Shown in pieces: positions 1 to 64,000 of a stretch of 64,000 nt of DNA. The number at the start of each line of letters is the position of its first letter. Position 1 is the first letter of the stretch. The stretch is taken from NCBI GenBank assembly GCA_964291285.2, contig OZ219787.1, forward strand, positions 1,248,001 through 1,312,000, read 5' to 3'. The DNA is from Alphaproteobacteria bacterium (lineage in GTDB: Bacteria > Pseudomonadota > Alphaproteobacteria > Bin95). Made by a program: the position numbers and the translations under genes. Below the pieces are notes generated by a model, which did not search any database, had not been told where the DNA came from, and saw nothing but the letters and a program-made list of their open reading frames with translations.

Positions 1-258
1 AAGGTTGCGCTGGAGGACGACTATTTCGTCAAGCGCCGGCTTTACCCGAATGTGGACTTCTATTCGGGCATCATCCTGAAAGCGATGGGCTTCCCGGTCT
101 CCATGTTCACGGCGCTGTTCGCGGTCGGCCGGACGGTCGGCTGGATCGCGCAGTGGAACGAGCTGATCGAGGACCCCTCGCAGAAGATCAACCGCCCGCG
201 CCAGCTCTATATGGGCCCCGCCCAGCGGGACTACGTCCCCCTCGCCGACCGGGAATAA
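1..258 (+). CDS. gltA: citrate synthase, C-terminal part (runs off window start)
   Basis: [10 protein letters not shown]...FAVGRTVGW...RPRQLY motifs, open from base 1. Confidence 0.95.
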
Positions 259-272
259 GGCGGGCGCTGCCT

Positions 273-1217
273 CTACCCCCAGGCAAGCTCTGCGAAGGCT
301 TCCAGGCGGCGGATGCAGGTGTCCTCGTCGGGGCTTTCATAGCCGACGATCAGGGTTTCGAGGCCGGCTTCGGCGAAGGCCGCGAGGTCGTCGCGGACAG
401 CGGCCCGGTCGCCGGTGAAGGGGCGGCGGTTGCCCTCGTCGTCCCGCACCGTTTCGCCGGGCATGATCCACATGGCGTAGCAGCTGCCGACGGGCGGCGG
501 CCGCCCGGCTTCTTCCGCGGTTTCCTCCACCTGCGCGAGACCGGCGGCGTAGCGCGCCGGTGTGTCGAACCGCCAGCGCGGGTGGTTGCCGAGCGGATAC
601 CAGGCGTTGCCCAGCCGCCCGGCGCGGCGCCGCGCCGCCGGGCTTTCGCCGCCGACCCAGATCGGCGGATGCGGCTTCTGCGCGGGCTTGGGCGAAAACA
701 GAAGGTTGTCGAAGGCCACATGCTGCCCTGCGTAAGCGGGCGCGGGCTCGGTCCAGAGATTGCGGAAGGCTTCCAGCGTCTCGTTCGCCGCCCGGCCCCG
801 GCTCGCGAATTCCGGGGCATGGGGCAGCAGGGCGAACTCCTCCTGCAGCCAGCCAACGCCGACGCCGAGCGTCAGCCTGCCGCCGGAGAGCACATCGGCC
901 GTCGCCAGCATCTTCGCGGCCAGCATGGGCGGGCGGTGGCCCAGCACCATGACAGAGGTGAGCAGCCGGATGCGCTCGGTCGCGGCCGCGAGGAACCCCA
1001 CCACCGTCACCTGCTCCAGGCATTCGCCGGTATCCTCGGCGAACCAGCGCCCGTCCTTCGTATAGGGATAGGCGGTGCCGGGATTGCGGGCGATCACCAC
1101 ATGGTCGCTGACGCCGAGATAGCCATAGCCGGCGGTCTCCGCGCGCCGGGCCATCCGGCCGAGCGGGCCCGGCTTCCCCGCGGGGCCGCGCAGGCCGAGG
1201 TGAAGTCCGAATTGCAT
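273..1217 (-). CDS. LLM-class (luciferase-like) oxidoreductase, possibly F420-type
   Basis: SDHVV, LSGGRLTLGVGVGW, PKPAQKPHPPIWVGG motifs. Confidence 0.85.
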   Translation of the reverse strand: MQFGLHLGLRGPAGKPGPLGRMARRAETAGYGYLGVSDHVVIARNPGTAYPYTKDGRWFAEDTGECLEQVTVVGFLAAATERIRLLTSVMVLGHRPPMLAAKMLATADVLSGGRLTLGVGVGWLQEEFALLPHAPEFASRGRAANETLEAFRNLWTEPAPAYAGQHVAFDNLLFSPKPAQKPHPPIWVGGESPAARRRAGRLGNAWYPLGNHPRWRFDTPARYAAGLAQVEETAEEAGRPPPVGSCYAMWIMPGETVRDDEGNRRPFTGDRAAVRDDLAAFAEAGLETLIVGYESPDEDTCIRRLEAFAELAWG

Positions 1218-1240
1218 GGGGCTTGGCCTCCCTTGGGCGC

Positions 1241-2500
1241 TCAGATGCTCTTCATGGTCAGCCAGGCGCGGAAGGCGGTCTCGAAGGCGGCGGCGCGCAA
1301 CGGGCGGAGGCGGTCGCTGCCGGCCTCGTGGACCGGGACCGGCGGCGGCTCGCCTCCAAGCGCCGCGTCGGCCATCCAGCGCCCGAGCACCGTGCCGGGG
1401 CCGATGCCGCGCCCGTTATAACCCATCACCGCCCAGAGGCCCGGCGCAGGAGTGAGCAGGCGGGGCAGGTGGTCGCGGGTGAGTGCGATGCGGCCGTGCC
1501 AGGCGCATTCCCAGTCCAGCTTGCCCAGCGCCGGGAACAGCCGGCGCGCCGTCCGGTCGGCCCAGCGTTCGGACAGCCGCCCGGCGAGGCGGCCCATGCT
1601 GCCGAAGATCAGCCGCCCGGCGCGGTCCCGCCGGACCGAGGTCATCACCGGCGCGGTGTCCCACACGCCCTGGCTGCCCGGCATGATGTCCGCGCCTGCT
1701 TGCCCGAGCGGCGTGCTGGCGACCTGGAAATAGTGGATGGGGGTATAGACCGCGTCCGCGCCGAGGCCGCCGCCATAGGCATTGGTCGCAAGCAGCACCC
1801 TGTCCGCGCGCACCCGGCCGCGCGGGGTCTCGACAACCCATCCGGTTCCGCTGGCAGAGAGGCCCGAAACCGGCGTTCCGGCGAATATGCGCGCGCCCGC
1901 ATTGCGCCCGTCCGCGCGGGCGGCGGCATGGGCGAGGCCGCGGGCATAGCCGAGCGGGTTGATGGTGCCGGCCCGCCGGTCGAGCAGCCCGCCGTGGAAG
2001 GCGCGCGTGCCGATGGCCTTTGCGGCCTCGTCGCGGTCGAGCAGTTCCACGGGCGCGCCGAGTGCCGACCAGGCGCCGTGGCGCTCTTCGAGTTCGCGTC
2101 GTCCGGCGGGGCTGTGCGCGGCGTGAATGGTGCCGTTCCGCGTCGCTTCGCATTCGATGCCGTGCCGGTCGATCAGTTCGAACACCCGGTCAGGCGCCTC
2201 CGACAGCGCCGAGACGAGCTGCTCGCCCCTCTCCTTGCCGAGCGCGGCTTCGATCCTGTCGGGCGGCAGCCAGAGGCCGGCATTGACGAGGCCGACATTG
2301 CGCCCCGAGCCGCCATAGCCGATCTCGTTCGCCTCCAGCACGCAGCAGGCAACGCCCTGTTCCGAGAGGCGCAAGGCGGCGGAGAGGCCCGTGAAGCCCG
2401 CGCCGACAATGGCGGTTTCGGTCTCGGTATCGCCGTCCAGCGGCGGGCAGTCGGGCCCCGGCGGCGCCGTCCGGGCCCAGAGTGAATCCAGCCTAGACAA
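1241..2500 (-). CDS. FAD-dependent oxidoreductase (DAO/DadA family)
   Basis: IVGAGFTG Rossmann motif, GGSGRNVG, GYNGRG. Confidence 0.85.
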   Translation of the reverse strand: MSRLDSLWARTAPPGPDCPPLDGDTETETAIVGAGFTGLSAALRLSEQGVACCVLEANEIGYGGSGRNVGLVNAGLWLPPDRIEAALGKERGEQLVSALSEAPDRVFELIDRHGIECEATRNGTIHAAHSPAGRRELEERHGAWSALGAPVELLDRDEAAKAIGTRAFHGGLLDRRAGTINPLGYARGLAHAAARADGRNAGARIFAGTPVSGLSASGTGWVVETPRGRVRADRVLLATNAYGGGLGADAVYTPIHYFQVASTPLGQAGADIMPGSQGVWDTAPVMTSVRRDRAGRLIFGSMGRLAGRLSERWADRTARRLFPALGKLDWECAWHGRIALTRDHLPRLLTPAPGLWAVMGYNGRGIGPGTVLGRWMADAALGGEPPPVPVHEAGSDRLRPLRAAAFETAFRAWLTMKSI

Positions 2501-3659
2501 CCGACAGGTCCGCCGGGTGGCCCATCAGGAAGGCGCCGACCGTGCGGAAGTGGGACTTGCGGCCCTGGAGCTGCTGGGTGACGGAGTGGAGGTCCCGGAA
2601 ACGCCGCTCGAAGGCCGCTTCGGCGAAGATGGCGCTGGCGCCCGCCGCATCGTAGAGCATGTCGGCGGCGGTCTTCGCCTCGTGGATGGCGAAGGTGGAA
2701 GCAAGGCGGATGCGGATCCGGTCCGCAATTTCCAGCCGGCCCGCCTTCTGCGTGGCCGTCCAGATGTCCTCCACTTCGGACAGCACGAAGGCGCGCGCCG
2801 AGCGGATGCGGGCGACGGCCTGCGCGGTCTCGTACTGGACGAGATCGTTGTTCGCCAGGCGCGACCTGTGGAGGCGGGGGGTCTTGTCCTGCGCCAGCGC
2901 CATGAAGGCGTCCAGCACACCTTGCGCGATGCCGAGCGCGGTGCCGGCGAAACCCATGGCATACATGTTCATGCTGAGGAAAAGGTAGAGCGGCGCCTCG
3001 TACTGGCGGTAGTCGGCCTCGTCCCGCACGGTCGTAAAGGCCGCCGGCACGAAGCGGTCCTTCAGCGTGTAACCGTCGCTCGCCGTGCCCCGCAGGCCGA
3101 TCGTGTCCCAGATGTCCTCGATCTCGATGCTGGACGCCGGCATCAGGAAGGTGCGGATGAGCGGGGAGCCGTCGGGCATGCGCTGGCGCTCGCCGCTCTC
3201 GTCCACGACCGGCATGTGTGCGCCAAGCCAGGTTGCATGGCGGGCGCCGCTGGCAAACGCGATCTTCGCATCGATCCGGTATCCGCCCCCGGCCTCGCGC
3301 GCCTCGGCGGGTCCCGGCCCCCAGGCGAGCACGGCGGCAGGGTCTCCGCCCCACATTTCCCCGGCAATCTCCGGAGCCAGATAGGCGGCCGCCATGGCGC
3401 AGCCGTTCGCCTGGCAGAGGCACCAGGCGGTGCTGCCGTCATGGCGCGCGACTTCCGAGATCGTCTTGAAGAAGGTCGGCGGGGGCGTCTCCAGCCCGCC
3501 ATAGGGCTTCGGCAGCAGCATCCGGAACAATTTGTGCTCGTGCAGCGTTTCGAGCAGGCCGGGTGTCAGCCGCCGCCGTTGGTCGATCTCCGGCGCTGCC
3601 GCCTCTATTTCGGAGCCGATACCGCGCACGGCATCGAGCACATTGTCCGGGCGGGACAT
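2493..3659 (-). CDS. acyl-CoA dehydrogenase-fold flavin-dependent monooxygenase (HsaA-like)
   Basis: WDTIGLRGTASD, FERRFRD motifs; ATG at 3659 overlaps upstream stop (TGATG). Confidence 0.8.
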   Translation of the reverse strand: MSRPDNVLDAVRGIGSEIEAAAPEIDQRRRLTPGLLETLHEHKLFRMLLPKPYGGLETPPPTFFKTISEVARHDGSTAWCLCQANGCAMAAAYLAPEIAGEMWGGDPAAVLAWGPGPAEAREAGGGYRIDAKIAFASGARHATWLGAHMPVVDESGERQRMPDGSPLIRTFLMPASSIEIEDIWDTIGLRGTASDGYTLKDRFVPAAFTTVRDEADYRQYEAPLYLFLSMNMYAMGFAGTALGIAQGVLDAFMALAQDKTPRLHRSRLANNDLVQYETAQAVARIRSARAFVLSEVEDIWTATQKAGRLEIADRIRIRLASTFAIHEAKTAADMLYDAAGASAIFAEAAFERRFRDLHSVTQQLQGRKSHFRTVGAFLMGHPADLSVV

Positions 3660-4738
3660 CAGAACATGATGACGCTGCGCGCCACGCTGCCGGACTTCAT
3701 GTCGTCGAAGGCCTGGTTGATGTCCTTGAGCTCGATGCGCTGCGAGATCATCTCGTCGAGGCGCAGCTTGCCGTTGAGGTAGAAATCGACCAGGCGGGGC
3801 ATGTCCACCCGGAACCGGTTGGAGCCCATGGTCGAGCCCTGGATGCGCTTCTCGCGCAGGAACTCCGGCCCGTGCAGCTCGATCTTGGTGCCGACCGGAA
3901 TCATGCCGACGATCGTCGCCGTGCCGCCTGGCCGGATCATGCCGAAGGCGTTCTCGGAGGTCGATTTGAGCCCGATGCACTCGATGGCGTGGTGGACGCC
4001 GCCGCCCGTGATCTCCCGCACCTCGCCGACCATGTCCTGTTCCGTGGCGTCGATCACATGCGTCGCGCCGAACTCCTTGGCGAGGTTGAGCTTGGAGCCG
4101 ACCGTGTCGATGGCGATGATGCGCCCGGCGCCCGCGATGGCCGCGCCGTTGACGGCCGAGAGGCCGACGCCGCCGCAGCCGATGATCGCCACATCCATGC
4201 CGGGCTCCACCTTCGCGGTGTGGAAGACGGCGCCCACGCCCGTCATCACGCCGCAGCCGATGAGCGCGGCGCGGTCGAGCGGCATGTCCTCGCGCACCTT
4301 CACCAGCGCATGCTCGTGCACCAGCATCATCTCGGCATAGGAGGAGAGGTTGGCGAACTGCGTCATCGGCGCGCCGCCCTTGGCGAGCCGCGGCTCCTCG
4401 TCCGGGCGGCGCTGAAGGTCCGGGTTGTCGCAGAGCGACATATGGCCGGTCAGGCAGTATTCGCACTCGCCGCAGAAGGCGGAGAGGCAGGTGATGATGT
4501 GGTCGCCCTTCTTCACATAGGTGACCTGCTCGCCGACTTCCTCGACGATGCCCGCGCTCTCGTGGCCCAGCACGATGGGCAGCTTCGCCGGGTAGAGGCC
4601 CTCGACGAAATGGAGGTCGGAGTGACAGACGCCCGCCGCCACGGTGCGCACCAGCACCTCGCGCGGGCCCGGCTTGGAGATCTCCACCTCCTCGATCTCG
4701 AGCGGCTTGCCGACTTCGCGGAATACGGCGGCTTTCAT
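3659..4738 (-). CDS. Zn-dependent alcohol dehydrogenase
   Basis: GVCHSD, GHE, CGECEYC...C, GCGGVG. Confidence 0.9.
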   Translation of the reverse strand: MKAAVFREVGKPLEIEEVEISKPGPREVLVRTVAAGVCHSDLHFVEGLYPAKLPIVLGHESAGIVEEVGEQVTYVKKGDHIITCLSAFCGECEYCLTGHMSLCDNPDLQRRPDEEPRLAKGGAPMTQFANLSSYAEMMLVHEHALVKVREDMPLDRAALIGCGVMTGVGAVFHTAKVEPGMDVAIIGCGGVGLSAVNGAAIAGAGRIIAIDTVGSKLNLAKEFGATHVIDATEQDMVGEVREITGGGVHHAIECIGLKSTSENAFGMIRPGGTATIVGMIPVGTKIELHGPEFLREKRIQGSTMGSNRFRVDMPRLVDFYLNGKLRLDEMISQRIELKDINQAFDDMKSGSVARSVIMF

Positions 4739-4808
4739 GGGCGTCGTCCCCTCCGGATGGTCCCCTGTCCTCAGGGGCGATGATGCCCCAGGCCGGGCGC
4801 CGGGGGAA

Positions 4809-5828
4809 TCAGTTCTTGGAGCGGTCCACCAGCGCGTTCTCCGCGATCCACGGCATCATGCCGCGCAGGCGCGCGCCGACCTCCTCCACCGGGTGCTCTG
4901 CCGCGCGCCGGCGCATGGCCTTGAAGCTCGCCTGCCCGGCGGCGTTCTCCAGCACCCATTCGCGCGCGAAGGCGCCGGACTGGATTTCGTCCAGAATGGT
5001 CTTCATGCGCGCCTTCACGCCGGCGTCCACGACGCGGGGTCCGCGGCTGTAGTCGCCGTATTCCGCCGTGTTGGAGACCGAATAGCGCATCTGCGCGAGG
5101 CCACCCTCATAGATGAGGTCCACGATCAGCTTCACCTCATGGACGCATTCGAAATAGGCCATTTCAGGCGCGTAGCCGGCCTCGCAGAGCGTCTCGTAGC
5201 CCGCCTGGATCAGCGAGGTGATGCCGCCGCAGAGCACGGTCTGCTCGCCGAACAGGTCGGTCTCGCACTCCTCCTTCATGGTCGTCTCGATGACGCCGGC
5301 CCGGCCCGCGCCCAGGCCGCAGGCATAAGAGAGGCCGAGCTCCTGGCAGTTGCCGGAGGCGTCCCGGTGGACGGCGAGCAGGCTCGGCACGCCGGCGCCG
5401 CGCACATATTCGGAGCGCACGAGGTGGCCCGGGCCCTTGGGCGCGACCATGAACACGTCGAGGTCGGCGCGCGGCTCGACGAGGTTGAAGTGGATCGAGA
5501 GCCCGTGCGCGACGGCGAGCGCCGCACCTTCCTTCATATTGCCGGCGAGGTCGCCGGAATAGAGCGCCGAGTGGCCCTCGTCCGGGGTGAGCATCATCAC
5601 GACATCGGCGGTCCGTGCCGCAGCGTCGGGCGTCATCACCGTAAAGCCGGCGCCTTCGGCCTTGGGTCGGCTGCCGGAGCCCTCGCGCAGGCCGACGATG
5701 ACGTTCTCGACGCCGCTTTCCCGCAGGTTGTTGGCGTGGGCATGGCCCTGGCTGCCATAGCCCAGTATGGCGACGGTCCGCGACTTGATGAGGTTGAGGT
5801 CGGCGTCGCGATCGTAATAGACGCGCAT
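4809..5828 (-). CDS. ilvC: ketol-acid reductoisomerase
   Basis: [25 protein letters not shown]. Confidence 0.97.
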
Positions 5829-5871
5829 GGGGCGGGCTTCCTTTCTGTCGTCGTGTCTCTTTCGCAGGCGT

Positions 5872-6387
5872 TCACATGCCTTCGGCGCCGCGGGCGATGG
5901 CGACGACGCCGGTGCGGGCGAGGTCGGCCATGCCGAGCGGGCGCATCAGGTCGATGAAGGCGTCGATCTTCTCGGTCGAGCCGGTGACCTCGAAGACGAA
6001 GGAGCGGTGGGTGCTGTCCACCACGCGGGCGCGGAAGATGTCGGCGATGCGCAGCGCCTCGATACGCCGGGCGCCGCCGCCCGCGACCTTGACCAGCACC
6101 AGCTCCCGCTCGACATGCGGTCCTTCCTGGGTGAGGTCGGACACGCGGTGGACGGGCACAAGCCTGCCCAGTTGGGCTTTGATCTGCTCCAGCACCATCA
6201 GCGTCCCGGACGTGACGATGGTGATGCGCGAAAGATGGCCGGTCGGGTCGGTCTCGGCGACGGTCAGGCTCTCGATATTGTAGCCGCGGCCCGAGAACAG
6301 GCCGATGACGCGCGCCAGCACGCCGGGCTCGTTGTCCACGACCACGGCGAAGATTCGCCTTTCCTGCTGGTGCTCCGTGGCGGCCAA
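5872..6387 (-). CDS. ilvN: acetolactate synthase small subunit
   Basis: [23 protein letters not shown]; synteny. Confidence 0.95.
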
Positions 6388-6431
6388 TTGGGTCTCTCCT
6401 CGCGCCGGGCGGCCGGAAGTCAGGGCCGATC

Positions 6432-8195
6432 CTAGACGAGGACCATGCCTTCGGCGTCGATCTTTGCTTCCGGCTCTTCCGTGCCGCTCAGGATCATCTC
6501 GTTATGCGCCTTGCCCGATGGAATCATCGGGAAGCAGTTTTCCATCTGCGCGACCTGTACATCGACGATCACGGGGCCGTCGGCGGCGATCATGGCGTCG
6601 ATTACGCCGTCCATCTCCTCAGGGCGTTCCGCGCGCAGCCCTGTCCAGCCGAAGGCTTCGGCGAGGCGCACGAAGTCCGGCAGGCTGTCCGTGTAGCTCT
6701 CGGAATAGCGCTCGCCATGCAGCAGCTCCTGCCACTGGCGCACCATGCCCATCCACTGGTTGTTCAGGATGAAGAGCTTGACCGGCAGCCGGTATTGCGA
6801 GGCGGTGGAAAGCTCCTGGATGTTCATCAGGATGGACGCCTCGCCGGCGACATCGATCACCAGCGCGTCCGGGTGGGCGACCTGTACGCCGATGGCGGCC
6901 GGCAGCCCGTAGCCCATCGTGCCGAGGCCGCCCGAGGTCATCCAGTGGTTCGGGCGCTCGAAACGGAGGAACTGCGCGGCCCACATCTGGTGCTGGCCGA
7001 CCTCCGTGGTGAAGAACACGTCGTTGCGGCCTGCGATCTTCGCCTGCAGGCGCTCGAGCGCATATTGCGGTTTGATGACCTTGTCGTCCTGCTCGTATTT
7101 CAGGCAGTCGCGCTTGCGCCATTTGGCGATCTCGCGCCACCATTTTTTGACCGCGCGGTAGTCCGTTCGCCCGCCGCGCGCCGACCAGCGCCGCCGGATC
7201 GCCTCGACCGCCTTGCCCGCATCCGCCACCACCGGCACATCGACCACGACGTTCTTGTTGATCGAGGACGGGTCGATGTCGATATGCACCTTCTTCGCGT
7301 GCGGGGCGAAGCCGGAGAGGAGGCCGGTCACCCGGTCGTCGAAGCGCGCGCCGACGGCGAGGATGAGGTCCGCGCCGTGCATGGCGAGGTTGGCCTCGTA
7401 GAGGCCGTGCATGCCGAGCATCCCGATGGACTGCGGATGCGAGGCCGGGAAGGCGCCGAGCCCCATCAGCGTCTGCGTGCAGGGAAAGCCGGTCTCCTGC
7501 ACCAGGCGGAGCAGCGCGCGCGCCGCGGCCGGTCCCGAATTAATCACGCCGCCGCCGACATACACCACCGGCCGCTTCGCGGTCTCGATCAGGGCCACGG
7601 CCTCTTCCACCGCCTGCGGCTCGGGGCGCGTGCGCGGCTTGTAGCTGCGGTGCTTCACCTCTTCCGGCGGCCGGTAGGCGCCGGCGGCGAATTGCACGTC
7701 CTTCGGCACATCCACCACCACCGGCCCCGGCCGGCCGCTGCGCGCGACATAGAACGCCTCATGAATCGTCGAGGCGACTTCGTCCACGCTCCTTATGAGG
7801 TAGTTGTGCTTGGTGCAGGGCCGGGTGATGCCGGTCGTGTCGGCTTCCTGGAAGGCGTCGTTGCCGATGAGGTGCGTCGGCACCTGGCCGGTCAGGCAGA
7901 CGACGGGAATGCTGTCCATGAGCGCGTCGGTGAGGCCGGTCACCGCATTGGTCGCGCCCGGCCCGGAGGTCACGAGCACGACGCCGACCTTGCCGGTCGA
8001 GCGGGCATAGCCTTCTGCGGCATGGACCGCGCCGCCTTCCTGGCGGACGAGGTAGTGGCGCAGCCGGTTCTGCTTGAAGATCTCGTCATAGATCGGCAGC
8101 ACGGCGCCGCCCGGATAGCCGAAGACCGCCTCGACACCCTGATCGACGAGGGCTTTGACGATCATTTCGGCGCCGTTCATGGTCCTGGCGGTCAT
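6432..8195 (-). CDS. ilvB: acetolactate synthase large subunit
   Basis: [26 protein letters not shown]-binding motif. Confidence 0.96.
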
Positions 8196-8535
8196 GGGCC
8201 TGTTTTCCGCATTCCGGGAGGGAGCGCGACCCTAATCTGCGTCAAACCGCCGGTCAACAGGCGGGAAGACGGCGCTCCGGATGAGGAAATCGCGCCGGAG
8301 AAGGCTTGCAGCCACGAGTTTCCGACCGGGCGGGCAAGCTGGGGCGGTCTCCGTAGGCAACAGTGATATAAGTTGTTTGTTCGAAAAATAATGAAATAAT
8401 TCTACTTTTGTATCTGAATTAAAAATAATCGTGATAGAACAGGGCAGCAGGAGACGGGGCAAGGGTCGTGCAATGCAAACGACTGTCGCCTGGCGTGGGG
8501 CCGGTAAATTTCAGGTGCCTTCTTCGTCGTTCGGG

Positions 8536-9162
8536 TCAACATCGGCTGGGAAGGGCCTCGCCGCCGTAGAGCCTCAGGAACTTGACGGCGGCCTGTCTTG
8601 CCCGTGTCTCGATTTCCCCGGCGTCCGGAATATCGACGACCCCGAGCAGGCGTCGGACCTGCTTGTCTCCCAGCAACAGTCCCAGGAACGTCTCTGCCGC
8701 TTCCCACGGGTCGTCGAAGTCCAGCAGGTTGCGTCTGCGGCATCGTTCGAGATACCGGACGAAGAACGGCTGGGTCGCCTCGCGGCCTGTCTCCACCAAT
8801 ATGCGCGCCAGCACCGGCTCCGAGCGCGCCTCGGAAATTGCAGCGCGGTTGATGGCGACGGCGCCATCGCCCAGAAGGAGGCCGGCGAGCGCCCGGCCGA
8901 CATCGGCAAGAGCCTCATCTACCGGCGCGTCGCCGTCCAGATGCGCTTCGAGCACGGTGCGCACAGTATCCGCGTTGCGGCGAATGACTGCCTGGAAGAG
9001 TCCGGACTTGTTTCCGAACCAGGCATACAGCGTTTCCTTCGACGCCGAGACCCGCCGGGCGACCTCCAGCATTGTGGTGTCGCGGTAGCCTTTTTCGCGA
9101 AGGATGGCGGTGGCGGTATCGAGGATGACGTCGCGTCGCTGCGCGCGGTCAGGCTCCTTCAT
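8536..9162 (-). CDS. TetR/AcrR family regulator
   Basis: N-terminal HTH ...VARRVSASKETLYAWFGNK. Confidence 0.9.
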   Translation of the reverse strand: MKEPDRAQRRDVILDTATAILREKGYRDTTMLEVARRVSASKETLYAWFGNKSGLFQAVIRRNADTVRTVLEAHLDGDAPVDEALADVGRALAGLLLGDGAVAINRAAISEARSEPVLARILVETGREATQPFFVRYLERCRRRNLLDFDDPWEAAETFLGLLLGDKQVRRLLGVVDIPDAGEIETRARQAAVKFLRLYGGEALPSRC

Positions 9163-9186
9163 GTCCGAACATCCGTAATTTCACGG

Positions 9187-9242
9187 TTGACATATCCGAA
9201 CCCATCGGTACGGTATTGTCAAACCGAACCGGTGGGTTCGGA
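9187..9242. promoter_or_regulatory. divergent promoters with twin TetR-type operators
   Basis: 20-bp inverted arms 9195-9214 and 9223-9242 (18/20 match); TTGACA at 9187 (+) and 9217-9222 (-). Confidence 0.7.
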
Positions 9243-9261
9243 CATCACTGTGAGGCGCAAG

Positions 9262-9675
9262 ATGCAGGAGCAGACAAACAGGAACCGGGCCACAGACGGC
9301 TATACCGCGGCAGCGGTCGCGGCGCTTCTGGTGCTTACGGGTGCCATGCTGCTGGCCATGTTCACCCGCACCGAGCCTCACCCGCCGCTGGAGGTCGAGC
9401 CCTTCGCGCTCGGGCCTTTCCTTGCCGCGTCGCTGGCGACAGGAGCGGCGGCCTACGCCCTTGCGGTCCGCGGCGCCCGGTTCGCCATGGCGGTCGCGCT
9501 CCTGTTCGCGCTGACGGCGCTGGTGTCCTACGGCCCGCAAAAGTATGTCGATCCTGCGTTTCCCAGGATCTGGCCTGCAGTGATTGTGGCCCAACTCTCG
9601 ATTGCGGTGATCTTGTGCCGGGCGGTCTGTCTGGCGATTCGACGGATGCGCCCTGCCGGCGGTAGCGACGCGTAA
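9262..9675 (+). CDS. hypothetical membrane protein (about 4 TM)
   Basis: hydrophobic segments; divergent from TetR; stop overlaps next ATG. Confidence 0.65.
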   Translation: MQEQTNRNRATDGYTAAAVAALLVLTGAMLLAMFTRTEPHPPLEVEPFALGPFLAASLATGAAAYALAVRGARFAMAVALLFALTALVSYGPQKYVDPAFPRIWPAVIVAQLSIAVILCRAVCLAIRRMRPAGGSDA

Positions 9676-10216
9676 TGTCGAAAGCAACGCGGCAAGGCTA
9701 TGGTGGCGGCATCGAACCGGCGACGCCGCTCGCCTTCCTGTCGTTCCTGTTTTCGGGGGCGATGTTCGGGTTCTTCTTCGCCTGGGTGTGTTCGACCATG
9801 TGGGGGCTGGACGCCGCGGACCCCAATACCGCCATCGCCGCTATGCAGGCCATGAATGCGAGCGTGCGCAACTGGGTCTTCGCGCCGGCTTTTTTCGGTA
9901 CGCCCGTGCTGCTGATGTTCACGGCGCTGGCCGCCCTGAGGGTCGGGAAGCGGCAGGCCGCAACCGGCTTCGCGCTCGCCGGCCTCCTTTATGTGCTGGG
10001 CGCGATGGTCCCGACGATGTGCCGTTGAACGAGGCGCTGGCGCTGGTCGAGACGCCGCTCCACCCCGCGGAAGCCGGGGAAGCGTGGCGGGCCTATTCCG
10101 GGCCCTGGCAGGTCTGGAACGCCGTTCGTGCCTTGGCTGCAGGCTTCGTCCTCGCGCTGGCGGGCTGGAGCCTTCGGGGCACGGGTGCCCTTCCGGTCAG
10201 GCGCGCCGGCGGATGA
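9675..10216 (+). pseudogene. DUF1772/anthrone oxygenase-like membrane protein, frameshifted near 10020
   Basis: AMQAMN..V in frame 9675-10028; VPLNEAL...W..WN.VR in another frame to 10216. Confidence 0.7.
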
Positions 10217-11045
10217 GCCAGACGCCGGCCATGGCGAGCGCGAAACCGGGCCACATGGCGGCGGGAAGGTCCTCGCCGAGAAGGGCCCAGGCGAGCAGCG
10301 CGGTCACCCCCGGGATCAGGTAGAAGTTGGATGCGGCGCGCCCCGCCTCGCCGTGGCGGAGCATGTAGAGCAGCAGCGCCATGGCGCCGAGCGAGACGCC
10401 GAAAGTGAGATAGGCGAGCGCGGCGACCATGCCGGGCGTCCACACGGCATGCGGCGTCTCGAACGCCCAGGTGAACGCCCATGCCGTGACCGCCGCCGAT
10501 GCGAGCTGCACCGTATTGGCCCCGATGAGCGGCGCCTCCCGGCAGAAGCGCGCATGGTAGAGCGTGCCGGCGGCAAGCGCGGCGATGGAGCCGACGGCCC
10601 AGGCGATGCCCGCCGGGCGACCGAGGTCGAAGGCGCCGATGCCTGCAACCAGCGCGACGCCGCACGCGCCGAGCAGGAAGCCCGCCCATTGCCGGCCCCG
10701 GAAGCGTTCGCCGAGCAGCGGGCCGGCGGCGAGCGCCGTCGCGATCGGGTGCAGCGCGCCGATCAGCGCCATGGTGGCGCCGCGGATTTCGGTCATGGCG
10801 AGATAGGCGCCGCCCAGATAGACGGCATTGATGACGGCGCCCGAGAACGCCAGATGGGCGAGCACCGGGAGGCCCGGCCGCCAGTTCCGCATCAGGAAGG
10901 CCGCGGCGACCGCCAGCACCGCTGCCGCGACGGTGAAGCGGATCGCCAGGAAATAGAACGGCGTGATGTCCGGCAGGCCGGCGCGGACCGCGACGAATGC
11001 GCCGCTCCAGATCAGGACGAAGAGGAACGGGGCGAGGCGGGTCAG
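10197..11045 (-). CDS. DMT/EamA family transporter
   Basis: LFVLIWSGAF, ~10 TM, LLGE; start probably CTG overlapping upstream stop. Confidence 0.85.
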   Translation of the reverse strand: MTRLAPFLFVLIWSGAFVAVRAGLPDITPFYFLAIRFTVAAAVLAVAAAFLMRNWRPGLPVLAHLAFSGAVINAVYLGGAYLAMTEIRGATMALIGALHPIATALAAGPLLGERFRGRQWAGFLLGACGVALVAGIGAFDLGRPAGIAWAVGSIAALAAGTLYHARFCREAPLIGANTVQLASAAVTAWAFTWAFETPHAVWTPGMVAALAYLTFGVSLGAMALLLYMLRHGEAGRAASNFYLIPGVTALLAWALLGEDLPAAMWPGFALAMAGVWLIRRRA

Positions 11046-11803
11046 CTTGCGCTGTCCTCGATCACCTCGCCGCCGAGTTCCTCGACGAAAGCGTAGATCT
11101 CGGTTGCCGCCGCATCGATGCGCGCGCGGTCCGCCCCGCGCACGACCAGCGCGACACCGGTGCCCTTGTCCGTGTTGTAGAAGGGGTAGGAGCCGAGATC
11201 GAGCTCCGGGAAGCGCTGCTGCACCGCGCCCAGCCCCTTCGCCAGCACGCCCTCCACCAGACGGGTCGAGAGCGACCGGGAATGGATCACCGTGCCGCGC
11301 CGGAGCGAGGGTTTGGCGGCCTCGAACATGGACTGCATGATCTGCGGTACCCCGGCGAAGACGAACACGTTCTCCATGCGGAAACCGGGCGCGATGGACA
11401 CGGCGTTGTCCACGAGTTCCGCGCCGACCGGCGTGATCGTCATGCGCTTGCGCGCCTCGGTGAATTCCTGCCCGCGACGGTCGTACCATTCGGCCATCCG
11501 GCGGTAGCTCTCCGGGTGGTAGTGCCATTCCGTCCCGAAGGCGGCGGCGACGGACTCCGGCGTGATGTCATCATGGGTCGGCCCGATGCCGCCGGTGGTG
11601 AACACATAGTCGTAGCGCGCCCTGAGCGCGTTGACGGCTTCGACGATCTCCTCGCGGATATCGGCCACGATGCGTACTTCGCTGAGCTGGATGCCGATCT
11701 CGTTGAGGCCGTTGCCGAGAAAGGCGATGTTCCTGTCCTGGGTGCGGCCCGAGAGGATCTCGTTGCCGATGACGCAGAGCGCGGCGGTAACCGTGGAAGC
11801 CAT
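11042..11803 (-). CDS. CinA-like molybdopterin-binding protein
   Basis: IGNEILSG, TTGGIGPTHDDIT. Confidence 0.9.
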   Translation of the reverse strand: MASTVTAALCVIGNEILSGRTQDRNIAFLGNGLNEIGIQLSEVRIVADIREEIVEAVNALRARYDYVFTTGGIGPTHDDITPESVAAAFGTEWHYHPESYRRMAEWYDRRGQEFTEARKRMTITPVGAELVDNAVSIAPGFRMENVFVFAGVPQIMQSMFEAAKPSLRRGTVIHSRSLSTRLVEGVLAKGLGAVQQRFPELDLGSYPFYNTDKGTGVALVVRGADRARIDAAATEIYAFVEELGGEVIEDSAS

Positions 11804-11936
11804 GGAGGTTGTCCTCGGGCGGCGGGCGGGCGGAGGATAGCCCCGCCGGGCGCGCTCTTGAAGACAGCGCGGTTGGCGGGGCGAAATGCTATGCTGGGGG
11901 CTGAGTCCTGTCCGTCAGCACCTGTCCGGAGCCTCG

Positions 11937-12755
11937 ATGCAGCTCAAGCGCCAACAGACCCGCCGCCGGGAAGACGAGATCGCGATCCACACGGAAGCCG
12001 ACCTTGCGGCCATGCGCAAGGCCGGGCGGCTTGCGGCGGAGGTGCTGGACCATGTGACGCCGCATGTCGCGCCGGGCGCGACGACGGAGGAGCTCAACAC
12101 CATCTGCCACGACTTCATCCTTGCGCATGGGGCCGTGCCGGCGCCGCTCAACTACAGGGGCTTCCCGAAGTCGATCTGCACGTCGATCAACCATGTCGTC
12201 TGCCACGGCATTCCGGGGCCGCGCCGGCTGCGCGACGGCGACATCATGAATATCGACGTCACCGTCATACTCGACGGCTGGTACGGCGATACCAGCCGCA
12301 TGTTCCTGGTCGGCGAGCGGGTGGGCGTGAAGGCGCGCCGGCTCGTCTCGGCCACGCATGAGGCCTTGATGCGCGGTATCGATACGGTCCGTCCGGGCGC
12401 GTATCTCGGCGATATCGGCCACGCCGTCCAGGCTTATGTCGAGCCGATGGGCTTTTCCGTGGTGCGGGATTTCTGCGGCCACGGCCTCGGGCGCGAGTTC
12501 CACCAGCCGCCGAGCGTGCTGCATTACGGCCGGCCGGGGGACGGCCCGATGCTGCGGGAAGGCATGTTTTTCACCATCGAACCGATGATCAATGCCGGCC
12601 GGTTCCATGTGAAGATTCTCGCGGACAACTGGACGGCCGTCACCAAGGACAAGTCGCTCTCGGCCCAGTTCGAACACACGGTCGCCGTGGTGCCGGACGG
12701 GGTGGAGGTGCTGACCTATTCGCCGAAGGGATGGGACAAGCCGCCTTATGCGTGA
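11937..12755 (+). CDS. map: methionine aminopeptidase type I
   Basis: CHGIP, NIDVT, GHGLG, FTIEPM, QFEHT. Confidence 0.96.
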   Translation: MQLKRQQTRRREDEIAIHTEADLAAMRKAGRLAAEVLDHVTPHVAPGATTEELNTICHDFILAHGAVPAPLNYRGFPKSICTSINHVVCHGIPGPRRLRDGDIMNIDVTVILDGWYGDTSRMFLVGERVGVKARRLVSATHEALMRGIDTVRPGAYLGDIGHAVQAYVEPMGFSVVRDFCGHGLGREFHQPPSVLHYGRPGDGPMLREGMFFTIEPMINAGRFHVKILADNWTAVTKDKSLSAQFEHTVAVVPDGVEVLTYSPKGWDKPPYA

Positions 12756-13551
12756 CGGGCCTGCGAACGGGGGCGACGGCAAGGTCGTGCCGCTTTTCAG
12801 TACGACTGCGCCCGCCGCGCCGGAGCAGGCCCGCGCGGACGACTCCGCGGTTCCGGGCCGCGATGAGCGAATCAGGAAACAGCGGCAGGGGCACAGGGAA
12901 CGACTTCGCCGGCATTTCCTGAAAAACCTGAACAACGAAGGCAGCATGAAGGACTACGAGTTGCTGGAATTGCTGCTGTTCGGCGCCTATTCCCGGCGGG
13001 ATGTGCAACAGATCGCCAGAGACCTGATCGAGACCTTCGGTTCGCTGAGCGGCGTGCTTGCCGCAGAGCCGGCGGCGCTGCTCAAGGTGAAGGATGTGGG
13101 CGAGGCGGCCGTCTCGATCATCAAGGTCGCCGAGGCGCTCGGCGTCGAACTGGCCCGCAAGGGCGCCGTCAGCGGCGAACTCCTGAACAATTACGACGCC
13201 GTGATCGCCTATTGCCGTGCCCGGATGGGCCGGCGGCCGGTGGAGGAGTTCCGCATCCTGTTCATGGACAACAGGAACCGCCTGCTGCGCGACGAACGCC
13301 AGACCACCGGCACGATCAACCACACCCCCGCCTACCCGCGCGAGGTGTGCAAGCGGGCGCTCGAAGTCGGGGCGTCCGCCGTCATCCTGGTCCACAACCA
13401 TCCGAGCGGCGACCCGACGCCGTCCGGGGCGGATATCGAGATCACCCGGCGCATCGAGGCGGCCGCGAAGCTGCTCGGCATCGCCGTCCACGACCACCTG
13501 ATCGTCACGCGCGGCGAGACGCTGAGCTTCAAGGCGAAGGGGCTGCTCTGA
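12748..13551 (+). CDS. radC: RadC/JAB domain protein
   Basis: GHRERLR, DYELLE, HNHPSGDPTPSGAD. Confidence 0.93.
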   Translation: MRDGPANGGDGKVVPLFSTTAPAAPEQARADDSAVPGRDERIRKQRQGHRERLRRHFLKNLNNEGSMKDYELLELLLFGAYSRRDVQQIARDLIETFGSLSGVLAAEPAALLKVKDVGEAAVSIIKVAEALGVELARKGAVSGELLNNYDAVIAYCRARMGRRPVEEFRILFMDNRNRLLRDERQTTGTINHTPAYPREVCKRALEVGASAVILVHNHPSGDPTPSGADIEITRRIEAAAKLLGIAVHDHLIVTRGETLSFKAKGLL

Positions 13552-13559
13552 GGGGCGCT

Positions 13560-14315
13560 TCAGCCGAGGAGGAACCGCCCGGCGAGCACCGCCCCCAGCA
13601 CGATCAGCAGCGCGAGCACGGCCTTGCGGAAGGTCTCGGCCGGAAGGCGGCGGCGCAGCGCCTCGCCGAGCTTCACCCCTGCCCAGACCGGCAGCAGGCC
13701 CAGCACCGAGACCATGGCCGCCGGGCCGGTCAGCAGCCCCGCTTCCGACAGCCCCACCGCCATGGCGAGGCTGGAGAAGGTGAACACGCAGTTGATGGCC
13801 TGCACGAAGCGGTTCGGGTCCAGTTGCAGAGCCAGCAGGTAGGGCAGCAGCGGCATCACCTGCGAGCCGGTGAGGCCGTTCACCGTGCCGTTGATGAACC
13901 CGACGGGCCATTGCAGCGGACGTTCCAGACGGGACGGCAGCATGAGCGCCGGGCGCGCCAGCGCGAAGATGGCATAGCCCGTAAGCACCGCCCCGAGCGC
14001 GGCCCCGGCGGCCAGCGGATCGACCCAGACCAGAAGCATGACGCCGAGCGCAACGCCCGGCAGCACCGCCAGGCATAGCGGCCAGAACCGCCGCACCGTC
14101 TCGCGGAAATGGCCCGCCCCGCGCATGACCAGAAGATTGCTTGCAATCGACGGCGCGAGCACCAGCGGCAGCGCCTCGCGTATGCCGATGGACAGCGCAA
14201 GCAGCGGCAGCGCGCAGGTCGAGAAGCCGAGCCCGGTGGCTCCCTTGACAAAGGCGGCGAGCAGGAAAGCGGCGGCGACGGCGGCGAGCGTTTCCGGCGC
14301 CGTCGGATCAATCAT
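13560..14315 (-). CDS. TauE/SafE family membrane protein
   Basis: VKGATGLGF motif, multi-TM. Confidence 0.8.
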   Translation of the reverse strand: MIDPTAPETLAAVAAAFLLAAFVKGATGLGFSTCALPLLALSIGIREALPLVLAPSIASNLLVMRGAGHFRETVRRFWPLCLAVLPGVALGVMLLVWVDPLAAGAALGAVLTGYAIFALARPALMLPSRLERPLQWPVGFINGTVNGLTGSQVMPLLPYLLALQLDPNRFVQAINCVFTFSSLAMAVGLSEAGLLTGPAAMVSVLGLLPVWAGVKLGEALRRRLPAETFRKAVLALLIVLGAVLAGRFLLG

Positions 14316-15198
14316 GCGTGTAGCCCTGCCGCGCAACCGGGACGGGCTCCCCCGGCGCGTCGAGGACGGTTACGCCCTCGCCCGCGACGATGCGCCCGAC
14401 AGGGATGGCTGCGCTCTCCCGCGCGGTGAAGACCAGTTCGTAGTCGTCGCCGCCGGTCAGCGCCTCCAGCCGGGCGCCGGCCCCGAGCGCGGCCACCTCC
14501 GGTGAGAGCGGCACGGCCTCGAGCTCGATGACGGCGCCGACGCCGGAGGCCCGGCAGATATGGCCGAGATCGGCAATGAGCCCGTCGGAGATATCGGCCG
14601 CTGCCGTGGCGCCCTCGGCCGCGCCGAAACGCGGCGTGGGCAGCCAGTAGCGTTCCGCTAGGCGCGGCGCGTCGAGTTCGCCGCGGACGGCCTTCAGCCC
14701 GAAACAGCCGTCGCCGACGGGCCCGGTGACGAACACGCGGTCGCCGGGCCTCGCGCCGGAGCGGCGAACCGGGGCGGCCGCCGAGCCGAAGGCGGTCACG
14801 GTAAGCGTGAGCGCGCCCGGCGTCGCCACCGTGTCGCCGCCGAGCAGCGAAAGGCCGAACTCCTTCTGGTCCGCGGCCAGGCCGGCCGCGAAGCCTTCCA
14901 GCCACGGGTCGTCGATCCGCCCGGGCAGGGCAAGGTTGAGCAGGTATCCTTCCGGCCGGGCGGCCATGGCGGCGAGGTCGGAGAGGTTGCTTCGCAAGAG
15001 CCGCCGGGCGATCAGGCCGGGCGGCCCGTCGCCCGGGAAATGCACGCCCTCCACCATGCTGTCCGTGGTGACGACCAGCTGCCGGCCCTCGGGCGCGTCG
15101 ATGAGCGCGGCGTCGTCTTCGAGGCCGCCCGCTCCGGCGGCGGTCGCGAGCGGCGCCAGGAAGCGGCGGATCAGCTCGAATTCGCCCGACCGGCTCAT
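14308..15198 (-). CDS. thiL: thiamine-monophosphate kinase
   Basis: DDAA, VEGVHF, NLSDLAAM, GGDT, DISDGL, GGDDYEL. Confidence 0.95.
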   Translation of the reverse strand: MSRSGEFELIRRFLAPLATAAGAGGLEDDAALIDAPEGRQLVVTTDSMVEGVHFPGDGPPGLIARRLLRSNLSDLAAMAARPEGYLLNLALPGRIDDPWLEGFAAGLAADQKEFGLSLLGGDTVATPGALTLTVTAFGSAAAPVRRSGARPGDRVFVTGPVGDGCFGLKAVRGELDAPRLAERYWLPTPRFGAAEGATAAADISDGLIADLGHICRASGVGAVIELEAVPLSPEVAALGAGARLEALTGGDDYELVFTARESAAIPVGRIVAGEGVTVLDAPGEPVPVARQGYTHD

Positions 15199-15710
15199 GC
15201 CGCCGGGCCGTCGAGCTCGCCGGGCCGTGCGCTATGGGCGATCCGGTCGAACACGGCGGTCGCGAAGCGGGCCTGCGGCTCGTCGAAGAAATCGCCCACA
15301 AGGTCCGTGTATTCGCGGATCGCGACGCGGGGCGGCACGTCCGGTCGGTAGAGCAGCTCGGCCGCCCCCAGCCTGAGTGCGGCGCGGAGCACCGGCTCCA
15401 GCCGCCCGAGCCCGTCGGGTTTGTCGAGCGCTGCCGATACCGCGCTGTCGATGTCGCGCCGGTGGTCCGCCACCGCCCGCAGCAGGCGGTCGAAGAAACG
15501 GCGGTCGGCGTCCATCCTGATGCCTTCGAGGTTCCTGCCGAGGCGGTAGCGCCGGAACTGGTCCGACACCGCTTCTGCCGACTCGCGGTTCATCTCCGCC
15601 TGGTAGAGCGCCTGGAGGGCGGCGAGACGTGCAAGCCGCCGCCGGCTCGGAGGCGCCTCCCCGGCGTCTTCGGCCTCCCGGGGCCCGGACTCGCGCTCGG
15701 CCGGCGTCAA
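15195..15710 (-). CDS. nusB: transcription antitermination factor NusB
   Basis: RRLARLAALQALYQ; position between ribH and thiL; start approximate (TTG). Confidence 0.9.
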   Translation of the reverse strand: MTPAERESGPREAEDAGEAPPSRRRLARLAALQALYQAEMNRESAEAVSDQFRRYRLGRNLEGIRMDADRRFFDRLLRAVADHRRDIDSAVSAALDKPDGLGRLEPVLRAALRLGAAELLYRPDVPPRVAIREYTDLVGDFFDEPQARFATAVFDRIAHSARPGELDGPAA

Positions 15711-16141
15711 TCCGCCCGCCCGAGCGCCTGCTTCAGCACGATGGTCTTGAGGCAGGCATGGGCCGCCTCGGCGCCCTTGTTCTTGCCGGAGACGCTGGCG
15801 CGGACGCGCGCCTGGTCGCCGTTCTCGCAGGTGAGCAGGCCGAATCCCAGCGCCAGCTTGCGCTCGACGGCGAGGGTCTGGAGCGCCCGGCTCACCTCCG
15901 TGCAGAGATGGTCGTAGTGGCTCGTCTCGCCGCGAATGACGCAGCCGATGGCGATGAAGCCGTCGAACCGCTTCGGCGAGTCGAGCGCAATCGAGATCGC
16001 GACCGGCAGCTCGAACGCGCCGGCGACGTTGTAACGGTCCCAGCTGTGGCCGGCCTCCTCGATGACGGCCCCGGCCCCGGCAATCATCTCGTCGCAGATG
16101 TCCTCGTAATAGGGTGCGACCACCATCATGATGTGGGCCAC
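15707..16141 (-). CDS. ribH: lumazine synthase
   Basis: GAFELP, GCVIRGETSHYD, NKGAEAA. Confidence 0.95.
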   Translation of the reverse strand: MAHIMMVVAPYYEDICDEMIAGAGAVIEEAGHSWDRYNVAGAFELPVAISIALDSPKRFDGFIAIGCVIRGETSHYDHLCTEVSRALQTLAVERKLALGFGLLTCENGDQARVRASVSGKNKGAEAAHACLKTIVLKQALGRAD

Positions 16142-17310
16142 AGGCTCTCCTCCTTCGGGATCGGGCGCCGGCCGGCAATGTGCAGGTCGTAGCCGTCGAG
16201 GCCGACGACATGCCGGTCGCTGTCTGACAGCAGCACCATGTTGACGACGCCGAGGTCGCGCAGGATCTGCGCCCCGACGCCGTAGTCGCGCAGCGGCGGC
16301 CGGCCGCGCGTTTCACGGCTGTCGATCTCGGCCTTGATCCGCGCCGAGAGCAGCGCCGTGTGGCGCTCGCGAAGCAGCATCACCACGCCCCGGCCCTCCT
16401 GGCCGATGGCCATCATGGAACGCTGCAACTCGCCGCCGCGCCCCCGGTGCTGGTCGCCCAGCACGTCTTCGAGGATGTTGAAGGCATGCGCGCGGACGAG
16501 CACCGGCTCATCGCCCGAAAGCTCGCCCTTCACCAGCACCTGGTGCTCGACGCCGTCGATCTTGTTGCGGTAGATGATGAGCCTGAAATGCCCGCCATAG
16601 CGGCTTTCGAACTCCGACTGGATGACCTGCTCGACCAGGATGTCCTGCCGCCGGCGCCAGGCGATCAGGTCCTCGATGGCGCCGATCTTGAGGTTGTGGA
16701 ACTGGGCGAAGGGAACGAGATCCGGCAGCCGCGCCATGGTGCCGTCATCGTTCATGATCTCGCAGATCACGCCGGCCGGGTTGAGCCCGGCGAGGCGCGC
16801 GATATCGACGGCGGCCTCGGTGTGGCCGGCGCGCACCAGCACGCCGCCTTCGCGCGCTTCCAACGGGAAGACGTGGCCCGGCGTGGAGAGGTCGCTGCCG
16901 CTTTTTTCCGGGTCGATGGCGACCGCGATGGTGCGCGCCCGGTCCGGGGCGGAAATGCCGGTGGTCACCCCCTCCTTGGCCTCGATGGACACGGTGAAGG
17001 CGGTGGACTGGCGCTGCTCGTTCTCGCGCGGCATCAGCGGCAGGCGGAGTTCCTTCACCCGCGCCGGGGTGAGGGCGAGGCAAATAAGCCCGCGCCCGTA
17101 TTTCGCCATGAAGTTGATCGCGTCCGGCGTCGCCATCTGCGCCGGGATCACCAGGTCGCCCTCGTTCTCGCGGTCCTCGTCATCGACGAGGATGAACATG
17201 CGCCCGTTGCGGGCTTCCTCGATGATCTCCTCGATGGACGAGAGATAACCGAGGTCGTCCGTCGTGCGCGGCGCGGACGCCCGCATGAGCCCGTCGAGAT
17301 TACTTGCCAC
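16126..17310 (-). CDS. ribB: DHBP synthase fused to degenerate GTP cyclohydrolase II domain
   Basis: DDEDRENEGD, PGHVFPL, GHTEA; start approximate. Confidence 0.92.
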   Translation of the reverse strand: MASNLDGLMRASAPRTTDDLGYLSSIEEIIEEARNGRMFILVDDEDRENEGDLVIPAQMATPDAINFMAKYGRGLICLALTPARVKELRLPLMPRENEQRQSTAFTVSIEAKEGVTTGISAPDRARTIAVAIDPEKSGSDLSTPGHVFPLEAREGGVLVRAGHTEAAVDIARLAGLNPAGVICEIMNDDGTMARLPDLVPFAQFHNLKIGAIEDLIAWRRRQDILVEQVIQSEFESRYGGHFRLIIYRNKIDGVEHQVLVKGELSGDEPVLVRAHAFNILEDVLGDQHRGRGGELQRSMMAIGQEGRGVVMLLRERHTALLSARIKAEIDSRETRGRPPLRDYGVGAQILRDLGVVNMVLLSDSDRHVVGLDGYDLHIAGRRPIPKEESLWPTS

Positions 17311-17899
17311 GGCCCAGCTCCTCCAATTGGCGGGCAAGGTAGCGCGCCAGCATGTCGATTTCCATGTTGACCGCATCTCCGGGCTGAAGTTCGCCGAGCG
17401 TCGTGTGCGAAAGGGTGTGCGGGATGATGTTGACGCCGAAGCGCGCGCCGTCCACCTCGTTGACCGTGAGCGATACGCCGTCGAGCGCGACCGAGCCCTT
17501 GGAGGCGACGAACCGGGCGAGCGCTTCCGGGGCCTCGAAGGTGAAGCGCACGCTGTCCCCTTCCGGGCGGCGCGACACCGTTCCGGCGACGCCGTCCACA
17601 TGGCCCGAGACGATATGCCCGCCGAGCTCGTCGCCGACGCAAAGCGCGCGTTCGAGGTTGACCGGGGTTCCCTCGCGCCAGTCGCCGAGCGTGGTGCAGG
17701 CGAGCGTTTCGGCCGAGGCCTCGACCGCGAACGCGCCCGGCCGGACGGCAACGACCGTCAGGCACGCGCCGGAGCAGGAGATCGAGGCGCCGAGCGCGAT
17801 GCCCGAGGTGTCCCAGGCCGTCGCGATCTCGAACCGGGTGTCGCCTTGCCGCTCGACGGCCTCCACGCGCCCGATATCGGTGACTATTCCGGTGAACAT
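17300..17899 (-). CDS. ribE: riboflavin synthase
   Basis: MFTGIV N-terminus, GGHIVSGHVD. Confidence 0.96.
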   Translation of the reverse strand: MFTGIVTDIGRVEAVERQGDTRFEIATAWDTSGIALGASISCSGACLTVVAVRPGAFAVEASAETLACTTLGDWREGTPVNLERALCVGDELGGHIVSGHVDGVAGTVSRRPEGDSVRFTFEAPEALARFVASKGSVALDGVSLTVNEVDGARFGVNIIPHTLSHTTLGELQPGDAVNMEIDMLARYLARQLEELGRGK

Positions 17900-18996
17900 C
17901 GCCGCCAGACCTCCCAGGTGTCGCCGCCGGCCTCGCGCCGGGCATGAAGGCGGAAGCGCGGCGCGTCGCCGGGGTTCTCCGCGCCGAGCGCCGCCACGGC
18001 AGGCGCGCCGTCGCCGCCCATCACCGCGGGCGCGCGGAACCAGTGGATACGGTCCACCAGGTCCGCCTTCAGCAACGCCGCCGCCAGCATGCCGCCGCCC
18101 TCCACCAGCAGGCGGCTGAGACCTTCCTCGCCGAGCCGCCGGAGGCCGGCCGCGAGGTCCATCCGCCCGTCCTCGCCGGCCGGTACGCGGATCAGCCGGA
18201 CGCCGGCGTCCTCCAGCCGGCTTGCCCGGTCCCGGTCTGCGTCCTCCCGGCAGAGCACCCGGCAGGGCCGGCCGTCGGCGGCCAGATGGTGCGTCGGCGG
18301 CAGGCCGAGGCTGCCGTCCGCCACGATGCGCAGCGGCGACCGGTCCCGGAGCCCGTCCAGCCGGCAGTCGAGGCGCGGATTGTCCAGAAGCGCGGTGCGC
18401 GCGCCCACCATGACCGCGTCATGGCCGGCCCTCAGCCTGTGCGCGGCCGCGCGGGCCGCGGGGCCGGTGATCCAGCGGCTCTCGCCGCCCTGCGCCGCGA
18501 TCCGTCCGTCCAGGGTCGTCGCGGTCTTGAGCGCGACCAGCGGCCGGCTCGAGCCGACACGGGTGAGGAAGCCCTCATTGTCGAACCGCGCCTCCGCCTC
18601 GCCGAGCCCCGTTTCCACCGCAATGCCCGCCGCCTCCAGCCGCGCGAAGCCCCGCCCGGCCACGCGCGGGTCCGGGTCTCCGGTCGCGGCGACGACGCGG
18701 GCGATGCCGGCCTCGATGAGCGCGTCGGCGCAGGGCGGCGTCCGGCCGTGGTGGCTGCACGGCTCCAGCGTCACATAGCAGGCGGCGCCCCTGGCGGCCG
18801 CGCCCGCGCGCGCCAGCGCTTCGGCCTCGGCGTGGGGCCGTCCGCCCGGCTGCGTCCATCCCCGCCCGACGACGCGGCTGCCATGCGCCAGCACGCAGCC
18901 GACCGCGGGGTTGGGCCAGACCAGGCCGAGGCCCCGCCGGCCGAGCGCGAGCGCAGCGCCCATATGCGCCGCGTCCATGGCGCCTGCGTCAGTCAT
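17884..18996 (-). CDS. ribD: riboflavin deaminase/reductase
   Basis: [26 protein letters not shown]. Confidence 0.95.
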
Positions 18997-19447
18997 CCTG
19001 TTCGGAGAGCTGCCCGACAAACTCCTCGAAATCCCTGGCTTCGCGGAAGTCCCGGTAAACGGAGGCGAAGCGGACATAGGCGACCTGGTCGAGGTCGGCG
19101 AGCATCTCCATCACCATTTCGCCGAGTTGGTCCGAAGGGAATTCGGTCTGCCCCGAGGCTTCGAGCTGGCGCACCAGGCTGGAGATCATGCGCTCCAGCC
19201 GGTCGTCGTCCACGGGCCGCTTGCGCAGCGCGATCGCAACCGAGCGTTTCAGCTTCTCGCGGTCGAAGGTCTCGCGCCTGCCGCTGGACTTGACGATGGT
19301 GAGATCGCGCAGCTGCACCCGCTCGAATGTGGTGAAGCGCGCATTGCAGGCCGGGCAGTGGCGGCGGCGGCGGATGACGGTGTTGTCCTCCGTCGGCCGG
19401 CTGTCCTTCACCTGCGTGTCTTCATGGGCGCAGAACGGGCAACGCAT
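18989..19447 (-). CDS. nrdR: transcriptional repressor NrdR
   Basis: [25 protein letters not shown]. Confidence 0.97.
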
Positions 19448-19451
19448 CGCA

Positions 19452-20714
19452 CTACCTCCCCGGGGCCGCCCCGTAGATCGGGAAGCGCGCCAGCAGCGCC
19501 TCGACCCGCGCCGCCGCGCCCGCCTCCGCCGCCTCGCCGCCCTTCAGCACCTCCACGATGAGCCGCCCGACTTCCCGGAACGCCTCCTCGTCGAAGCCGC
19601 GCGTGGTCGCCGCCGGCGAGCCGAGGCGCAGCCCGGAGGTGACGGTCGGCTTCTCCGGGTCGAACGGGATGCCGTTCTTGTTGCAGGTGATGCGCGCGCG
19701 CTCCAGCGCCTTCTCCGCGACATCGCCGGTGAGGCCGAGCGGGCGCAGATCGACCAGCAGCAGGTGCGTGTCGGTGCCGCCCGACACGATTTCGAGCCCG
19801 CCTTCCCGCAGGCTTTCGGCGAGCGCGCGGGCATTGGCGACCACGGCCTCGGCATAGTCGCGGAACCCGGGTTGCAGCGCCTCGCCGAAGGCGACCGCCT
19901 TGGCGGCGATGGCGTGCATCAGCGGGCCGCCCTGGAGGCCGGGGAACACCGCCGAGTCGATCCGCCGGCCGAGGCTTTCGTCGTTGGTGAGGATCATGCC
20001 GCCGCGCGGGCCGCGCAGCGTCTTGTGCGTGGTGGTGGTGACGATGTCGGCCCAAGGCAGCGGGCTCGGATGCACGCCCGCCGCCACCAGCCCGGCGAAA
20101 TGCGCCATGTCGACCATGAACTTCGCGCCGCACGAGTCGGCGATCTCGCGGAAGGGCCGGAAGTCGATCTCGCGCGGATAGGCCGAGCCGCCGGCGATGA
20201 TGAGCGCCGGCCGGCGTTCCTCCGCCAACCGCGCGACCTCGTCGAAGTCGATCCGGCTGTCCTGGCGGCGCACGCCGTATTGCACGGCGTCGAACCATTT
20301 GCCGGAGAGGTTGGGCGCCGCGCCGTGCGTCAGGTGCCCGCCGGCGGCGAGCGACATGCCGAGCACCGTGTCGCCCGGCTTGCAGAGCGCCATGAAGGCC
20401 GCCTGGTTCGCCTGCGCGCCGGAATGCGGCTGGACATTGACATGCGCCGCGCCGAACAGCTGCTTCGCCCGCTCGATGGCGAGCCGCTCCGCCCGGTCCA
20501 CCCATTCGCAGCCGCCATAGTAGCGCCGCCCCGGATAGCCCTCGGCATATTTGTTGGTCAGCACCGAGCCCTGCGCCTCCAGCACGGCGCGCGAGACGAT
20601 GTTCTCCGACGCGATCAGCTCGATCTGGTCGCGCTGCCGGTCCAGCTCCCCGCCGATGGCGGCGGAGAGGTCCGGGTCGGCGTCGGCCAGCGGCGCGGTG
20701 AAGAAATCGGCCAT
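19452..20714 (-). CDS. glyA: serine hydroxymethyltransferase
   Basis: [27 protein letters not shown]. Confidence 0.97.
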
Positions 20715-20845
20715 GCGCGAGGGGCTCCCGAGTGCAGCCCCAGCCCATAGCAAATCCCGCCCCCGCCCGCCATAGCGCGCGGCCCATGGTAGTGTCTCAC
20801 TTTGACTTTACTGGGCGATCACAAGCCAGATGGAGGTTCCCATGG

Positions 20846-21127
20846 CTACTGAATCGTCGGATCGTTACCGAACATCTCCTGATGCAGGAGGCTCCCTACG
20901 GCTGAAATCAGAAGTTTGCGCATCGTGCGGAGCCGTGCTTTTTCGTCCTCGGACAACGTTGAGGGAAGTGATGCTTCGGTCAGGCGTGACAGAAGATCTG
21001 CTGCGAGAGTTGCACAGCCACGGATTTGGGCGAGTTCTCGAAGAGCTTGCGCCAACTCGAAGATGAACGCGGTCTCGGCGGTGCCGTCGTAGGCCATCTC
21101 GACGATCTTCCGGGTGTCCTCATCCAC
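20846..21127 (-). CDS. hypothetical helical protein (IS cargo)
   Basis: 93 aa, GTG start with GGGAG upstream, overlaps previous stop. Confidence 0.55.
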   Translation of the reverse strand: MDEDTRKIVEMAYDGTAETAFIFELAQALRELAQIRGCATLAADLLSRLTEASLPSTLSEDEKARLRTMRKLLISAVGSLLHQEMFGNDPTIQ

Positions 21128-21347
21128 GGTAGGTCTCCCTCGTGTTCCGGTGCCGTCGGCAGCGCGGCTCGCCGTTCACCGTGTGGGTCGCCCTCGCACC
21201 GCAGGGCATCTCGCCATACGGGCCTGGGGCCGTGCAGCGCGGGCCGGGGTCCGGCCGCTGCTCCGGCCTCGGGGCATTGCGTCCAGCGACCATGCCCAGG
21301 AGGCCGAGCAGCACCGCGCCGCCCACGATGACGATGAGGGTTGTCAT
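21120..21347 (-). CDS. small N-terminal TM protein with C-C-C-H cluster (IS cargo)
   Basis: MTTLIVIVGGAVLLGLLGM...C..C..CRRH; ATGA overlap with transposase stop. Confidence 0.55.
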   Translation of the reverse strand: MTTLIVIVGGAVLLGLLGMVAGRNAPRPEQRPDPGPRCTAPGPYGEMPCGARATHTVNGEPRCRRHRNTRETYRG

Positions 21348-22255
21348 GCGCCGCAGGGATTGTTGCGGGTGCGGTAGCGTGTCCCCTTCGCCGGACCAGG
21401 CTTCTTCGGTGGCGGCGCGGCGGCGTCGATGAGGCCGACGATCCACTCCATGTCGTGCAGGCTCCTGTCCACGCCGGCGGCCATGGCGGGCGTCACCCTG
21501 AGCGTCTTGTGGACCCGCACGAAGTTGTAGAAGCAGAAGAACAGCGAGCTCATGTGGATATGGTTCTCGACCTTCTTGGAGAAGGCGTTGGTGAGCCGCG
21601 TGAACCGGCGCATCCCCATCCGCATGGTGAGGTTGTGGCGCTCGACGTGTGACGTGCTGATCTTCTCCGGCTCGGGCCAGCCCTCGACCGTCTTCTTGAT
21701 GATGCCGACGCACTCCGAAGGCGAGTAGCGTTTGGACGCCTCCTTGCCCGCTTCCAGCACGCCGTAGAGCTTCACGAGCTGGGCATAGTCCACGTCGCCC
21801 CCGAACGCGCCCTCGACGGCTTCCAGATAGGCGGCATGGCCATCCGTGGTCAGTTGCACCCGGTTCACCAGCCGCGAGCGCAGATCGTCCATGAGGTCGA
21901 GGGCAACGTCGGCTTCGCGGGTGCCGAACCGGTAGGACAGGATTATCTTCGAGTCGCTGTCGAGAGCGGTCCATGTCCAGAGGTCGCCCGCGCCTGGGGG
22001 AGGTTTCAGGGCGAAGGGGACGTTCTTCTTCTTGGCGTAGCAGAAGGCCCATATCTCGTCGCACTGGACGTGGCGGGCGTGAACCTCCCGGACTGCCTGG
22101 TCGTGGTGCATGGCGCAGGCATGGCCCGCGTCCACGAGCAGCTTGGAGACGGTGTTGATCGAGACATCCGCGATCCGCGTGATGGCCCGCATCGACACAC
22201 CCTCGACGAGCATGTGGAGGATGTGAGCGCGCTTGGCGGTTGAGAGCTTGTTCAT
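21344..22255 (-). CDS. IS1-family DDE transposase (single ORF, N-terminal HTH)
   Basis: QCDEIW, WTWTALD, LTTDG, STSHVERHNLTMR, RFTRLTNAFSKK. Confidence 0.9.
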   Translation of the reverse strand: MNKLSTAKRAHILHMLVEGVSMRAITRIADVSINTVSKLLVDAGHACAMHHDQAVREVHARHVQCDEIWAFCYAKKKNVPFALKPPPGAGDLWTWTALDSDSKIILSYRFGTREADVALDLMDDLRSRLVNRVQLTTDGHAAYLEAVEGAFGGDVDYAQLVKLYGVLEAGKEASKRYSPSECVGIIKKTVEGWPEPEKISTSHVERHNLTMRMGMRRFTRLTNAFSKKVENHIHMSSLFFCFYNFVRVHKTLRVTPAMAAGVDRSLHDMEWIVGLIDAAAPPPKKPGPAKGTRYRTRNNPCGA

Positions 22256-22262
22256 GGCGTTG

Positions 22263-22310
22263 AAGATAAAGGACGATTGCACACTGTCAAGCACAATGTC
22301 ATTTTATCTT
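22263..22310 (-). promoter_or_regulatory. transposase promoter overlapped by an inverted repeat
   Basis: TTGACA-16-TATCTT, 7 nt before ATG; arms AAGATAAA (22263) and TTTATCTT (22303). Confidence 0.6.
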
Positions 22311-23521
22311 TATGCTGCCATGGGGAGCTGGAGCTTGGCCCGCAGATACTCCATCCCCCGGTCGCCCTTCACGGCGTTGCAGGCGCCGCAGAGGAGTTGG
22401 AGGTTGCTGATGTGGTCGGTCCCGCCCTTGGCCCGCGCAATGATATGGTCCACATGAAAGTGCCGAAGCTCAAAGTGATGCTGGCAGCCTCGGCAGTATC
22501 CCGCCTGTTCGCCGTAAAGGTGACGCTTGTTGTTCGGGTGGTTGTACGGAAGCAGCGGGACTAGGTCCGTGCGCTCCGGCAGATCGGTGCGGACCGTGCC
22601 CTTGAAGAACATGCCCAGCTCGTCACGCATCCGAGTCTGGACAAGCTCGGCAGCCTTCGGGGATATGTCGATCCCCACCCATTGCCGCCCCGCGTCTTGT
22701 GCCGCAACGCACGTTGTTGCGCAGCCGCAGAACGGGTCGAGGATCATGCCGTCGGCCGGGCATGACGAAAGGATGATTCGGCGAAGAAGCGCCAGCGGCT
22801 TCTGTGTCGGGTATCCGGTCTCTTCCTTGCCCTTGGTCGTCGGGAACCATCCCCGGCGGCTGGAAAGCTGCATGATGTCCGACCAGACCGTCGAGAGCGG
22901 CATACCAGGGCTTTCGTCGAGGTATTGGCGGACGATCCCTCCGGCCCGCTGTCGGGTGCGGTAGGGCCTGCCCTTTTCATCCTTGTGCCGGAACCAGCGC
23001 AGATACCTGTCCGTATAGGGCGTGTATTGCCGCGCGTAGAAGTGCTTCCCGTATTCCGAGGCATAGGCCAGAAGACAGTCATGCACCTTCACGGGCTTCT
23101 TGCCGCCGACGCGCCCCCCGGACGGGGTGCCGTAGTTCCACACGATTTCGTTGATGAAGTTCCCGCGCCCGAAAATTGCGTCCATCACCAGCTTCAGGTA
23201 GTGAGACGCGAATTGATTGCAGTGCAGGTAGATGGTGCCGCTCGGCTTCAGCAGGCGGTGCATCTCCAGCAGCCGCGCCGCCATATAGACCAGATACGCC
23301 TTGTCGCTTGCCGTCATGGCGGCGAGCAGAACGCGATACAGGGCCGGGTGCTTCGCCTCGATGAGGTTGATCCACTCGGCGTCCACGTCCGTCAGCGTCC
23401 AGGTATCCTTGAACGCAGCCCCGGCGGCCTTGCTGCCGATGGGCGCGGCGTAGTTGGCTTGCGAGTTGAAAGGCGGGTCGAGATAGATGAGGTCAACCGA
23501 GGCACTGTTCATGCCTCGCAT
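22310..23521 (-). CDS. beta-class N6A/N4C DNA methyltransferase with C-terminal HNH domain
   Basis: IYLDPPF, YPTQKP, DPFCGCAT; CRGC...VDHIIARAKGG...NLQLLCGACN; frame stays open to 23587. Confidence 0.9.
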   Translation of the reverse strand: MRGMNSASVDLIYLDPPFNSQANYAAPIGSKAAGAAFKDTWTLTDVDAEWINLIEAKHPALYRVLLAAMTASDKAYLVYMAARLLEMHRLLKPSGTIYLHCNQFASHYLKLVMDAIFGRGNFINEIVWNYGTPSGGRVGGKKPVKVHDCLLAYASEYGKHFYARQYTPYTDRYLRWFRHKDEKGRPYRTRQRAGGIVRQYLDESPGMPLSTVWSDIMQLSSRRGWFPTTKGKEETGYPTQKPLALLRRIILSSCPADGMILDPFCGCATTCVAAQDAGRQWVGIDISPKAAELVQTRMRDELGMFFKGTVRTDLPERTDLVPLLPYNHPNNKRHLYGEQAGYCRGCQHHFELRHFHVDHIIARAKGGTDHISNLQLLCGACNAVKGDRGMEYLRAKLQLPMAA

Positions 23522-23587
23522 GATGTTCAGATTGTCGCCGGTCCAGACTGTCTGGTTAGCCCAATTCGGACTCCCTGGGGGGGGGTA

Positions 23588-23827
23588 CTACGCTTTGGCA
23601 TCGGCCCACCGCGCTGCCGCCGCGGCCTGGGCGATCTCCTTGCGCCGTTCGGGCGTCATCGCGCGCGCGCGGGCTTTTCCTCCGGCGCGGCCGCCCTTGG
23701 CCTTGTTCGGCTGCCGGGGCTGCTCCTCAAGGGTTTCCTCGATGTCGCCGACTGCGATCTTGCAGACATGCACGGCATTGCTGATCACGTCAGCCGGGCG
23801 CTTCTGCCCCTGCGGTCCTGTGGGCAT
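23588..23827 (-). CDS. small basic protein (KGG-like repeat) of the IS cargo
   Basis: KRPADV..NA, KGGRAGGKARA..TPERRKEIA..AAAARW; GGAGG RBS. Confidence 0.75.
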   Translation of the reverse strand: MPTGPQGQKRPADVISNAVHVCKIAVGDIEETLEEQPRQPNKAKGGRAGGKARARAMTPERRKEIAQAAAAARWADAKA

Positions 23828-23940
23828 CGTCGTTCCTCCTTGCCAGACGCGGCGATGGTATCACCGCTTGGGGACGATGCGAACAGGGTCGATTTGGCCT
23901 CACAAAGTCAAAGTGAGACACTACCCGGCCCATGCCGTCC

Positions 23941-24135
23941 TTGCATTGAGCTTTCTCAGAACGCAGACTGCTTCCCGCAAGCAATACGCGGACACCCGCT
24001 CTGTCGGGCCGCCCGCTGAATAGAACAGCCTGATACCCGGCAAGGGAGTAGCTACCCAGGCCCGGCGAATAGGCGGGGCTTTACGCATCCGCGTGTTGCT
24101 TGCAACGGCCCGACGCCAGCTTCGGGCCTTTGTGT
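23941..24135 (+). ncRNA. candidate structured RNA / leader with its own promoter
   Basis: TTGCAT-17-CAGACT; 16-bp stem 23977-92/24088-103; alternative 9-bp pairing 24003-11/24106-14. Confidence 0.4.
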
Positions 24136-24152
24136 CGAAGCGAGGCGCGGGG

Positions 24153-24944
24153 ATGGCCCAACTGCCTGTCTATGTCATCAATCTCGACCGGCGCCCGGAC
24201 CGGTGGGCGGCGATGTCCGCGCAGCTGGACCGGCTCGGCATCGGGGCGGCGCGCATCCCCGCAATCGACAAGGAGTGCCTGGCGGGCGACCCGGCGCTTC
24301 TCAGGATGGGCGCGGGCCATGTCGCCTGCGCGCGCAGCCACTACAAGGCGATGCAGGCGCTTGTCGATTGCGGAGCGCCCGCCGCGCTCGTCCTCGAAGA
24401 CGATGTCGAGGTCGGCGGGGAAGTCCCGGCGCTTATCGCGTCGCTGGAATGGTGGCCCGGCGAACACGGGCTGGTGAAGCTGCAAAGCACGATCGCGCCC
24501 GACAGGCGGATATGGCTGGGCCCCGCCGTCGGCGCCACGCCGAGCGGCCGCGCCCTCAGGCCGATCATGGGCAGCCACCTGGGCGCATACGGATACCTGA
24601 TCGACCGCGACGCCGCCCTGGAGGCGCTTGAGACCGCCCCGGCGACGCCCATGCCGATCGACCATCTGCTGTTCAATCTCGGCAACTCGCATCTCGCGCA
24701 CAGCCTCGCTCCGCTGCAGATGACGCCGGGCGCAATCCGCCACCTGCCCTACGGGATGTTCGGCTCGGACACCGGAGAGCACCGGGTCGAAGGGCGGAGG
24801 CTCTGGAAGCCCGGCTACGCGACCCGCCTGTCGCTCAAGAAGACATGGATGTGGGCCGCGGCGAGGGGCCGGTGCGAGCGCATCGGCGTCGGATACTGCC
24901 CCGGCCCGAAGGCGAACCGGACCGCCGGGGCCGCGGCCGGGTGA
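24153..24944 (+). CDS. glycosyltransferase family 25
   Basis: YVINLDRRPDR, C..SH, LVLEDD, YLI. Confidence 0.88.
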   Translation: MAQLPVYVINLDRRPDRWAAMSAQLDRLGIGAARIPAIDKECLAGDPALLRMGAGHVACARSHYKAMQALVDCGAPAALVLEDDVEVGGEVPALIASLEWWPGEHGLVKLQSTIAPDRRIWLGPAVGATPSGRALRPIMGSHLGAYGYLIDRDAALEALETAPATPMPIDHLLFNLGNSHLAHSLAPLQMTPGAIRHLPYGMFGSDTGEHRVEGRRLWKPGYATRLSLKKTWMWAAARGRCERIGVGYCPGPKANRTAGAAAG

Positions 24945-25768
24945 TGCTGCCGGTTTTTGTCATCAATCTCGACCGCCGCCCGGACCGGTGGGCGGCGATG
25001 TCCGCGCAAATGGACCGCCTCGGCATCGGGGCGACGCGCATCCCGGCGGTCGATGCCCGCCTGCTGGCGGCGCAGGAGGAATGGGAGCGAACGACGAACG
25101 GCAATCCGCCCTTCTGGCGCATCAATCTGGGCTCGGCGGCCAACATGCTCGGCCACGGCAGGGCCATGAGCGAGCTGCTCGGGTCGGACGCCCCGGCGGC
25201 GCTGATTCTGGAAGACGATGCGGCGCTCGCTCCCGATACGCCTTCACTGCTGGAGTCGGTGGACTGGTGGCCCTCCGGCGCGCATGCCGTGCGGCTGGAA
25301 GAAAGCCTTCCGGGGACCCTCCGGTGGCGCAAGGCCGCGCCGCTGTGGCGGTCGTCGGGCAGGACGCCGAGCGGGCGCGGGCTGCACCGTCTGGAAAGAT
25401 GGTGCCCCGGGGCCGCGGCCTATCTGATCGACCGGCGCGGGGCGCAGATCGCGCTCGCCGCGTTCGCCGATCCCGACAACAGCCTTGACCAGACGTTGTT
25501 CGACCTTCGCTATTCCAGGGCAGCCCGCCGGCTGCGGACGGTGCAGATATTGCCGGCGATGGCGCGCCAGCGCGAAGAGGACGGAAGCGACCAGGCCGCG
25601 TGGCGCCAGGCGGCGGAGTTGCGGGGCCGGAAAAGGCGCCTCCATCGCCTGCGGAGGAACCTTCGCGCCCTGCCGTACAAGGCGCGCGTGCAGGCGCTGT
25701 TCGCCCTCGGGATGGTGCGGAAGGTCCGCATTTCCTACAGCGACGATCCGCCGGGGCGTCCGTGCTGA
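24941..25768 (+). CDS. glycosyltransferase family 25 (paralog)
   Basis: FVINLDRRPDR, LILEDD, AAAYLI. Confidence 0.88.
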   Translation: MMLPVFVINLDRRPDRWAAMSAQMDRLGIGATRIPAVDARLLAAQEEWERTTNGNPPFWRINLGSAANMLGHGRAMSELLGSDAPAALILEDDAALAPDTPSLLESVDWWPSGAHAVRLEESLPGTLRWRKAAPLWRSSGRTPSGRGLHRLERWCPGAAAYLIDRRGAQIALAAFADPDNSLDQTLFDLRYSRAARRLRTVQILPAMARQREEDGSDQAAWRQAAELRGRKRRLHRLRRNLRALPYKARVQALFALGMVRKVRISYSDDPPGRPC

Positions 25769-25992
25769 ACGCCATGCCGCCGATCTTCGTGGTCTCCCTG
25801 GTCCGGGAGGCCGAACGCCGCGCCCGCATGCGGAAGGAACTGAAGGCGCAGCAGCTCGATTTCGAGTTTTTCGACGCGGTGGACGGGGCCGGGCTGACCG
25901 AGGACTGCTGCCGCCGCCGGATGCACCGGACCGAACGAAGCGGTGAGCCGACGGCGCGGAGTCGCCCGTCAACCGTGCGCAGGGGGATATGA
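25762..25992 (+). pseudogene. truncated GT25 (N-terminus only)
   Basis: IFVVSL..ERR..FEFFDAVDG then early stop. Confidence 0.65.
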
Positions 25993-25995
25993 GGC

Positions 25996-27297
25996 ATGAA
26001 TACCGGTCGAGCGGTCCGCGGCCGGTGTTTGCCGCGCATCGGCATGGTGCTGCCGGACCTGGCAGGCGGCGGCGCGGAAAGAACCGTGTTGACGCTGGCA
26101 GGTGCTCTTCTCGAACGAGGATACCCCGTTGACCTCGTTCTTCTGCGTTTGAACGGTTCATACAAGCGCACGATACCGGACGGGATTCGGATATATTATC
26201 GACAGCGCAAAAGAACTACCGACCCGAACTTTCTGGCGCACTGCCGCGAGCGCGGGATCGAAGCGCACCCGCTTGCGGTCGATCTTCTGGCTACGTGCAG
26301 TGCATGGCGGTCCCTGCAAAGGCTTCATTCCGGCGCTCCCCTGAAGTGGGCGCAAATACGCGCGGCAGTCGCCATCGCCCGCTATATACGCGAGGCGCAA
26401 CCTCAATTGCTGTTTGCTGCTCTGCCGCCTGCAAATTGTGCGGCAATACTCGGCGCGGAATTGGAGAAGACCTGTATTCCCGTCATAGCGTCTATTCATA
26501 TCAACGTCGATACCGGCGACAGCTACAAAGGACGGGGGAGGGAGATTGCGATCTCGACCGATCCCAGAGCCGACGCGGTGGTGGCGGTTTCTCAAGGCGT
26601 GGCTAGGACCGTGATCGACACTTTGGGTGTCGATGCGCGGAAAACACATGTAATTTACAATCCTGCTCCTGTGTCGGAAATACGCCGCCTGGCCGAACAG
26701 GAAGTCCAACACCCCTGGTTTCAGGCTGCTGAAATTCCGATTGTTCTCAGCGTGCTTGCTCAAAGAAACCAGAAAGACTGGCGCACACTTGTTTCGGCAT
26801 TTGGAGCAGTGCGCCGGAAAACGAACGCCCGTCTCGCAATTCTCGAAGATCTGTCGGCCGACTACCGCAACCAAATTACATCTCTGGCCAGGGAAATGGG
26901 GGTGGAAGACGACATCGCCTTTCTGGGCTTTGTCGAGAACCCGTTCAGCTACATGCGGCGTGCTGCGCTGTATGTATTGTCGTCGAGATACGAAGGCCTG
27001 GCGAACGTCCTCATCGAGGCGATGGCCTGCGGCACCCCGGTTGTCAGTACCGATGCGCCATACGGGCCGGCGGAAATTCTCGAGGGAGGCCGGTGGGGGC
27101 GGCTTGTGCCGGTCGGCGATGCGGAGGCGCTGGCCGCAGCGATTGTCGAGAGTTTGGAAGGCGGCGCGGTTTCCACGGCGGAACTCGAACGGCGCGCCGA
27201 TGACTTTTCCGCAGAGCGCCTTGTTCCCGTCTATGAGGATTTGTTCAAGAGGATGATTGGGAAAGGGAAGGGCGCAACGGTCCAGGAGCGGGTTTGA
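25996..27297 (+). CDS. glycosyltransferase family 4
   Basis: GGGAER, SSRYEGLANVLIEAMACG. Confidence 0.9.
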   Translation: MNTGRAVRGRCLPRIGMVLPDLAGGGAERTVLTLAGALLERGYPVDLVLLRLNGSYKRTIPDGIRIYYRQRKRTTDPNFLAHCRERGIEAHPLAVDLLATCSAWRSLQRLHSGAPLKWAQIRAAVAIARYIREAQPQLLFAALPPANCAAILGAELEKTCIPVIASIHINVDTGDSYKGRGREIAISTDPRADAVVAVSQGVARTVIDTLGVDARKTHVIYNPAPVSEIRRLAEQEVQHPWFQAAEIPIVLSVLAQRNQKDWRTLVSAFGAVRRKTNARLAILEDLSADYRNQITSLAREMGVEDDIAFLGFVENPFSYMRRAALYVLSSRYEGLANVLIEAMACGTPVVSTDAPYGPAEILEGGRWGRLVPVGDAEALAAAIVESLEGGAVSTAELERRADDFSAERLVPVYEDLFKRMIGKGKGATVQERV

Positions 27298-27364
27298 GCG
27301 GGAACGTCCGACCGATGGGAAGCGGCAGAGGAAACATCCCGGCCTTCCGCGGAGAGCATGAGAG

Positions 27365-28291
27365 ATGAACATCCGTCGAGTGATCCCCCGTCGGTTTTTG
27401 CCGCGCAATGCGTGGGGCGACAGGGAATCCGCCCGGCGGCGCTTCGTTCGCAGGCACGGGCGCCCTCCCAGCCCGCAGAAGCCCGAGCGGCTTACCGACT
27501 ATCTCTACAGGATCATGGTAGATGGCTCGCTGACCGACCCGTTGCGCCAGTTCGTCACCGACAAGGAGTTCGCGAAGCTCTATATCGAAAGCACGGTCGG
27601 GCCGGGCTATCTGCCGGAGACTTACCGGATATTGAGGAATGCGGACGACATAGAGACATTCGTTCCGGACCGGGTTCCCTGCGTGGTGAAGCCCACGCAC
27701 CTGAGCGGCTACGTGCAGTTCTACATCGACCCGGACGAAACTATTGACCGGGACCTGTTGCACAAATGGTTGAACACAGAATACTACAGCATCACGAGGG
27801 AAGCCAATTACCGCTATCTCCGGCCGAAGATCGTCGTCGAGGAGTTTCTTTCCGAAGACGGCGTCTCCGCTCCGAAAGATTACAAATTGTTCTGCTTTCA
27901 CGGCGTTCCGAAGCTGATTCAGGTGGATTCTGGCCGGTTCGGCGAGCACACGCGGAATTTCTACGATCTCGACTGGAACCGGCTGCCCATGACTAGGCTC
28001 TATCCAGCGGGCGAAGAAGACGACGACAGACCTGAACCCCTTCAAGAAATGTTGGAGGTAGCGGCGCGGTTATCTTCCCCGTTTTCTTTCGTGCGGGCCG
28101 ATCTGTATGCGATCTCGACAGATGTCAGGATAGGAGAATTGACGTTTTGTCCCGGAGGCGCCAACGAAGTTATGCTCCCGCTCGCCGCCGACATCGAGCT
28201 CGCAAAACTCTTCGACCCTGATTATCGGTTGGATGGGAAGGCTTGCGCCGAGGCGTGGGCGGCCGAGCGACGGCCTGCCGCCGCAGCCTGA
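27365..28291 (+). CDS. TupA-like ATP-grasp protein
   Basis: DK..AK, VVKPTH.SG, VEEFL, DYKLFCFHG, VRADLY, GELTFCP. Confidence 0.85.
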   Translation: MNIRRVIPRRFLPRNAWGDRESARRRFVRRHGRPPSPQKPERLTDYLYRIMVDGSLTDPLRQFVTDKEFAKLYIESTVGPGYLPETYRILRNADDIETFVPDRVPCVVKPTHLSGYVQFYIDPDETIDRDLLHKWLNTEYYSITREANYRYLRPKIVVEEFLSEDGVSAPKDYKLFCFHGVPKLIQVDSGRFGEHTRNFYDLDWNRLPMTRLYPAGEEDDDRPEPLQEMLEVAARLSSPFSFVRADLYAISTDVRIGELTFCPGGANEVMLPLAADIELAKLFDPDYRLDGKACAEAWAAERRPAAAA

Positions 28292-28400
28292 GCGCAGCGC
28301 CTCCGCATCGTTGCACTGTCCTCCATCCCGGCGCAGGCCGGGGACGGGAGGCCGCTCCCGCTCCTCCAGTCATGAAAAATTTCTGGTATTTTTGAAAATT

Positions 28401-28442
28401 GTTCCTCATTTGATCTTGACATATGCCAGAGTGTGGTATGCT
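28401..28442 (+). promoter_or_regulatory. sigma70-like promoter with possible LexA box
   Basis: GTTC-N7-GATC (28401-15) abutting TTGACA (28416) and TG-n-TATGCT (15-bp spacer). Confidence 0.4.
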
Positions 28443-28544
28443 GTTCCTGAGGGAAGAGGCATCCGGAGCCGCTTCCCCGGCGTTGCGCGGCGCCATTTTT
28501 GAAAACCACCGAGGGAGCCGACAGGAGAGCGACTGTGTTGTCGG

Positions 28545-30253
<1,709 letters not shown>

Positions 30254-30273
<20 letters not shown>

Positions 30274-30622
30274 CCACCTTCCGGTCCAGAACCCGGAGGT
30301 CTCCCTGGACCTGTGCCAGCCCGGCCACCAGCGCCTGCCGCTCCTCCCGTGCCCGCTCCAGACCGGCCGCCAGCGTCTCCTGTCCTTCCTCGACAGCGAT
30401 CAGGCGGGTCTCGACGACGCCGAGCCGCGCGTTCATCTCATGGATGGAAAGCGCAATCCAGCCAAGCAGCCCCAGCAGGGCGACCGCCAGCACGGGATAC
30501 AGCCAGTCCCGCTGCGCCAATGGCCGCCGGGCGGCGGACTCCGCCAGGGCGGCCGCGGCGTCGGGCCGGACGCCGGCCTGCTCCAGCGCGCTGCGGATCT
30601 GTTCGGGCGATGCGGTCGCCAT
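30254..30622 (-). CDS. TM + coiled-coil small protein
   Basis: GAGG RBS, single TM, heptad-rich C-terminus. Confidence 0.65.
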
Positions 30623-30709
30623 GATGTCCTCTCGCTGACGGCCGGAAACACCATAGCCCGCCCGGGTCCGGCCGTCCACAACGGGCCGGGCGCCGCCCCG
30701 CTTCGCGCC

Positions 30710-30803
30710 GGCGCGCACATAACCTGCGAATCAGGGTCCCGCCGCCAGGGCAGGCCGGCGGCGGGGAGAACGGAACGAAAGGGAACGAACCGGGATGGAG
30801 GAA
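30710..30803 (+). repeat. ~94-bp direct repeat, copy 2
   Basis: matches 29732-29825. Confidence 0.85.
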
Positions 30804-30886
30804 GGACCGCTCTCATGCCCGAAGGAACAACAGGATATGCGCCGACGGCATGCGGATCATGACATCTCATGACATGCGGTGGTCCC

Positions 30887-31014
30887 TCGATACGCGGCTG
30901 GCGACGCTACTCAGGATGAGGGTTCTGTCCCGGCCGCCATCCCCGCCCCTCATCCTGAGTAGCGACCGCGCCAGCGGGCGCGTATCGAAAGCCTGTCCTG
31001 AGCTTGTCGAAGGG
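30887..31014. repeat. inverted REP-like pair plus CCTGTCCTGAGCTTGTCGAAGG unit
   Basis: GCTACTCAGGATGAGGG (30906-22) / CCCTCATCCTGAGTAGC (30947-63); TCGATACGCG / CGCGTATCGA. Confidence 0.75.
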
Positions 31015-31240
31015 GACTGCTCCGAACCGCCCCGCGCACGCGGGCGCGCGAGCGCGGGCGGGCGCGCATAATGCGCGGGCGAGGGACGCGCCTCCGGCAA
31101 CGGGGGCGTCCGGGACCACGGACCGGCAAGCAGGCTGCAATGCCTTGCGAACGACCGGGGCGGAGACCGGCCCGCATGACAAAACATGACATCCCATGAC
31201 GTGCCCGCGGGGTGGGCCCCGGGCCGGGAGCCGGTCCGGC

Positions 31241-31816
31241 TTACGCCGCCTGCCCCTCGCGGCGGAAGGCTGTGCCGGCGTGTTCGGGCTGGTCGGTGCG
31301 GAAGACGAGGTCGTCCACGGGCGCGCCCGACTCGTAGCGGGCCAGCAGCTCGTCAGGGTCGAAGAGCTGGCCGACGGGGTCGCGCGCGAAGGTCTCGCTG
31401 CGCATGAATTCGCCGGCCCGGGCCAGGTCCATCATGTCGATCTGGAACTCGAGCCCGTTGCCGTCCGGGTCGCGGTAATACATCGAGAGCGTGAGCCCGT
31501 GGCGGATCGGCCGGTAGGGCAGGATGCCCATGCCCTTCAGCCGCTTGTAGGTGTCGAGCAGCTCGCCCAGGCCCCGCCAGGTGTAGGCGACATGGTTGAC
31601 GCCCGCCTCGTCCGGCCGGCGTTCCGCCGCGCCCTCCGGCGCGGGCCCGAGATTGATGAAGGCGAAGCGGTGGTGCTCGTCGTCATAGGTCAGGAACGCC
31701 AGCCGCTCGTCCCGGTGCTGGATGCGCGCCTCGAAGACGCGGGCATACCAGTCGACCATCTCCTCATGGCGGTGGGTGTTGTAAACGATGTGGGCGAACT
31801 TGCTGGGCGCGACCAT
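31241..31816 (-). CDS. VOC family protein
   Basis: FAHIV, DDEHHR, VNHVAY, YYRDPDGNGLE. Confidence 0.85.
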   Translation of the reverse strand: MVAPSKFAHIVYNTHRHEEMVDWYARVFEARIQHRDERLAFLTYDDEHHRFAFINLGPAPEGAAERRPDEAGVNHVAYTWRGLGELLDTYKRLKGMGILPYRPIRHGLTLSMYYRDPDGNGLEFQIDMMDLARAGEFMRSETFARDPVGQLFDPDELLARYESGAPVDDLVFRTDQPEHAGTAFRREGQAA

Positions 31817-31963
31817 CTCTGCCTCCCCGGATGCTTGTGGGCTTCATACCAACGGTCATTGATCGGAACCCATGCCGGCAGCCGCCCCTTTTCGTCGCCC
31901 CGGCTCGGGGGCCGGGGCGACGGTGAAGCGCGACCTCTCATGAGTCGTAACCCGGCACCGCGG

Positions 31964-32650
31964 TTATCGGGCCCTGACCGGCGGGTCCGTCTCGCTCGTC
32001 GCCAGCATCTCCGCGTCGGTCATGGCGAGTATCGTCTCATAGCGGCCGGGCGGATAGTTGGTCATGTGCGGGCCGGGCGCATCGGGGCCGGGCTGCGGCA
32101 CCGCGCCGCCGCTGTCGGCGAAGTCCGAGGACCGCTTGTAGCGCGCAAGCTCGTCCGCGCCGATGCCGGCGAGCGCGACCACTTCCGGGTCGATCCACGC
32201 CTCGGCGTCTATCGGCGCCTCGGAATAGGACAGCTCCAGCGCGAGGTTCTCCGGCCCGGCGAAATAGATCGACTTGCAGAAGCCGTGGTCCCGCGGCCCG
32301 ATCACCGGCACGCCCTTGGCGCGCAGGCGGTCCTTCATCGCCATCAGCTCCTCCTCGCCGCGCACGCGGAAGGCGACATGCTGCATGGTCCCGGCGGCGC
32401 TGTTGGCGCCCGGATTGCCGGCATGGGTGCGCCCGACCTCGGCCGGGATGTCGCCGATGGCGTCGTTCTGCACCAGCGCGACGGCGCTTTCGTCATTCAG
32501 GCGCAGGAAGCCGTGGAAGGTGTTCTCGACCCCGTGCATCCAGTAGAGCGCCACCAGCTCCATGCCGAGCTTGTCGGTGAAGAACTCGATCTGGGTCTTG
32601 ATGTCGGCGGTGGTGATGGCGAGGTGGTGCAGGCCTTCGAGCTTGTTCAT
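31964..32650 (-). CDS. VOC family protein
   Basis: GLHHLAI, MQHVAF, SIYFAGPENLALE. Confidence 0.85.
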   Translation of the reverse strand: MNKLEGLHHLAITTADIKTQIEFFTDKLGMELVALYWMHGVENTFHGFLRLNDESAVALVQNDAIGDIPAEVGRTHAGNPGANSAAGTMQHVAFRVRGEEELMAMKDRLRAKGVPVIGPRDHGFCKSIYFAGPENLALELSYSEAPIDAEAWIDPEVVALAGIGADELARYKRSSDFADSGGAVPQPGPDAPGPHMTNYPPGRYETILAMTDAEMLATSETDPPVRAR

Positions 32651-32755
32651 GGCGTCTCTCCCGATATGTCCGGCGGCTGCGCGCGGAGGGGATGGCTCAG
32701 GGACAGCATCGGCCGTCGCGGCGCGATTTCCAACCCGGAATCCTGCGCCGGTCCC

Positions 32756-32963
32756 CTGGAACACGATCCGTCCGGGTTGAACCGGCCTCGTTGGCAAAGC
32801 CTCAATCGTCACCCCGGACGGCGCGCCAGCGGCGATCCGGGGTCCATCTCCCGGCCTTTCCGCCAGGCCGAAACGGTTGTGGATGGGCCCCGGATCGGGG
32901 TCCGGGGCGACGATTTCGGGTTGGGAGCGAAATACGGTTCGATCGGAACGGGTCCTGCGCTAG
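32756..32963. repeat. MITE-like element enclosing an inverted REP pair
   Basis: imperfect ~29-bp terminal inverted arms ending CTAG; inner GATCCGGGGTCCATC / GATGGGCCCCGGATC. Confidence 0.55.
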
Positions 32964-34177
32964 CAGAGGTCCGGCGCCCCGGCAGCCGCCGCTGTTGCCG
33001 CCGCTTCGAGGTCGAAGGCGTCGTAGCGGTAGAGCCAGTCGAGCGTGCGGTTGCGCGACGCGCCGAGCGTCCGGTTGCGTTCGGCCGCCGCCTCGCCGCG
33101 CATGTGGAAGAGTTCCGCATTGCGGCGCGAGCCGGTCTGGATGCGGGCCGACCGGGCCCGGCGCAGGTCCTCGTAGCGTTTCAGGCCGGCCGCGACATCC
33201 CCGCCCGCCGTCAGGCATTCGGCCAGCACGGCGCCGTCCTCTATGGCCATGGCCGCGCCCTGGGCCATGAAGGGCAGCGTTGCGTGGCAGGCGTCGCCCA
33301 GCAGCGTCACCCGGCCCTTGCCCCATCGCGGCATGGGCGGCCGGTCGAACAGCGCCCATTTGTAGCAGGCGTCCGGGTCCATGGCGCCGATCAGCCGCCG
33401 CACGCCGTCATGCCAGCCGGCGAAGTCGGCCTTGAGCTCCTCGATATCGCCGCGCTCGGTCCAGGATTCGCGCTCCCAGCCCTCTTTCTCGACCACGCAG
33501 ACGCAGTTCACCAGCCGGCCGCTGCGGACATAGTAGTGGACGACATGCCCGCCGGGCCCGAGCCAGTTGGAGGACACCGGGCGCACGAAGCCCTCCGGCA
33601 GCCGCGCCGCCGGCACGAGGCCGCGCCAGGCGACCGTGCCGGTGAAGGCGGGCGCCTCCGGGCCGAACAGGAAGGCGCGCACCGCCGAATGGATGCCGTC
33701 CGCGCCGATCAGCGCCCGGCCCCGGTGGCGCCTGCCGCCCGCAGAAAGCGAGACCCCGCCCGCGGACTGTTCGATGCCGCCCGCTTCGGCGGCGGTGTGC
33801 AGCGCGATTCGCGGCTCCGCCCGGGCGGCGTCTGCCAGCGCGCCGATCAGGTCCGCGCGGTGGATATGGTAGTAGGGATAGCCGTAGCGGCGGCGGACCC
33901 CCTCGCCCAGTTCGACCTCGTGGATGGTCTCGCCGCTCGCCCAGTCGCGCATCTGGCCCGAGACGGGCAGGAAGGCGGCCGCCTCCAGCGCCTCCGCCAG
34001 GCCGAGCCGGTGCAGCACCCGGTTGCAATTGGGGCTGAGCTGGATGCCCGCGCCGATTTCGCCGAAGGCGGGCGCCGCCTCGAACACGCGCACACGCAAG
34101 CCCTTCGCGGCGAGGCAGAGCGCCGCCGTCAGCCCGCCGATGCCGCCGCCGGCGATCAGGATGTCGCCGCCGGTTAT
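32960..34177 (-). CDS. FAD-dependent monooxygenase (salicylate hydroxylase-like)
   Basis: [29 protein letters not shown]; apparent ATA start. Confidence 0.88.
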
Positions 34178-35646
34178 GGGCCCGGCTCCCCGTCCGCGTT
34201 GCCGGCGGGCCGCGAGAGCGTGCGCGCCACGGCGTCGGCCCAGCGGGCGCGGCCGGGCGCGGGGTCGCCTCCGGGCTCGAACCGCCGCCCGGCGGGGCGC
34301 CCGGCATCGCGCGGGTCCGAGAACACGCCGGCGCCCAGGCCCGCCAGCACGGCCGCGCCCCAGGCCGTCGTCTCGGTGACGGCGGGGCGCTCCACGGTGA
34401 GGCCGGCGATGTCGGCGAGCCTCTGGGCGAACCAGTCATTGGCGCTCATCGCCCCGTCTATGCGGAGCAGCGCGGGTTCGAGGCCGTCGGCGGCGGCGGC
34501 GTCCAGCAGGTCGGCGGTCTGGTGCGCGGCGGCTTCGAGCGCGGCGCGCGCAAGCTCGGCCGGCCCCGTGTCGCGCGTCAGGCCGAAGAGCGCGCCGCGC
34601 GCCTCCGCATCCCACCAGGGCGCGCCCAGCCCGACGAAGGCCGGCACCATGACGACGCCGCTCCCGCCTGCGCGCTCCGCCAGCGCCTCCGTTTCCGCCG
34701 TGTCGGCGAGGATGCCGAGGCCGTCGCGCAGCCACTGCACCGCCGCGCCCGCGACGAACACCGCACCTTCGAGCGCGTATGTCGTCCGGCCGCCGAGGTC
34801 GAGCGCGACGGTGGTGAGCAGGCGGTGGCGGGAGGCCGCGGGCGCCTCGCCGGTATGCGCCAGCAGGAAGCAGCCGGTGCCGTAGGTGCTCTTGATGTCG
34901 CCCGCTTCCAGGCAGCCCTGGCCGAGGGTCGCCGCCTGCTGGTCGCCGGCCATGCCCGCAATCGGCACCGGCGCGCCCAGGATGTCCGTCACGCCGAAGC
35001 CGTCCGCATTGCCGCGCACCTCGGGCAGCACGGCTTCCGGGACCCGGAAGAGTTCGAGCAGGTCCGGGCTCCAGGCGCGTTTGCGGATGTCGAAAAGGCC
35101 GGTGCGCGAGGCGTTGGTCGCGTCGGTCGCATGGACGCGCCCGCCGGTCAGCCGCCAGGCGAGGAAGCTGTCCACCGTGCCGAAGGCGAGGTCGCGGCGC
35201 CCGCGCGCCCCGGGCAGCTCGTCCAGCAGCCAGGCGAGCTTGGTCGCGGAGAAATAGGGGTCGATCAGGAGGCCGCTCTGCTCCGTGACGAACGGCTCCA
35301 GCCCCTCGGCGCGGAGCCGGGCGCATTCCGGGGCCGTGCGGCGGTCCTGCCAGACGATGGCGTTGTGCAGGCAAGCGCCGCTCGCCCGGTCCCACAGCAG
35401 CGCCGTCTCGCGCTGGTTGGCGATGCCGATGGCGGCAGGCAGGTCGTCTCCGGCCGCCTCGCACAGCACGGCCACGCTCGCCTGCCAGATTTCCTCCGGG
35501 TCGTGCTCCACCAGGCCGTCCGCCGGGTAGATCTGGCGGAGTTCGCGCCGGGCCGTGCGGAGCGGCGCGCCGGCGGCGTCGAACAGGATCGCGCGGGTCG
35601 AGGTCGTGCCCTGGTCGAGCGCGAGCAGATGCGGGGCGGAGGCCAT
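34174..35646 (-). CDS. glpK: glycerol kinase
   Basis: [32 protein letters not shown]. Confidence 0.92.
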
Positions 35647-35703
35647 GGGGCTATGCTAGGGAACCTCGCCCGTTTCCCGCAACCGCCGGAAAGGCCGCCG
35701 CCC

Positions 35704-36483
35704 ATGCCGCGTTTCGCCGCCAATCTCTCGATGCTGTTCACCGAACACGGGTTCCTGGACCGCTTCGACGCCGCCGCCAGGGTCGGCTTCAGGGCGGTCG
35801 AGTTCCTGTTCCCCTACGACTTCGCGCCGGAGGAGGTGGCGAGGGCGAAGGCGGATGCGGGCGTCGAGACCGTGCTGTTCAACATGCCGCCCGGCGACTG
35901 GGAGGCGGGCGAGCGCGGACTGGCGGCCGTGCCGGGACGCGAGGCGGCGTTCGCCGACGCGCTGGAAACAGCGGCGGCATGGGCCGGCGTGCTGGACAGC
36001 CCGCGCGTGCATGTCATGGCCGGCATTCCGGACGAAGGGGCGGAAGCCGACGCCGAGGCCGTCTATGTGGCGAACCTGAAACGCGCCGCCGCGCGGCTCG
36101 GCGCGCGCCACGTGTCCATCGAGCCCATCAACCGGCGGGACATTCCGGGTTTCTTCCTCAACCGCCAGGACGAGGCGCACCGTATCCGCGCCGCGGTCGG
36201 GGCGGAGACCGTCAAGGTGCAGATGGACCTCTACCACTGCCAGATCGTCGAGGGCGATGTCGCCATGCGGCTCCGCGAATGGCTGCCGGGCGGCGGCGTC
36301 GGCCACATGCAGATCGCCGGCGTGCCGGAGCGCCACGAACCCTCGGTCGGCGAGATGCACTACCCCTACCTGTTCAGGCTGATCGACGAGCTCGGCTATG
36401 AAGGCTGGATCGGCTGCGAATACCGCCCGCGTGCCGGCACCGTCGAAGGGCTCGGCTGGGCCAAGGCCTACGGCATCGGCTGA
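35704..36483 (+). CDS. hydroxypyruvate / 2-oxo-tetronate isomerase family
   Basis: [28 protein letters not shown]. Confidence 0.88.
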
Positions 36484-36522
36484 CCCGCCTCCGCCGCATC
36501 CGCAGCGGAGGCGGGTTCCGGT

Positions 36523-37905
36523 TCAGTCGAGCAGCACCCTCGGCAGCCAGAGCGCGATGTCGGGCCAGGCCAGCACGAAGCCGAGGCCGATGAGCTGCAG
36601 GCACACGAACGGGATGATGCCCCGGTAGATCGAGGTCAGCTGCACCTCCGGCGGGGCCACGCCCTTCATGTAGAACAGCGCGAAGCCGAAAGGCGGCGTC
36701 AGGAAGGAGGTCTGGAGATTGACCGCCACCAGCAGCGCGAACCAGTAGATCTTCTCGGCGTGGATGACGTGCTCGCCGAAATCGAGCTCCTGCACGATCG
36801 GCGTGAAGACCGGCAGCACGATCAGCGTGATCTCCAGGAAGTCGAAGAAGAACCCCAGGAAAAACACGGTCGCCATCAGCACGATGAGCAGCCCCCAACT
36901 GCCGAGGCCGAGCGAGAAGATGAGCTCCTCCACCACGTCGTCGCCGCCGAGCGAGCGGAACACGTAGGAGAAGGCCGTCGCGCCGATGAAGACGAAGAAG
37001 ATCATCGCCACGGTGAGAGATGTGCGGTTCAGCACGTCGCCCAGCGCTTCGATGGTGAGGTTGCGGTTTATGAACGCGAGCAGGGTTGCGCCGAACGCAC
37101 CCACCGCCGCCGCCTCGGACGGCGTAGCCCAGCCCAGAATGATCGACCCCAGCACCAGGAAAATCAGGAAGACAGGCGGGATGAAACCCCGCAACACCAT
37201 GACCCCCAGTTCCGCCATGCTGCCGGGGCCGCGCTCGTCCGGCAGCGGCGGCCCGAGCTGTGGCCAGATCAGGGTGAGCAGCATGATATAGACGAAGTAG
37301 AGCCCCGAGAGCAGCAGCCCCGGGAACACCGCCGCGACGAACAGGTTGCCGACCGAAATCGAAAGCAGGTCCGCCATGATGACCAGCATGATGCTCGGCG
37401 GGATCAGGATGCCGAGCGTGCTGGCGGCGGCGATCGTGCCGGTGGCGAGTTCCGGGTTGTATCTGCGCTCCAGCATGATCGGGAGCGCCATGAGGGTAAT
37501 CATCACCACCGAGGCGCCGATGATGCCGGTGCTGGCCGCCATGATGGTGCCCATGACGGTGACGCCGAGCGCAAGCCCGCCGGGGACGCGGCGCAGCAAT
37601 ACCTGGAGGCAGTGCAGCAGGTCGTGTGCGACGCCGGAGCGCTCCAGCATGGTGCCCATGTAAACGAAGAGCGGCACCGCGACGAGCACGAGGTTTTCCG
37701 CCGCCCCGCCCCAGACGCGCGGCAGGATGTTGAAGAACTCGATGGGCGCGAACACATCCAGAGCGGTGCCGATCAGGCCGAATGCCAGCGACGCGCCGCC
37801 GAGCGCAAATGCGACCGGAAAGCCCGTGAACAGCAGGCAGCCCAGCCCGATGAACATGTAGATCGCGATATATTCCTGAAGGTGCCAGTAGATTTCCTGA
37901 AACAT
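36523..37905 (-). CDS. TRAP transporter large permease (DctM)
   Basis: GILIPPSI, SFLTPPFG. Confidence 0.92.
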   Translation of the reverse strand: MFQEIYWHLQEYIAIYMFIGLGCLLFTGFPVAFALGGASLAFGLIGTALDVFAPIEFFNILPRVWGGAAENLVLVAVPLFVYMGTMLERSGVAHDLLHCLQVLLRRVPGGLALGVTVMGTIMAASTGIIGASVVMITLMALPIMLERRYNPELATGTIAAASTLGILIPPSIMLVIMADLLSISVGNLFVAAVFPGLLLSGLYFVYIMLLTLIWPQLGPPLPDERGPGSMAELGVMVLRGFIPPVFLIFLVLGSIILGWATPSEAAAVGAFGATLLAFINRNLTIEALGDVLNRTSLTVAMIFFVFIGATAFSYVFRSLGGDDVVEELIFSLGLGSWGLLIVLMATVFFLGFFFDFLEITLIVLPVFTPIVQELDFGEHVIHAEKIYWFALLVAVNLQTSFLTPPFGFALFYMKGVAPPEVQLTSIYRGIIPFVCLQLIGLGFVLAWPDIALWLPRVLLD

Positions 37906-37908
37906 GGT

Positions 37909-38541
37909 TCAGCGGCCCTCCGCCTGCTCGCCGCCGGATGCGATCACGACCCGTTCGCCCATCGGTTCCTGCACGGTGAGCAGAGGCACGTTCAGACCGG
38001 GCGGCCCGAACAGATAGGCGGTCTTGCGCAGCCAGACGCTGATGCCGGCTAGCAGGGCGAAAACGAAGCCGAGGAACAGGATGCCCTTGATGATCCAGCG
38101 GTTGCTGAGACCAACCAGGGAATAGGAAATTTCGTTCTGGATGAACGACTTGTAGGCGAAGTCCCAGGAAAACCAGATCAGCACGCAGCAATAGGGAATC
38201 ATGGCGATGGTCACGCCGATCCACTCGACCCATGCCTGCTTGCGGATCGGCAGGCGCTCGCGGATCACATCCACCCGGACATGGCTGTTCGCCACATAGC
38301 CGTAACCGAGCGCAGAGGCGAACAGGGCCGTGTGGAAATGCCACTCCCATTCCTGCAGCACGGTGGACTGCAGATTGTCTCCAAGCTGTTCGATAACCCA
38401 GAGCTGGAAAGTGGTGAATTTGCGCGTCACCACGTCCCAGATGGTCACGATGATCAACGGAATAATGGCGACCGAGCCCAGCTTGCCGACCCAGGTTATG
38501 ATCCTGTTCAGCCGGTCGCTGATCTGCACGAGCTTTTCCAT
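37909..38541 (-). CDS. TRAP transporter small permease (DctQ)
   Basis: EWEWH, HVRVD, 4 TM. Confidence 0.88.
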   Translation of the reverse strand: MEKLVQISDRLNRIITWVGKLGSVAIIPLIIVTIWDVVTRKFTTFQLWVIEQLGDNLQSTVLQEWEWHFHTALFASALGYGYVANSHVRVDVIRERLPIRKQAWVEWIGVTIAMIPYCCVLIWFSWDFAYKSFIQNEISYSLVGLSNRWIIKGILFLGFVFALLAGISVWLRKTAYLFGPPGLNVPLLTVQEPMGERVVIASGGEQAEGR

Positions 38542-38705
38542 CGGATTCGCCCGCAACCTCCCTGAAATCCCCGAATGCCGAAACCGGCCACCGGGTAGCC
38601 TGCCCGAACGGTGTCTAGCAGGCAAGACAAGCCGCCAGGGCAGATTTGCTCCGCCCCGGCGGCAGGTGGCCCCCTTGGGAGCCGCTAAGTCAACCGTCCC
38701 GACGG

Positions 38706-39755
38706 TCAGTCGAGATAGCCGTGCTCCTTCCAGATTGCGTACTTGTCGCGGAAGGCCTGGTAGGAAGCATGGAACTTGGCGAAGACCGGGTCGGTCTGGG
38801 TCTTTTCGGCGATCACCTCGTCCCAGGCATTGGAAAGCTTGGCGAGGTCGTCGTCGCTCCAACGGACGCTCTCGACGCCTTTCTCCTTCAGCTTAAGCAT
38901 GGCTTCGAACTGGAAGGCTTCGGAGCGCACGAAGGACCATGTGATCGACGCATCGCACGCATGGCGGATGATCGCCTGATGCTGGCCGGACAGTCCCTCG
39001 AACGCCGACTTCTTCATTAGCAGTTCGCCGATCGAGGACTGCTGGTGCCAGCCCGGGAAGTAGTTGAACTTGGCGATCTGGTAGAAGCCGAGGTCGAGGT
39101 CGATCGACGGCATGGAGAACTCGGTCGCGTCGATGACGCCGCGCTCGAGCGCGGGATAGATGTCCGCGCCGGCGAGAAGCTGCGTCGAGACGCCGAGCTT
39201 GGTCATGACCTCTGCGCCGAGGCCGAAGAAACGCATCTTCTTGCCCTTAAGGTCGTCGATCGAGTTCAGCTTGGAGCGGAACCAGCCGGAGGTCTCCGGG
39301 GCGATCGCGGCGCAGTGCAGGCCGATCAGGTCATGCTTGGCATAAAGCTCATTGTAGAGCTCGTCGCCGCCGCCATAGCCCATCCAGGCCAGCAGTTCGC
39401 CGGCGCGCGGCCCGAACGGCACAGCAGTCATGAAGGCGAGCGCGGGATATTTGCCGGTGTGGTAGCCGGCGGTGCCCCACATGGCGTCGACGGAACCTGC
39501 CTCGACGGCGTCGAAGCCCTGGAGCGTCGGCACGAGCGCGCCCGGCTCATAGAATTTGATGGTCAGGTCGCCGGCCGACATGTCCTTGACGATATCTTCG
39601 TAACGCGCCGCAACCTCGCCGATGATCGAAAGCTTCGACCCGAAGGCGCTCTGCATTTTCCAGCGCACTTTCTGCGCTTCGGCGTCGCCCGCCGCGCCGA
39701 GCGCCGCCGCGCCGACAAGCCCGGCTGCGGCTACTGTGAGGAGTTTCTTGAACAA
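38706..39755 (-). CDS. TRAP substrate-binding protein (DctP/TakP-like)
   Basis: signal peptide, WKMQS, KMRFFG, IYPALERG, YFPGWHQ. Confidence 0.92.
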   Translation of the reverse strand: MFKKLLTVAAAGLVGAAALGAAGDAEAQKVRWKMQSAFGSKLSIIGEVAARYEDIVKDMSAGDLTIKFYEPGALVPTLQGFDAVEAGSVDAMWGTAGYHTGKYPALAFMTAVPFGPRAGELLAWMGYGGGDELYNELYAKHDLIGLHCAAIAPETSGWFRSKLNSIDDLKGKKMRFFGLGAEVMTKLGVSTQLLAGADIYPALERGVIDATEFSMPSIDLDLGFYQIAKFNYFPGWHQQSSIGELLMKKSAFEGLSGQHQAIIRHACDASITWSFVRSEAFQFEAMLKLKEKGVESVRWSDDDLAKLSNAWDEVIAEKTQTDPVFAKFHASYQAFRDKYAIWKEHGYLD

Positions 39756-39905
39756 GTGTATGCCTCCCTGGTGCCAGTTAAAGCGCCCCGCACGTCTGCG
39801 TGCGGCCGCCACGGCGCCTGAATAACAGAAAAAAATTCCGCGCGCGACTCTGTAGACGGTACGTTCCGTCGCAGTCGCATGACCGGCCTGCGCACTCAAC
39901 CGGCG

Positions 39906-40073
39906 TCAGGCAGTGTGACGACCCGCAATGGCCTCGCGAAACTCGGCCTGCAACACGCCTCGCAAACTCGCCTCCAACCGCGCGCGATCCTCCTTCGCCG
40001 CGCGCTGCCCCTGCCGGATCAGCACGACCAGACTCGCGCCGACCGCCAGAATCGCGATCACCTCAGGCGTCAT
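39906..40073 (-). CDS. small TM/coiled-coil protein, 55 aa (absent from ORF track)
   Basis: MTPEVIAILAVGASLVVLIRQGQRAAKEDRARLEASL... Confidence 0.45.
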   Translation of the reverse strand: MTPEVIAILAVGASLVVLIRQGQRAAKEDRARLEASLRGVLQAEFREAIAGRHTA

Positions 40074-40172
40074 TCACCCATGGCTCCATCGAACCCGCCG
40101 CTCATGGCTGACAATGCCGGTATATCGGCGGGAGGCGGCCGGGCAAGCGCGCATCCGCCTGCCGCCGCCGGC

Positions 40173-41951
40173 TCAGACGCGCTCCGCGACATAGGTGCCG
40201 GGGGCGTCGGCGAGGGCGGGCAGCGGGCCTTCTCCGGGGATGCGGGCCGGCACTTTACCGCCGGCCGAACGCCCTACCCACCCGGCCCAGTCCCCCCACC
40301 ACGAGCCCGGCTTCTCCGCTGCGCGCTCCAGCCAGGACTCGTTGTTCTTCAGCATCTGCCGATGGGTCCAGTGGCTGTATTTGCCGGCCTCCGGCGGGTT
40401 GACGATGCCGGCGATATGGCCGGACGCCGCGAGCACGAAGCGCACCGGCCCGCCATAGTGCCGGGCGCCGCGATAGACGCCGGGCCAGGGCGCGATATGG
40501 TCCTCGCGGGTGCCGACGACATAGGTGCGGGTCTTCACCGCCGAGAGGTCGAGCCGCTCGCCCGCGATCTCCAGCGCCCCCGGTTCCGCCAGCGCATTGT
40601 CCATATACATGCGGCGCAGGTAGAAGCTGTGCATCCGCTTCGGCATCCGCGTCGAATCGGCGTTCCAGAAGAGCAGGTCGAACGGCACCGGGTCGCGGCC
40701 GAGCAGGTAGTTGTTGATGACGAAGGACCAGATCAGGTCGTTGGCGCGCAGCATGTTGAAGGTTGTCGCCATGTCGGCGCCTTCCAGCACGCCGCCTGCC
40801 TTGTCCATGCGTGTTTCCAGCGCCGACACCTGCTCCTCGTCGATAAAGACGCCAAGCTCGCCCACCTCGCTGAAATCGACCAGCGAGGCGAAATAGGTGG
40901 CGCTCTCGATGGGCGCCTCGCCGCGCGCCGCCAGCCAGGCGAGCGTCACCGCCAGCAGCGTGCCGCCCAGGCAATAGCCGATGGCGTTGGCGCGCCGGGC
41001 CCCGGTAATCCGCTCGACGGCGTCGAGCGCGGCGAGCGGGCCCTCGGCCATGTAGTCGTCGAACGACTTGTCCGAGAGCCGGGAATCCGGGTTGACCCAT
41101 GAGATGACGAACACGGTATGGCCCTGCTCGACCGCCCAGCGCACGAAGGAATTCTCCGGCGTGAGGTCCAGGATGTAGAACTTGTTGATCCAGGGCGGGA
41201 CGATCAGCAGCGGCACCTCGTGGACGGCCTCCGTCGCGGGCGCGTACTGGATGAGTTCCATGAGGTCGTTGCGCAGAACCACCTTGCCCGGCGTGACGGC
41301 GACATTGCGGCCGACCTCGAAGGCGGACATGTCGGTCTGCGCGATGCGGAGCTGTCCCTTGCCCGCCTCCAGGTCGCGCAGCATGTTCTCGAAGCCGCGC
41401 AGCAGGTTTTCCCCGTTGCTGTCCAGCGTCTCGCGCAGCACCCTGGGGTTGGTGGCGGCGAAATTGGTCGGCGCCATCGCGTCGATGAACTGGCGCGTGT
41501 AGAAGGCCACCTTGTCGGCCTCGTGCCGGTCAGCGCCTTCGGCCTCCGGCAGGCTGCCGAGCAGGAAGCGCGACGAAAGCAGATAGGACTGCTTGATGAA
41601 GTCGAAGGCGAAATTCTCCCGCCAGGCAGCGTCCTTGAACCGGCGGTCTCCCGGCTCGGGCTCGGCGACCGGCGGCACAGCTTCGCCGCCCATCATCCGG
41701 CGCGCCGTGTCCTGCCAGAGCTTGGCATATTGCTGGGCGAGCTCCGCCTGCGCCGTCATCATGCGCGCCGGGTCGGCCATCATGCGCGCGGTCATTTCGA
41801 GAAAGGCCTTGCCGATGCCGAGCGGGTCCGGGTCGGTTCCGCCCGCTTCGGCGCCGTGCCGGGCGGCAAATTCCGCCGCCACGCGCTGGCTGCGTTCCGT
41901 GATTTCCCTGAAGCGTTCGGCGAGCGCATCCTGGTCGAGGGTGCCGGTCAT
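40173..41951 (-). CDS. phaC: class I PHA synthase
   Basis: PPWINKFYILDL, GYCLGG, WNAD, DHIAPW, SGHIAG. Confidence 0.95.
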   Translation of the reverse strand: MTGTLDQDALAERFREITERSQRVAAEFAARHGAEAGGTDPDPLGIGKAFLEMTARMMADPARMMTAQAELAQQYAKLWQDTARRMMGGEAVPPVAEPEPGDRRFKDAAWRENFAFDFIKQSYLLSSRFLLGSLPEAEGADRHEADKVAFYTRQFIDAMAPTNFAATNPRVLRETLDSNGENLLRGFENMLRDLEAGKGQLRIAQTDMSAFEVGRNVAVTPGKVVLRNDLMELIQYAPATEAVHEVPLLIVPPWINKFYILDLTPENSFVRWAVEQGHTVFVISWVNPDSRLSDKSFDDYMAEGPLAALDAVERITGARRANAIGYCLGGTLLAVTLAWLAARGEAPIESATYFASLVDFSEVGELGVFIDEEQVSALETRMDKAGGVLEGADMATTFNMLRANDLIWSFVINNYLLGRDPVPFDLLFWNADSTRMPKRMHSFYLRRMYMDNALAEPGALEIAGERLDLSAVKTRTYVVGTREDHIAPWPGVYRGARHYGGPVRFVLAASGHIAGIVNPPEAGKYSHWTHRQMLKNNESWLERAAEKPGSWWGDWAGWVGRSAGGKVPARIPGEGPLPALADAPGTYVAERV

Positions 41952-41997
41952 GGGTCCGCCTCCAGCAATGATTTGCCTTTACTATAGGCCGAGTGCT

Positions 41998-42291
41998 TTG
42001 CTGCGGCGCAGCATAAAATTGTCGCAGTGCGGAATGATCGTGCTGCTAGCCGGCTGCGCGATTCTGGAAGGCAAGCCGCTGCCGGAAAGCCGGGTGGCGG
42101 ACGAAGAACGCATCCGCCAGGAGCGTCCCTGGCCCAATCTCGCCGATGTTCCCTCCGAGCCGCGCCCGGGTTCGTCCCGCGCCGCCATCGCGGCGCTCAA
42201 GGCGCAGTTGGAGGCGGAGCGGGCGGCGCATGACGCCGGGCGCGCCTGTCAGGAGGGCCGGGCCGGAGATAACGGGAAGTGCATGGAATAG
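41998..42291 (+). CDS. putative small lipoprotein
   Basis: LLAGC lipobox; start uncertain. Confidence 0.5.
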   Translation: MLRRSIKLSQCGMIVLLAGCAILEGKPLPESRVADEERIRQERPWPNLADVPSEPRPGSSRAAIAALKAQLEAERAAHDAGRACQEGRAGDNGKCME

Positions 42292-42344
42292 CGCGGCGCA
42301 CTTGCTATAAACGCGCCGCCTTCCCCTTCCGGAGACCGGAGGCC

Positions 42345-43571
42345 ATGGAACACGACTTCCACCGAATCCGGCGCCTGCCGCCCTATCTGTTCGCCGAGGT
42401 GAACGAGATGAAGGCCCGCGCGCGCGCCGCCGGCGAGGACATTATCGATTTCGGCATGGGCAATCCCGACCGGCCGACGCCGCCTCACATCGTCGAGAAG
42501 ATGGTCGAAACGATCCGCGATCCCCGCTCTCACCGCTATTCGACCTCGCGCGGCATACCGGGGCTGCGGCGTGCGATCGCGGCCTATTACGACCGGCGCT
42601 TCGGCGTGGAGATCGACCCCGACCGGGAGGCGGTCGTCACGCTCGGCTCCAAGGAAGGGCTCGCCAATCTCGCCCAGGCGATCTCCTCGCCGGGCGATAT
42701 CGTGCTGGTGCCCAATCCGTCATACCCGATCCACCCCTACGGCTTCATCATCGCCGGCGCGTCGGCCCGGCACATCCCCGTGGGGCCGGGCCATGACTTC
42801 ATGGCCGAGCTGGAGCGCGCGGCGCGCCATTCCGTGCCGCCGCCGACTGCGCTCCTGCTGAGCTACCCGTCCAATCCGACGGCCGAGGTGGCCGATCTCG
42901 ACTTCTATGGCGAGGTGGTCGATTTCTGCCGCCGGCGCGGGATCTGGATCATCTCCGACCTCGCCTATGCGGAAATCTGGTTCGACGGGCCGCCGCCGCC
43001 TTCCGTGCTGCAGGTGCCGGGGGCCCGCGACATCGCGGTCGAGTTCACCTCGCTCTCGAAGACCTACTCCATGCCGGGATGGAGGGTCGGCTTCTGTGTA
43101 GGCAATCAGCGGCTCGTCGGCGCGCTCACGCGGGTGAAGTCCTATCTCGACTACGGCGCCTTCACCCCGATCCAGGTTGCCGCGGTGGCGGCGCTGAACG
43201 GCCCGCAGGACTGCGTGGAGGAGATCCGGGCGCTCTATCGGGAGCGGCGCGACACGCTGGTGGACGCCTTCGGGCAGGCGGGCTGGGAGGTGCCGCCGCC
43301 GCCGGCGACCATGTTCGCCTGGGCGCCGCTGCCGCCGGCGCTCGCAGGCATGGGCTCGCTGGCGTTCTCCAAGCTGCTGCTGCGCGAGGCAAAGGTGGCC
43401 GTGTCACCGGGCGTGGGCTTCGGCGAACATGGCGAGGGGTTCGTGCGCCTGGCGCTGGTGGAGAACCGGCAGCGCATCCGGCAGGCGGCGCGCGGCGTCA
43501 GGCAGTTCCTGGCGGAAGCCGAGGCTTTTGCCGGGAAGGCGGAGCGGCGCGCCGCCGCAGCCGCGCGATGA
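42345..43571 (+). CDS. class I/II PLP aminotransferase (AlaC / LL-DAP-AT-like)
   Basis: GMGNPD, PSNPT, SDLAY, SLSKTYSMPGWRVG. Confidence 0.9.
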   Translation: MEHDFHRIRRLPPYLFAEVNEMKARARAAGEDIIDFGMGNPDRPTPPHIVEKMVETIRDPRSHRYSTSRGIPGLRRAIAAYYDRRFGVEIDPDREAVVTLGSKEGLANLAQAISSPGDIVLVPNPSYPIHPYGFIIAGASARHIPVGPGHDFMAELERAARHSVPPPTALLLSYPSNPTAEVADLDFYGEVVDFCRRRGIWIISDLAYAEIWFDGPPPPSVLQVPGARDIAVEFTSLSKTYSMPGWRVGFCVGNQRLVGALTRVKSYLDYGAFTPIQVAAVAALNGPQDCVEEIRALYRERRDTLVDAFGQAGWEVPPPPATMFAWAPLPPALAGMGSLAFSKLLLREAKVAVSPGVGFGEHGEGFVRLALVENRQRIRQAARGVRQFLAEAEAFAGKAERRAAAAAR

Positions 43572-44857
43572 CGGCGCTCAGGATTGCCGTCGCCGGGCTC
43601 GGCACGGTTGGCGCCGGTCTGGTCCGGCTCGTCGAGCGCGAGGCGGACCTGCTGGAGCTCAGGGCCGGGCGCCGGATAGAGATCGTCGATGTATCGGCGC
43701 GCGAGCGCGGCCGCGACCGGGGCGTGGCGCTGGACCGCTACCGCTGGCACGACGATGCCGTCGCCATGGCGCGCGGCACCGACGCCGATGTCGTGGTCGA
43801 GCTGATCGGCGGCTCCGACGGGCCGGCCAAGGCGGTCTGCGAGGCGGCGCTCGGCGCCGGCCGGCATGTGGTCACGGCCAACAAGGCGCTGCTCGCCCAT
43901 CACGGCGCGGACCTCGCCCGCGCGGCGGAGGCGGCCGGGGCGGTGCTCTCCTGGGAAGCCGCGGTGGCGGGCGGCATCCCCGCGATCAAGGCGGTGCGCG
44001 AGGGGCTCGCCGGCAACGAAATCCAGCGCGTGATGGGCATTCTGAACGGCACCTGCAACTACATGCTTTCGGACATGCGCCGGACGGGGCGGGACTTTGC
44101 GACCGTGCTGAAGGAAGCGCAGGACCTGGGTTATGCCGAAGCCGATCCGGGCTTCGACATAGACGGCGTGGACGCGGCCCACAAGCTCGCCATCCTCGCC
44201 AGCCTCGCCTTCGGCGTGGAGGTCGGTCTGGCGGCCGTGCATGTCGAGGGCATCCGCAGCGTATCGGCGCTCGACATCGCCTTTGCCGAGGAACTGGGCT
44301 ACCGGATCAAGCTGCTCGGTATTGCGCGCCGGTCGGAGGCCGGACTGGAGCAGCGCGTCCATCCCTGCATGGTGCCAGTCGAGGCGCCGATCGCGCATGT
44401 GGACGGGGTGATCAACGCCGTCGTGGTCGAGGGCAGCCAGGTCGGCCGCACCGTGCTCGAAGGCCCCGGCGCCGGCGCGGGCCCGACCGCTTCGGCCGTC
44501 GCCGCCGACATCGTCGACATCGCGCGGGGCAACGGCACGCCGGCCTTCGGCGTGCCGGCCGCGGCGCTCCAGCCCCTGCAGGCGGCTCCGATGGACGCCC
44601 ATCGCGGCGCCTACTATATCCGCCTCATGGTGGTGGACCGGCCCCGCGTGCTCGCTTCGGTCGCCACCAGCCTCGGCGCGCACGGCATTTCCATCGAATC
44701 CGTGCTCCAGCGGGGCCGCGCGCCGGAAGAGCGTGTTCCCGTCGTGATCGTCACCCATGAGACCGAGGAGCGCGAACTGAAGGCGGCGCTTGCCGAAATC
44801 GCGCGCCAGGAGGCGGTGGCCGAGCCGCCGCTTTCGATCCGTATCGAGGCCCTGTAG
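43568..44857 (+). CDS. hom: homoserine dehydrogenase
   Basis: GLGTVG, VTANK, GILNGTCNY, AEADP, C-terminal ACT. Confidence 0.95.
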   Translation: MTALRIAVAGLGTVGAGLVRLVEREADLLELRAGRRIEIVDVSARERGRDRGVALDRYRWHDDAVAMARGTDADVVVELIGGSDGPAKAVCEAALGAGRHVVTANKALLAHHGADLARAAEAAGAVLSWEAAVAGGIPAIKAVREGLAGNEIQRVMGILNGTCNYMLSDMRRTGRDFATVLKEAQDLGYAEADPGFDIDGVDAAHKLAILASLAFGVEVGLAAVHVEGIRSVSALDIAFAEELGYRIKLLGIARRSEAGLEQRVHPCMVPVEAPIAHVDGVINAVVVEGSQVGRTVLEGPGAGAGPTASAVAADIVDIARGNGTPAFGVPAAALQPLQAAPMDAHRGAYYIRLMVVDRPRVLASVATSLGAHGISIESVLQRGRAPEERVPVVIVTHETEERELKAALAEIARQEAVAEPPLSIRIEAL

Positions 44858-44881
44858 CGAAACCGGGAGGAGGCCTGCCCG

Positions 44882-45892
44882 ATGTCAGACACACCGTCCC
44901 CAGCAGACAGCGCCAGGGCCGCCATGGACCGCAACCTCGCGCTGGAAGCGGTTCGCGTGACAGAGGCCGCCGCGCTCGCGGCATCGCGCCTGATGGGCCG
45001 CGGCGACGAGAAGGCGGCCGACCAGGCGGCGGTGGACGCCATGCGCCGGGCGCTGAACGACCTGACCATCGACGGCACCGTCGTGATCGGCGAGGGCGAG
45101 CGGGACGAGGCGCCGATGCTCTATATCGGCGAGCGGGTGGGCGCCGGGGGCCCGAAGATCGACATCGCGCTGGACCCGCTGGAAGGCACCACGATCACGG
45201 CCAAGGGCGGCTCGAATGCGCTCGCCGTCATCGCCATGGCGGAGGAGGGCGGCTTCCTGCATGCGCCGGACGTCTATATGGACAAGATCGCCGTGGGCGG
45301 GGACCTGCCGGACGGCGTGGTCGATCTCGATCGCAGCCCGGCCGACAACCTCGCAGCGCTCGCCGACGCCAAGGGCGTGGCCGTCGCCGACCTCGTGGTC
45401 TGCATTCTCGACCGGCCCCGGCACGAAGACCTGATCGGCGCGGTGCGCGATGCCGGCTCGCGCATCCAGCTCATCCAGGACGGCGACGTCTCGGGCGTCA
45501 TCGCCACATCGCGGCCGGACAGCGGCATCGACATCTATATGGGCTCGGGCGGCGCGCCGGAGGGCGTGCTGGCGGCGGCGGCGCTGCGCTGCATCGGCGG
45601 CCAGTTCCAGGGCCGGCTGCTGTTTCGCAACGACGACGAGCGCGCCCGTGCTGAGCGTATCGGCATCGAGGACCTGAACCGCAAATACGATCTGCTGGAG
45701 CTTGCCAGCGGCGATGTCATGTTCGCGGCAACGGGCGTGACCTCCGGCACCATGCTGCGCGGCGTGCGCCGATTCGCCGGCGGCGGCTACACACACTCCA
45801 TGATCATGCGTTCCAAGAGCGGCACGGTGCGGACCGTCGAGGCCTGGCATAATTTCGACCGCAAGACCGGCTTCGACGCCGTGGACAGCTGA
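44882..45892 (+). CDS. glpX: fructose-1,6-bisphosphatase class II
   Basis: VIGEGERDEAPML, DPLEGT, GGAPEG. Confidence 0.96.
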   Translation: MSDTPSPADSARAAMDRNLALEAVRVTEAAALAASRLMGRGDEKAADQAAVDAMRRALNDLTIDGTVVIGEGERDEAPMLYIGERVGAGGPKIDIALDPLEGTTITAKGGSNALAVIAMAEEGGFLHAPDVYMDKIAVGGDLPDGVVDLDRSPADNLAALADAKGVAVADLVVCILDRPRHEDLIGAVRDAGSRIQLIQDGDVSGVIATSRPDSGIDIYMGSGGAPEGVLAAAALRCIGGQFQGRLLFRNDDERARAERIGIEDLNRKYDLLELASGDVMFAATGVTSGTMLRGVRRFAGGGYTHSMIMRSKSGTVRTVEAWHNFDRKTGFDAVDS

Positions 45893-45913
45893 CTTCCATG
45901 TCCTGCCGCGGAT

Positions 45914-47686
45914 ATGGGAACTGAGCCCTTCCTCGGCGTTGCGCGCTCGCTCAGGGGGCGTGCCTGGCGCGAGCGGCCCGGCGACGCCAGGGCCGCGGCG
46001 GCGATAGCCGAGAGGGAAGGGTTGCCGGACATCGCCGCGCGGGTGCTCGCCAACCGGGGCGTGACGCCGGAGGCCGCACCCGCCTTCCTCAGGCCGCAGC
46101 TCAGGACCTCGCTTCCGGACCCGTCGGGCCTCAGGGACATGGACATGGCGGCCGAGCGGCTTGCCGACGCGGCCGAGGCCGGCGAGACCGTCGCCGTGTT
46201 CGCCGACTACGATGTGGACGGCGCGACCTCCGCTGCCCTGCTCGCCCGCTTCCTCGAGGCGACGGGCGGCAAGGCGAGCGTCCATGTGCCCGACCGCATC
46301 ACCGAGGGTTACGGCCCGAACGATGCGGCGTTCGACCGGTTCGCGGCGGAGGGACGCCGGCTCGTGCTGCTGGTCGATTGCGGCACCACGGCCTTCGGGC
46401 CGCTCGCCCATGCCGCCGGTCTCGGCCTCGAATGCGTCGTACTCGACCACCACCTGCCCGAGGCCCGCCTGCCGGAAGCGCTCGCGGTCGTAAATCCGAA
46501 CCGCATGGACGAGACGGGCGCGCTCGGCGGTCTGGCTGCGGTCGGGGTCGTCTTCCTGCTGGTCGTGGCGGCAAACCGCGCGCTCCGCCGGCGCGGCCAC
46601 TACCGGTTCCGCCCGGAGCCGGACCTGCGTGGCTGGCTCGACCTCGTGGCGCTCGGCACGGTGGCCGACGTGATGGACCTGACCGGCCTCAACCGCACTT
46701 TCGTTGCCCGCGGCCTCGAAGTGCTGGCGCGAAGAGGCAATCCCGGCATCGCGGCGCTGCTCGCCGCCGCCGGCGTCGAGCGGCGGCCGGGCGCCTACCA
46801 TCTGGGCTTCGTGCTCGGCCCCCGGATCAATGCCGGCGGGCGCGTCGGCGAGGCGGGGCTGGGGGCCCGGCTGCTCGCCACCGGCGATGCGGATGAGGCG
46901 CGCCGCATCGCGGAGGTGCTGGAGCGGCTCAACAGCGAACGCCGGCAGGTCGAGGCGGACGTCCTCGCCGCCGCGCTTGCCACCGAGCCGGAGGAAGGCG
47001 CGCCCTTCGTTCTGGCGGTCGGCGAAGGCTGGCATCCGGGAGTCGTCGGCATCGTCGCGAGCCGGCTGGTGGAGCGGTTCCGCAGGCCGGCGCTGGTCGG
47101 CGCGCTGGAGGGCGGGCGGATACGCGGCTCGGCGCGCTCTGTCCCCGGCGTCCCCATCGGCCCGGCGGTGCTCGCCGCCAGGGATGCGGGGCTGCTGGAG
47201 GCGGGCGGCGGCCACGACATGGCGGCCGGCTTCACGCTCGACGAGGCGAAGCGCGCGGCCTTCGAGGCGTTCCTTGCCGAACGGCTGGGACCGCTGGTGC
47301 CGGCGGAAGGGCATGTCCGGCCGCTCGACATCGATGCAGGCCTGTCCGTTGCGGGCGCGACGGGCGGCCTGCTGGAGCATCTGGCGGGGATCGAGCCCTT
47401 CGGCCGCGGCAATCCGGAGCCTGTCTTTGCGCTGCCGGCGGTGCGCGTGCGCTACGCCCGCATCGTCGGCAGGAACCATGTCCGCGCCGACCTTGCTGAC
47501 GCCGGCGGCGGGCGCCTCGCGGCCATCGCCTTCCGCTCGGCCGAAACGCCGCTCGGGCAGGCGCTGCTGGAGACCAACGGGCGCGCGCTGCATGTGGCCG
47601 GAACCCTCCGGGCCGACGACTGGCGTGGGAACGGCGCGGTCCAGTTCGTCGTTTCAGACGCGGCGCCGGCGGAGGCCGCTTCGTAG
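45914..47686 (+). CDS. recJ: ssDNA exonuclease RecJ
   Basis: DYDVDG, DCG, DHH, PRINA.GR, GSARS, GGH.MAAG. Confidence 0.95.
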   Translation: MGTEPFLGVARSLRGRAWRERPGDARAAAAIAEREGLPDIAARVLANRGVTPEAAPAFLRPQLRTSLPDPSGLRDMDMAAERLADAAEAGETVAVFADYDVDGATSAALLARFLEATGGKASVHVPDRITEGYGPNDAAFDRFAAEGRRLVLLVDCGTTAFGPLAHAAGLGLECVVLDHHLPEARLPEALAVVNPNRMDETGALGGLAAVGVVFLLVVAANRALRRRGHYRFRPEPDLRGWLDLVALGTVADVMDLTGLNRTFVARGLEVLARRGNPGIAALLAAAGVERRPGAYHLGFVLGPRINAGGRVGEAGLGARLLATGDADEARRIAEVLERLNSERRQVEADVLAAALATEPEEGAPFVLAVGEGWHPGVVGIVASRLVERFRRPALVGALEGGRIRGSARSVPGVPIGPAVLAARDAGLLEAGGGHDMAAGFTLDEAKRAAFEAFLAERLGPLVPAEGHVRPLDIDAGLSVAGATGGLLEHLAGIEPFGRGNPEPVFALPAVRVRYARIVGRNHVRADLADAGGGRLAAIAFRSAETPLGQALLETNGRALHVAGTLRADDWRGNGAVQFVVSDAAPAEAAS

Positions 47687-47717
47687 TGTCCCGGTTCCGC
47701 ATGCGTCTGGGGTGGTC

Positions 47718-48398
47718 ATGAACCCGGAAACAAAGATCGAGGTCTTCTCGCGGCGCAATGCCAGCAATGTGCTGCCGGTGATGTGGACAATCGGGGAGCT
47801 GGGAATTCCTTACGTCAGACATGATGTCGGGGGATCGTTCGGGGGGACCGATACCTCCGACTATCTGGCGATGAATCCGAACGGGAGGATACCGACGATC
47901 CGGGACGGGGACTTCGTTCTGTGGGAATCCAACGCCATCGTCCGCTATCTCTGCAGACGTTATGACAGGAACAATGTTCTGCTTCCGGAAACCGACGAAG
48001 GTTATGCGCTGGCGGACCAGTGGATGGACTGGCACAAGACGACCCTCTACCCGCCCTACATCGATCTTGTCTGGGCCCTCGTCAGGACCGAACCGGCGGT
48101 CCGGGACCGGGGAAAGATCGCCGATCTGCTGGCAGTCACCGAGGACGTCCTGGCCGTTCTGGAAGGGCGGCTTGGCGTATCGAGCCACGTGGTCGGGGAC
48201 CGCCTCACCATGGCGGACATCCCCTTCGGCGCCCTGGTACACCGCTATCTGAATTTGGAAATCGACCGCACACCGCTGCCGTGCATCGACGCCTGGTACC
48301 GCCGTCTGGCGGAGCGGCCGGCCTTTGCGGAGCACGTCATGTTTCCGTTCGGGCGCAATCCCGGCGAGTGGTACCGCCTGGAACGGGAGACGCCGTAG
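47718..48398 (+). CDS. glutathione S-transferase
   Basis: NPNGRIPT, LWESNAI, DQWMDW. Confidence 0.9.
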   Translation: MNPETKIEVFSRRNASNVLPVMWTIGELGIPYVRHDVGGSFGGTDTSDYLAMNPNGRIPTIRDGDFVLWESNAIVRYLCRRYDRNNVLLPETDEGYALADQWMDWHKTTLYPPYIDLVWALVRTEPAVRDRGKIADLLAVTEDVLAVLEGRLGVSSHVVGDRLTMADIPFGALVHRYLNLEIDRTPLPCIDAWYRRLAERPAFAEHVMFPFGRNPGEWYRLERETP

Positions 48399-48549
48399 CC
48401 GGCCTTGACTCCGGTTCCTTGTGCGGCGGTTAATCGCATCGGGCGGCGTTGGACGCCCTTCGGCAAGCATCCCCGGAAGACACCGGGACGGAGCGCGGTT
48501 TGGGCCCTCCGTCCGTGCCTGCCGTTCCGGGGCAAGGGGAGGAGAATCG

Positions 48550-49536
48550 ATGAACAGGATCACTGCGAGACTCGGGTTCGCCGCTTGCGCATTTCTGGCT
48601 GCGGTCGGCTTCGGACCCGCCCAGGCGGAGTTCCCGGAAAAGCCGGTCACCATCGTCGTGCCTTGGCAGGCCGGCTCGAGCCCGGACGTCGCCATGCGCA
48701 CCCTGGCCTCGCTTGCGAGCGACGACCTCGGCCAGCCCATCGTGGTGCAGAACATCGTCGGCGGGTCCGGCTCGGTCGGCACGCTGGCGGTCAGGAACGC
48801 GGCGGCGGACGGCTACACGCTGCTCAACAACTGGGTGGCGCCGCATGTCGTGGCCCGGCTTTTCAACCCGGAGATCGGCTACAACGACAAGGACTTCGCG
48901 CCGCTCTTCGGCCTGATCGCGCTGCCGTTCACGCTCGCCGTGCGCGCCGACCATCCGGCGACCGACGTGGCGAGCTTCGTCGAATGGGCGAATGCCCAGG
49001 ACCGGCCCGTAAACGTCGGCATCTGCGCCGCCCTTTCGGTGCCGCGCATGGTGATGGAGGAGTTCCTGCGTACTTCGGGGGTGAAGAACTACAAGCCCGT
49101 GCCCTTCAACGGCTGCATGCCGGACAATGTGAAGGCGCTGCTCGACGGTTCCCTTGACGCCACGACGGGCGTGCTGATCGCCGAGAAGATCTTCGGCGAC
49201 GCCATAAAGACGCTGGCGGTACTGACCGACGACCGGGTCTCCTTCGCCGACCACATCCCGACGGCGAAGGAGCAGGGCGTGGATATCGGCTGGGGCAAGA
49301 CCTCGCAGGGCTGGGCAGGCATCGTGGCGCCCGCGGGCACGCCGGAAGCCGCGCTGGAGAAGCTTCGGGCCGTGCTCGGCAAGCATGTCCGGACGCCGGC
49401 CTTCCTCGACAAGATGACGGCGCAGTTCATCCCGATCGAATATAGCGGGCCGGACGAGTTCCGGGCGCTCTGGACCCGTTCGGCGGCGCTTCTGGAGCCG
49501 GCTGTCCAGCGCCTGCTCAAGGAGAAGAAGAACTAG
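48550..49536 (+). CDS. tripartite tricarboxylate transporter binding protein (TctC/Bug)
   Basis: FPEKPVTIVVPW.AG..D, DGYTL, IPTAKEQG. Confidence 0.9.
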   Translation: MNRITARLGFAACAFLAAVGFGPAQAEFPEKPVTIVVPWQAGSSPDVAMRTLASLASDDLGQPIVVQNIVGGSGSVGTLAVRNAAADGYTLLNNWVAPHVVARLFNPEIGYNDKDFAPLFGLIALPFTLAVRADHPATDVASFVEWANAQDRPVNVGICAALSVPRMVMEEFLRTSGVKNYKPVPFNGCMPDNVKALLDGSLDATTGVLIAEKIFGDAIKTLAVLTDDRVSFADHIPTAKEQGVDIGWGKTSQGWAGIVAPAGTPEAALEKLRAVLGKHVRTPAFLDKMTAQFIPIEYSGPDEFRALWTRSAALLEPAVQRLLKEKKN

Positions 49537-49554
49537 CCGGAAACGGCCCGGCAG

Positions 49555-50103
49555 GTGCGCGAACCCGCGACCGGAACGCGGCCGGACCGGGAACGGGAAG
49601 CCGGCTGGCGGACGGACCTCGCCGCCAGCCTTGCGAGCATGGGCCTCGGCGCCTGGCTCTTCCGGGAGACCTTCTCGTTCTCCGTCACGGCGTCGGAGCG
49701 GGTCGGCGGCGGGATCGATGCCGCCGGCTATCCGCGCCTGCTGGCCGGGCTCACCGTGCTGCTCGGGCTGGCGCTTGCCGGGCGGGCGCTCTGGAAATGG
49801 CGTGCGGCGGGGCGGGCTGCCGCGCCCGGCCCGACCGGCGATGAAGCGGGGCAGGGCGGCGGGAAACTCCGGGCGGCTCTCTCCTTCGCGGTGCTGCTGC
49901 TCTACACGCTGCTGCTCGAACCGCTGGGCTTCCTGCTGGCGACTCCGGTGGCCGTCGGAGTCCTGCTGCGAATCGTCGGCGGGCGGGGTCCCGTGCATGC
50001 CGCGGTTGCGGCCGTCGCCTTCACGGTCGCGATCTTCGTCTTCTTCCGCTATGGCGTGAACATCGTGCTGCCGGAGGGGCTGCTCAGGGGGATCAGCCCC
50101 TGA
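49555..50103 (+). CDS. TctB family
   Basis: 4-5 TM, C-terminal LPEG; synteny. Confidence 0.8.
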   Translation: MREPATGTRPDREREAGWRTDLAASLASMGLGAWLFRETFSFSVTASERVGGGIDAAGYPRLLAGLTVLLGLALAGRALWKWRAAGRAAAPGPTGDEAGQGGGKLRAALSFAVLLLYTLLLEPLGFLLATPVAVGVLLRIVGGRGPVHAAVAAVAFTVAIFVFFRYGVNIVLPEGLLRGISP

Positions 50104-51590
50104 TGGCCGAACTCGGCGGGCTTCTGGCGGAGCTGGGCGGCCTTGTCGGGCTGGCGCAGGTCGGCGCGCTGCTCATCGGCCTTGTGCTCGGCATCATCGT
50201 GGGCGTGCTGCCGGGGCTGGGACCTCTGCTGGGCGTTACGCTCGCCATACCCTTCACCTTCCACATGGACCCGGTGTCCAGCATCGCGCTGCTCATCGGC
50301 TTCTACCAGGGCGGATCCTACGGGGGCGCGGTGACGGCCACCGTGCTCGGCATACCGGGCACGCCCATCGCCGCCGCAACCCTCCTCGACGCCCATCCCA
50401 TGGCGCTTGCCGGGCGTTCCTCGGAGGCGGTGACGCTGGCCACGCTCGCATCGTGGATCGGCGGGCTGATCGGCGGCACAGTCCTGCTCTTCACCTCGCC
50501 TGCGCTCGCCAAGATTGCGGTCCGCTTCGGCCCGGCGGAGACCTTCGCGCTCGCCGCGCTCGGCTTGACCGCCATCGCCAGCCTCAGCCAGGGCAGCACC
50601 TTGAAAGGCCTGCTCTCGGGCCTTTTCGGCCTGATGTGCGCCACCATCGGCACCGACCCGTTCACCGGCATCGCACGCTTCAATTTCGACCGGACGGAGT
50701 TTTCCGGCGGCCTCACATTCGTCGCACTGCTGGTCGGGCTCTTCGCGGTCTCCGAAGTGCTGATGCAGATCGAGCGGACTCTGCGCGGCTGGCAGGCGAG
50801 CGAGCGTATCGGCGTCGCCTTCTCCATGTTCAGGACGCTCGTATCGCGCTTCTTCGGCTATCTCCGGGCGAGTCTGGTCGGCGTCGGCATCGGCATCATC
50901 CCGGCCGTCGGCGGCGTCACCTCCGCCTTCCTCGCCTACAAGCTCGCGCGGGACTTCTCGAAGGAGCCGGAGCGCTTCGGCAAGGGCGCGCCGGAAGGCG
51001 TGATCGCCAGCGAGGCCGCCAACTCGGCGACGACCGGCGGCGCGCTCATCCCGATGCTGGCGCTCGGCATACCGGGCGACCCCATCGTGGCCGTGATGAT
51101 GGGCGGGCTGCTCATCCACGGCGTCACGCCCGGTCCGATGCTGTTCTTCACCAATCTCGACGTGTTGAACGGCATTTTCGCAACCTTCCTGATCGGCGCG
51201 ATGCTGTTGCTGCCGCTCGGCCTGGCGCTGCTGCCGCTGTTCGTCCGCGTGCTCCGGGTGCCGCTCGACTACATGCTCGCCGGCGTGCTGCTGCTGGCCA
51301 TATTCGGCACCTTCGCGGTGCAGCGGCAGACGCTCGACCTCTGGATCATGTGGCTGTTCGGGGTCGTCGGCTACGCCATGCGCAAGGCGGGCTTTCCGCT
51401 GGCGCCGCTGGTGATCGGCTTCGTGCTCGGCCCCATCGTGGAAGTAAACCTCCGGCGCGCGGCAACGCTCGCAAGTTCGGACCTCGCGGGCTATTTCCTC
51501 GGCCGGCCCATCGCGCTCGGCATATTGGTCCTTGTGCTGCTGGCACTCGCGTTCCCGCTGCTGCGGGCCTTGTGGCAGCGCAGGGCCTGA
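50103..51590 (+). CDS. TctA family permease
   Basis: GVLPGLG, IPGTP, EAAN, LGIPG, PGP. Confidence 0.92.
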   Translation: MAELGGLLAELGGLVGLAQVGALLIGLVLGIIVGVLPGLGPLLGVTLAIPFTFHMDPVSSIALLIGFYQGGSYGGAVTATVLGIPGTPIAAATLLDAHPMALAGRSSEAVTLATLASWIGGLIGGTVLLFTSPALAKIAVRFGPAETFALAALGLTAIASLSQGSTLKGLLSGLFGLMCATIGTDPFTGIARFNFDRTEFSGGLTFVALLVGLFAVSEVLMQIERTLRGWQASERIGVAFSMFRTLVSRFFGYLRASLVGVGIGIIPAVGGVTSAFLAYKLARDFSKEPERFGKGAPEGVIASEAANSATTGGALIPMLALGIPGDPIVAVMMGGLLIHGVTPGPMLFFTNLDVLNGIFATFLIGAMLLLPLGLALLPLFVRVLRVPLDYMLAGVLLLAIFGTFAVQRQTLDLWIMWLFGVVGYAMRKAGFPLAPLVIGFVLGPIVEVNLRRAATLASSDLAGYFLGRPIALGILVLVLLALAFPLLRALWQRRA

Positions 51591-51610
51591 GAATCGAAGG
51601 AGGAAGCGAC

Positions 51611-52558
51611 ATGGAATTCGGACTGGTGATGCCGCAGCACGGCGCCTTCGCCAACCGGGCGAGCCTCGAACGCATGGCCCGCGCCGGGGAGGACATGGGC
51701 TTCGCCTCCATCTGGGCGATCGACCACATCATCATTCCCCGCCCCTTCGTCGAGCGCTTCTCGGACAGGGTTTACGGGCTGTTCAGCACGCTTGGCTTCC
51801 TCGCCGGAATCACCGACCGGGTGAAGCTCGGAACGACGGTGATCGTGCTGCCCTACCGCCATCCCGTAACCCTGGCCAAGGAGATGGCGAGCGTGGACGA
51901 CCTCTCCGGCGGGCGCACGATATACGGCGTCGCCTTCGGCTGGATCAGGGAGGAATACGAGGCGCTCGATATCCCCTTCGCCCGGCGCGGCGCGAGGGCG
52001 GACGAGATGCTGCGCATCATGGACCATCTGTGGTCGGAGGGGCCGAACGGTTTCCGGGGCGAGTTCTACGAGTTCGAAGATTTCGCCTTCAACCCGCCTC
52101 CGGCGCAGAAACCGCGCCCGCCGATATGGATCGGCGGCAACAATGAGCGCGCGCTCCGGCGCGTCGTGCAGTACGGGGACGGATGGCACCCGATCACCTC
52201 GGCCCGGAGGCCGGGCTCGGTGCAGTGGACCGTGGACGACCTGCGCCGCCGGCTGAAGCTGCTCGACCGGATGGCCGAAGAGGCGGGCCGGGACCCGGCA
52301 AGCATCGCGCGCTCGCTCCATGCGACGCTCGCCTTCGACATCGACGCCACGGCCTTCCTCGGCGATGGCTACGCCTTCACCGGCAGCCGCGACGACATAC
52401 GCCGCAAGCTGGACGCGGCGCGGGACATGGGGCTGGAGCACATCACCCTCAATCCCTGGTACACGATCCCCGGCCGCATCCACGAACCGACCGTCGATAC
52501 CGCCATGGCGACGGTCGAACGCTTCGTCGAGGAGGTGATGAGCGACTACGCCGATTGA
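51611..52558 (+). CDS. LLM-class oxidoreductase
   Basis: IDHII, LSGGR, PPPAQKPRPPIWIGG, GDGW. Confidence 0.85.
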   Translation: MEFGLVMPQHGAFANRASLERMARAGEDMGFASIWAIDHIIIPRPFVERFSDRVYGLFSTLGFLAGITDRVKLGTTVIVLPYRHPVTLAKEMASVDDLSGGRTIYGVAFGWIREEYEALDIPFARRGARADEMLRIMDHLWSEGPNGFRGEFYEFEDFAFNPPPAQKPRPPIWIGGNNERALRRVVQYGDGWHPITSARRPGSVQWTVDDLRRRLKLLDRMAEEAGRDPASIARSLHATLAFDIDATAFLGDGYAFTGSRDDIRRKLDAARDMGLEHITLNPWYTIPGRIHEPTVDTAMATVERFVEEVMSDYAD

Positions 52559-52621
52559 AGCGGGAGGAAGCCGGACCGTCGAGGCCGCCGCGCCGGCGCT
52601 TCGCAACGACAGGACCGTGCC

Positions 52622-53413
52622 CTACCGGCCGGAGAAGACCGGTTTGCGCTTTTCGACGAAGGCTCTGGCGGCTTCGAGATGGTCTTCGGTGAGGCCGGAG
52701 CGGGAATGGTTGCGGGCTTCCATGTCGAGCGTCTCGGAGAGCGAGGCGGTGACGGCGCCGTTCAGGGTCTGCTTCATGTAGGCTAGCGTGATGCGCGGGC
52801 CGGCAGCGAGGCTTTCGGCAAGGCTCCGGGTCTCCGCCTCCAGCGCCTCGTCGGGAACGACCCGGTTAAGGATGCCGAGCGTCAACGCTTCCTCCGCACC
52901 GAGGCGCGCTGCCGTCATGTAGAGTTCCTTCGCCTTCGCCAGGCCCACCAGCCGGGTCAGGAACCAGGAGCCGCCGAAATCTCCCGAAAGCGCCACCTGC
53001 GCGAAGCCCGTGGTAATCAGCGCCGTCCCGCTGGCGATCCGCATGTCGCAGGCGAGCGCGATCGACAGGCTGGCCCCGGCCGCCGGGCCGCGGATCATGG
53101 CGATGACCGGCTTCGGCATCTCGTGGATGAGCCGGCTCACCTCCATCCGGCGGCGGAGCGATTGCGTGCGGCCCTCCAGCGTGTCGTCCTGGTGCGAGCC
53201 GGCGGCCATGCCCTTCACATCGCCGCCGGCGGAAAAGCCGCGCCCGGTGCCCGAAAGCACGATGCAGCCGGTCTCGCGGTCCCCGGAAAGACGCTGCATG
53301 GCCGCGAGCAGACCGTCCAGCATGTCGTCGGTCAGCGCATTCAACCGCTCCGGCCGGTTCAATGTCAGCCAGGCGACGCCGTTCTCGCGGCGCTCGAGCA
53401 GATGGCCGGACAT
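52622..53413 (-). CDS. enoyl-CoA hydratase/isomerase
   Basis: LNRPERLNAL, FSAGGD, FVEKRKP. Confidence 0.9.
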   Translation of the reverse strand: MSGHLLERRENGVAWLTLNRPERLNALTDDMLDGLLAAMQRLSGDRETGCIVLSGTGRGFSAGGDVKGMAAGSHQDDTLEGRTQSLRRRMEVSRLIHEMPKPVIAMIRGPAAGASLSIALACDMRIASGTALITTGFAQVALSGDFGGSWFLTRLVGLAKAKELYMTAARLGAEEALTLGILNRVVPDEALEAETRSLAESLAAGPRITLAYMKQTLNGAVTASLSETLDMEARNHSRSGLTEDHLEAARAFVEKRKPVFSGR

Positions 53414-53415
53414 GG

Positions 53416-54498
53416 CTACTCCGCCGCCTGCGGGCGCGGCGGCGCGCCGAAACCGGCGAGCGGCCCGAGTTCCTTCTCCACCATCGGGCGGATGTCGGTC
53501 ACGAGCTTCTCCATGCTGTCGAGCGCCGCGCGGTGCGGGGAGCCGCCGACTTGGAAATGGAACATGATGTGCGCCGGGCGGGCCGCGCGGATTTCGGCAG
53601 TCAAGCGCTCCGCGATGGTCTCGCAGTCGCCGACCAGCAGATTGTCCGCGATCTCCTCCAGCGGCAGTTCGTCCGGCATCGGGACCTCGGTCATCATCGC
53701 CCCGTCCATGACCTCCGCGCGGCGCCGCAGCGCCGAGGCGAGGCGCATCTGGTGGCGGGCGTTGTCGACATAGGCGAGCGTCTCGGCCCGGCTTTCGGTC
53801 ACGCAGAGGAAGCGCTGGAAGCCGAGCCGCATGGTCTCCGGGTCGCAGCCCTCCGCCCGGTATGCTTCGGCGATGCGCTCGCGCATTCCGGCCAGATAGT
53901 CCGCGCCGAGCCACCGCCCGGTGAACATGGGCGCATAGCCGCGCCGCGCGCAGAGCCGGTGGCCGGCCTCGCCGTCGCCCGCGACCCAGATGTCCGGCCG
54001 GCCGTCCACGGGCCGCGCGCTGATATGCGTCTCGGGCATCCGGTAGTGCTTGCCCTCGTAGCTGAAGGTCTCGTTGTCGAAGGCGAGCTCCAGCATGTCG
54101 AGGAACTCTTCCAGCATCGGCCGCGCCTGGGCGAGGTCCTGCCCGAAACGCTCGAACTCATAGGGCTGGTAGCCGCTGCCGACGCCGAGGACGAGCCGGC
54201 CGCCCGAACAGGCGTCCACCATGCCGATCTCGGCCAGCAGCCGCGCGGGCTGGTAAAGCGGCGTCACCACGACGGCGGGAGCGAGCCTGATGTTCCGGGT
54301 CTCCCCGGCGCAGCGCGCGGCCATCAGCAGCGGCGAGGGGCAGATGCAGTAGTTGGAGAAGTGGTGCTCCGCGAACCAGGCGATCTCGAAGCCCAGCCGG
54401 TCCGCCTGGCGCACCTGCTCGATATGCTCCTCGAACACGCGCTCAGGCGGCGTCCCCCGCTCCCGGTAGCCCATCAGGCCGAAATAGCCGAAATCCAT
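53416..54498 (-). CDS. LLM-class flavin monooxygenase
   Basis: WFAEHHF, SGGRLVLGVGSGY. Confidence 0.87.
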   Translation of the reverse strand: MDFGYFGLMGYRERGTPPERVFEEHIEQVRQADRLGFEIAWFAEHHFSNYCICPSPLLMAARCAGETRNIRLAPAVVVTPLYQPARLLAEIGMVDACSGGRLVLGVGSGYQPYEFERFGQDLAQARPMLEEFLDMLELAFDNETFSYEGKHYRMPETHISARPVDGRPDIWVAGDGEAGHRLCARRGYAPMFTGRWLGADYLAGMRERIAEAYRAEGCDPETMRLGFQRFLCVTESRAETLAYVDNARHQMRLASALRRRAEVMDGAMMTEVPMPDELPLEEIADNLLVGDCETIAERLTAEIRAARPAHIMFHFQVGGSPHRAALDSMEKLVTDIRPMVEKELGPLAGFGAPPRPQAAE

Positions 54499-54541
54499 CG
54501 CCACGCCTCCCGTCCGCTTCCGCCGGCCAGCATAGCAGCCG

Positions 54542-55306
54542 TCAGGCGAGGCGGAAGCGCATGCCCCCGAGCGCAATAACACCGTCTTCGACCGGCAGCC
54601 CTGCGGCGCGCGCATTGGCGAACGCCGCCTCTGCGTCCTCACCCCTGAGGTAGAGCCCGGCCAGCCCCTCGCCGCGCCCGTCCTCCGCTTCCACGAACCG
54701 CAATTCCGCATTGTCGAACGGCATTACCGCAGCGCCTTGCCCGTCCCGTCCGAGCGGGATTTCGGCAATGTCGCTCCAGCGCCGGGCCAGCCGCTCCGGG
54801 TCGGGGCTCTGCAGTTCGGCCGTCAGGATCGCGGAAACGACGCCCGTGCGGACATGCGGCTTCCAGTCCGGCCCGGCGGGGTGCCACGGCCCGTCCTCCG
54901 CTTCGCCGCCCTGTTGGCAGTCGATCTCGAAGAAGGCCCCGCCCGTGTCCTTCGGGTGGAGCTGCATACCCTGGAAATCGCCGTGCTCCAGCGGGTTGGC
55001 GATGCGCACCCCGAGTTCGGCGACCCGTCGCCGTCTCGGCTCCAGATCGGGGCATTGGGTGATGACCATGTAGCCGCCGTCGCCGCCGCGCCGGTCGAGA
55101 TAGCGCTCGGCCGCCGTCCCCGGCCCGGTCGGCGCGACGACCTCAAGGAACTGGTTGCCGACCGGCAGCAGCGCGTTCACCAGCCCGTAGGCCGCAACGG
55201 CATCGTCCACGTAACAGACCTCCAGCCCGAAGACGCTCCTCAGGTCCGCGACGACCGGCTCCAGGTCGTGGGCGACAAGGCAGATCTGCCTGAGACGCAG
55301 GCGCAT
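54542..55306 (-). CDS. glyoxalase-like/VOC protein
   Basis: LRQICLVA, FLEVVAP, GGDGGYM, QLHPKD. Confidence 0.75.
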   Translation of the reverse strand: MRLRLRQICLVAHDLEPVVADLRSVFGLEVCYVDDAVAAYGLVNALLPVGNQFLEVVAPTGPGTAAERYLDRRGGDGGYMVITQCPDLEPRRRRVAELGVRIANPLEHGDFQGMQLHPKDTGGAFFEIDCQQGGEAEDGPWHPAGPDWKPHVRTGVVSAILTAELQSPDPERLARRWSDIAEIPLGRDGQGAAVMPFDNAELRFVEAEDGRGEGLAGLYLRGEDAEAAFANARAAGLPVEDGVIALGGMRFRLA

Positions 55307-55457
55307 GAGATTTCCCTCCCTCTCCGGGCGCAGCACTCTGCCGCGCCGATGCGCCGCCGGGCAAGCGGATTGACTTCGCCGCCACTGCCGCCCGATAGTC
55401 CGCCAATCCGCTTTTCGCTGCACGCACGCCCCGTCCGGGCGAGGAGACGACCGACCC

Positions 55458-56666
55458 ATGCCGACCCCCATGCCCCTGGAGGGCGTCAAGGTCTTCGACG
55501 CCACCCAGGGCGTCGCCGGCCCGCACAGCACCATGCTGCTCGCGCAACACGGCGCGGAAGTGACCAAGCTGGAGCCGCTCGACGGCGACTGGGGGCGCAC
55601 GCTCGGCAAGGTCTACGGCGACCAGTGCGCCCATTCCGTCGTGTTCAACCGCGGCAAGAAATCGCTGGCGATGGACATGAAGAACGAGGCCGCGCAGAAG
55701 GTTGCCTTCAAGCTCGCCTCGGAGGCGGACGTCGTGGTCGAGAGCTTCCGCCCCGGCGTGATGAAGCGCTTCGGCCTGGGTTACGAGCAGGTGAAGGCCG
55801 TCAATCCCGAAGTGATCTACCTCTCGGTCACCGGCTTCGGCCAGGACGGCCCCTACAACCGCCTGCCGGTGACGGACTCCGTGATCCAGGCTTTCTCGGG
55901 CTGGATGTCGATCAACCGCGACGCCTCCGGCACGCCGCAGCGCATCGGCATGATCGCCGTCGACGTGATGACCGGCCTCTACGCCTACCAGGCGATTTCC
56001 TCGGCCCTGCTGCGCAAGTTCCGCTTCGGCAAGGGCGCCTATATCGATTGCTCGCTGATGCAGTCGGCGGCGGCGTTCCAGTCCGCCAAGGTGATGGAGC
56101 ATTACCTGGAAGGCGGCGCGCCGCAGGTGCTCTACGTGCCGGTCGGGACGATGCAGACCGCCGACGGCTACATCAACGTCACCGCCATGCGCGAACACCA
56201 CTATGTCTCGCTCTGCAAGGTGCTCGGGCGCGAGGACCTCGCCGACGACCCGCGCTACAACGCCCGCGAGAAGCGCATCGAGCGCGAGGCGGAGCTGATG
56301 CCGATCGTCCGGGCGGAGTTCGCGAAGCGCACGACCGCCGAATGGGCCGAGGCGCTGACGGAAGCCGGCGTGATGAACGCGCCGGTTTCGACCTACGACC
56401 ATTACCTCGCCGACGAACATGTGAAGGCGGTGGAGAGCGTCGCCTGGATGGAGCATCCCGGCATGCCGGGCGCACTGCCCGTCACCAACATTCCGGGGCT
56501 TGCGAAGGTCGGGACCGGCGGCGCGCTCGACCTGGCCCCGCATATCGGCGAGCACTCGCGCGAAATCCTGCTGCGCGAGGGCTGGACGCCGGCGCAGGTG
56601 GAAGAACTCGTGGCCGCCGGGGCGGTCGGCGAGATGACGGAAACGACGGCCGAAGCGGCGGAGTAG
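55458..56666 (+). CDS. CaiB/BaiF CoA transferase
   Basis: PLEGVKV, NRGKKS, ESFRPG, GFGQDGP. Confidence 0.92.
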   Translation: MPTPMPLEGVKVFDATQGVAGPHSTMLLAQHGAEVTKLEPLDGDWGRTLGKVYGDQCAHSVVFNRGKKSLAMDMKNEAAQKVAFKLASEADVVVESFRPGVMKRFGLGYEQVKAVNPEVIYLSVTGFGQDGPYNRLPVTDSVIQAFSGWMSINRDASGTPQRIGMIAVDVMTGLYAYQAISSALLRKFRFGKGAYIDCSLMQSAAAFQSAKVMEHYLEGGAPQVLYVPVGTMQTADGYINVTAMREHHYVSLCKVLGREDLADDPRYNAREKRIEREAELMPIVRAEFAKRTTAEWAEALTEAGVMNAPVSTYDHYLADEHVKAVESVAWMEHPGMPGALPVTNIPGLAKVGTGGALDLAPHIGEHSREILLREGWTPAQVEELVAAGAVGEMTETTAEAAE

Positions 56667-56669
56667 AAG

Positions 56670-57530
56670 ATGAAACTGTTGCGTTACGGCCCGAGGGGCC
56701 AGGAGAAGCCGGGCCTGCTGGATGCGGGCGGCGTCCTTCGCGATCTGTCGGGGGCGGTGGGCGACCTCGGCCCCGCGGAAATATCGCCGGCGGGCCTGGA
56801 GCGCCTTGCGGGCTTCGATCCTTCGGGCCTGCCGGAAGTCTCCGGGTCGCCGCGCCTCGGCCTGCCGGTCGCCGGCACGGCCAAGGTGCTCTGCGTCGGC
56901 CTCAACTATATCGACCACGCCAACGAGGTGGGCGCGCCGATCCCGAAGGACGCGATCTACTTCCAGAAGCCGGTCACGGCGCTCACCGGGCCGAACGACC
57001 CCATCGTCAAGCCGGTCGATTCGACCATGCTCGACTGGGAGGTGGAGCTCGTCGTCGTCATGGGCTCGAAGGCGCAATATGTCACCGAGGGCGAGGTCAT
57101 GGACCACATCGCCGGCTTCGCGCTCGGCAACGACGTCTCCGAGCGCGAGTTCCAGTCCAAGCGGTCCGGCCAGTGGACCAAGGGCAAGAGCCATGACAGC
57201 TTCGCGCCCATCGGCCCCTGGCTGGTGACGAAGGACGAGGTCGCCGACGTGCAGAACCTCGACATGTTCCTGAACGTCAACGGCGAGCGGATGCAGACCG
57301 GCAACACCGGCAAGATGATCTTCTCGGTCGTCGAGGCCGTCGCCTATGCCAGCCGCTTCATGACACTGATGCCCGGCGACGTCGTCATGACCGGCACGCC
57401 GCCCGGCGTCGGCAGCGGCATGAAGCCGCCGCGCTTCCTCGATGTCGGCGACGAGGTCCATCTCGGTATCGAGGGCCTCGGCGAAGCCCGCCAGACGGTC
57501 GTCTCCTGGGAAGACCGGCCGCGGGATTAG
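56670..57530 (+). CDS. fumarylacetoacetate hydrolase family
   Basis: GLNY..H, DWEVEL, NDVS, GK, TGTP.GVG. Confidence 0.92.
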   Translation: MKLLRYGPRGQEKPGLLDAGGVLRDLSGAVGDLGPAEISPAGLERLAGFDPSGLPEVSGSPRLGLPVAGTAKVLCVGLNYIDHANEVGAPIPKDAIYFQKPVTALTGPNDPIVKPVDSTMLDWEVELVVVMGSKAQYVTEGEVMDHIAGFALGNDVSEREFQSKRSGQWTKGKSHDSFAPIGPWLVTKDEVADVQNLDMFLNVNGERMQTGNTGKMIFSVVEAVAYASRFMTLMPGDVVMTGTPPGVGSGMKPPRFLDVGDEVHLGIEGLGEARQTVVSWEDRPRD

Positions 57531-57622
57531 GCAATCGTCACGGGCCGGAACCGCGCCATCGCATCCCCGGTAAGGATGAGGGTCGATGACGCGCCGACAG
57601 CGGCCACCTTCAAAGAAAGCAT
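57527..57622 (-). pseudogene. possible AbrB/MazE antitoxin remnant (31 aa)
   Basis: MLSLKVAAVGASSTLIL resembles the swapped-hairpin N-terminus; AGGAGG RBS. Confidence 0.4.
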
Positions 57623-57721
57623 GCAAACCTCCTGTCCGGATCGCCGTATCGTACAGGCAGTCCTGAATTCGTACATTCGCGAAAACCCTTCCATGCGAAT
57701 CTTTTGTGCCCTAATATATAG

Positions 57722-58222
57722 GTGATGAATTATGAGGAAGCGAAGACAGACGGCGCGCCGGGGCTGGAGAGCGACCACCGCTTCGGCCTGAAGCTGGCGG
57801 AGCTGTCGCGGCTCTGGCGCCAGGCGCTCGACGCGCGGCTCAGGCCGCTCGGCCTCTCGCAGGCGCGCTGGGCGGCGTTGATCCATCTCAGCGCCTATCC
57901 CGACGGGCTGACGCAGGGCCGACTTGCGCTGCGGGTGGGCATAAGGGACTCGACCCTCGTGCCGCAACTCGACGCGCTCGCCCGCGACGGGCTGATCGAG
58001 CGGCGCGACTCGCCCGACGACCGGCGCGCCAAGACGGTCCGGCTGACGCCCGCAGCCTTGCCGTTGCTGGAAGAGATCGACCGGGTCGGCAGGGAGTTGC
58101 GCCAGGAGCTGACGCAGGACATCGACCCGCAGCATTTCGACGTCTGCCTCCATGTATTCAACGCGATACGGAACCGCCTGGAAGGGCTGAACGGGGACAG
58201 GGACAATGGCCGAAACGCCTGA
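57722..58222 (+). CDS. MarR family regulator (SlyA-like)
   Basis: GLSQARW, DRRAK.V.LT. Confidence 0.9.
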   Translation: MMNYEEAKTDGAPGLESDHRFGLKLAELSRLWRQALDARLRPLGLSQARWAALIHLSAYPDGLTQGRLALRVGIRDSTLVPQLDALARDGLIERRDSPDDRRAKTVRLTPAALPLLEEIDRVGRELRQELTQDIDPQHFDVCLHVFNAIRNRLEGLNGDRDNGRNA

Positions 58223-59342
58223 GAGCGCCGCCGCGCCCCCCCCGCCGGCGCGGCGCGGCAGCGCCATGCGGCGGCTGCGCTATCTCGCAATCGCCCTCAT
58301 CGCCCTGGCGGCGCTGGCTTATGGCGCGCGCGAAGTGTGGGACCGCTTCACCCATGTCCACGAATACGACGCGCGCATCAAGGCGAACATGGTGACGCTG
58401 GCCAGCAAGGTGGACGGCGTGATCCTCGAACTCACGGTCGAGGAGGGCGACCCCGTGGAGGCCGGACAGGTGCTGGCGCGGCTGGACGACCGCATTCCGA
58501 AGCTCAGGGTGCAGGGCCTCGAAGCCGAACTCGCCGGGCTGGAAGCCGAGCGGCGCCGCCTGCTCGTCGAGCGCGGCGTGATGGACGCGCAGACCTCGAC
58601 CCGGATGCGCACGCGCGAGAGCGGCGTGCAGGCGAGCCGGGCGGGCCGTTCGGTACTGCTTGCGGACCTCGACCTCGCGCGCTCCGAACTCCGCCGCGCC
58701 AGAGCGCTCTACGAACGCCGGGTGGTCTCCAGGCAGGCTCTCGACCAGGCCAGCGCCAGAGTGGACCGTATCCAGGCAGACCTGAAGAAGGTCGATGCGG
58801 AAACCCAGGCCGCCCGCGCCCAGATGGCCGAAGCGGAGGCCGAACGACAACGCCTTGACGTGATCGACTCCGAACTCGCCATGCTGGACCACCGCACCGC
58901 GAGGCTGCAGGCCGAGCTGGACCAGCAGCGGGTCGATGTCGATGACCGGCTGCTGCGCGCTCCCAATGACGGCCTTATCGACCGCATCTTCGTCGAGACC
59001 GGCGAATTCGTGAACGATGGCCAGCGCATGCTGCTGCTGCACGACCCGAGTGACCTCTGGATCGAGGCCAACATCAAGGAGACGGAACTCAGCCGGCTCC
59101 GGGTCGGCCAGGCGGTGGCCGTTTCGGTGGACGCCTATCCCGACACCGACTTCACGGGCACCGTCGAGCGCATCGGCAGCACGACCACGGCCAATTTCGC
59201 CCTCCTCCCCACCCCGAACCCGAGCGGCAATTTCACCAAGATCACCCAGCGCGTGCCCGTGCGCATCGGTCTGGAGCGCAACGGCATGACGCTCCTGCCG
59301 GGCATGATGGTGGAAGTGAACATTGACGTCCGAGACCGTTGA
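58206..59342 (+). CDS. EmrA/HlyD membrane fusion protein
   Basis: GNFTKITQRVPVRI, LPGM. Confidence 0.92.
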   Translation: MAETPESAAAPPPPARRGSAMRRLRYLAIALIALAALAYGAREVWDRFTHVHEYDARIKANMVTLASKVDGVILELTVEEGDPVEAGQVLARLDDRIPKLRVQGLEAELAGLEAERRRLLVERGVMDAQTSTRMRTRESGVQASRAGRSVLLADLDLARSELRRARALYERRVVSRQALDQASARVDRIQADLKKVDAETQAARAQMAEAEAERQRLDVIDSELAMLDHRTARLQAELDQQRVDVDDRLLRAPNDGLIDRIFVETGEFVNDGQRMLLLHDPSDLWIEANIKETELSRLRVGQAVAVSVDAYPDTDFTGTVERIGSTTTANFALLPTPNPSGNFTKITQRVPVRIGLERNGMTLLPGMMVEVNIDVRDR

Positions 59343-60906
59343 GGTCCTGACGGAGCGCTTCGGCGCGCAATATCGCTGGTGGGCGAGCGGCACGGCGCTG
59401 GTCGCCATGATCGCCATGGTGCTCTCGGCGACGAGCGTCACCGTGGCCGTGCCGCACATCATGGGCGCGTTCGGCGTCGGGCAGGACCGCGCACAATGGG
59501 TCGCGACCGGCTATTTCGCCGCGATGACGGCCGGCATGCTGCTCAATGCCTGGCTGGTCCGCCATTTCGGCGCGCGGGCGGTCCTTACGGGCACTCTGCT
59601 CGCCTTCACGGCGGCGGCCTTAGCGGGAGCGGCCGCGCCGAGCCTCGACATCGTCATCCTTTCCCGTGTCGTCCAGGGCGCCTGCGGCGGGCTGCTGCAG
59701 CCGCTGTCCATGCAGATCCTGTTCCAGGTGTTCCCGCCGGAGCGGCGCGGCACGGCGATGGGGCTGTTCGGCCTGGGAGTCGTGCTGGCGCCGGCGTTCG
59801 GCCCGGCGCTGGGCGGGCTTGCCATCGACGGTTTCGACTGGCGCTGGGTCTTCCTCATTCCCCTCCCGGGCGTGGCGGCGGCCCTGCCGCTCGGGCTCGT
59901 CTTCATGCCGGAGCGCGAAGAAGCCGGGCCGCGCGCCGCCTTCGACTGGCCGGGTTTCCTGCTGCTGGTCACGGCCATCGTGGCGCTGCTCGACGGCCTC
60001 GCCAGCGGCCAGCGCATCGGCTGGCACTCGGACCGGATCGTCTTCGAACTCGCGCTCGGCGCAGCCGCAACGGCGGGCTTCATATTCCGCCAGCTGACGG
60101 CGCGGGCGCCCCTGCTCGACCTGACCCTGTTCCGCAACGGGCGCTTCGCCTCGGCCTTCGTCGTCGGCTTCATCTTCGGCTTCAGCATGTTCGGCTCGAT
60201 CTACCTCATCGCGGTGTTCGTGCAGGAAGTGCAGGGCTACACGGCGACGCGGGCGGGCCTGCTGATGGTGCCGGCAGGCCTGCTGATGGCGGTCATGTTC
60301 CCGGTCGCCGGGCGGATCAGCGACATGGTGCCGGCCCACTGGCCGATCATGGCCGGGCTGGCCGTATTCGGGGCGGGCTTCCTGCTCATGTCCGCGGCGG
60401 ATGCGGACACGCCCTTCTGGACCTTCGCGCTATTCATCATGATCAACCGCTTCGGGCTCTCCTTCGTCATCCCCTCGCTCAATACCGGCTCGCTGAGGGC
60501 GCTGCGCACGGACCAGCTGCAGCAGGGCTCGGGGCTGGTGAACTTCACCCGGATGCTCGGCGGCGCCTGCGGCATCAACCTGCTGGTGGTCCTGCTGGAA
60601 ATGCGCACCGGCGTCTTCGCCCAGGCCTTCACGGCGACCCAGACGGCGGCCAATGCCGCCAGCATGGCGATGCTGGAGGGCGTGGGCCGGCTGGCCGCCA
60701 TCGGCGGGCTCGGGCCTGAAGAGGCGAGCGCGACCGCCGCCCATTATCTGGGCGAGGTCATGCTGGCGCAGGCCGAGGCGCAGGCGTTCCAGGATGTGTT
60801 CGTGGCGGTCGGCCTGCTGGCTTTCGCCGGATTGGTGCCCGCCTTCGTCATGGCGCGCGCCGGCTTGCAGGAACCGGCGGCATCGGCGAGGCTGCAATCG
60901 GCATGA
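59323..60906 (+). CDS. EmrB-like DHA2 MFS efflux permease
   Basis: ~14 TM, RVVQG, APAFGPALGG, PLLDL. Confidence 0.9.
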   Translation: MTSETVEVLTERFGAQYRWWASGTALVAMIAMVLSATSVTVAVPHIMGAFGVGQDRAQWVATGYFAAMTAGMLLNAWLVRHFGARAVLTGTLLAFTAAALAGAAAPSLDIVILSRVVQGACGGLLQPLSMQILFQVFPPERRGTAMGLFGLGVVLAPAFGPALGGLAIDGFDWRWVFLIPLPGVAAALPLGLVFMPEREEAGPRAAFDWPGFLLLVTAIVALLDGLASGQRIGWHSDRIVFELALGAAATAGFIFRQLTARAPLLDLTLFRNGRFASAFVVGFIFGFSMFGSIYLIAVFVQEVQGYTATRAGLLMVPAGLLMAVMFPVAGRISDMVPAHWPIMAGLAVFGAGFLLMSAADADTPFWTFALFIMINRFGLSFVIPSLNTGSLRALRTDQLQQGSGLVNFTRMLGGACGINLLVVLLEMRTGVFAQAFTATQTAANAASMAMLEGVGRLAAIGGLGPEEASATAAHYLGEVMLAQAEAQAFQDVFVAVGLLAFAGLVPAFVMARAGLQEPAASARLQSA

Positions 60907-61475
60907 CAGACCGCCTCGTCATCGGCATCAGCGGCGCCTCGGGCGTCGTTTACGGCGTTCGCCTGCTGGAACTCTTGGCGGCGGCCCCCGTGGAAACCCA
61001 CCTGGTGATGACCGCGTCCGCCGAAGTCACGCTCGCGCACGAGACCGACCGCAGGGCGGCCGACGTGAAGGCGCTCGCGGACCGGGTGTACAACCCGCGC
61101 GACATTGCCGGCGCCATCGCGTCGGGTTCGTTCCGCACGCGCGGCATGGTGGTGGCGCCCTGCTCGGTCCGATCGCTCTCCGAGATCGCCTGGGGCGCGA
61201 CGACGAACCTGCTCACCCGCGCCGCCGACGTGACGCTGAAGGAACGCCGCCGGCTGGTGCTGCTGGTGCGCGAGACGCCGCTGCATGCGGGCCATCTGCG
61301 CGCCATGGCGGCGGCGAGCGAGAACGGCGCCGTGGTGATGCCGCCGGTCCCGGCCTTCTACGCCCGCCCGCAGAGCCTCGACGAGATGATCGACCACACG
61401 CTCGGACGGGCGCTGGACCTGCTCGACATCGACCTCGGCACCGTGCGCCGCTGGCGCGAGCCGGCTCCGGAGTAA
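60903..61475 (+). CDS. ubiX: flavin prenyltransferase
   Basis: GISGASG, IASGS, APCS, RAADV.LKERR, RETP. Confidence 0.93.
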   Translation: MTDRLVIGISGASGVVYGVRLLELLAAAPVETHLVMTASAEVTLAHETDRRAADVKALADRVYNPRDIAGAIASGSFRTRGMVVAPCSVRSLSEIAWGATTNLLTRAADVTLKERRRLVLLVRETPLHAGHLRAMAAASENGAVVMPPVPAFYARPQSLDEMIDHTLGRALDLLDIDLGTVRRWREPAPE

Positions 61476-61498
61476 CACTGCCGGCGTTCGCGGCTGCC

Positions 61499-62350
61499 TC
61501 AGAGGCTCAGCACCATGCCTTCCCGCGCGGCCTGCGTGCCCGGCCGGCATTCGGCCGCTTCCGCGGCCAGCCGGTTCATCGCCTCGTCGTCGCGGCGCGG
61601 GTCGTGGTGGAACAGCACCAGCCTGTCCGCCCCCGCCGCCTCGCAGAGCCTCGCGCCCTCGTTCCAGGTCGAATGTCCCCAGTGCGGATGGCGCGCGAAC
61701 TCCTCCTCGGTGAACATCGCATCGTAGATGACAATATCCGCGCCTTCGATAAGCCCGAGAATGTCCCGATTGGGCGCGCCGGGCCTGTGGCCCGTATCGC
61801 AGACATAGCAGACGGACCGGCCCTCGAATTCGACCCGGTAGCCCGTGGCGCCGCCCGGATGGTCGAGGGGCGCGGTGCGCACATGCACGCCGTCCGCGAG
61901 CGCGAAGCCCTCCCCGGCGCGGAAGTCGATACAGCGCAGCTCGGCCGCAAAGGCCTCCAGCGGCACCGGGAACAGTTCGGGCGACAGCATCCGCTCCAGA
62001 ACGGGGCGCAGGCCGCCGCGCCCGGCCAGATGGCCGGCGCGGAGCGCAAAGCGGTTGCGGGCGTCGAAGAACGGCGCGAAGAAGGGCAGGCCGACCACAT
62101 GGTCGAGATGCGTGTGGCTCAGCAATATGTCGGCGTCGAGCGGCGCTTCGCGCCCGAGCGCCGCACCCAGTTCCCGAAGCCCGGTTCCCGCGTCGATGAC
62201 GACAAGCCGGTCTCCGCAACGCAGCTCGATGCACGCGGTATTGCCGCCGTAGCCCGCCGTCGCCGACCCCGGACAGGCGATGCTGCCGCGCACGCCGCGG
62301 AAGCGCACTTCGAAAGAGCCGGACAAGTCAGGACGCCAGCCGGTATCCAC
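61499..62350 (-). CDS. MBL-fold metallohydrolase
   Basis: GVRGS, GGNT, HTHLDH, HPG, GHS, FHHDP. Confidence 0.9.
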   Translation of the reverse strand: MDTGWRPDLSGSFEVRFRGVRGSIACPGSATAGYGGNTACIELRCGDRLVVIDAGTGLRELGAALGREAPLDADILLSHTHLDHVVGLPFFAPFFDARNRFALRAGHLAGRGGLRPVLERMLSPELFPVPLEAFAAELRCIDFRAGEGFALADGVHVRTAPLDHPGGATGYRVEFEGRSVCYVCDTGHRPGAPNRDILGLIEGADIVIYDAMFTEEEFARHPHWGHSTWNEGARLCEAAGADRLVLFHHDPRRDDEAMNRLAAEAAECRPGTQAAREGMVLSL

Positions 62351-63011
62351 CGGGCTCCGTCACCAGGAGCCGCGTGTGGGACGGATCGCGCTCAATCTTC
62401 TGCCTCAGGCGGTAGATATGCGTTTCGAGCGTGTGCGTGGTTATGCCCGGCCGGTAGCCCCAGACCTCCCGCAGCAGCGTCTCCCGGCTGACGGTCGCTC
62501 CGCCGGCGCGGTAGAGATATTGCAAGATGGCCGTTTCCTTCTCGGTCAGGCGCACCGTCCTGCCATCCTCTCCATTGAGCAGCTGCTTGTAGGCGGGCCG
62601 GAACTTGTAGCCGCCGATATCGAGGGCCGCGTCGTGGCTCCGCTCATGCTGGCGCAGATGCGCCCTGAGCCGGGCCAGCAGCACGTCGAACCGGAACGGC
62701 TTGGCGACATAGTCGTTCGCGCCCGCATCGAAGCCGCGAACCGTGTCCTCATCCGTATCCACCCCGGTCAGCATGACGATGGGAATCTTCACCCCCCGGC
62801 TCCGCATCGTCCGGCACAACTCGCGACCGTCCATGTCCGGCAGGCCGACATCGAGGATCACGGCGTCGAATTGCCTGGATTCCAGCGCCTCCAGCGCCTC
62901 TTCGGCCGTGCCGGCTTCCCCGGTATCGAATTCTTCGTGCAGCCGCAATTGCTCGGCAAGCACGCTGCGCAGCGTTTCGTCGTCGTCCACGAGCAGAATC
63001 GTCCGCGCCAT
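62328..63011 (-). CDS. OmpR-family response regulator
   Basis: LVDDD, LDVGLPD, KPF, winged helix THIYRLRQK. Confidence 0.93.
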   Translation of the reverse strand: MARTILLVDDDETLRSVLAEQLRLHEEFDTGEAGTAEEALEALESRQFDAVILDVGLPDMDGRELCRTMRSRGVKIPIVMLTGVDTDEDTVRGFDAGANDYVAKPFRFDVLLARLRAHLRQHERSHDAALDIGGYKFRPAYKQLLNGEDGRTVRLTEKETAILQYLYRAGGATVSRETLLREVWGYRPGITTHTLETHIYRLRQKIERDPSHTRLLVTEPGGYRLAS

Positions 63012-63088
63012 CCGGTCGGTCTCCGGGAGCGAAAGTCCGGGTGGACGCTATCATAACTCCGGCACCGGCGCGATTCCGGCGGCGCCTC

Positions 63089-63769
63089 TCAGCCCCGGGC
63101 CCCGAAGACGGCGCTGCCCACCCGGACATGCGTCGCGCCGAAGCGGATCGCGGTCTCGAAATCGGCGCTCATGCCCATCGACAGCCCGGCCAGCCCGTTG
63201 CGCCGGGCGGCCTCACGCAGGAAGGCGAAATGCGGCCCCGGCAGGTCTTCGGCCGGCGGAATGCACATCAGCCCGACCACCTCGAGGCCGTATTCCGCCC
63301 GGCAACGGTCGAGGAAGCCGTCCAGCGCGGCCGGCGCCACGCCGCCCTTCTGCGGCTCCTCCCCGGTATTGACCTGCACGAAGCATGGAAGCGCCCTGCC
63401 TGCCCGCTCGAACTCCCGCGCCAGCGCCGCCGCCAGGCGGGGCCGGTCCACCGTTTCGATGACGTCGAAGAGGCTCACGGCGGCCCGGACCTTGTTGGTC
63501 TGCAGGCCGCCGATCAGGTGCAGCGCGATGTTGGGGAACCGCTCCCTGAAGGCCGGCCAGCGCGCCTCGGCTTCCTGCACGCGGTTCTCGCCGAAGAGCC
63601 GGTGCCCCGCCGCCAGCGCGCTTTCGATCCGCCCCTCCGGCTGCAGCTTCGACACGGCCACCAGCCGGACGGAGGAAGCGTCGCGCCCGGCAGCCTCCGC
63701 AGCCGCCTCGATGCGGCCCGTCACTGCCGCCAGGCGGCCGGCGGCCTCCCGATCTTCCGTACGTTCCAT
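63089..63769 (-). CDS. yggS: PLP homeostasis protein
   Basis: AVSK, FGENRVQE, LQTNK, LSMGMS.DF. Confidence 0.94.
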   Translation of the reverse strand: MERTEDREAAGRLAAVTGRIEAAAEAAGRDASSVRLVAVSKLQPEGRIESALAAGHRLFGENRVQEAEARWPAFRERFPNIALHLIGGLQTNKVRAAVSLFDVIETVDRPRLAAALAREFERAGRALPCFVQVNTGEEPQKGGVAPAALDGFLDRCRAEYGLEVVGLMCIPPAEDLPGPHFAFLREAARRNGLAGLSMGMSADFETAIRFGATHVRVGSAVFGARG

Positions 63770-64000
63770 CCCGGAACGCTACCAAAGCGTGCGGTCCGGG
63801 TTAAGCCGCGCCGGTCGGCCGGTCTTGCTCTCCACCGGCCTGCGGCAGTATCGGGCGCCGGGGATGGCTCCGTTTTGCGGGGGCAACAAAGGGGTGCGAC
63901 AATGTGTTCATGAAATTTAGGTAATATTTCTCTATTTCCGGTCTGAAGCAGGAAAACCCGTGATATGATGGGTTCGAGGTAGGCGGCATCCGGAGCCGCT

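What the first reader, a model, noticed from the sequence alone, without database searches (positions are those of the whole stretch)
20788..23925. Intact IS1-family transposon carrying a methylase-HNH fusion and orphan cargo on both sides of the transposase
Seen: perfect 22-bp TIRs starting GGT, an exact 8-bp TSD, and five co-oriented genes: small basic protein, MTase-HNH, transposase, TM/Cys-His protein, hypothetical. Established: IS1 ends start GGT with 8-9 bp TSDs, and some IS1 relatives carry passenger genes. Inference: a recently active, compact mobile defence or addiction unit with variable cargo slots. This exact gene set may be undescribed.
Basis: partly seen in the sequence, partly recalled or inferred. 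Interest (0 to 1): 0.8.

Follow-up and report, generated by a model that had tools for sequence, protein, structure and literature searches.

The report
Active transposon with switchable methylase-nuclease cargo
A 3.1-kb IS1-type jumping gene, found at different chromosome sites in closely related strains, carries a fused DNA methylase-nuclease gene whose reading frame depends on a run of C's that is 9, 10 or 12 long in different copies and samples, so it is likely a mobile restriction-modification gene with a random on/off switch (off in this copy).

Summary
The element is real and active. It has perfect 22-bp ends, an exact 8-bp target duplication and three near-identical copies in the genome. 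Empty sites exist in relatives, a further site is occupied in another sample, and two copies flank an inversion of about 770 kb.

(1) In this copy the methylase-HNH gene is out of frame: a C9 run follows its start codon. Sister copies have C10 (430 aa, in frame), and three samples show 10, 12 and 9. Of 31 related methylase-HNH clusters, 9 carry a frame-shifting repeat at this spot, against 5 of 403 control windows. (2) The small basic ORF is not orphan cargo: 46 of 56 related elements carry it, beside swappable cargo (Panacea antitoxins, XRE-IrrE, proteases).

The methylase-HNH also rides IS1595 elements and has a variable recognition region. Best reading: a passenger-carrying IS1-family element with a phase-variable single-chain restriction-modification gene; addiction is less likely. 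Enzyme activity is untested. Passenger-carrying IS elements and phase-variable methylases are each known; I did not find the combination in print. This scan already reported the sister copy (e1-9980767) and similar cassettes in other genomes.

The parts
20780..20787 (.). Target-site duplication, left copy (CGGCCCAT)
   Evidence: single copy at the empty site of G002
20788..20809 (+). Terminal inverted repeat, end downstream of the transposase
   Evidence: the first ~18 nt match the ends of relatives
20846..21127 (-). 93-aa hypothetical protein, downstream cargo; small family, no Pfam match above cut-off
   Evidence: 13 hits, 12 of similar length; alignment A2; Pfam scan. The overlapping plus-strand ORF 20842-21066 had no homologue
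21120..21347 (-). 75-aa ORF with an N-terminal hydrophobic segment and a C-x10-C-x13-C-x2-H motif; its ATG overlaps the transposase stop; no relative found
   Evidence: sequence; GC3 0.86; 0 of 400 other genomes; Atlas blank
21344..22255 (-). IS1-family DDE transposase, 303 aa, single ORF, N-terminal HTH; D66, D138, E205
22263..22290 (-). Sigma-70-like promoter TTGACA-16-TATCTT ending 7 nt before the transposase ATG; predicted leaderless mRNA
   Evidence: -10-like hexamer before 34 of 62 related transposase ATGs, SD-like motif before 1 of 62
22310..23601 (-). Beta-class DNA methyltransferase fused to a C-terminal zinc-ribbon HNH nuclease; out of frame in this copy (430 aa in the C10 copies)
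23577..23585 (-). Poly-C run (C9 on the coding strand) just after the start codon: candidate phase-variation switch, OFF here
   Evidence: C10 in the two sister copies; 10, 12 and 9 in runs X1, X2, X3; only 41 G/C runs of 8 or more in 6.1 Mb
23588..23827 (-). 79-aa small basic protein, the second core gene of this element group (auto-named 'RNA-binding protein' or 'histone H1'); its end overlaps the methylase start
   Evidence: 46 of 56 elements; 521 homologues; no Pfam family in 51 members; names
23904..23925 (-). Terminal inverted repeat, small-ORF end
23926..23933 (.). Target-site duplication, right copy (CGGCCCAT)

Best explanation
This is an active, passenger-carrying IS1-family insertion sequence with two core genes (transposase and a small basic protein) and swappable cargo slots, whose main cargo here is a methylase-HNH fusion that likely works as a single-chain restriction-modification enzyme and is likely switched on and off by slippage of a poly-C run after its start codon.

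Shown: the ends, the target duplication, the copies, empty and new sites, cargo variation, tract lengths of 9, 10 and 12 with the frame they give, and conserved catalytic motifs.

Inferred, movement: the DDE transposase is made from its own leaderless promoter and moves the element with 8-bp duplications. It can also act within the chromosome, which gives the inversion and the adjacent deletion.

Inferred, cargo expression: the methylase is translated from an ATG coupled to the end of the small ORF. Only C10 (or 7, 13) reads through, so about two of three tract lengths are OFF.

Inferred, enzyme: when ON, it dimerises as beta-class methylases do (recalled), recognises a site through its variable central region, methylates host sites (N6-adenine most likely) and cuts unmethylated incoming DNA with its paired HNH domains.

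Inferred, benefit: the OFF state lets the element enter and multiply without the host DNA being cut, and gives the host mixed subpopulations.

Step odds: element identity about 0.97, phase variation about 0.85, restriction activity about 0.6.
For: Element. The same ends occur in 56 of 80 relatives, 45 of 56 with an exact 8-bp duplication. The DDE residues align with E. coli IS1 InsB (E 1e-07) and are at least 95% conserved in 68 transposases.

Activity: the flanks of copies A and B are adjacent in G011 and in run X3. X3 has a copy at C3:~203 kb, which is empty in G000. The old neighbour of copy A is missing from G000.

Switch: C9 against C10 and C10 within the genome. Across runs the tract is 10, 12 and 9, while the long pieces show only one other difference inside the element. 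A repeat lies in the leader of 9 of 31 clusters, against 5 of 403 and 2 of 77 control windows. The units are 1, 7, 8 and 11 nt, none a multiple of three. ON and OFF copies coexist in G083 and G062. G/C runs of 8 or more are rare in this genome (41), and several sit in leaders of large paralogous surface-type genes at varying lengths.

Enzyme: DPPF and DPFxG motifs in 114 of 119 homologues, the HNH motif in 112 of 119, and a central region only 0.41 conserved against 0.60-0.78 elsewhere. The model has pLDDT 85.8, and its best matches are the beta-class adenine methylases M.BceJIV, CcrM and EcoP15I Mod.
Against: No activity, methylome or expression data exist. The read data are assembled contigs of one study, so switching inside a population was not seen. 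The C9 of this particular copy could not be checked, because the three copies collapse into one C10 contig in X1.

The repeat is a minority feature of the wider family. 22 of 31 clusters lack it. Among 119 protein homologues only 2 show a proline or glycine run in the leader, 16 are called downstream of the conserved start, and 101 show no run. The clusters are kin and biased toward long-read genomes, so the p-values overstate.

The OFF peptide stops 5 nt before an in-frame ATG, so re-initiation could give a shortened protein. Several relatives are broken inside the gene (L051, L057, many in G061), which fits decay as well as switching. PADLOC models match only the methylase part.
Confidence: 0.65

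Rival explanations
1. Mobile phasevarion without restriction: the fusion mainly methylates and resets host gene expression. The HNH domain only nicks or binds DNA, or is rarely active.
For: The closest solved structures include the regulatory methylase CcrM. The C-terminal domain is replaced by others in relatives (L101, L107, L115). Phase-variable methylases alter transcription genome-wide (PMC12707154, PMC11868660, passages).
Against: The HNH catalytic and zinc residues (D385, H386, N400, N409 and four Cys) are invariant in 59 aligned sequences, and the motif is intact in 112 of 119. Other cargo in the same slot is of the toxin-antitoxin or defence type.
Confidence: 0.2
2. Addiction module: the nuclease kills cells that lose the element or its methylation.
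For: Relatives carry toxin-antitoxin-type cargo in the same slot: Panacea/SocA in 8 elements, and single PemK, HigB and HEPN cases. R-M genes occur in transposon-like units (PMC2853133, passages).
Against: OFF alleles are common (11 of 15 leaders; an apparently single C12 copy in X2), so cells survive switching off. In a fused chain both activities decay together (inference).
Confidence: 0.08
3. No switch: the C-run differences are sequencing or assembly errors, or one-way decay that removes a toxic cargo gene.
For: Homopolymers are error-prone. The window's own C9 is unverified in X1. Many relatives are broken elsewhere in the gene. Most family members lack the repeat.
Against: C12 is the main path at depth 471 in X2 and C9 is the path in X3. 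Relatives use 7-, 8- and 11-nt units at the same spot. The repeat-bearing genes are rejected as one clade (p-AU 8.7e-08), which points to repeated origin.
Confidence: 0.07

Closest known systems
Transporter IS (tIS) of the IS1 family, ISMhu11 group (Siguier, Gagnevin and Chandler 2009; paper not held, group description recalled; tIS definition read in PMC9330008 passages)
   Same: IS ends and a single DDE transposase with passenger genes upstream and downstream; no zinc finger, HTH kept; D-to-E spacing 42 residues longer than in IS1. Methylase passengers in this group are recalled, not checked.
   Different: A conserved small basic core gene and a phase-variable methylase-HNH cargo are not in what I recall of the group. 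I could not compare with ISfinder entries.
Classical IS1 (E. coli IS1A, NC_000913.3)
   Same: Ends start GGT; catalytic domain alignable (25% over 169 columns, E 1e-07); 8-bp duplication; adjacent deletion and inversion (IS1 behaviour recalled).
   Different: No similarity to InsA; one ORF instead of InsA/InsB; 3138 bp instead of 768 bp; below the NCBIfam IS1 cut-off (77 against 100).
Phase-variable Type III mod genes and phasevarions (PMC11868660, PMC12707154, passages)
   Same: Beta-class methylase with a variable recognition region and a simple repeat at the 5' end that sets the frame.
   Different: No Res helicase partner; the nuclease is a fused HNH; the gene rides inside an IS with several copies, each with its own tract.
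Type IIC/IIG single-chain R-M enzymes (PMC4081073, passages on IIC and IIG)
   Same: Methylase and nuclease motifs in one chain with one recognition region.
   Different: Those passages describe an N-terminal PD-D/ExK domain plus a gamma-class methylase, with BtgZI (alpha class) as the exception. A beta-class methylase with a C-terminal HNH is not among them.
Transposon-like R-M units flanked by inverted repeats (PMC2853133, passages)
   Same: R-M genes between terminal inverted repeats with 8-bp target duplication.
   Different: Those units were selected after removing cases with linked mobility genes. This one is autonomous, multi-copy and repeat-gated.

Membership tests
IS1 family | DDE transposase of the IS1 type | tested here: met
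   PF03400 38.2 bits over cut-off 24.1; D66, D138 and E205 align with InsB. The full-length NCBIfam model scores 77, under its cut-off of 100
IS1 family | Short terminal inverted repeats starting GGT and 8-9 bp target duplication | tested here: met
   IS1A ends seen; 45 of 56 relatives with 8 bp
Classical IS1 subgroup | InsA zinc-finger/HTH ORF joined to InsB by a programmed frameshift | tested here: not met
   single 303-aa ORF; no InsA similarity
IS1 family, ISMhu11 group (features recalled) | No zinc finger, HTH kept, longer D-E spacing, C-terminal extension, passenger genes | tested here: met
   weak HTH hits at the N-terminus, below their cut-offs; spacing 67 against 25 residues; passengers. 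The feature list itself is from memory
IS1 family, ISMhu11 group (features recalled) | Clusters with the catalogued ISMhu11-group transposases | not testable with these tools
   No ISfinder access; the term occurs in 0 held papers
IS1595 family | IS1595-type transposase | tested here: not met
   17.3 bits against cut-off 75; the other methylase-HNH element of this genome passes with 183 bits
Beta-class amino-methyltransferase | Motif IV (DPPF) before the recognition region, motif I (FxGxG-like) after it | tested here: met
   D42-P-P-F and D289-P-F-C-G; fold matches. N6-A versus N4-C was not determined
Type IIC single-chain R-M | Methylase and nuclease domains in one chain | tested here: met
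   (domains and motifs only)
Type IIC single-chain R-M | Site-specific methylation and cleavage by the same protein | not testable with these tools
   needs biochemistry
Type IIG R-M | Gamma-class methylase with N-terminal nuclease | tested here: not met
   beta order with C-terminal HNH; definition from PMC4081073 passages
Type III R-M (mod/res) | Adjacent Res helicase-nuclease gene | tested here: not met
   none between the ends
Repeat-mediated phase-variable gene | Simple repeat in the 5' coding region whose length sets the frame and differs between copies and strains | tested here: met
Repeat-mediated phase-variable gene | Reversible high-frequency switching within a population | not testable with these tools
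   only assembled contigs were available

The most novel reading that the evidence does not exclude
A new class of single-chain restriction-modification enzyme (beta-class methylase plus HNH) lives as transposon cargo. It hops between IS1- and IS1595-type carriers, swaps its recognition region, and has repeatedly evolved a frameshift safety catch, so each copy travels OFF and fires stochastically: a transposable phasevarion whose dose is copy number times tract state. Its IS1-type carrier is a two-gene subfamily in which the small basic protein is an undescribed transposition accessory factor.
Probability: 0.3. Interest if true: 0.8.

Novelty: new variant of a known kind. Interest (0 to 1): 0.58.

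Why it matters
If right, a restriction-modification gene can spread through a genome as a transposon and still be harmless on arrival, because its default state is off. That links IS expansion to epigenetic and anti-phage diversity in uncultured bacteria. The family is large: 7999 of 8000 scored candidates passed E 1e-30, though many will be methylase-only. It is compact (about 430 aa) and has a variable recognition region, so it is a possible source of new specificities. This locus adds sample-level evidence that the tract changes length and that the element moves and rearranges the chromosome. The parts (tIS, phase-variable methylases) are known, which caps the surprise.

Tried and rejected
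Plus-strand ORF 20842-21066 as the real downstream gene: it has a good SD-like motif, but no homologue and GC3 0.44, so I rejected it for the minus-strand 93-aa ORF.

The 93-aa ORF as an antitoxin: the HI1420 hit (E 0.004) is matched by 1 of 13 members only; not supported. Its family was not found in 40 genomes searched (no positive control genome in that set), so its usual context is unknown.

The 75-aa ORF: no family in Pfam, NCBIfam or PADLOC. It was not run through the large protein searches, whose caps went to other queries.

The small basic protein: no Pfam family, no PDB match under E 0.24. Its names 'RNA-binding protein' and 'histone H1' are automatic labels and were not taken as function.

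IS1595 membership: rejected.

Methylase-HNH in plasmids and phages: one of 4 plasmid hits and none of 7 phage hits covers 80% of the query, and none reaches past residue 367.

Expression: no RNA holder listed.

Literature: nine searches listed no paper on a repeat-gated methylase-HNH inside an IS; most listed papers were seen as listings only. The Siguier 2009 paper and two reviews were not held.

No complex prediction was run: a dimer would pass by likeness to solved beta-class dimers.
Full report
OBSERVATION. The window lies at G000:C3:1248001-1312000. The element runs 20788-23925 (3138 bp). Its ends are perfect 22-bp inverted repeats starting GGT, flanked by CGGCCCAT on both sides. It sits upstream of a serine hydroxymethyltransferase gene and is lower in GC than most of the window (0.62-0.66 against about 0.69). 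Five ORFs lie on the minus strand: a 79-aa basic protein, a methylase-HNH fusion, a 303-aa transposase, a 75-aa ORF and a 93-aa ORF.

COPIES AND MOVEMENT. The genome holds three copies: this one, copy A (C3:12088-15226, one base longer) and copy B (C3:783416-786481, truncated at the small-ORF end, with a 2-bp deletion in the small ORF). Of 16 genomes of the same genus searched, G002, G012 and G007 gave loci with the empty junction; G002 has the target exactly once. Copy A has no duplication of its own, but its left flank is the reverse complement of B's outer flank. Those two flanks are adjacent in G011 and in run X3. The sequence that precedes A's other flank in runs X2 and X3 is absent from G000. 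I infer an inversion of about 770 kb between A and B plus an adjacent deletion, as intramolecular transposition or recombination between copies would give. Run X3 has a copy next to C3:~203 kb, where G000 has no end repeat. X2 appears to hold one copy, at the window's site. The three runs are three samples of one study, and X1 may be the source of the window.

TRANSPOSASE. It passes Pfam DDE_Tnp_IS1, scores 77 against a cut-off of 100 for the NCBIfam IS1 model and fails IS1595. It aligns with E. coli InsB across D66, D138 and E205, with 42 extra residues between the last two, and has no InsA similarity. These traits fit the ISMhu11 group as I recall it; no held paper names that group. A TTGACA-16-TATCTT promoter ends 7 nt before its ATG. 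In relatives, 34 of 62 transposase ATGs have a -10-like hexamer just upstream and 1 of 62 an SD-like motif, against 1 of 40 and 30 of 40 for the small gene. A leaderless transposase mRNA, separate from the cargo, is therefore likely.

THE ELEMENT GROUP. The transposase fetched 106 relatives, of which the tool kept 80. 56 of 80 have both ends, 45 of 56 an exact 8-bp duplication, and lengths run from 1.5 to 6.0 kb; two pairs are near-duplicates. 46 of 56 carry the small basic gene upstream on the same strand, and 25 of 56 have more than 300 bp downstream of the transposase. I scanned 143 of 227 called cargo ORFs (152 were 95 aa or longer; I dropped 9 as duplicates or likely shadows). Families by element: XRE-HTH/IrrE 10, Panacea/SocA 8, SDH protease 5, methylase-HNH 4 (3 genomes), P63C 3, Bro-N 2, Fic 2, and single PemK, HigB, HEPN, RhuM, MT-A70, GNAT and NYN; most ORFs had no family. 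Its function is unknown; an end-binding or regulatory accessory role is my guess (about 0.4).

THE SWITCH. An earlier scan note pointed to the C-run; I tested it. The likely start is the ATG at 23601, overlapping the end of the small ORF. With C9 it gives 24 aa; with C10, in copies A and B, 430 aa. Runs X1, X2 and X3 give 10, 12 and 9, and their long pieces show one other substitution inside the element. The genome has only 41 G/C runs of 8 or more in 6.1 Mb, and three are these. Among 31 sequence clusters of methylase-HNH genes have a repeat in the leader (poly-C/G of 7-14, or 7-, 8- and 11-nt units), against 5 of 403 coding windows and 2 of 77 transposase starts. The script counted 10; I removed L124, whose A8 lies upstream of the start. 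L111, with ten 8-nt units, fell below the identity filter. Of 15 leaders read from a start chosen by eye, 4 were in frame; G083 and G062 each hold both states. Against: 22 of 31 clusters have no repeat; 101 of 119 protein homologues show no run, 2 do, and 16 are called downstream of the conserved start; kin are not independent; this copy's own C9 is unverified; and re-initiation at an ATG 5 nt after the OFF stop is possible, although it would drop conserved W20-L25.

THE ENZYME. Motif order is beta class, and the fold (pLDDT 85.8) best matches M.BceJIV, CcrM and EcoP15I Mod. Methylase motifs are present in 114 of 119 homologues and the HNH motif in 112 of 119; conservation is 0.41 in the central region against 0.60-0.78 elsewhere. 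L051 and L052, two copies in one genome, share 99.9% over the last 1459 bp but differ in that central region, and L052's region resembles that of IS1595-borne L126. 21 of 31 clusters have an IS1- or IS1595-type transposase in the fetched locus. This genome itself has IS1595 elements with a related fusion (four copies, plus one on C5) and one with separate methylase and HNH genes (three copies). In a tree of 26 of 30 N-terminal halves (four failed the pattern), the 4 IS1-borne rows and the 9 repeat-bearing rows are each rejected as one clade (p-AU 7.7e-05 and 8.7e-08). The alignment is short (111 columns) and unrooted, so it shows mixing, not direction.

MECHANISM AND RIVALS. Best reading (0.65): a passenger-carrying IS whose cargo is a phase-variable single-chain R-M gene that travels mostly OFF and, when ON, methylates host sites and cuts unmethylated DNA. 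Rivals: a methylation-only phasevarion (0.2), addiction (0.08), and error or decay (0.07). All enzyme steps are inferred.

KNOWN KINDS. tIS are defined in PMC9330008 (passages). R-M genes in transposon-like units with 8-bp duplications are in PMC2853133 (passages). Phase variation and phasevarions are in PMC12707154 and PMC11868660 (passages). The Type IIC/IIG passages of PMC4081073 list gamma- and alpha-class fusions, not beta plus HNH. Siguier 2009 was seen only as a reference. Nine searches listed no paper on the combination; ISfinder and REBASE were not available, and no supplements were read. The scan has reported the sister copy, the IS1595 elements of this genome and five similar cassettes in other genomes; those notes are not independent support.

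VERDICT. Real and active; a new variant of known kinds; interest 0.58.

Noticed in passing
G000:C3:12088-786481 (L081, L082, L172): One 8-bp target duplication is split between copies A and B; their flanks are adjacent in G011 and run X3, which implies an inversion of about 770 kb plus an adjacent deletion.
   Followed up: yes
G000:C3:662489-664913 (L083) and three more copies; one at C3:1312203, just past the window's end: IS1595 element with a related methylase-HNH (45-50% identical) and an 11-bp repeat in its leader; the two copies read were out of frame.
   Followed up: partly
G000:C3:1207870-1210444 and two more copies: IS1595 element with separate methylase and HNH genes, each copy with a short target duplication.
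   Followed up: partly
G000 C1:426611, 572476, 822642, 851953; C2:1405537; C4:11323, 25604; C5:357616: Poly-C runs of 10-16 upstream of very long paralogous open frames that begin with signal-peptide-like segments: likely a family of phase-variable surface proteins.
   Followed up: no
G000:C3:1124061-1126850: IS1595-like transposase split by a G11 run, next to a related methylase whose C-terminal domain is not HNH; a similar methylase has 21 matches in G025.
   Followed up: no
G061 (loci L126-L153): One genome has 52 matches to the methylase-HNH, many broken, with at least two different central regions.
   Followed up: partly
L051:3860-4460 versus L052: Two copies of one IS1-type element in one genome differ in the methylase's central region; L051's is AT-rich and out of frame.
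   Followed up: partly
G000 C3:964762, C3:228187, C1:1208924: Lone sequences resembling the element's end repeat (1-4 mismatches) with no related transposase nearby: possible relics.
   Followed up: no
L158 (G006:C1:48775-49078): A different insertion of about 300 bp lies at nearly the same site upstream of glyA, with duplicated flanking bases.
   Followed up: no
window 23930-24270: The flank contains segments repeated many times across the genus (70-90% identity); possibly small mobile elements.
   Followed up: no
L169 (G002:C426:10433-13702), L170 (G011): Same-genus IS1-type elements with the same ends but different cargo; L169 has the small gene and an 8-bp duplication.
   Followed up: partly
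L116:2980-3177: A small-basic-gene homologue (51%) lies near an IS1595 methylase element in G025; whether it belongs to that element was not checked.
   Followed up: no
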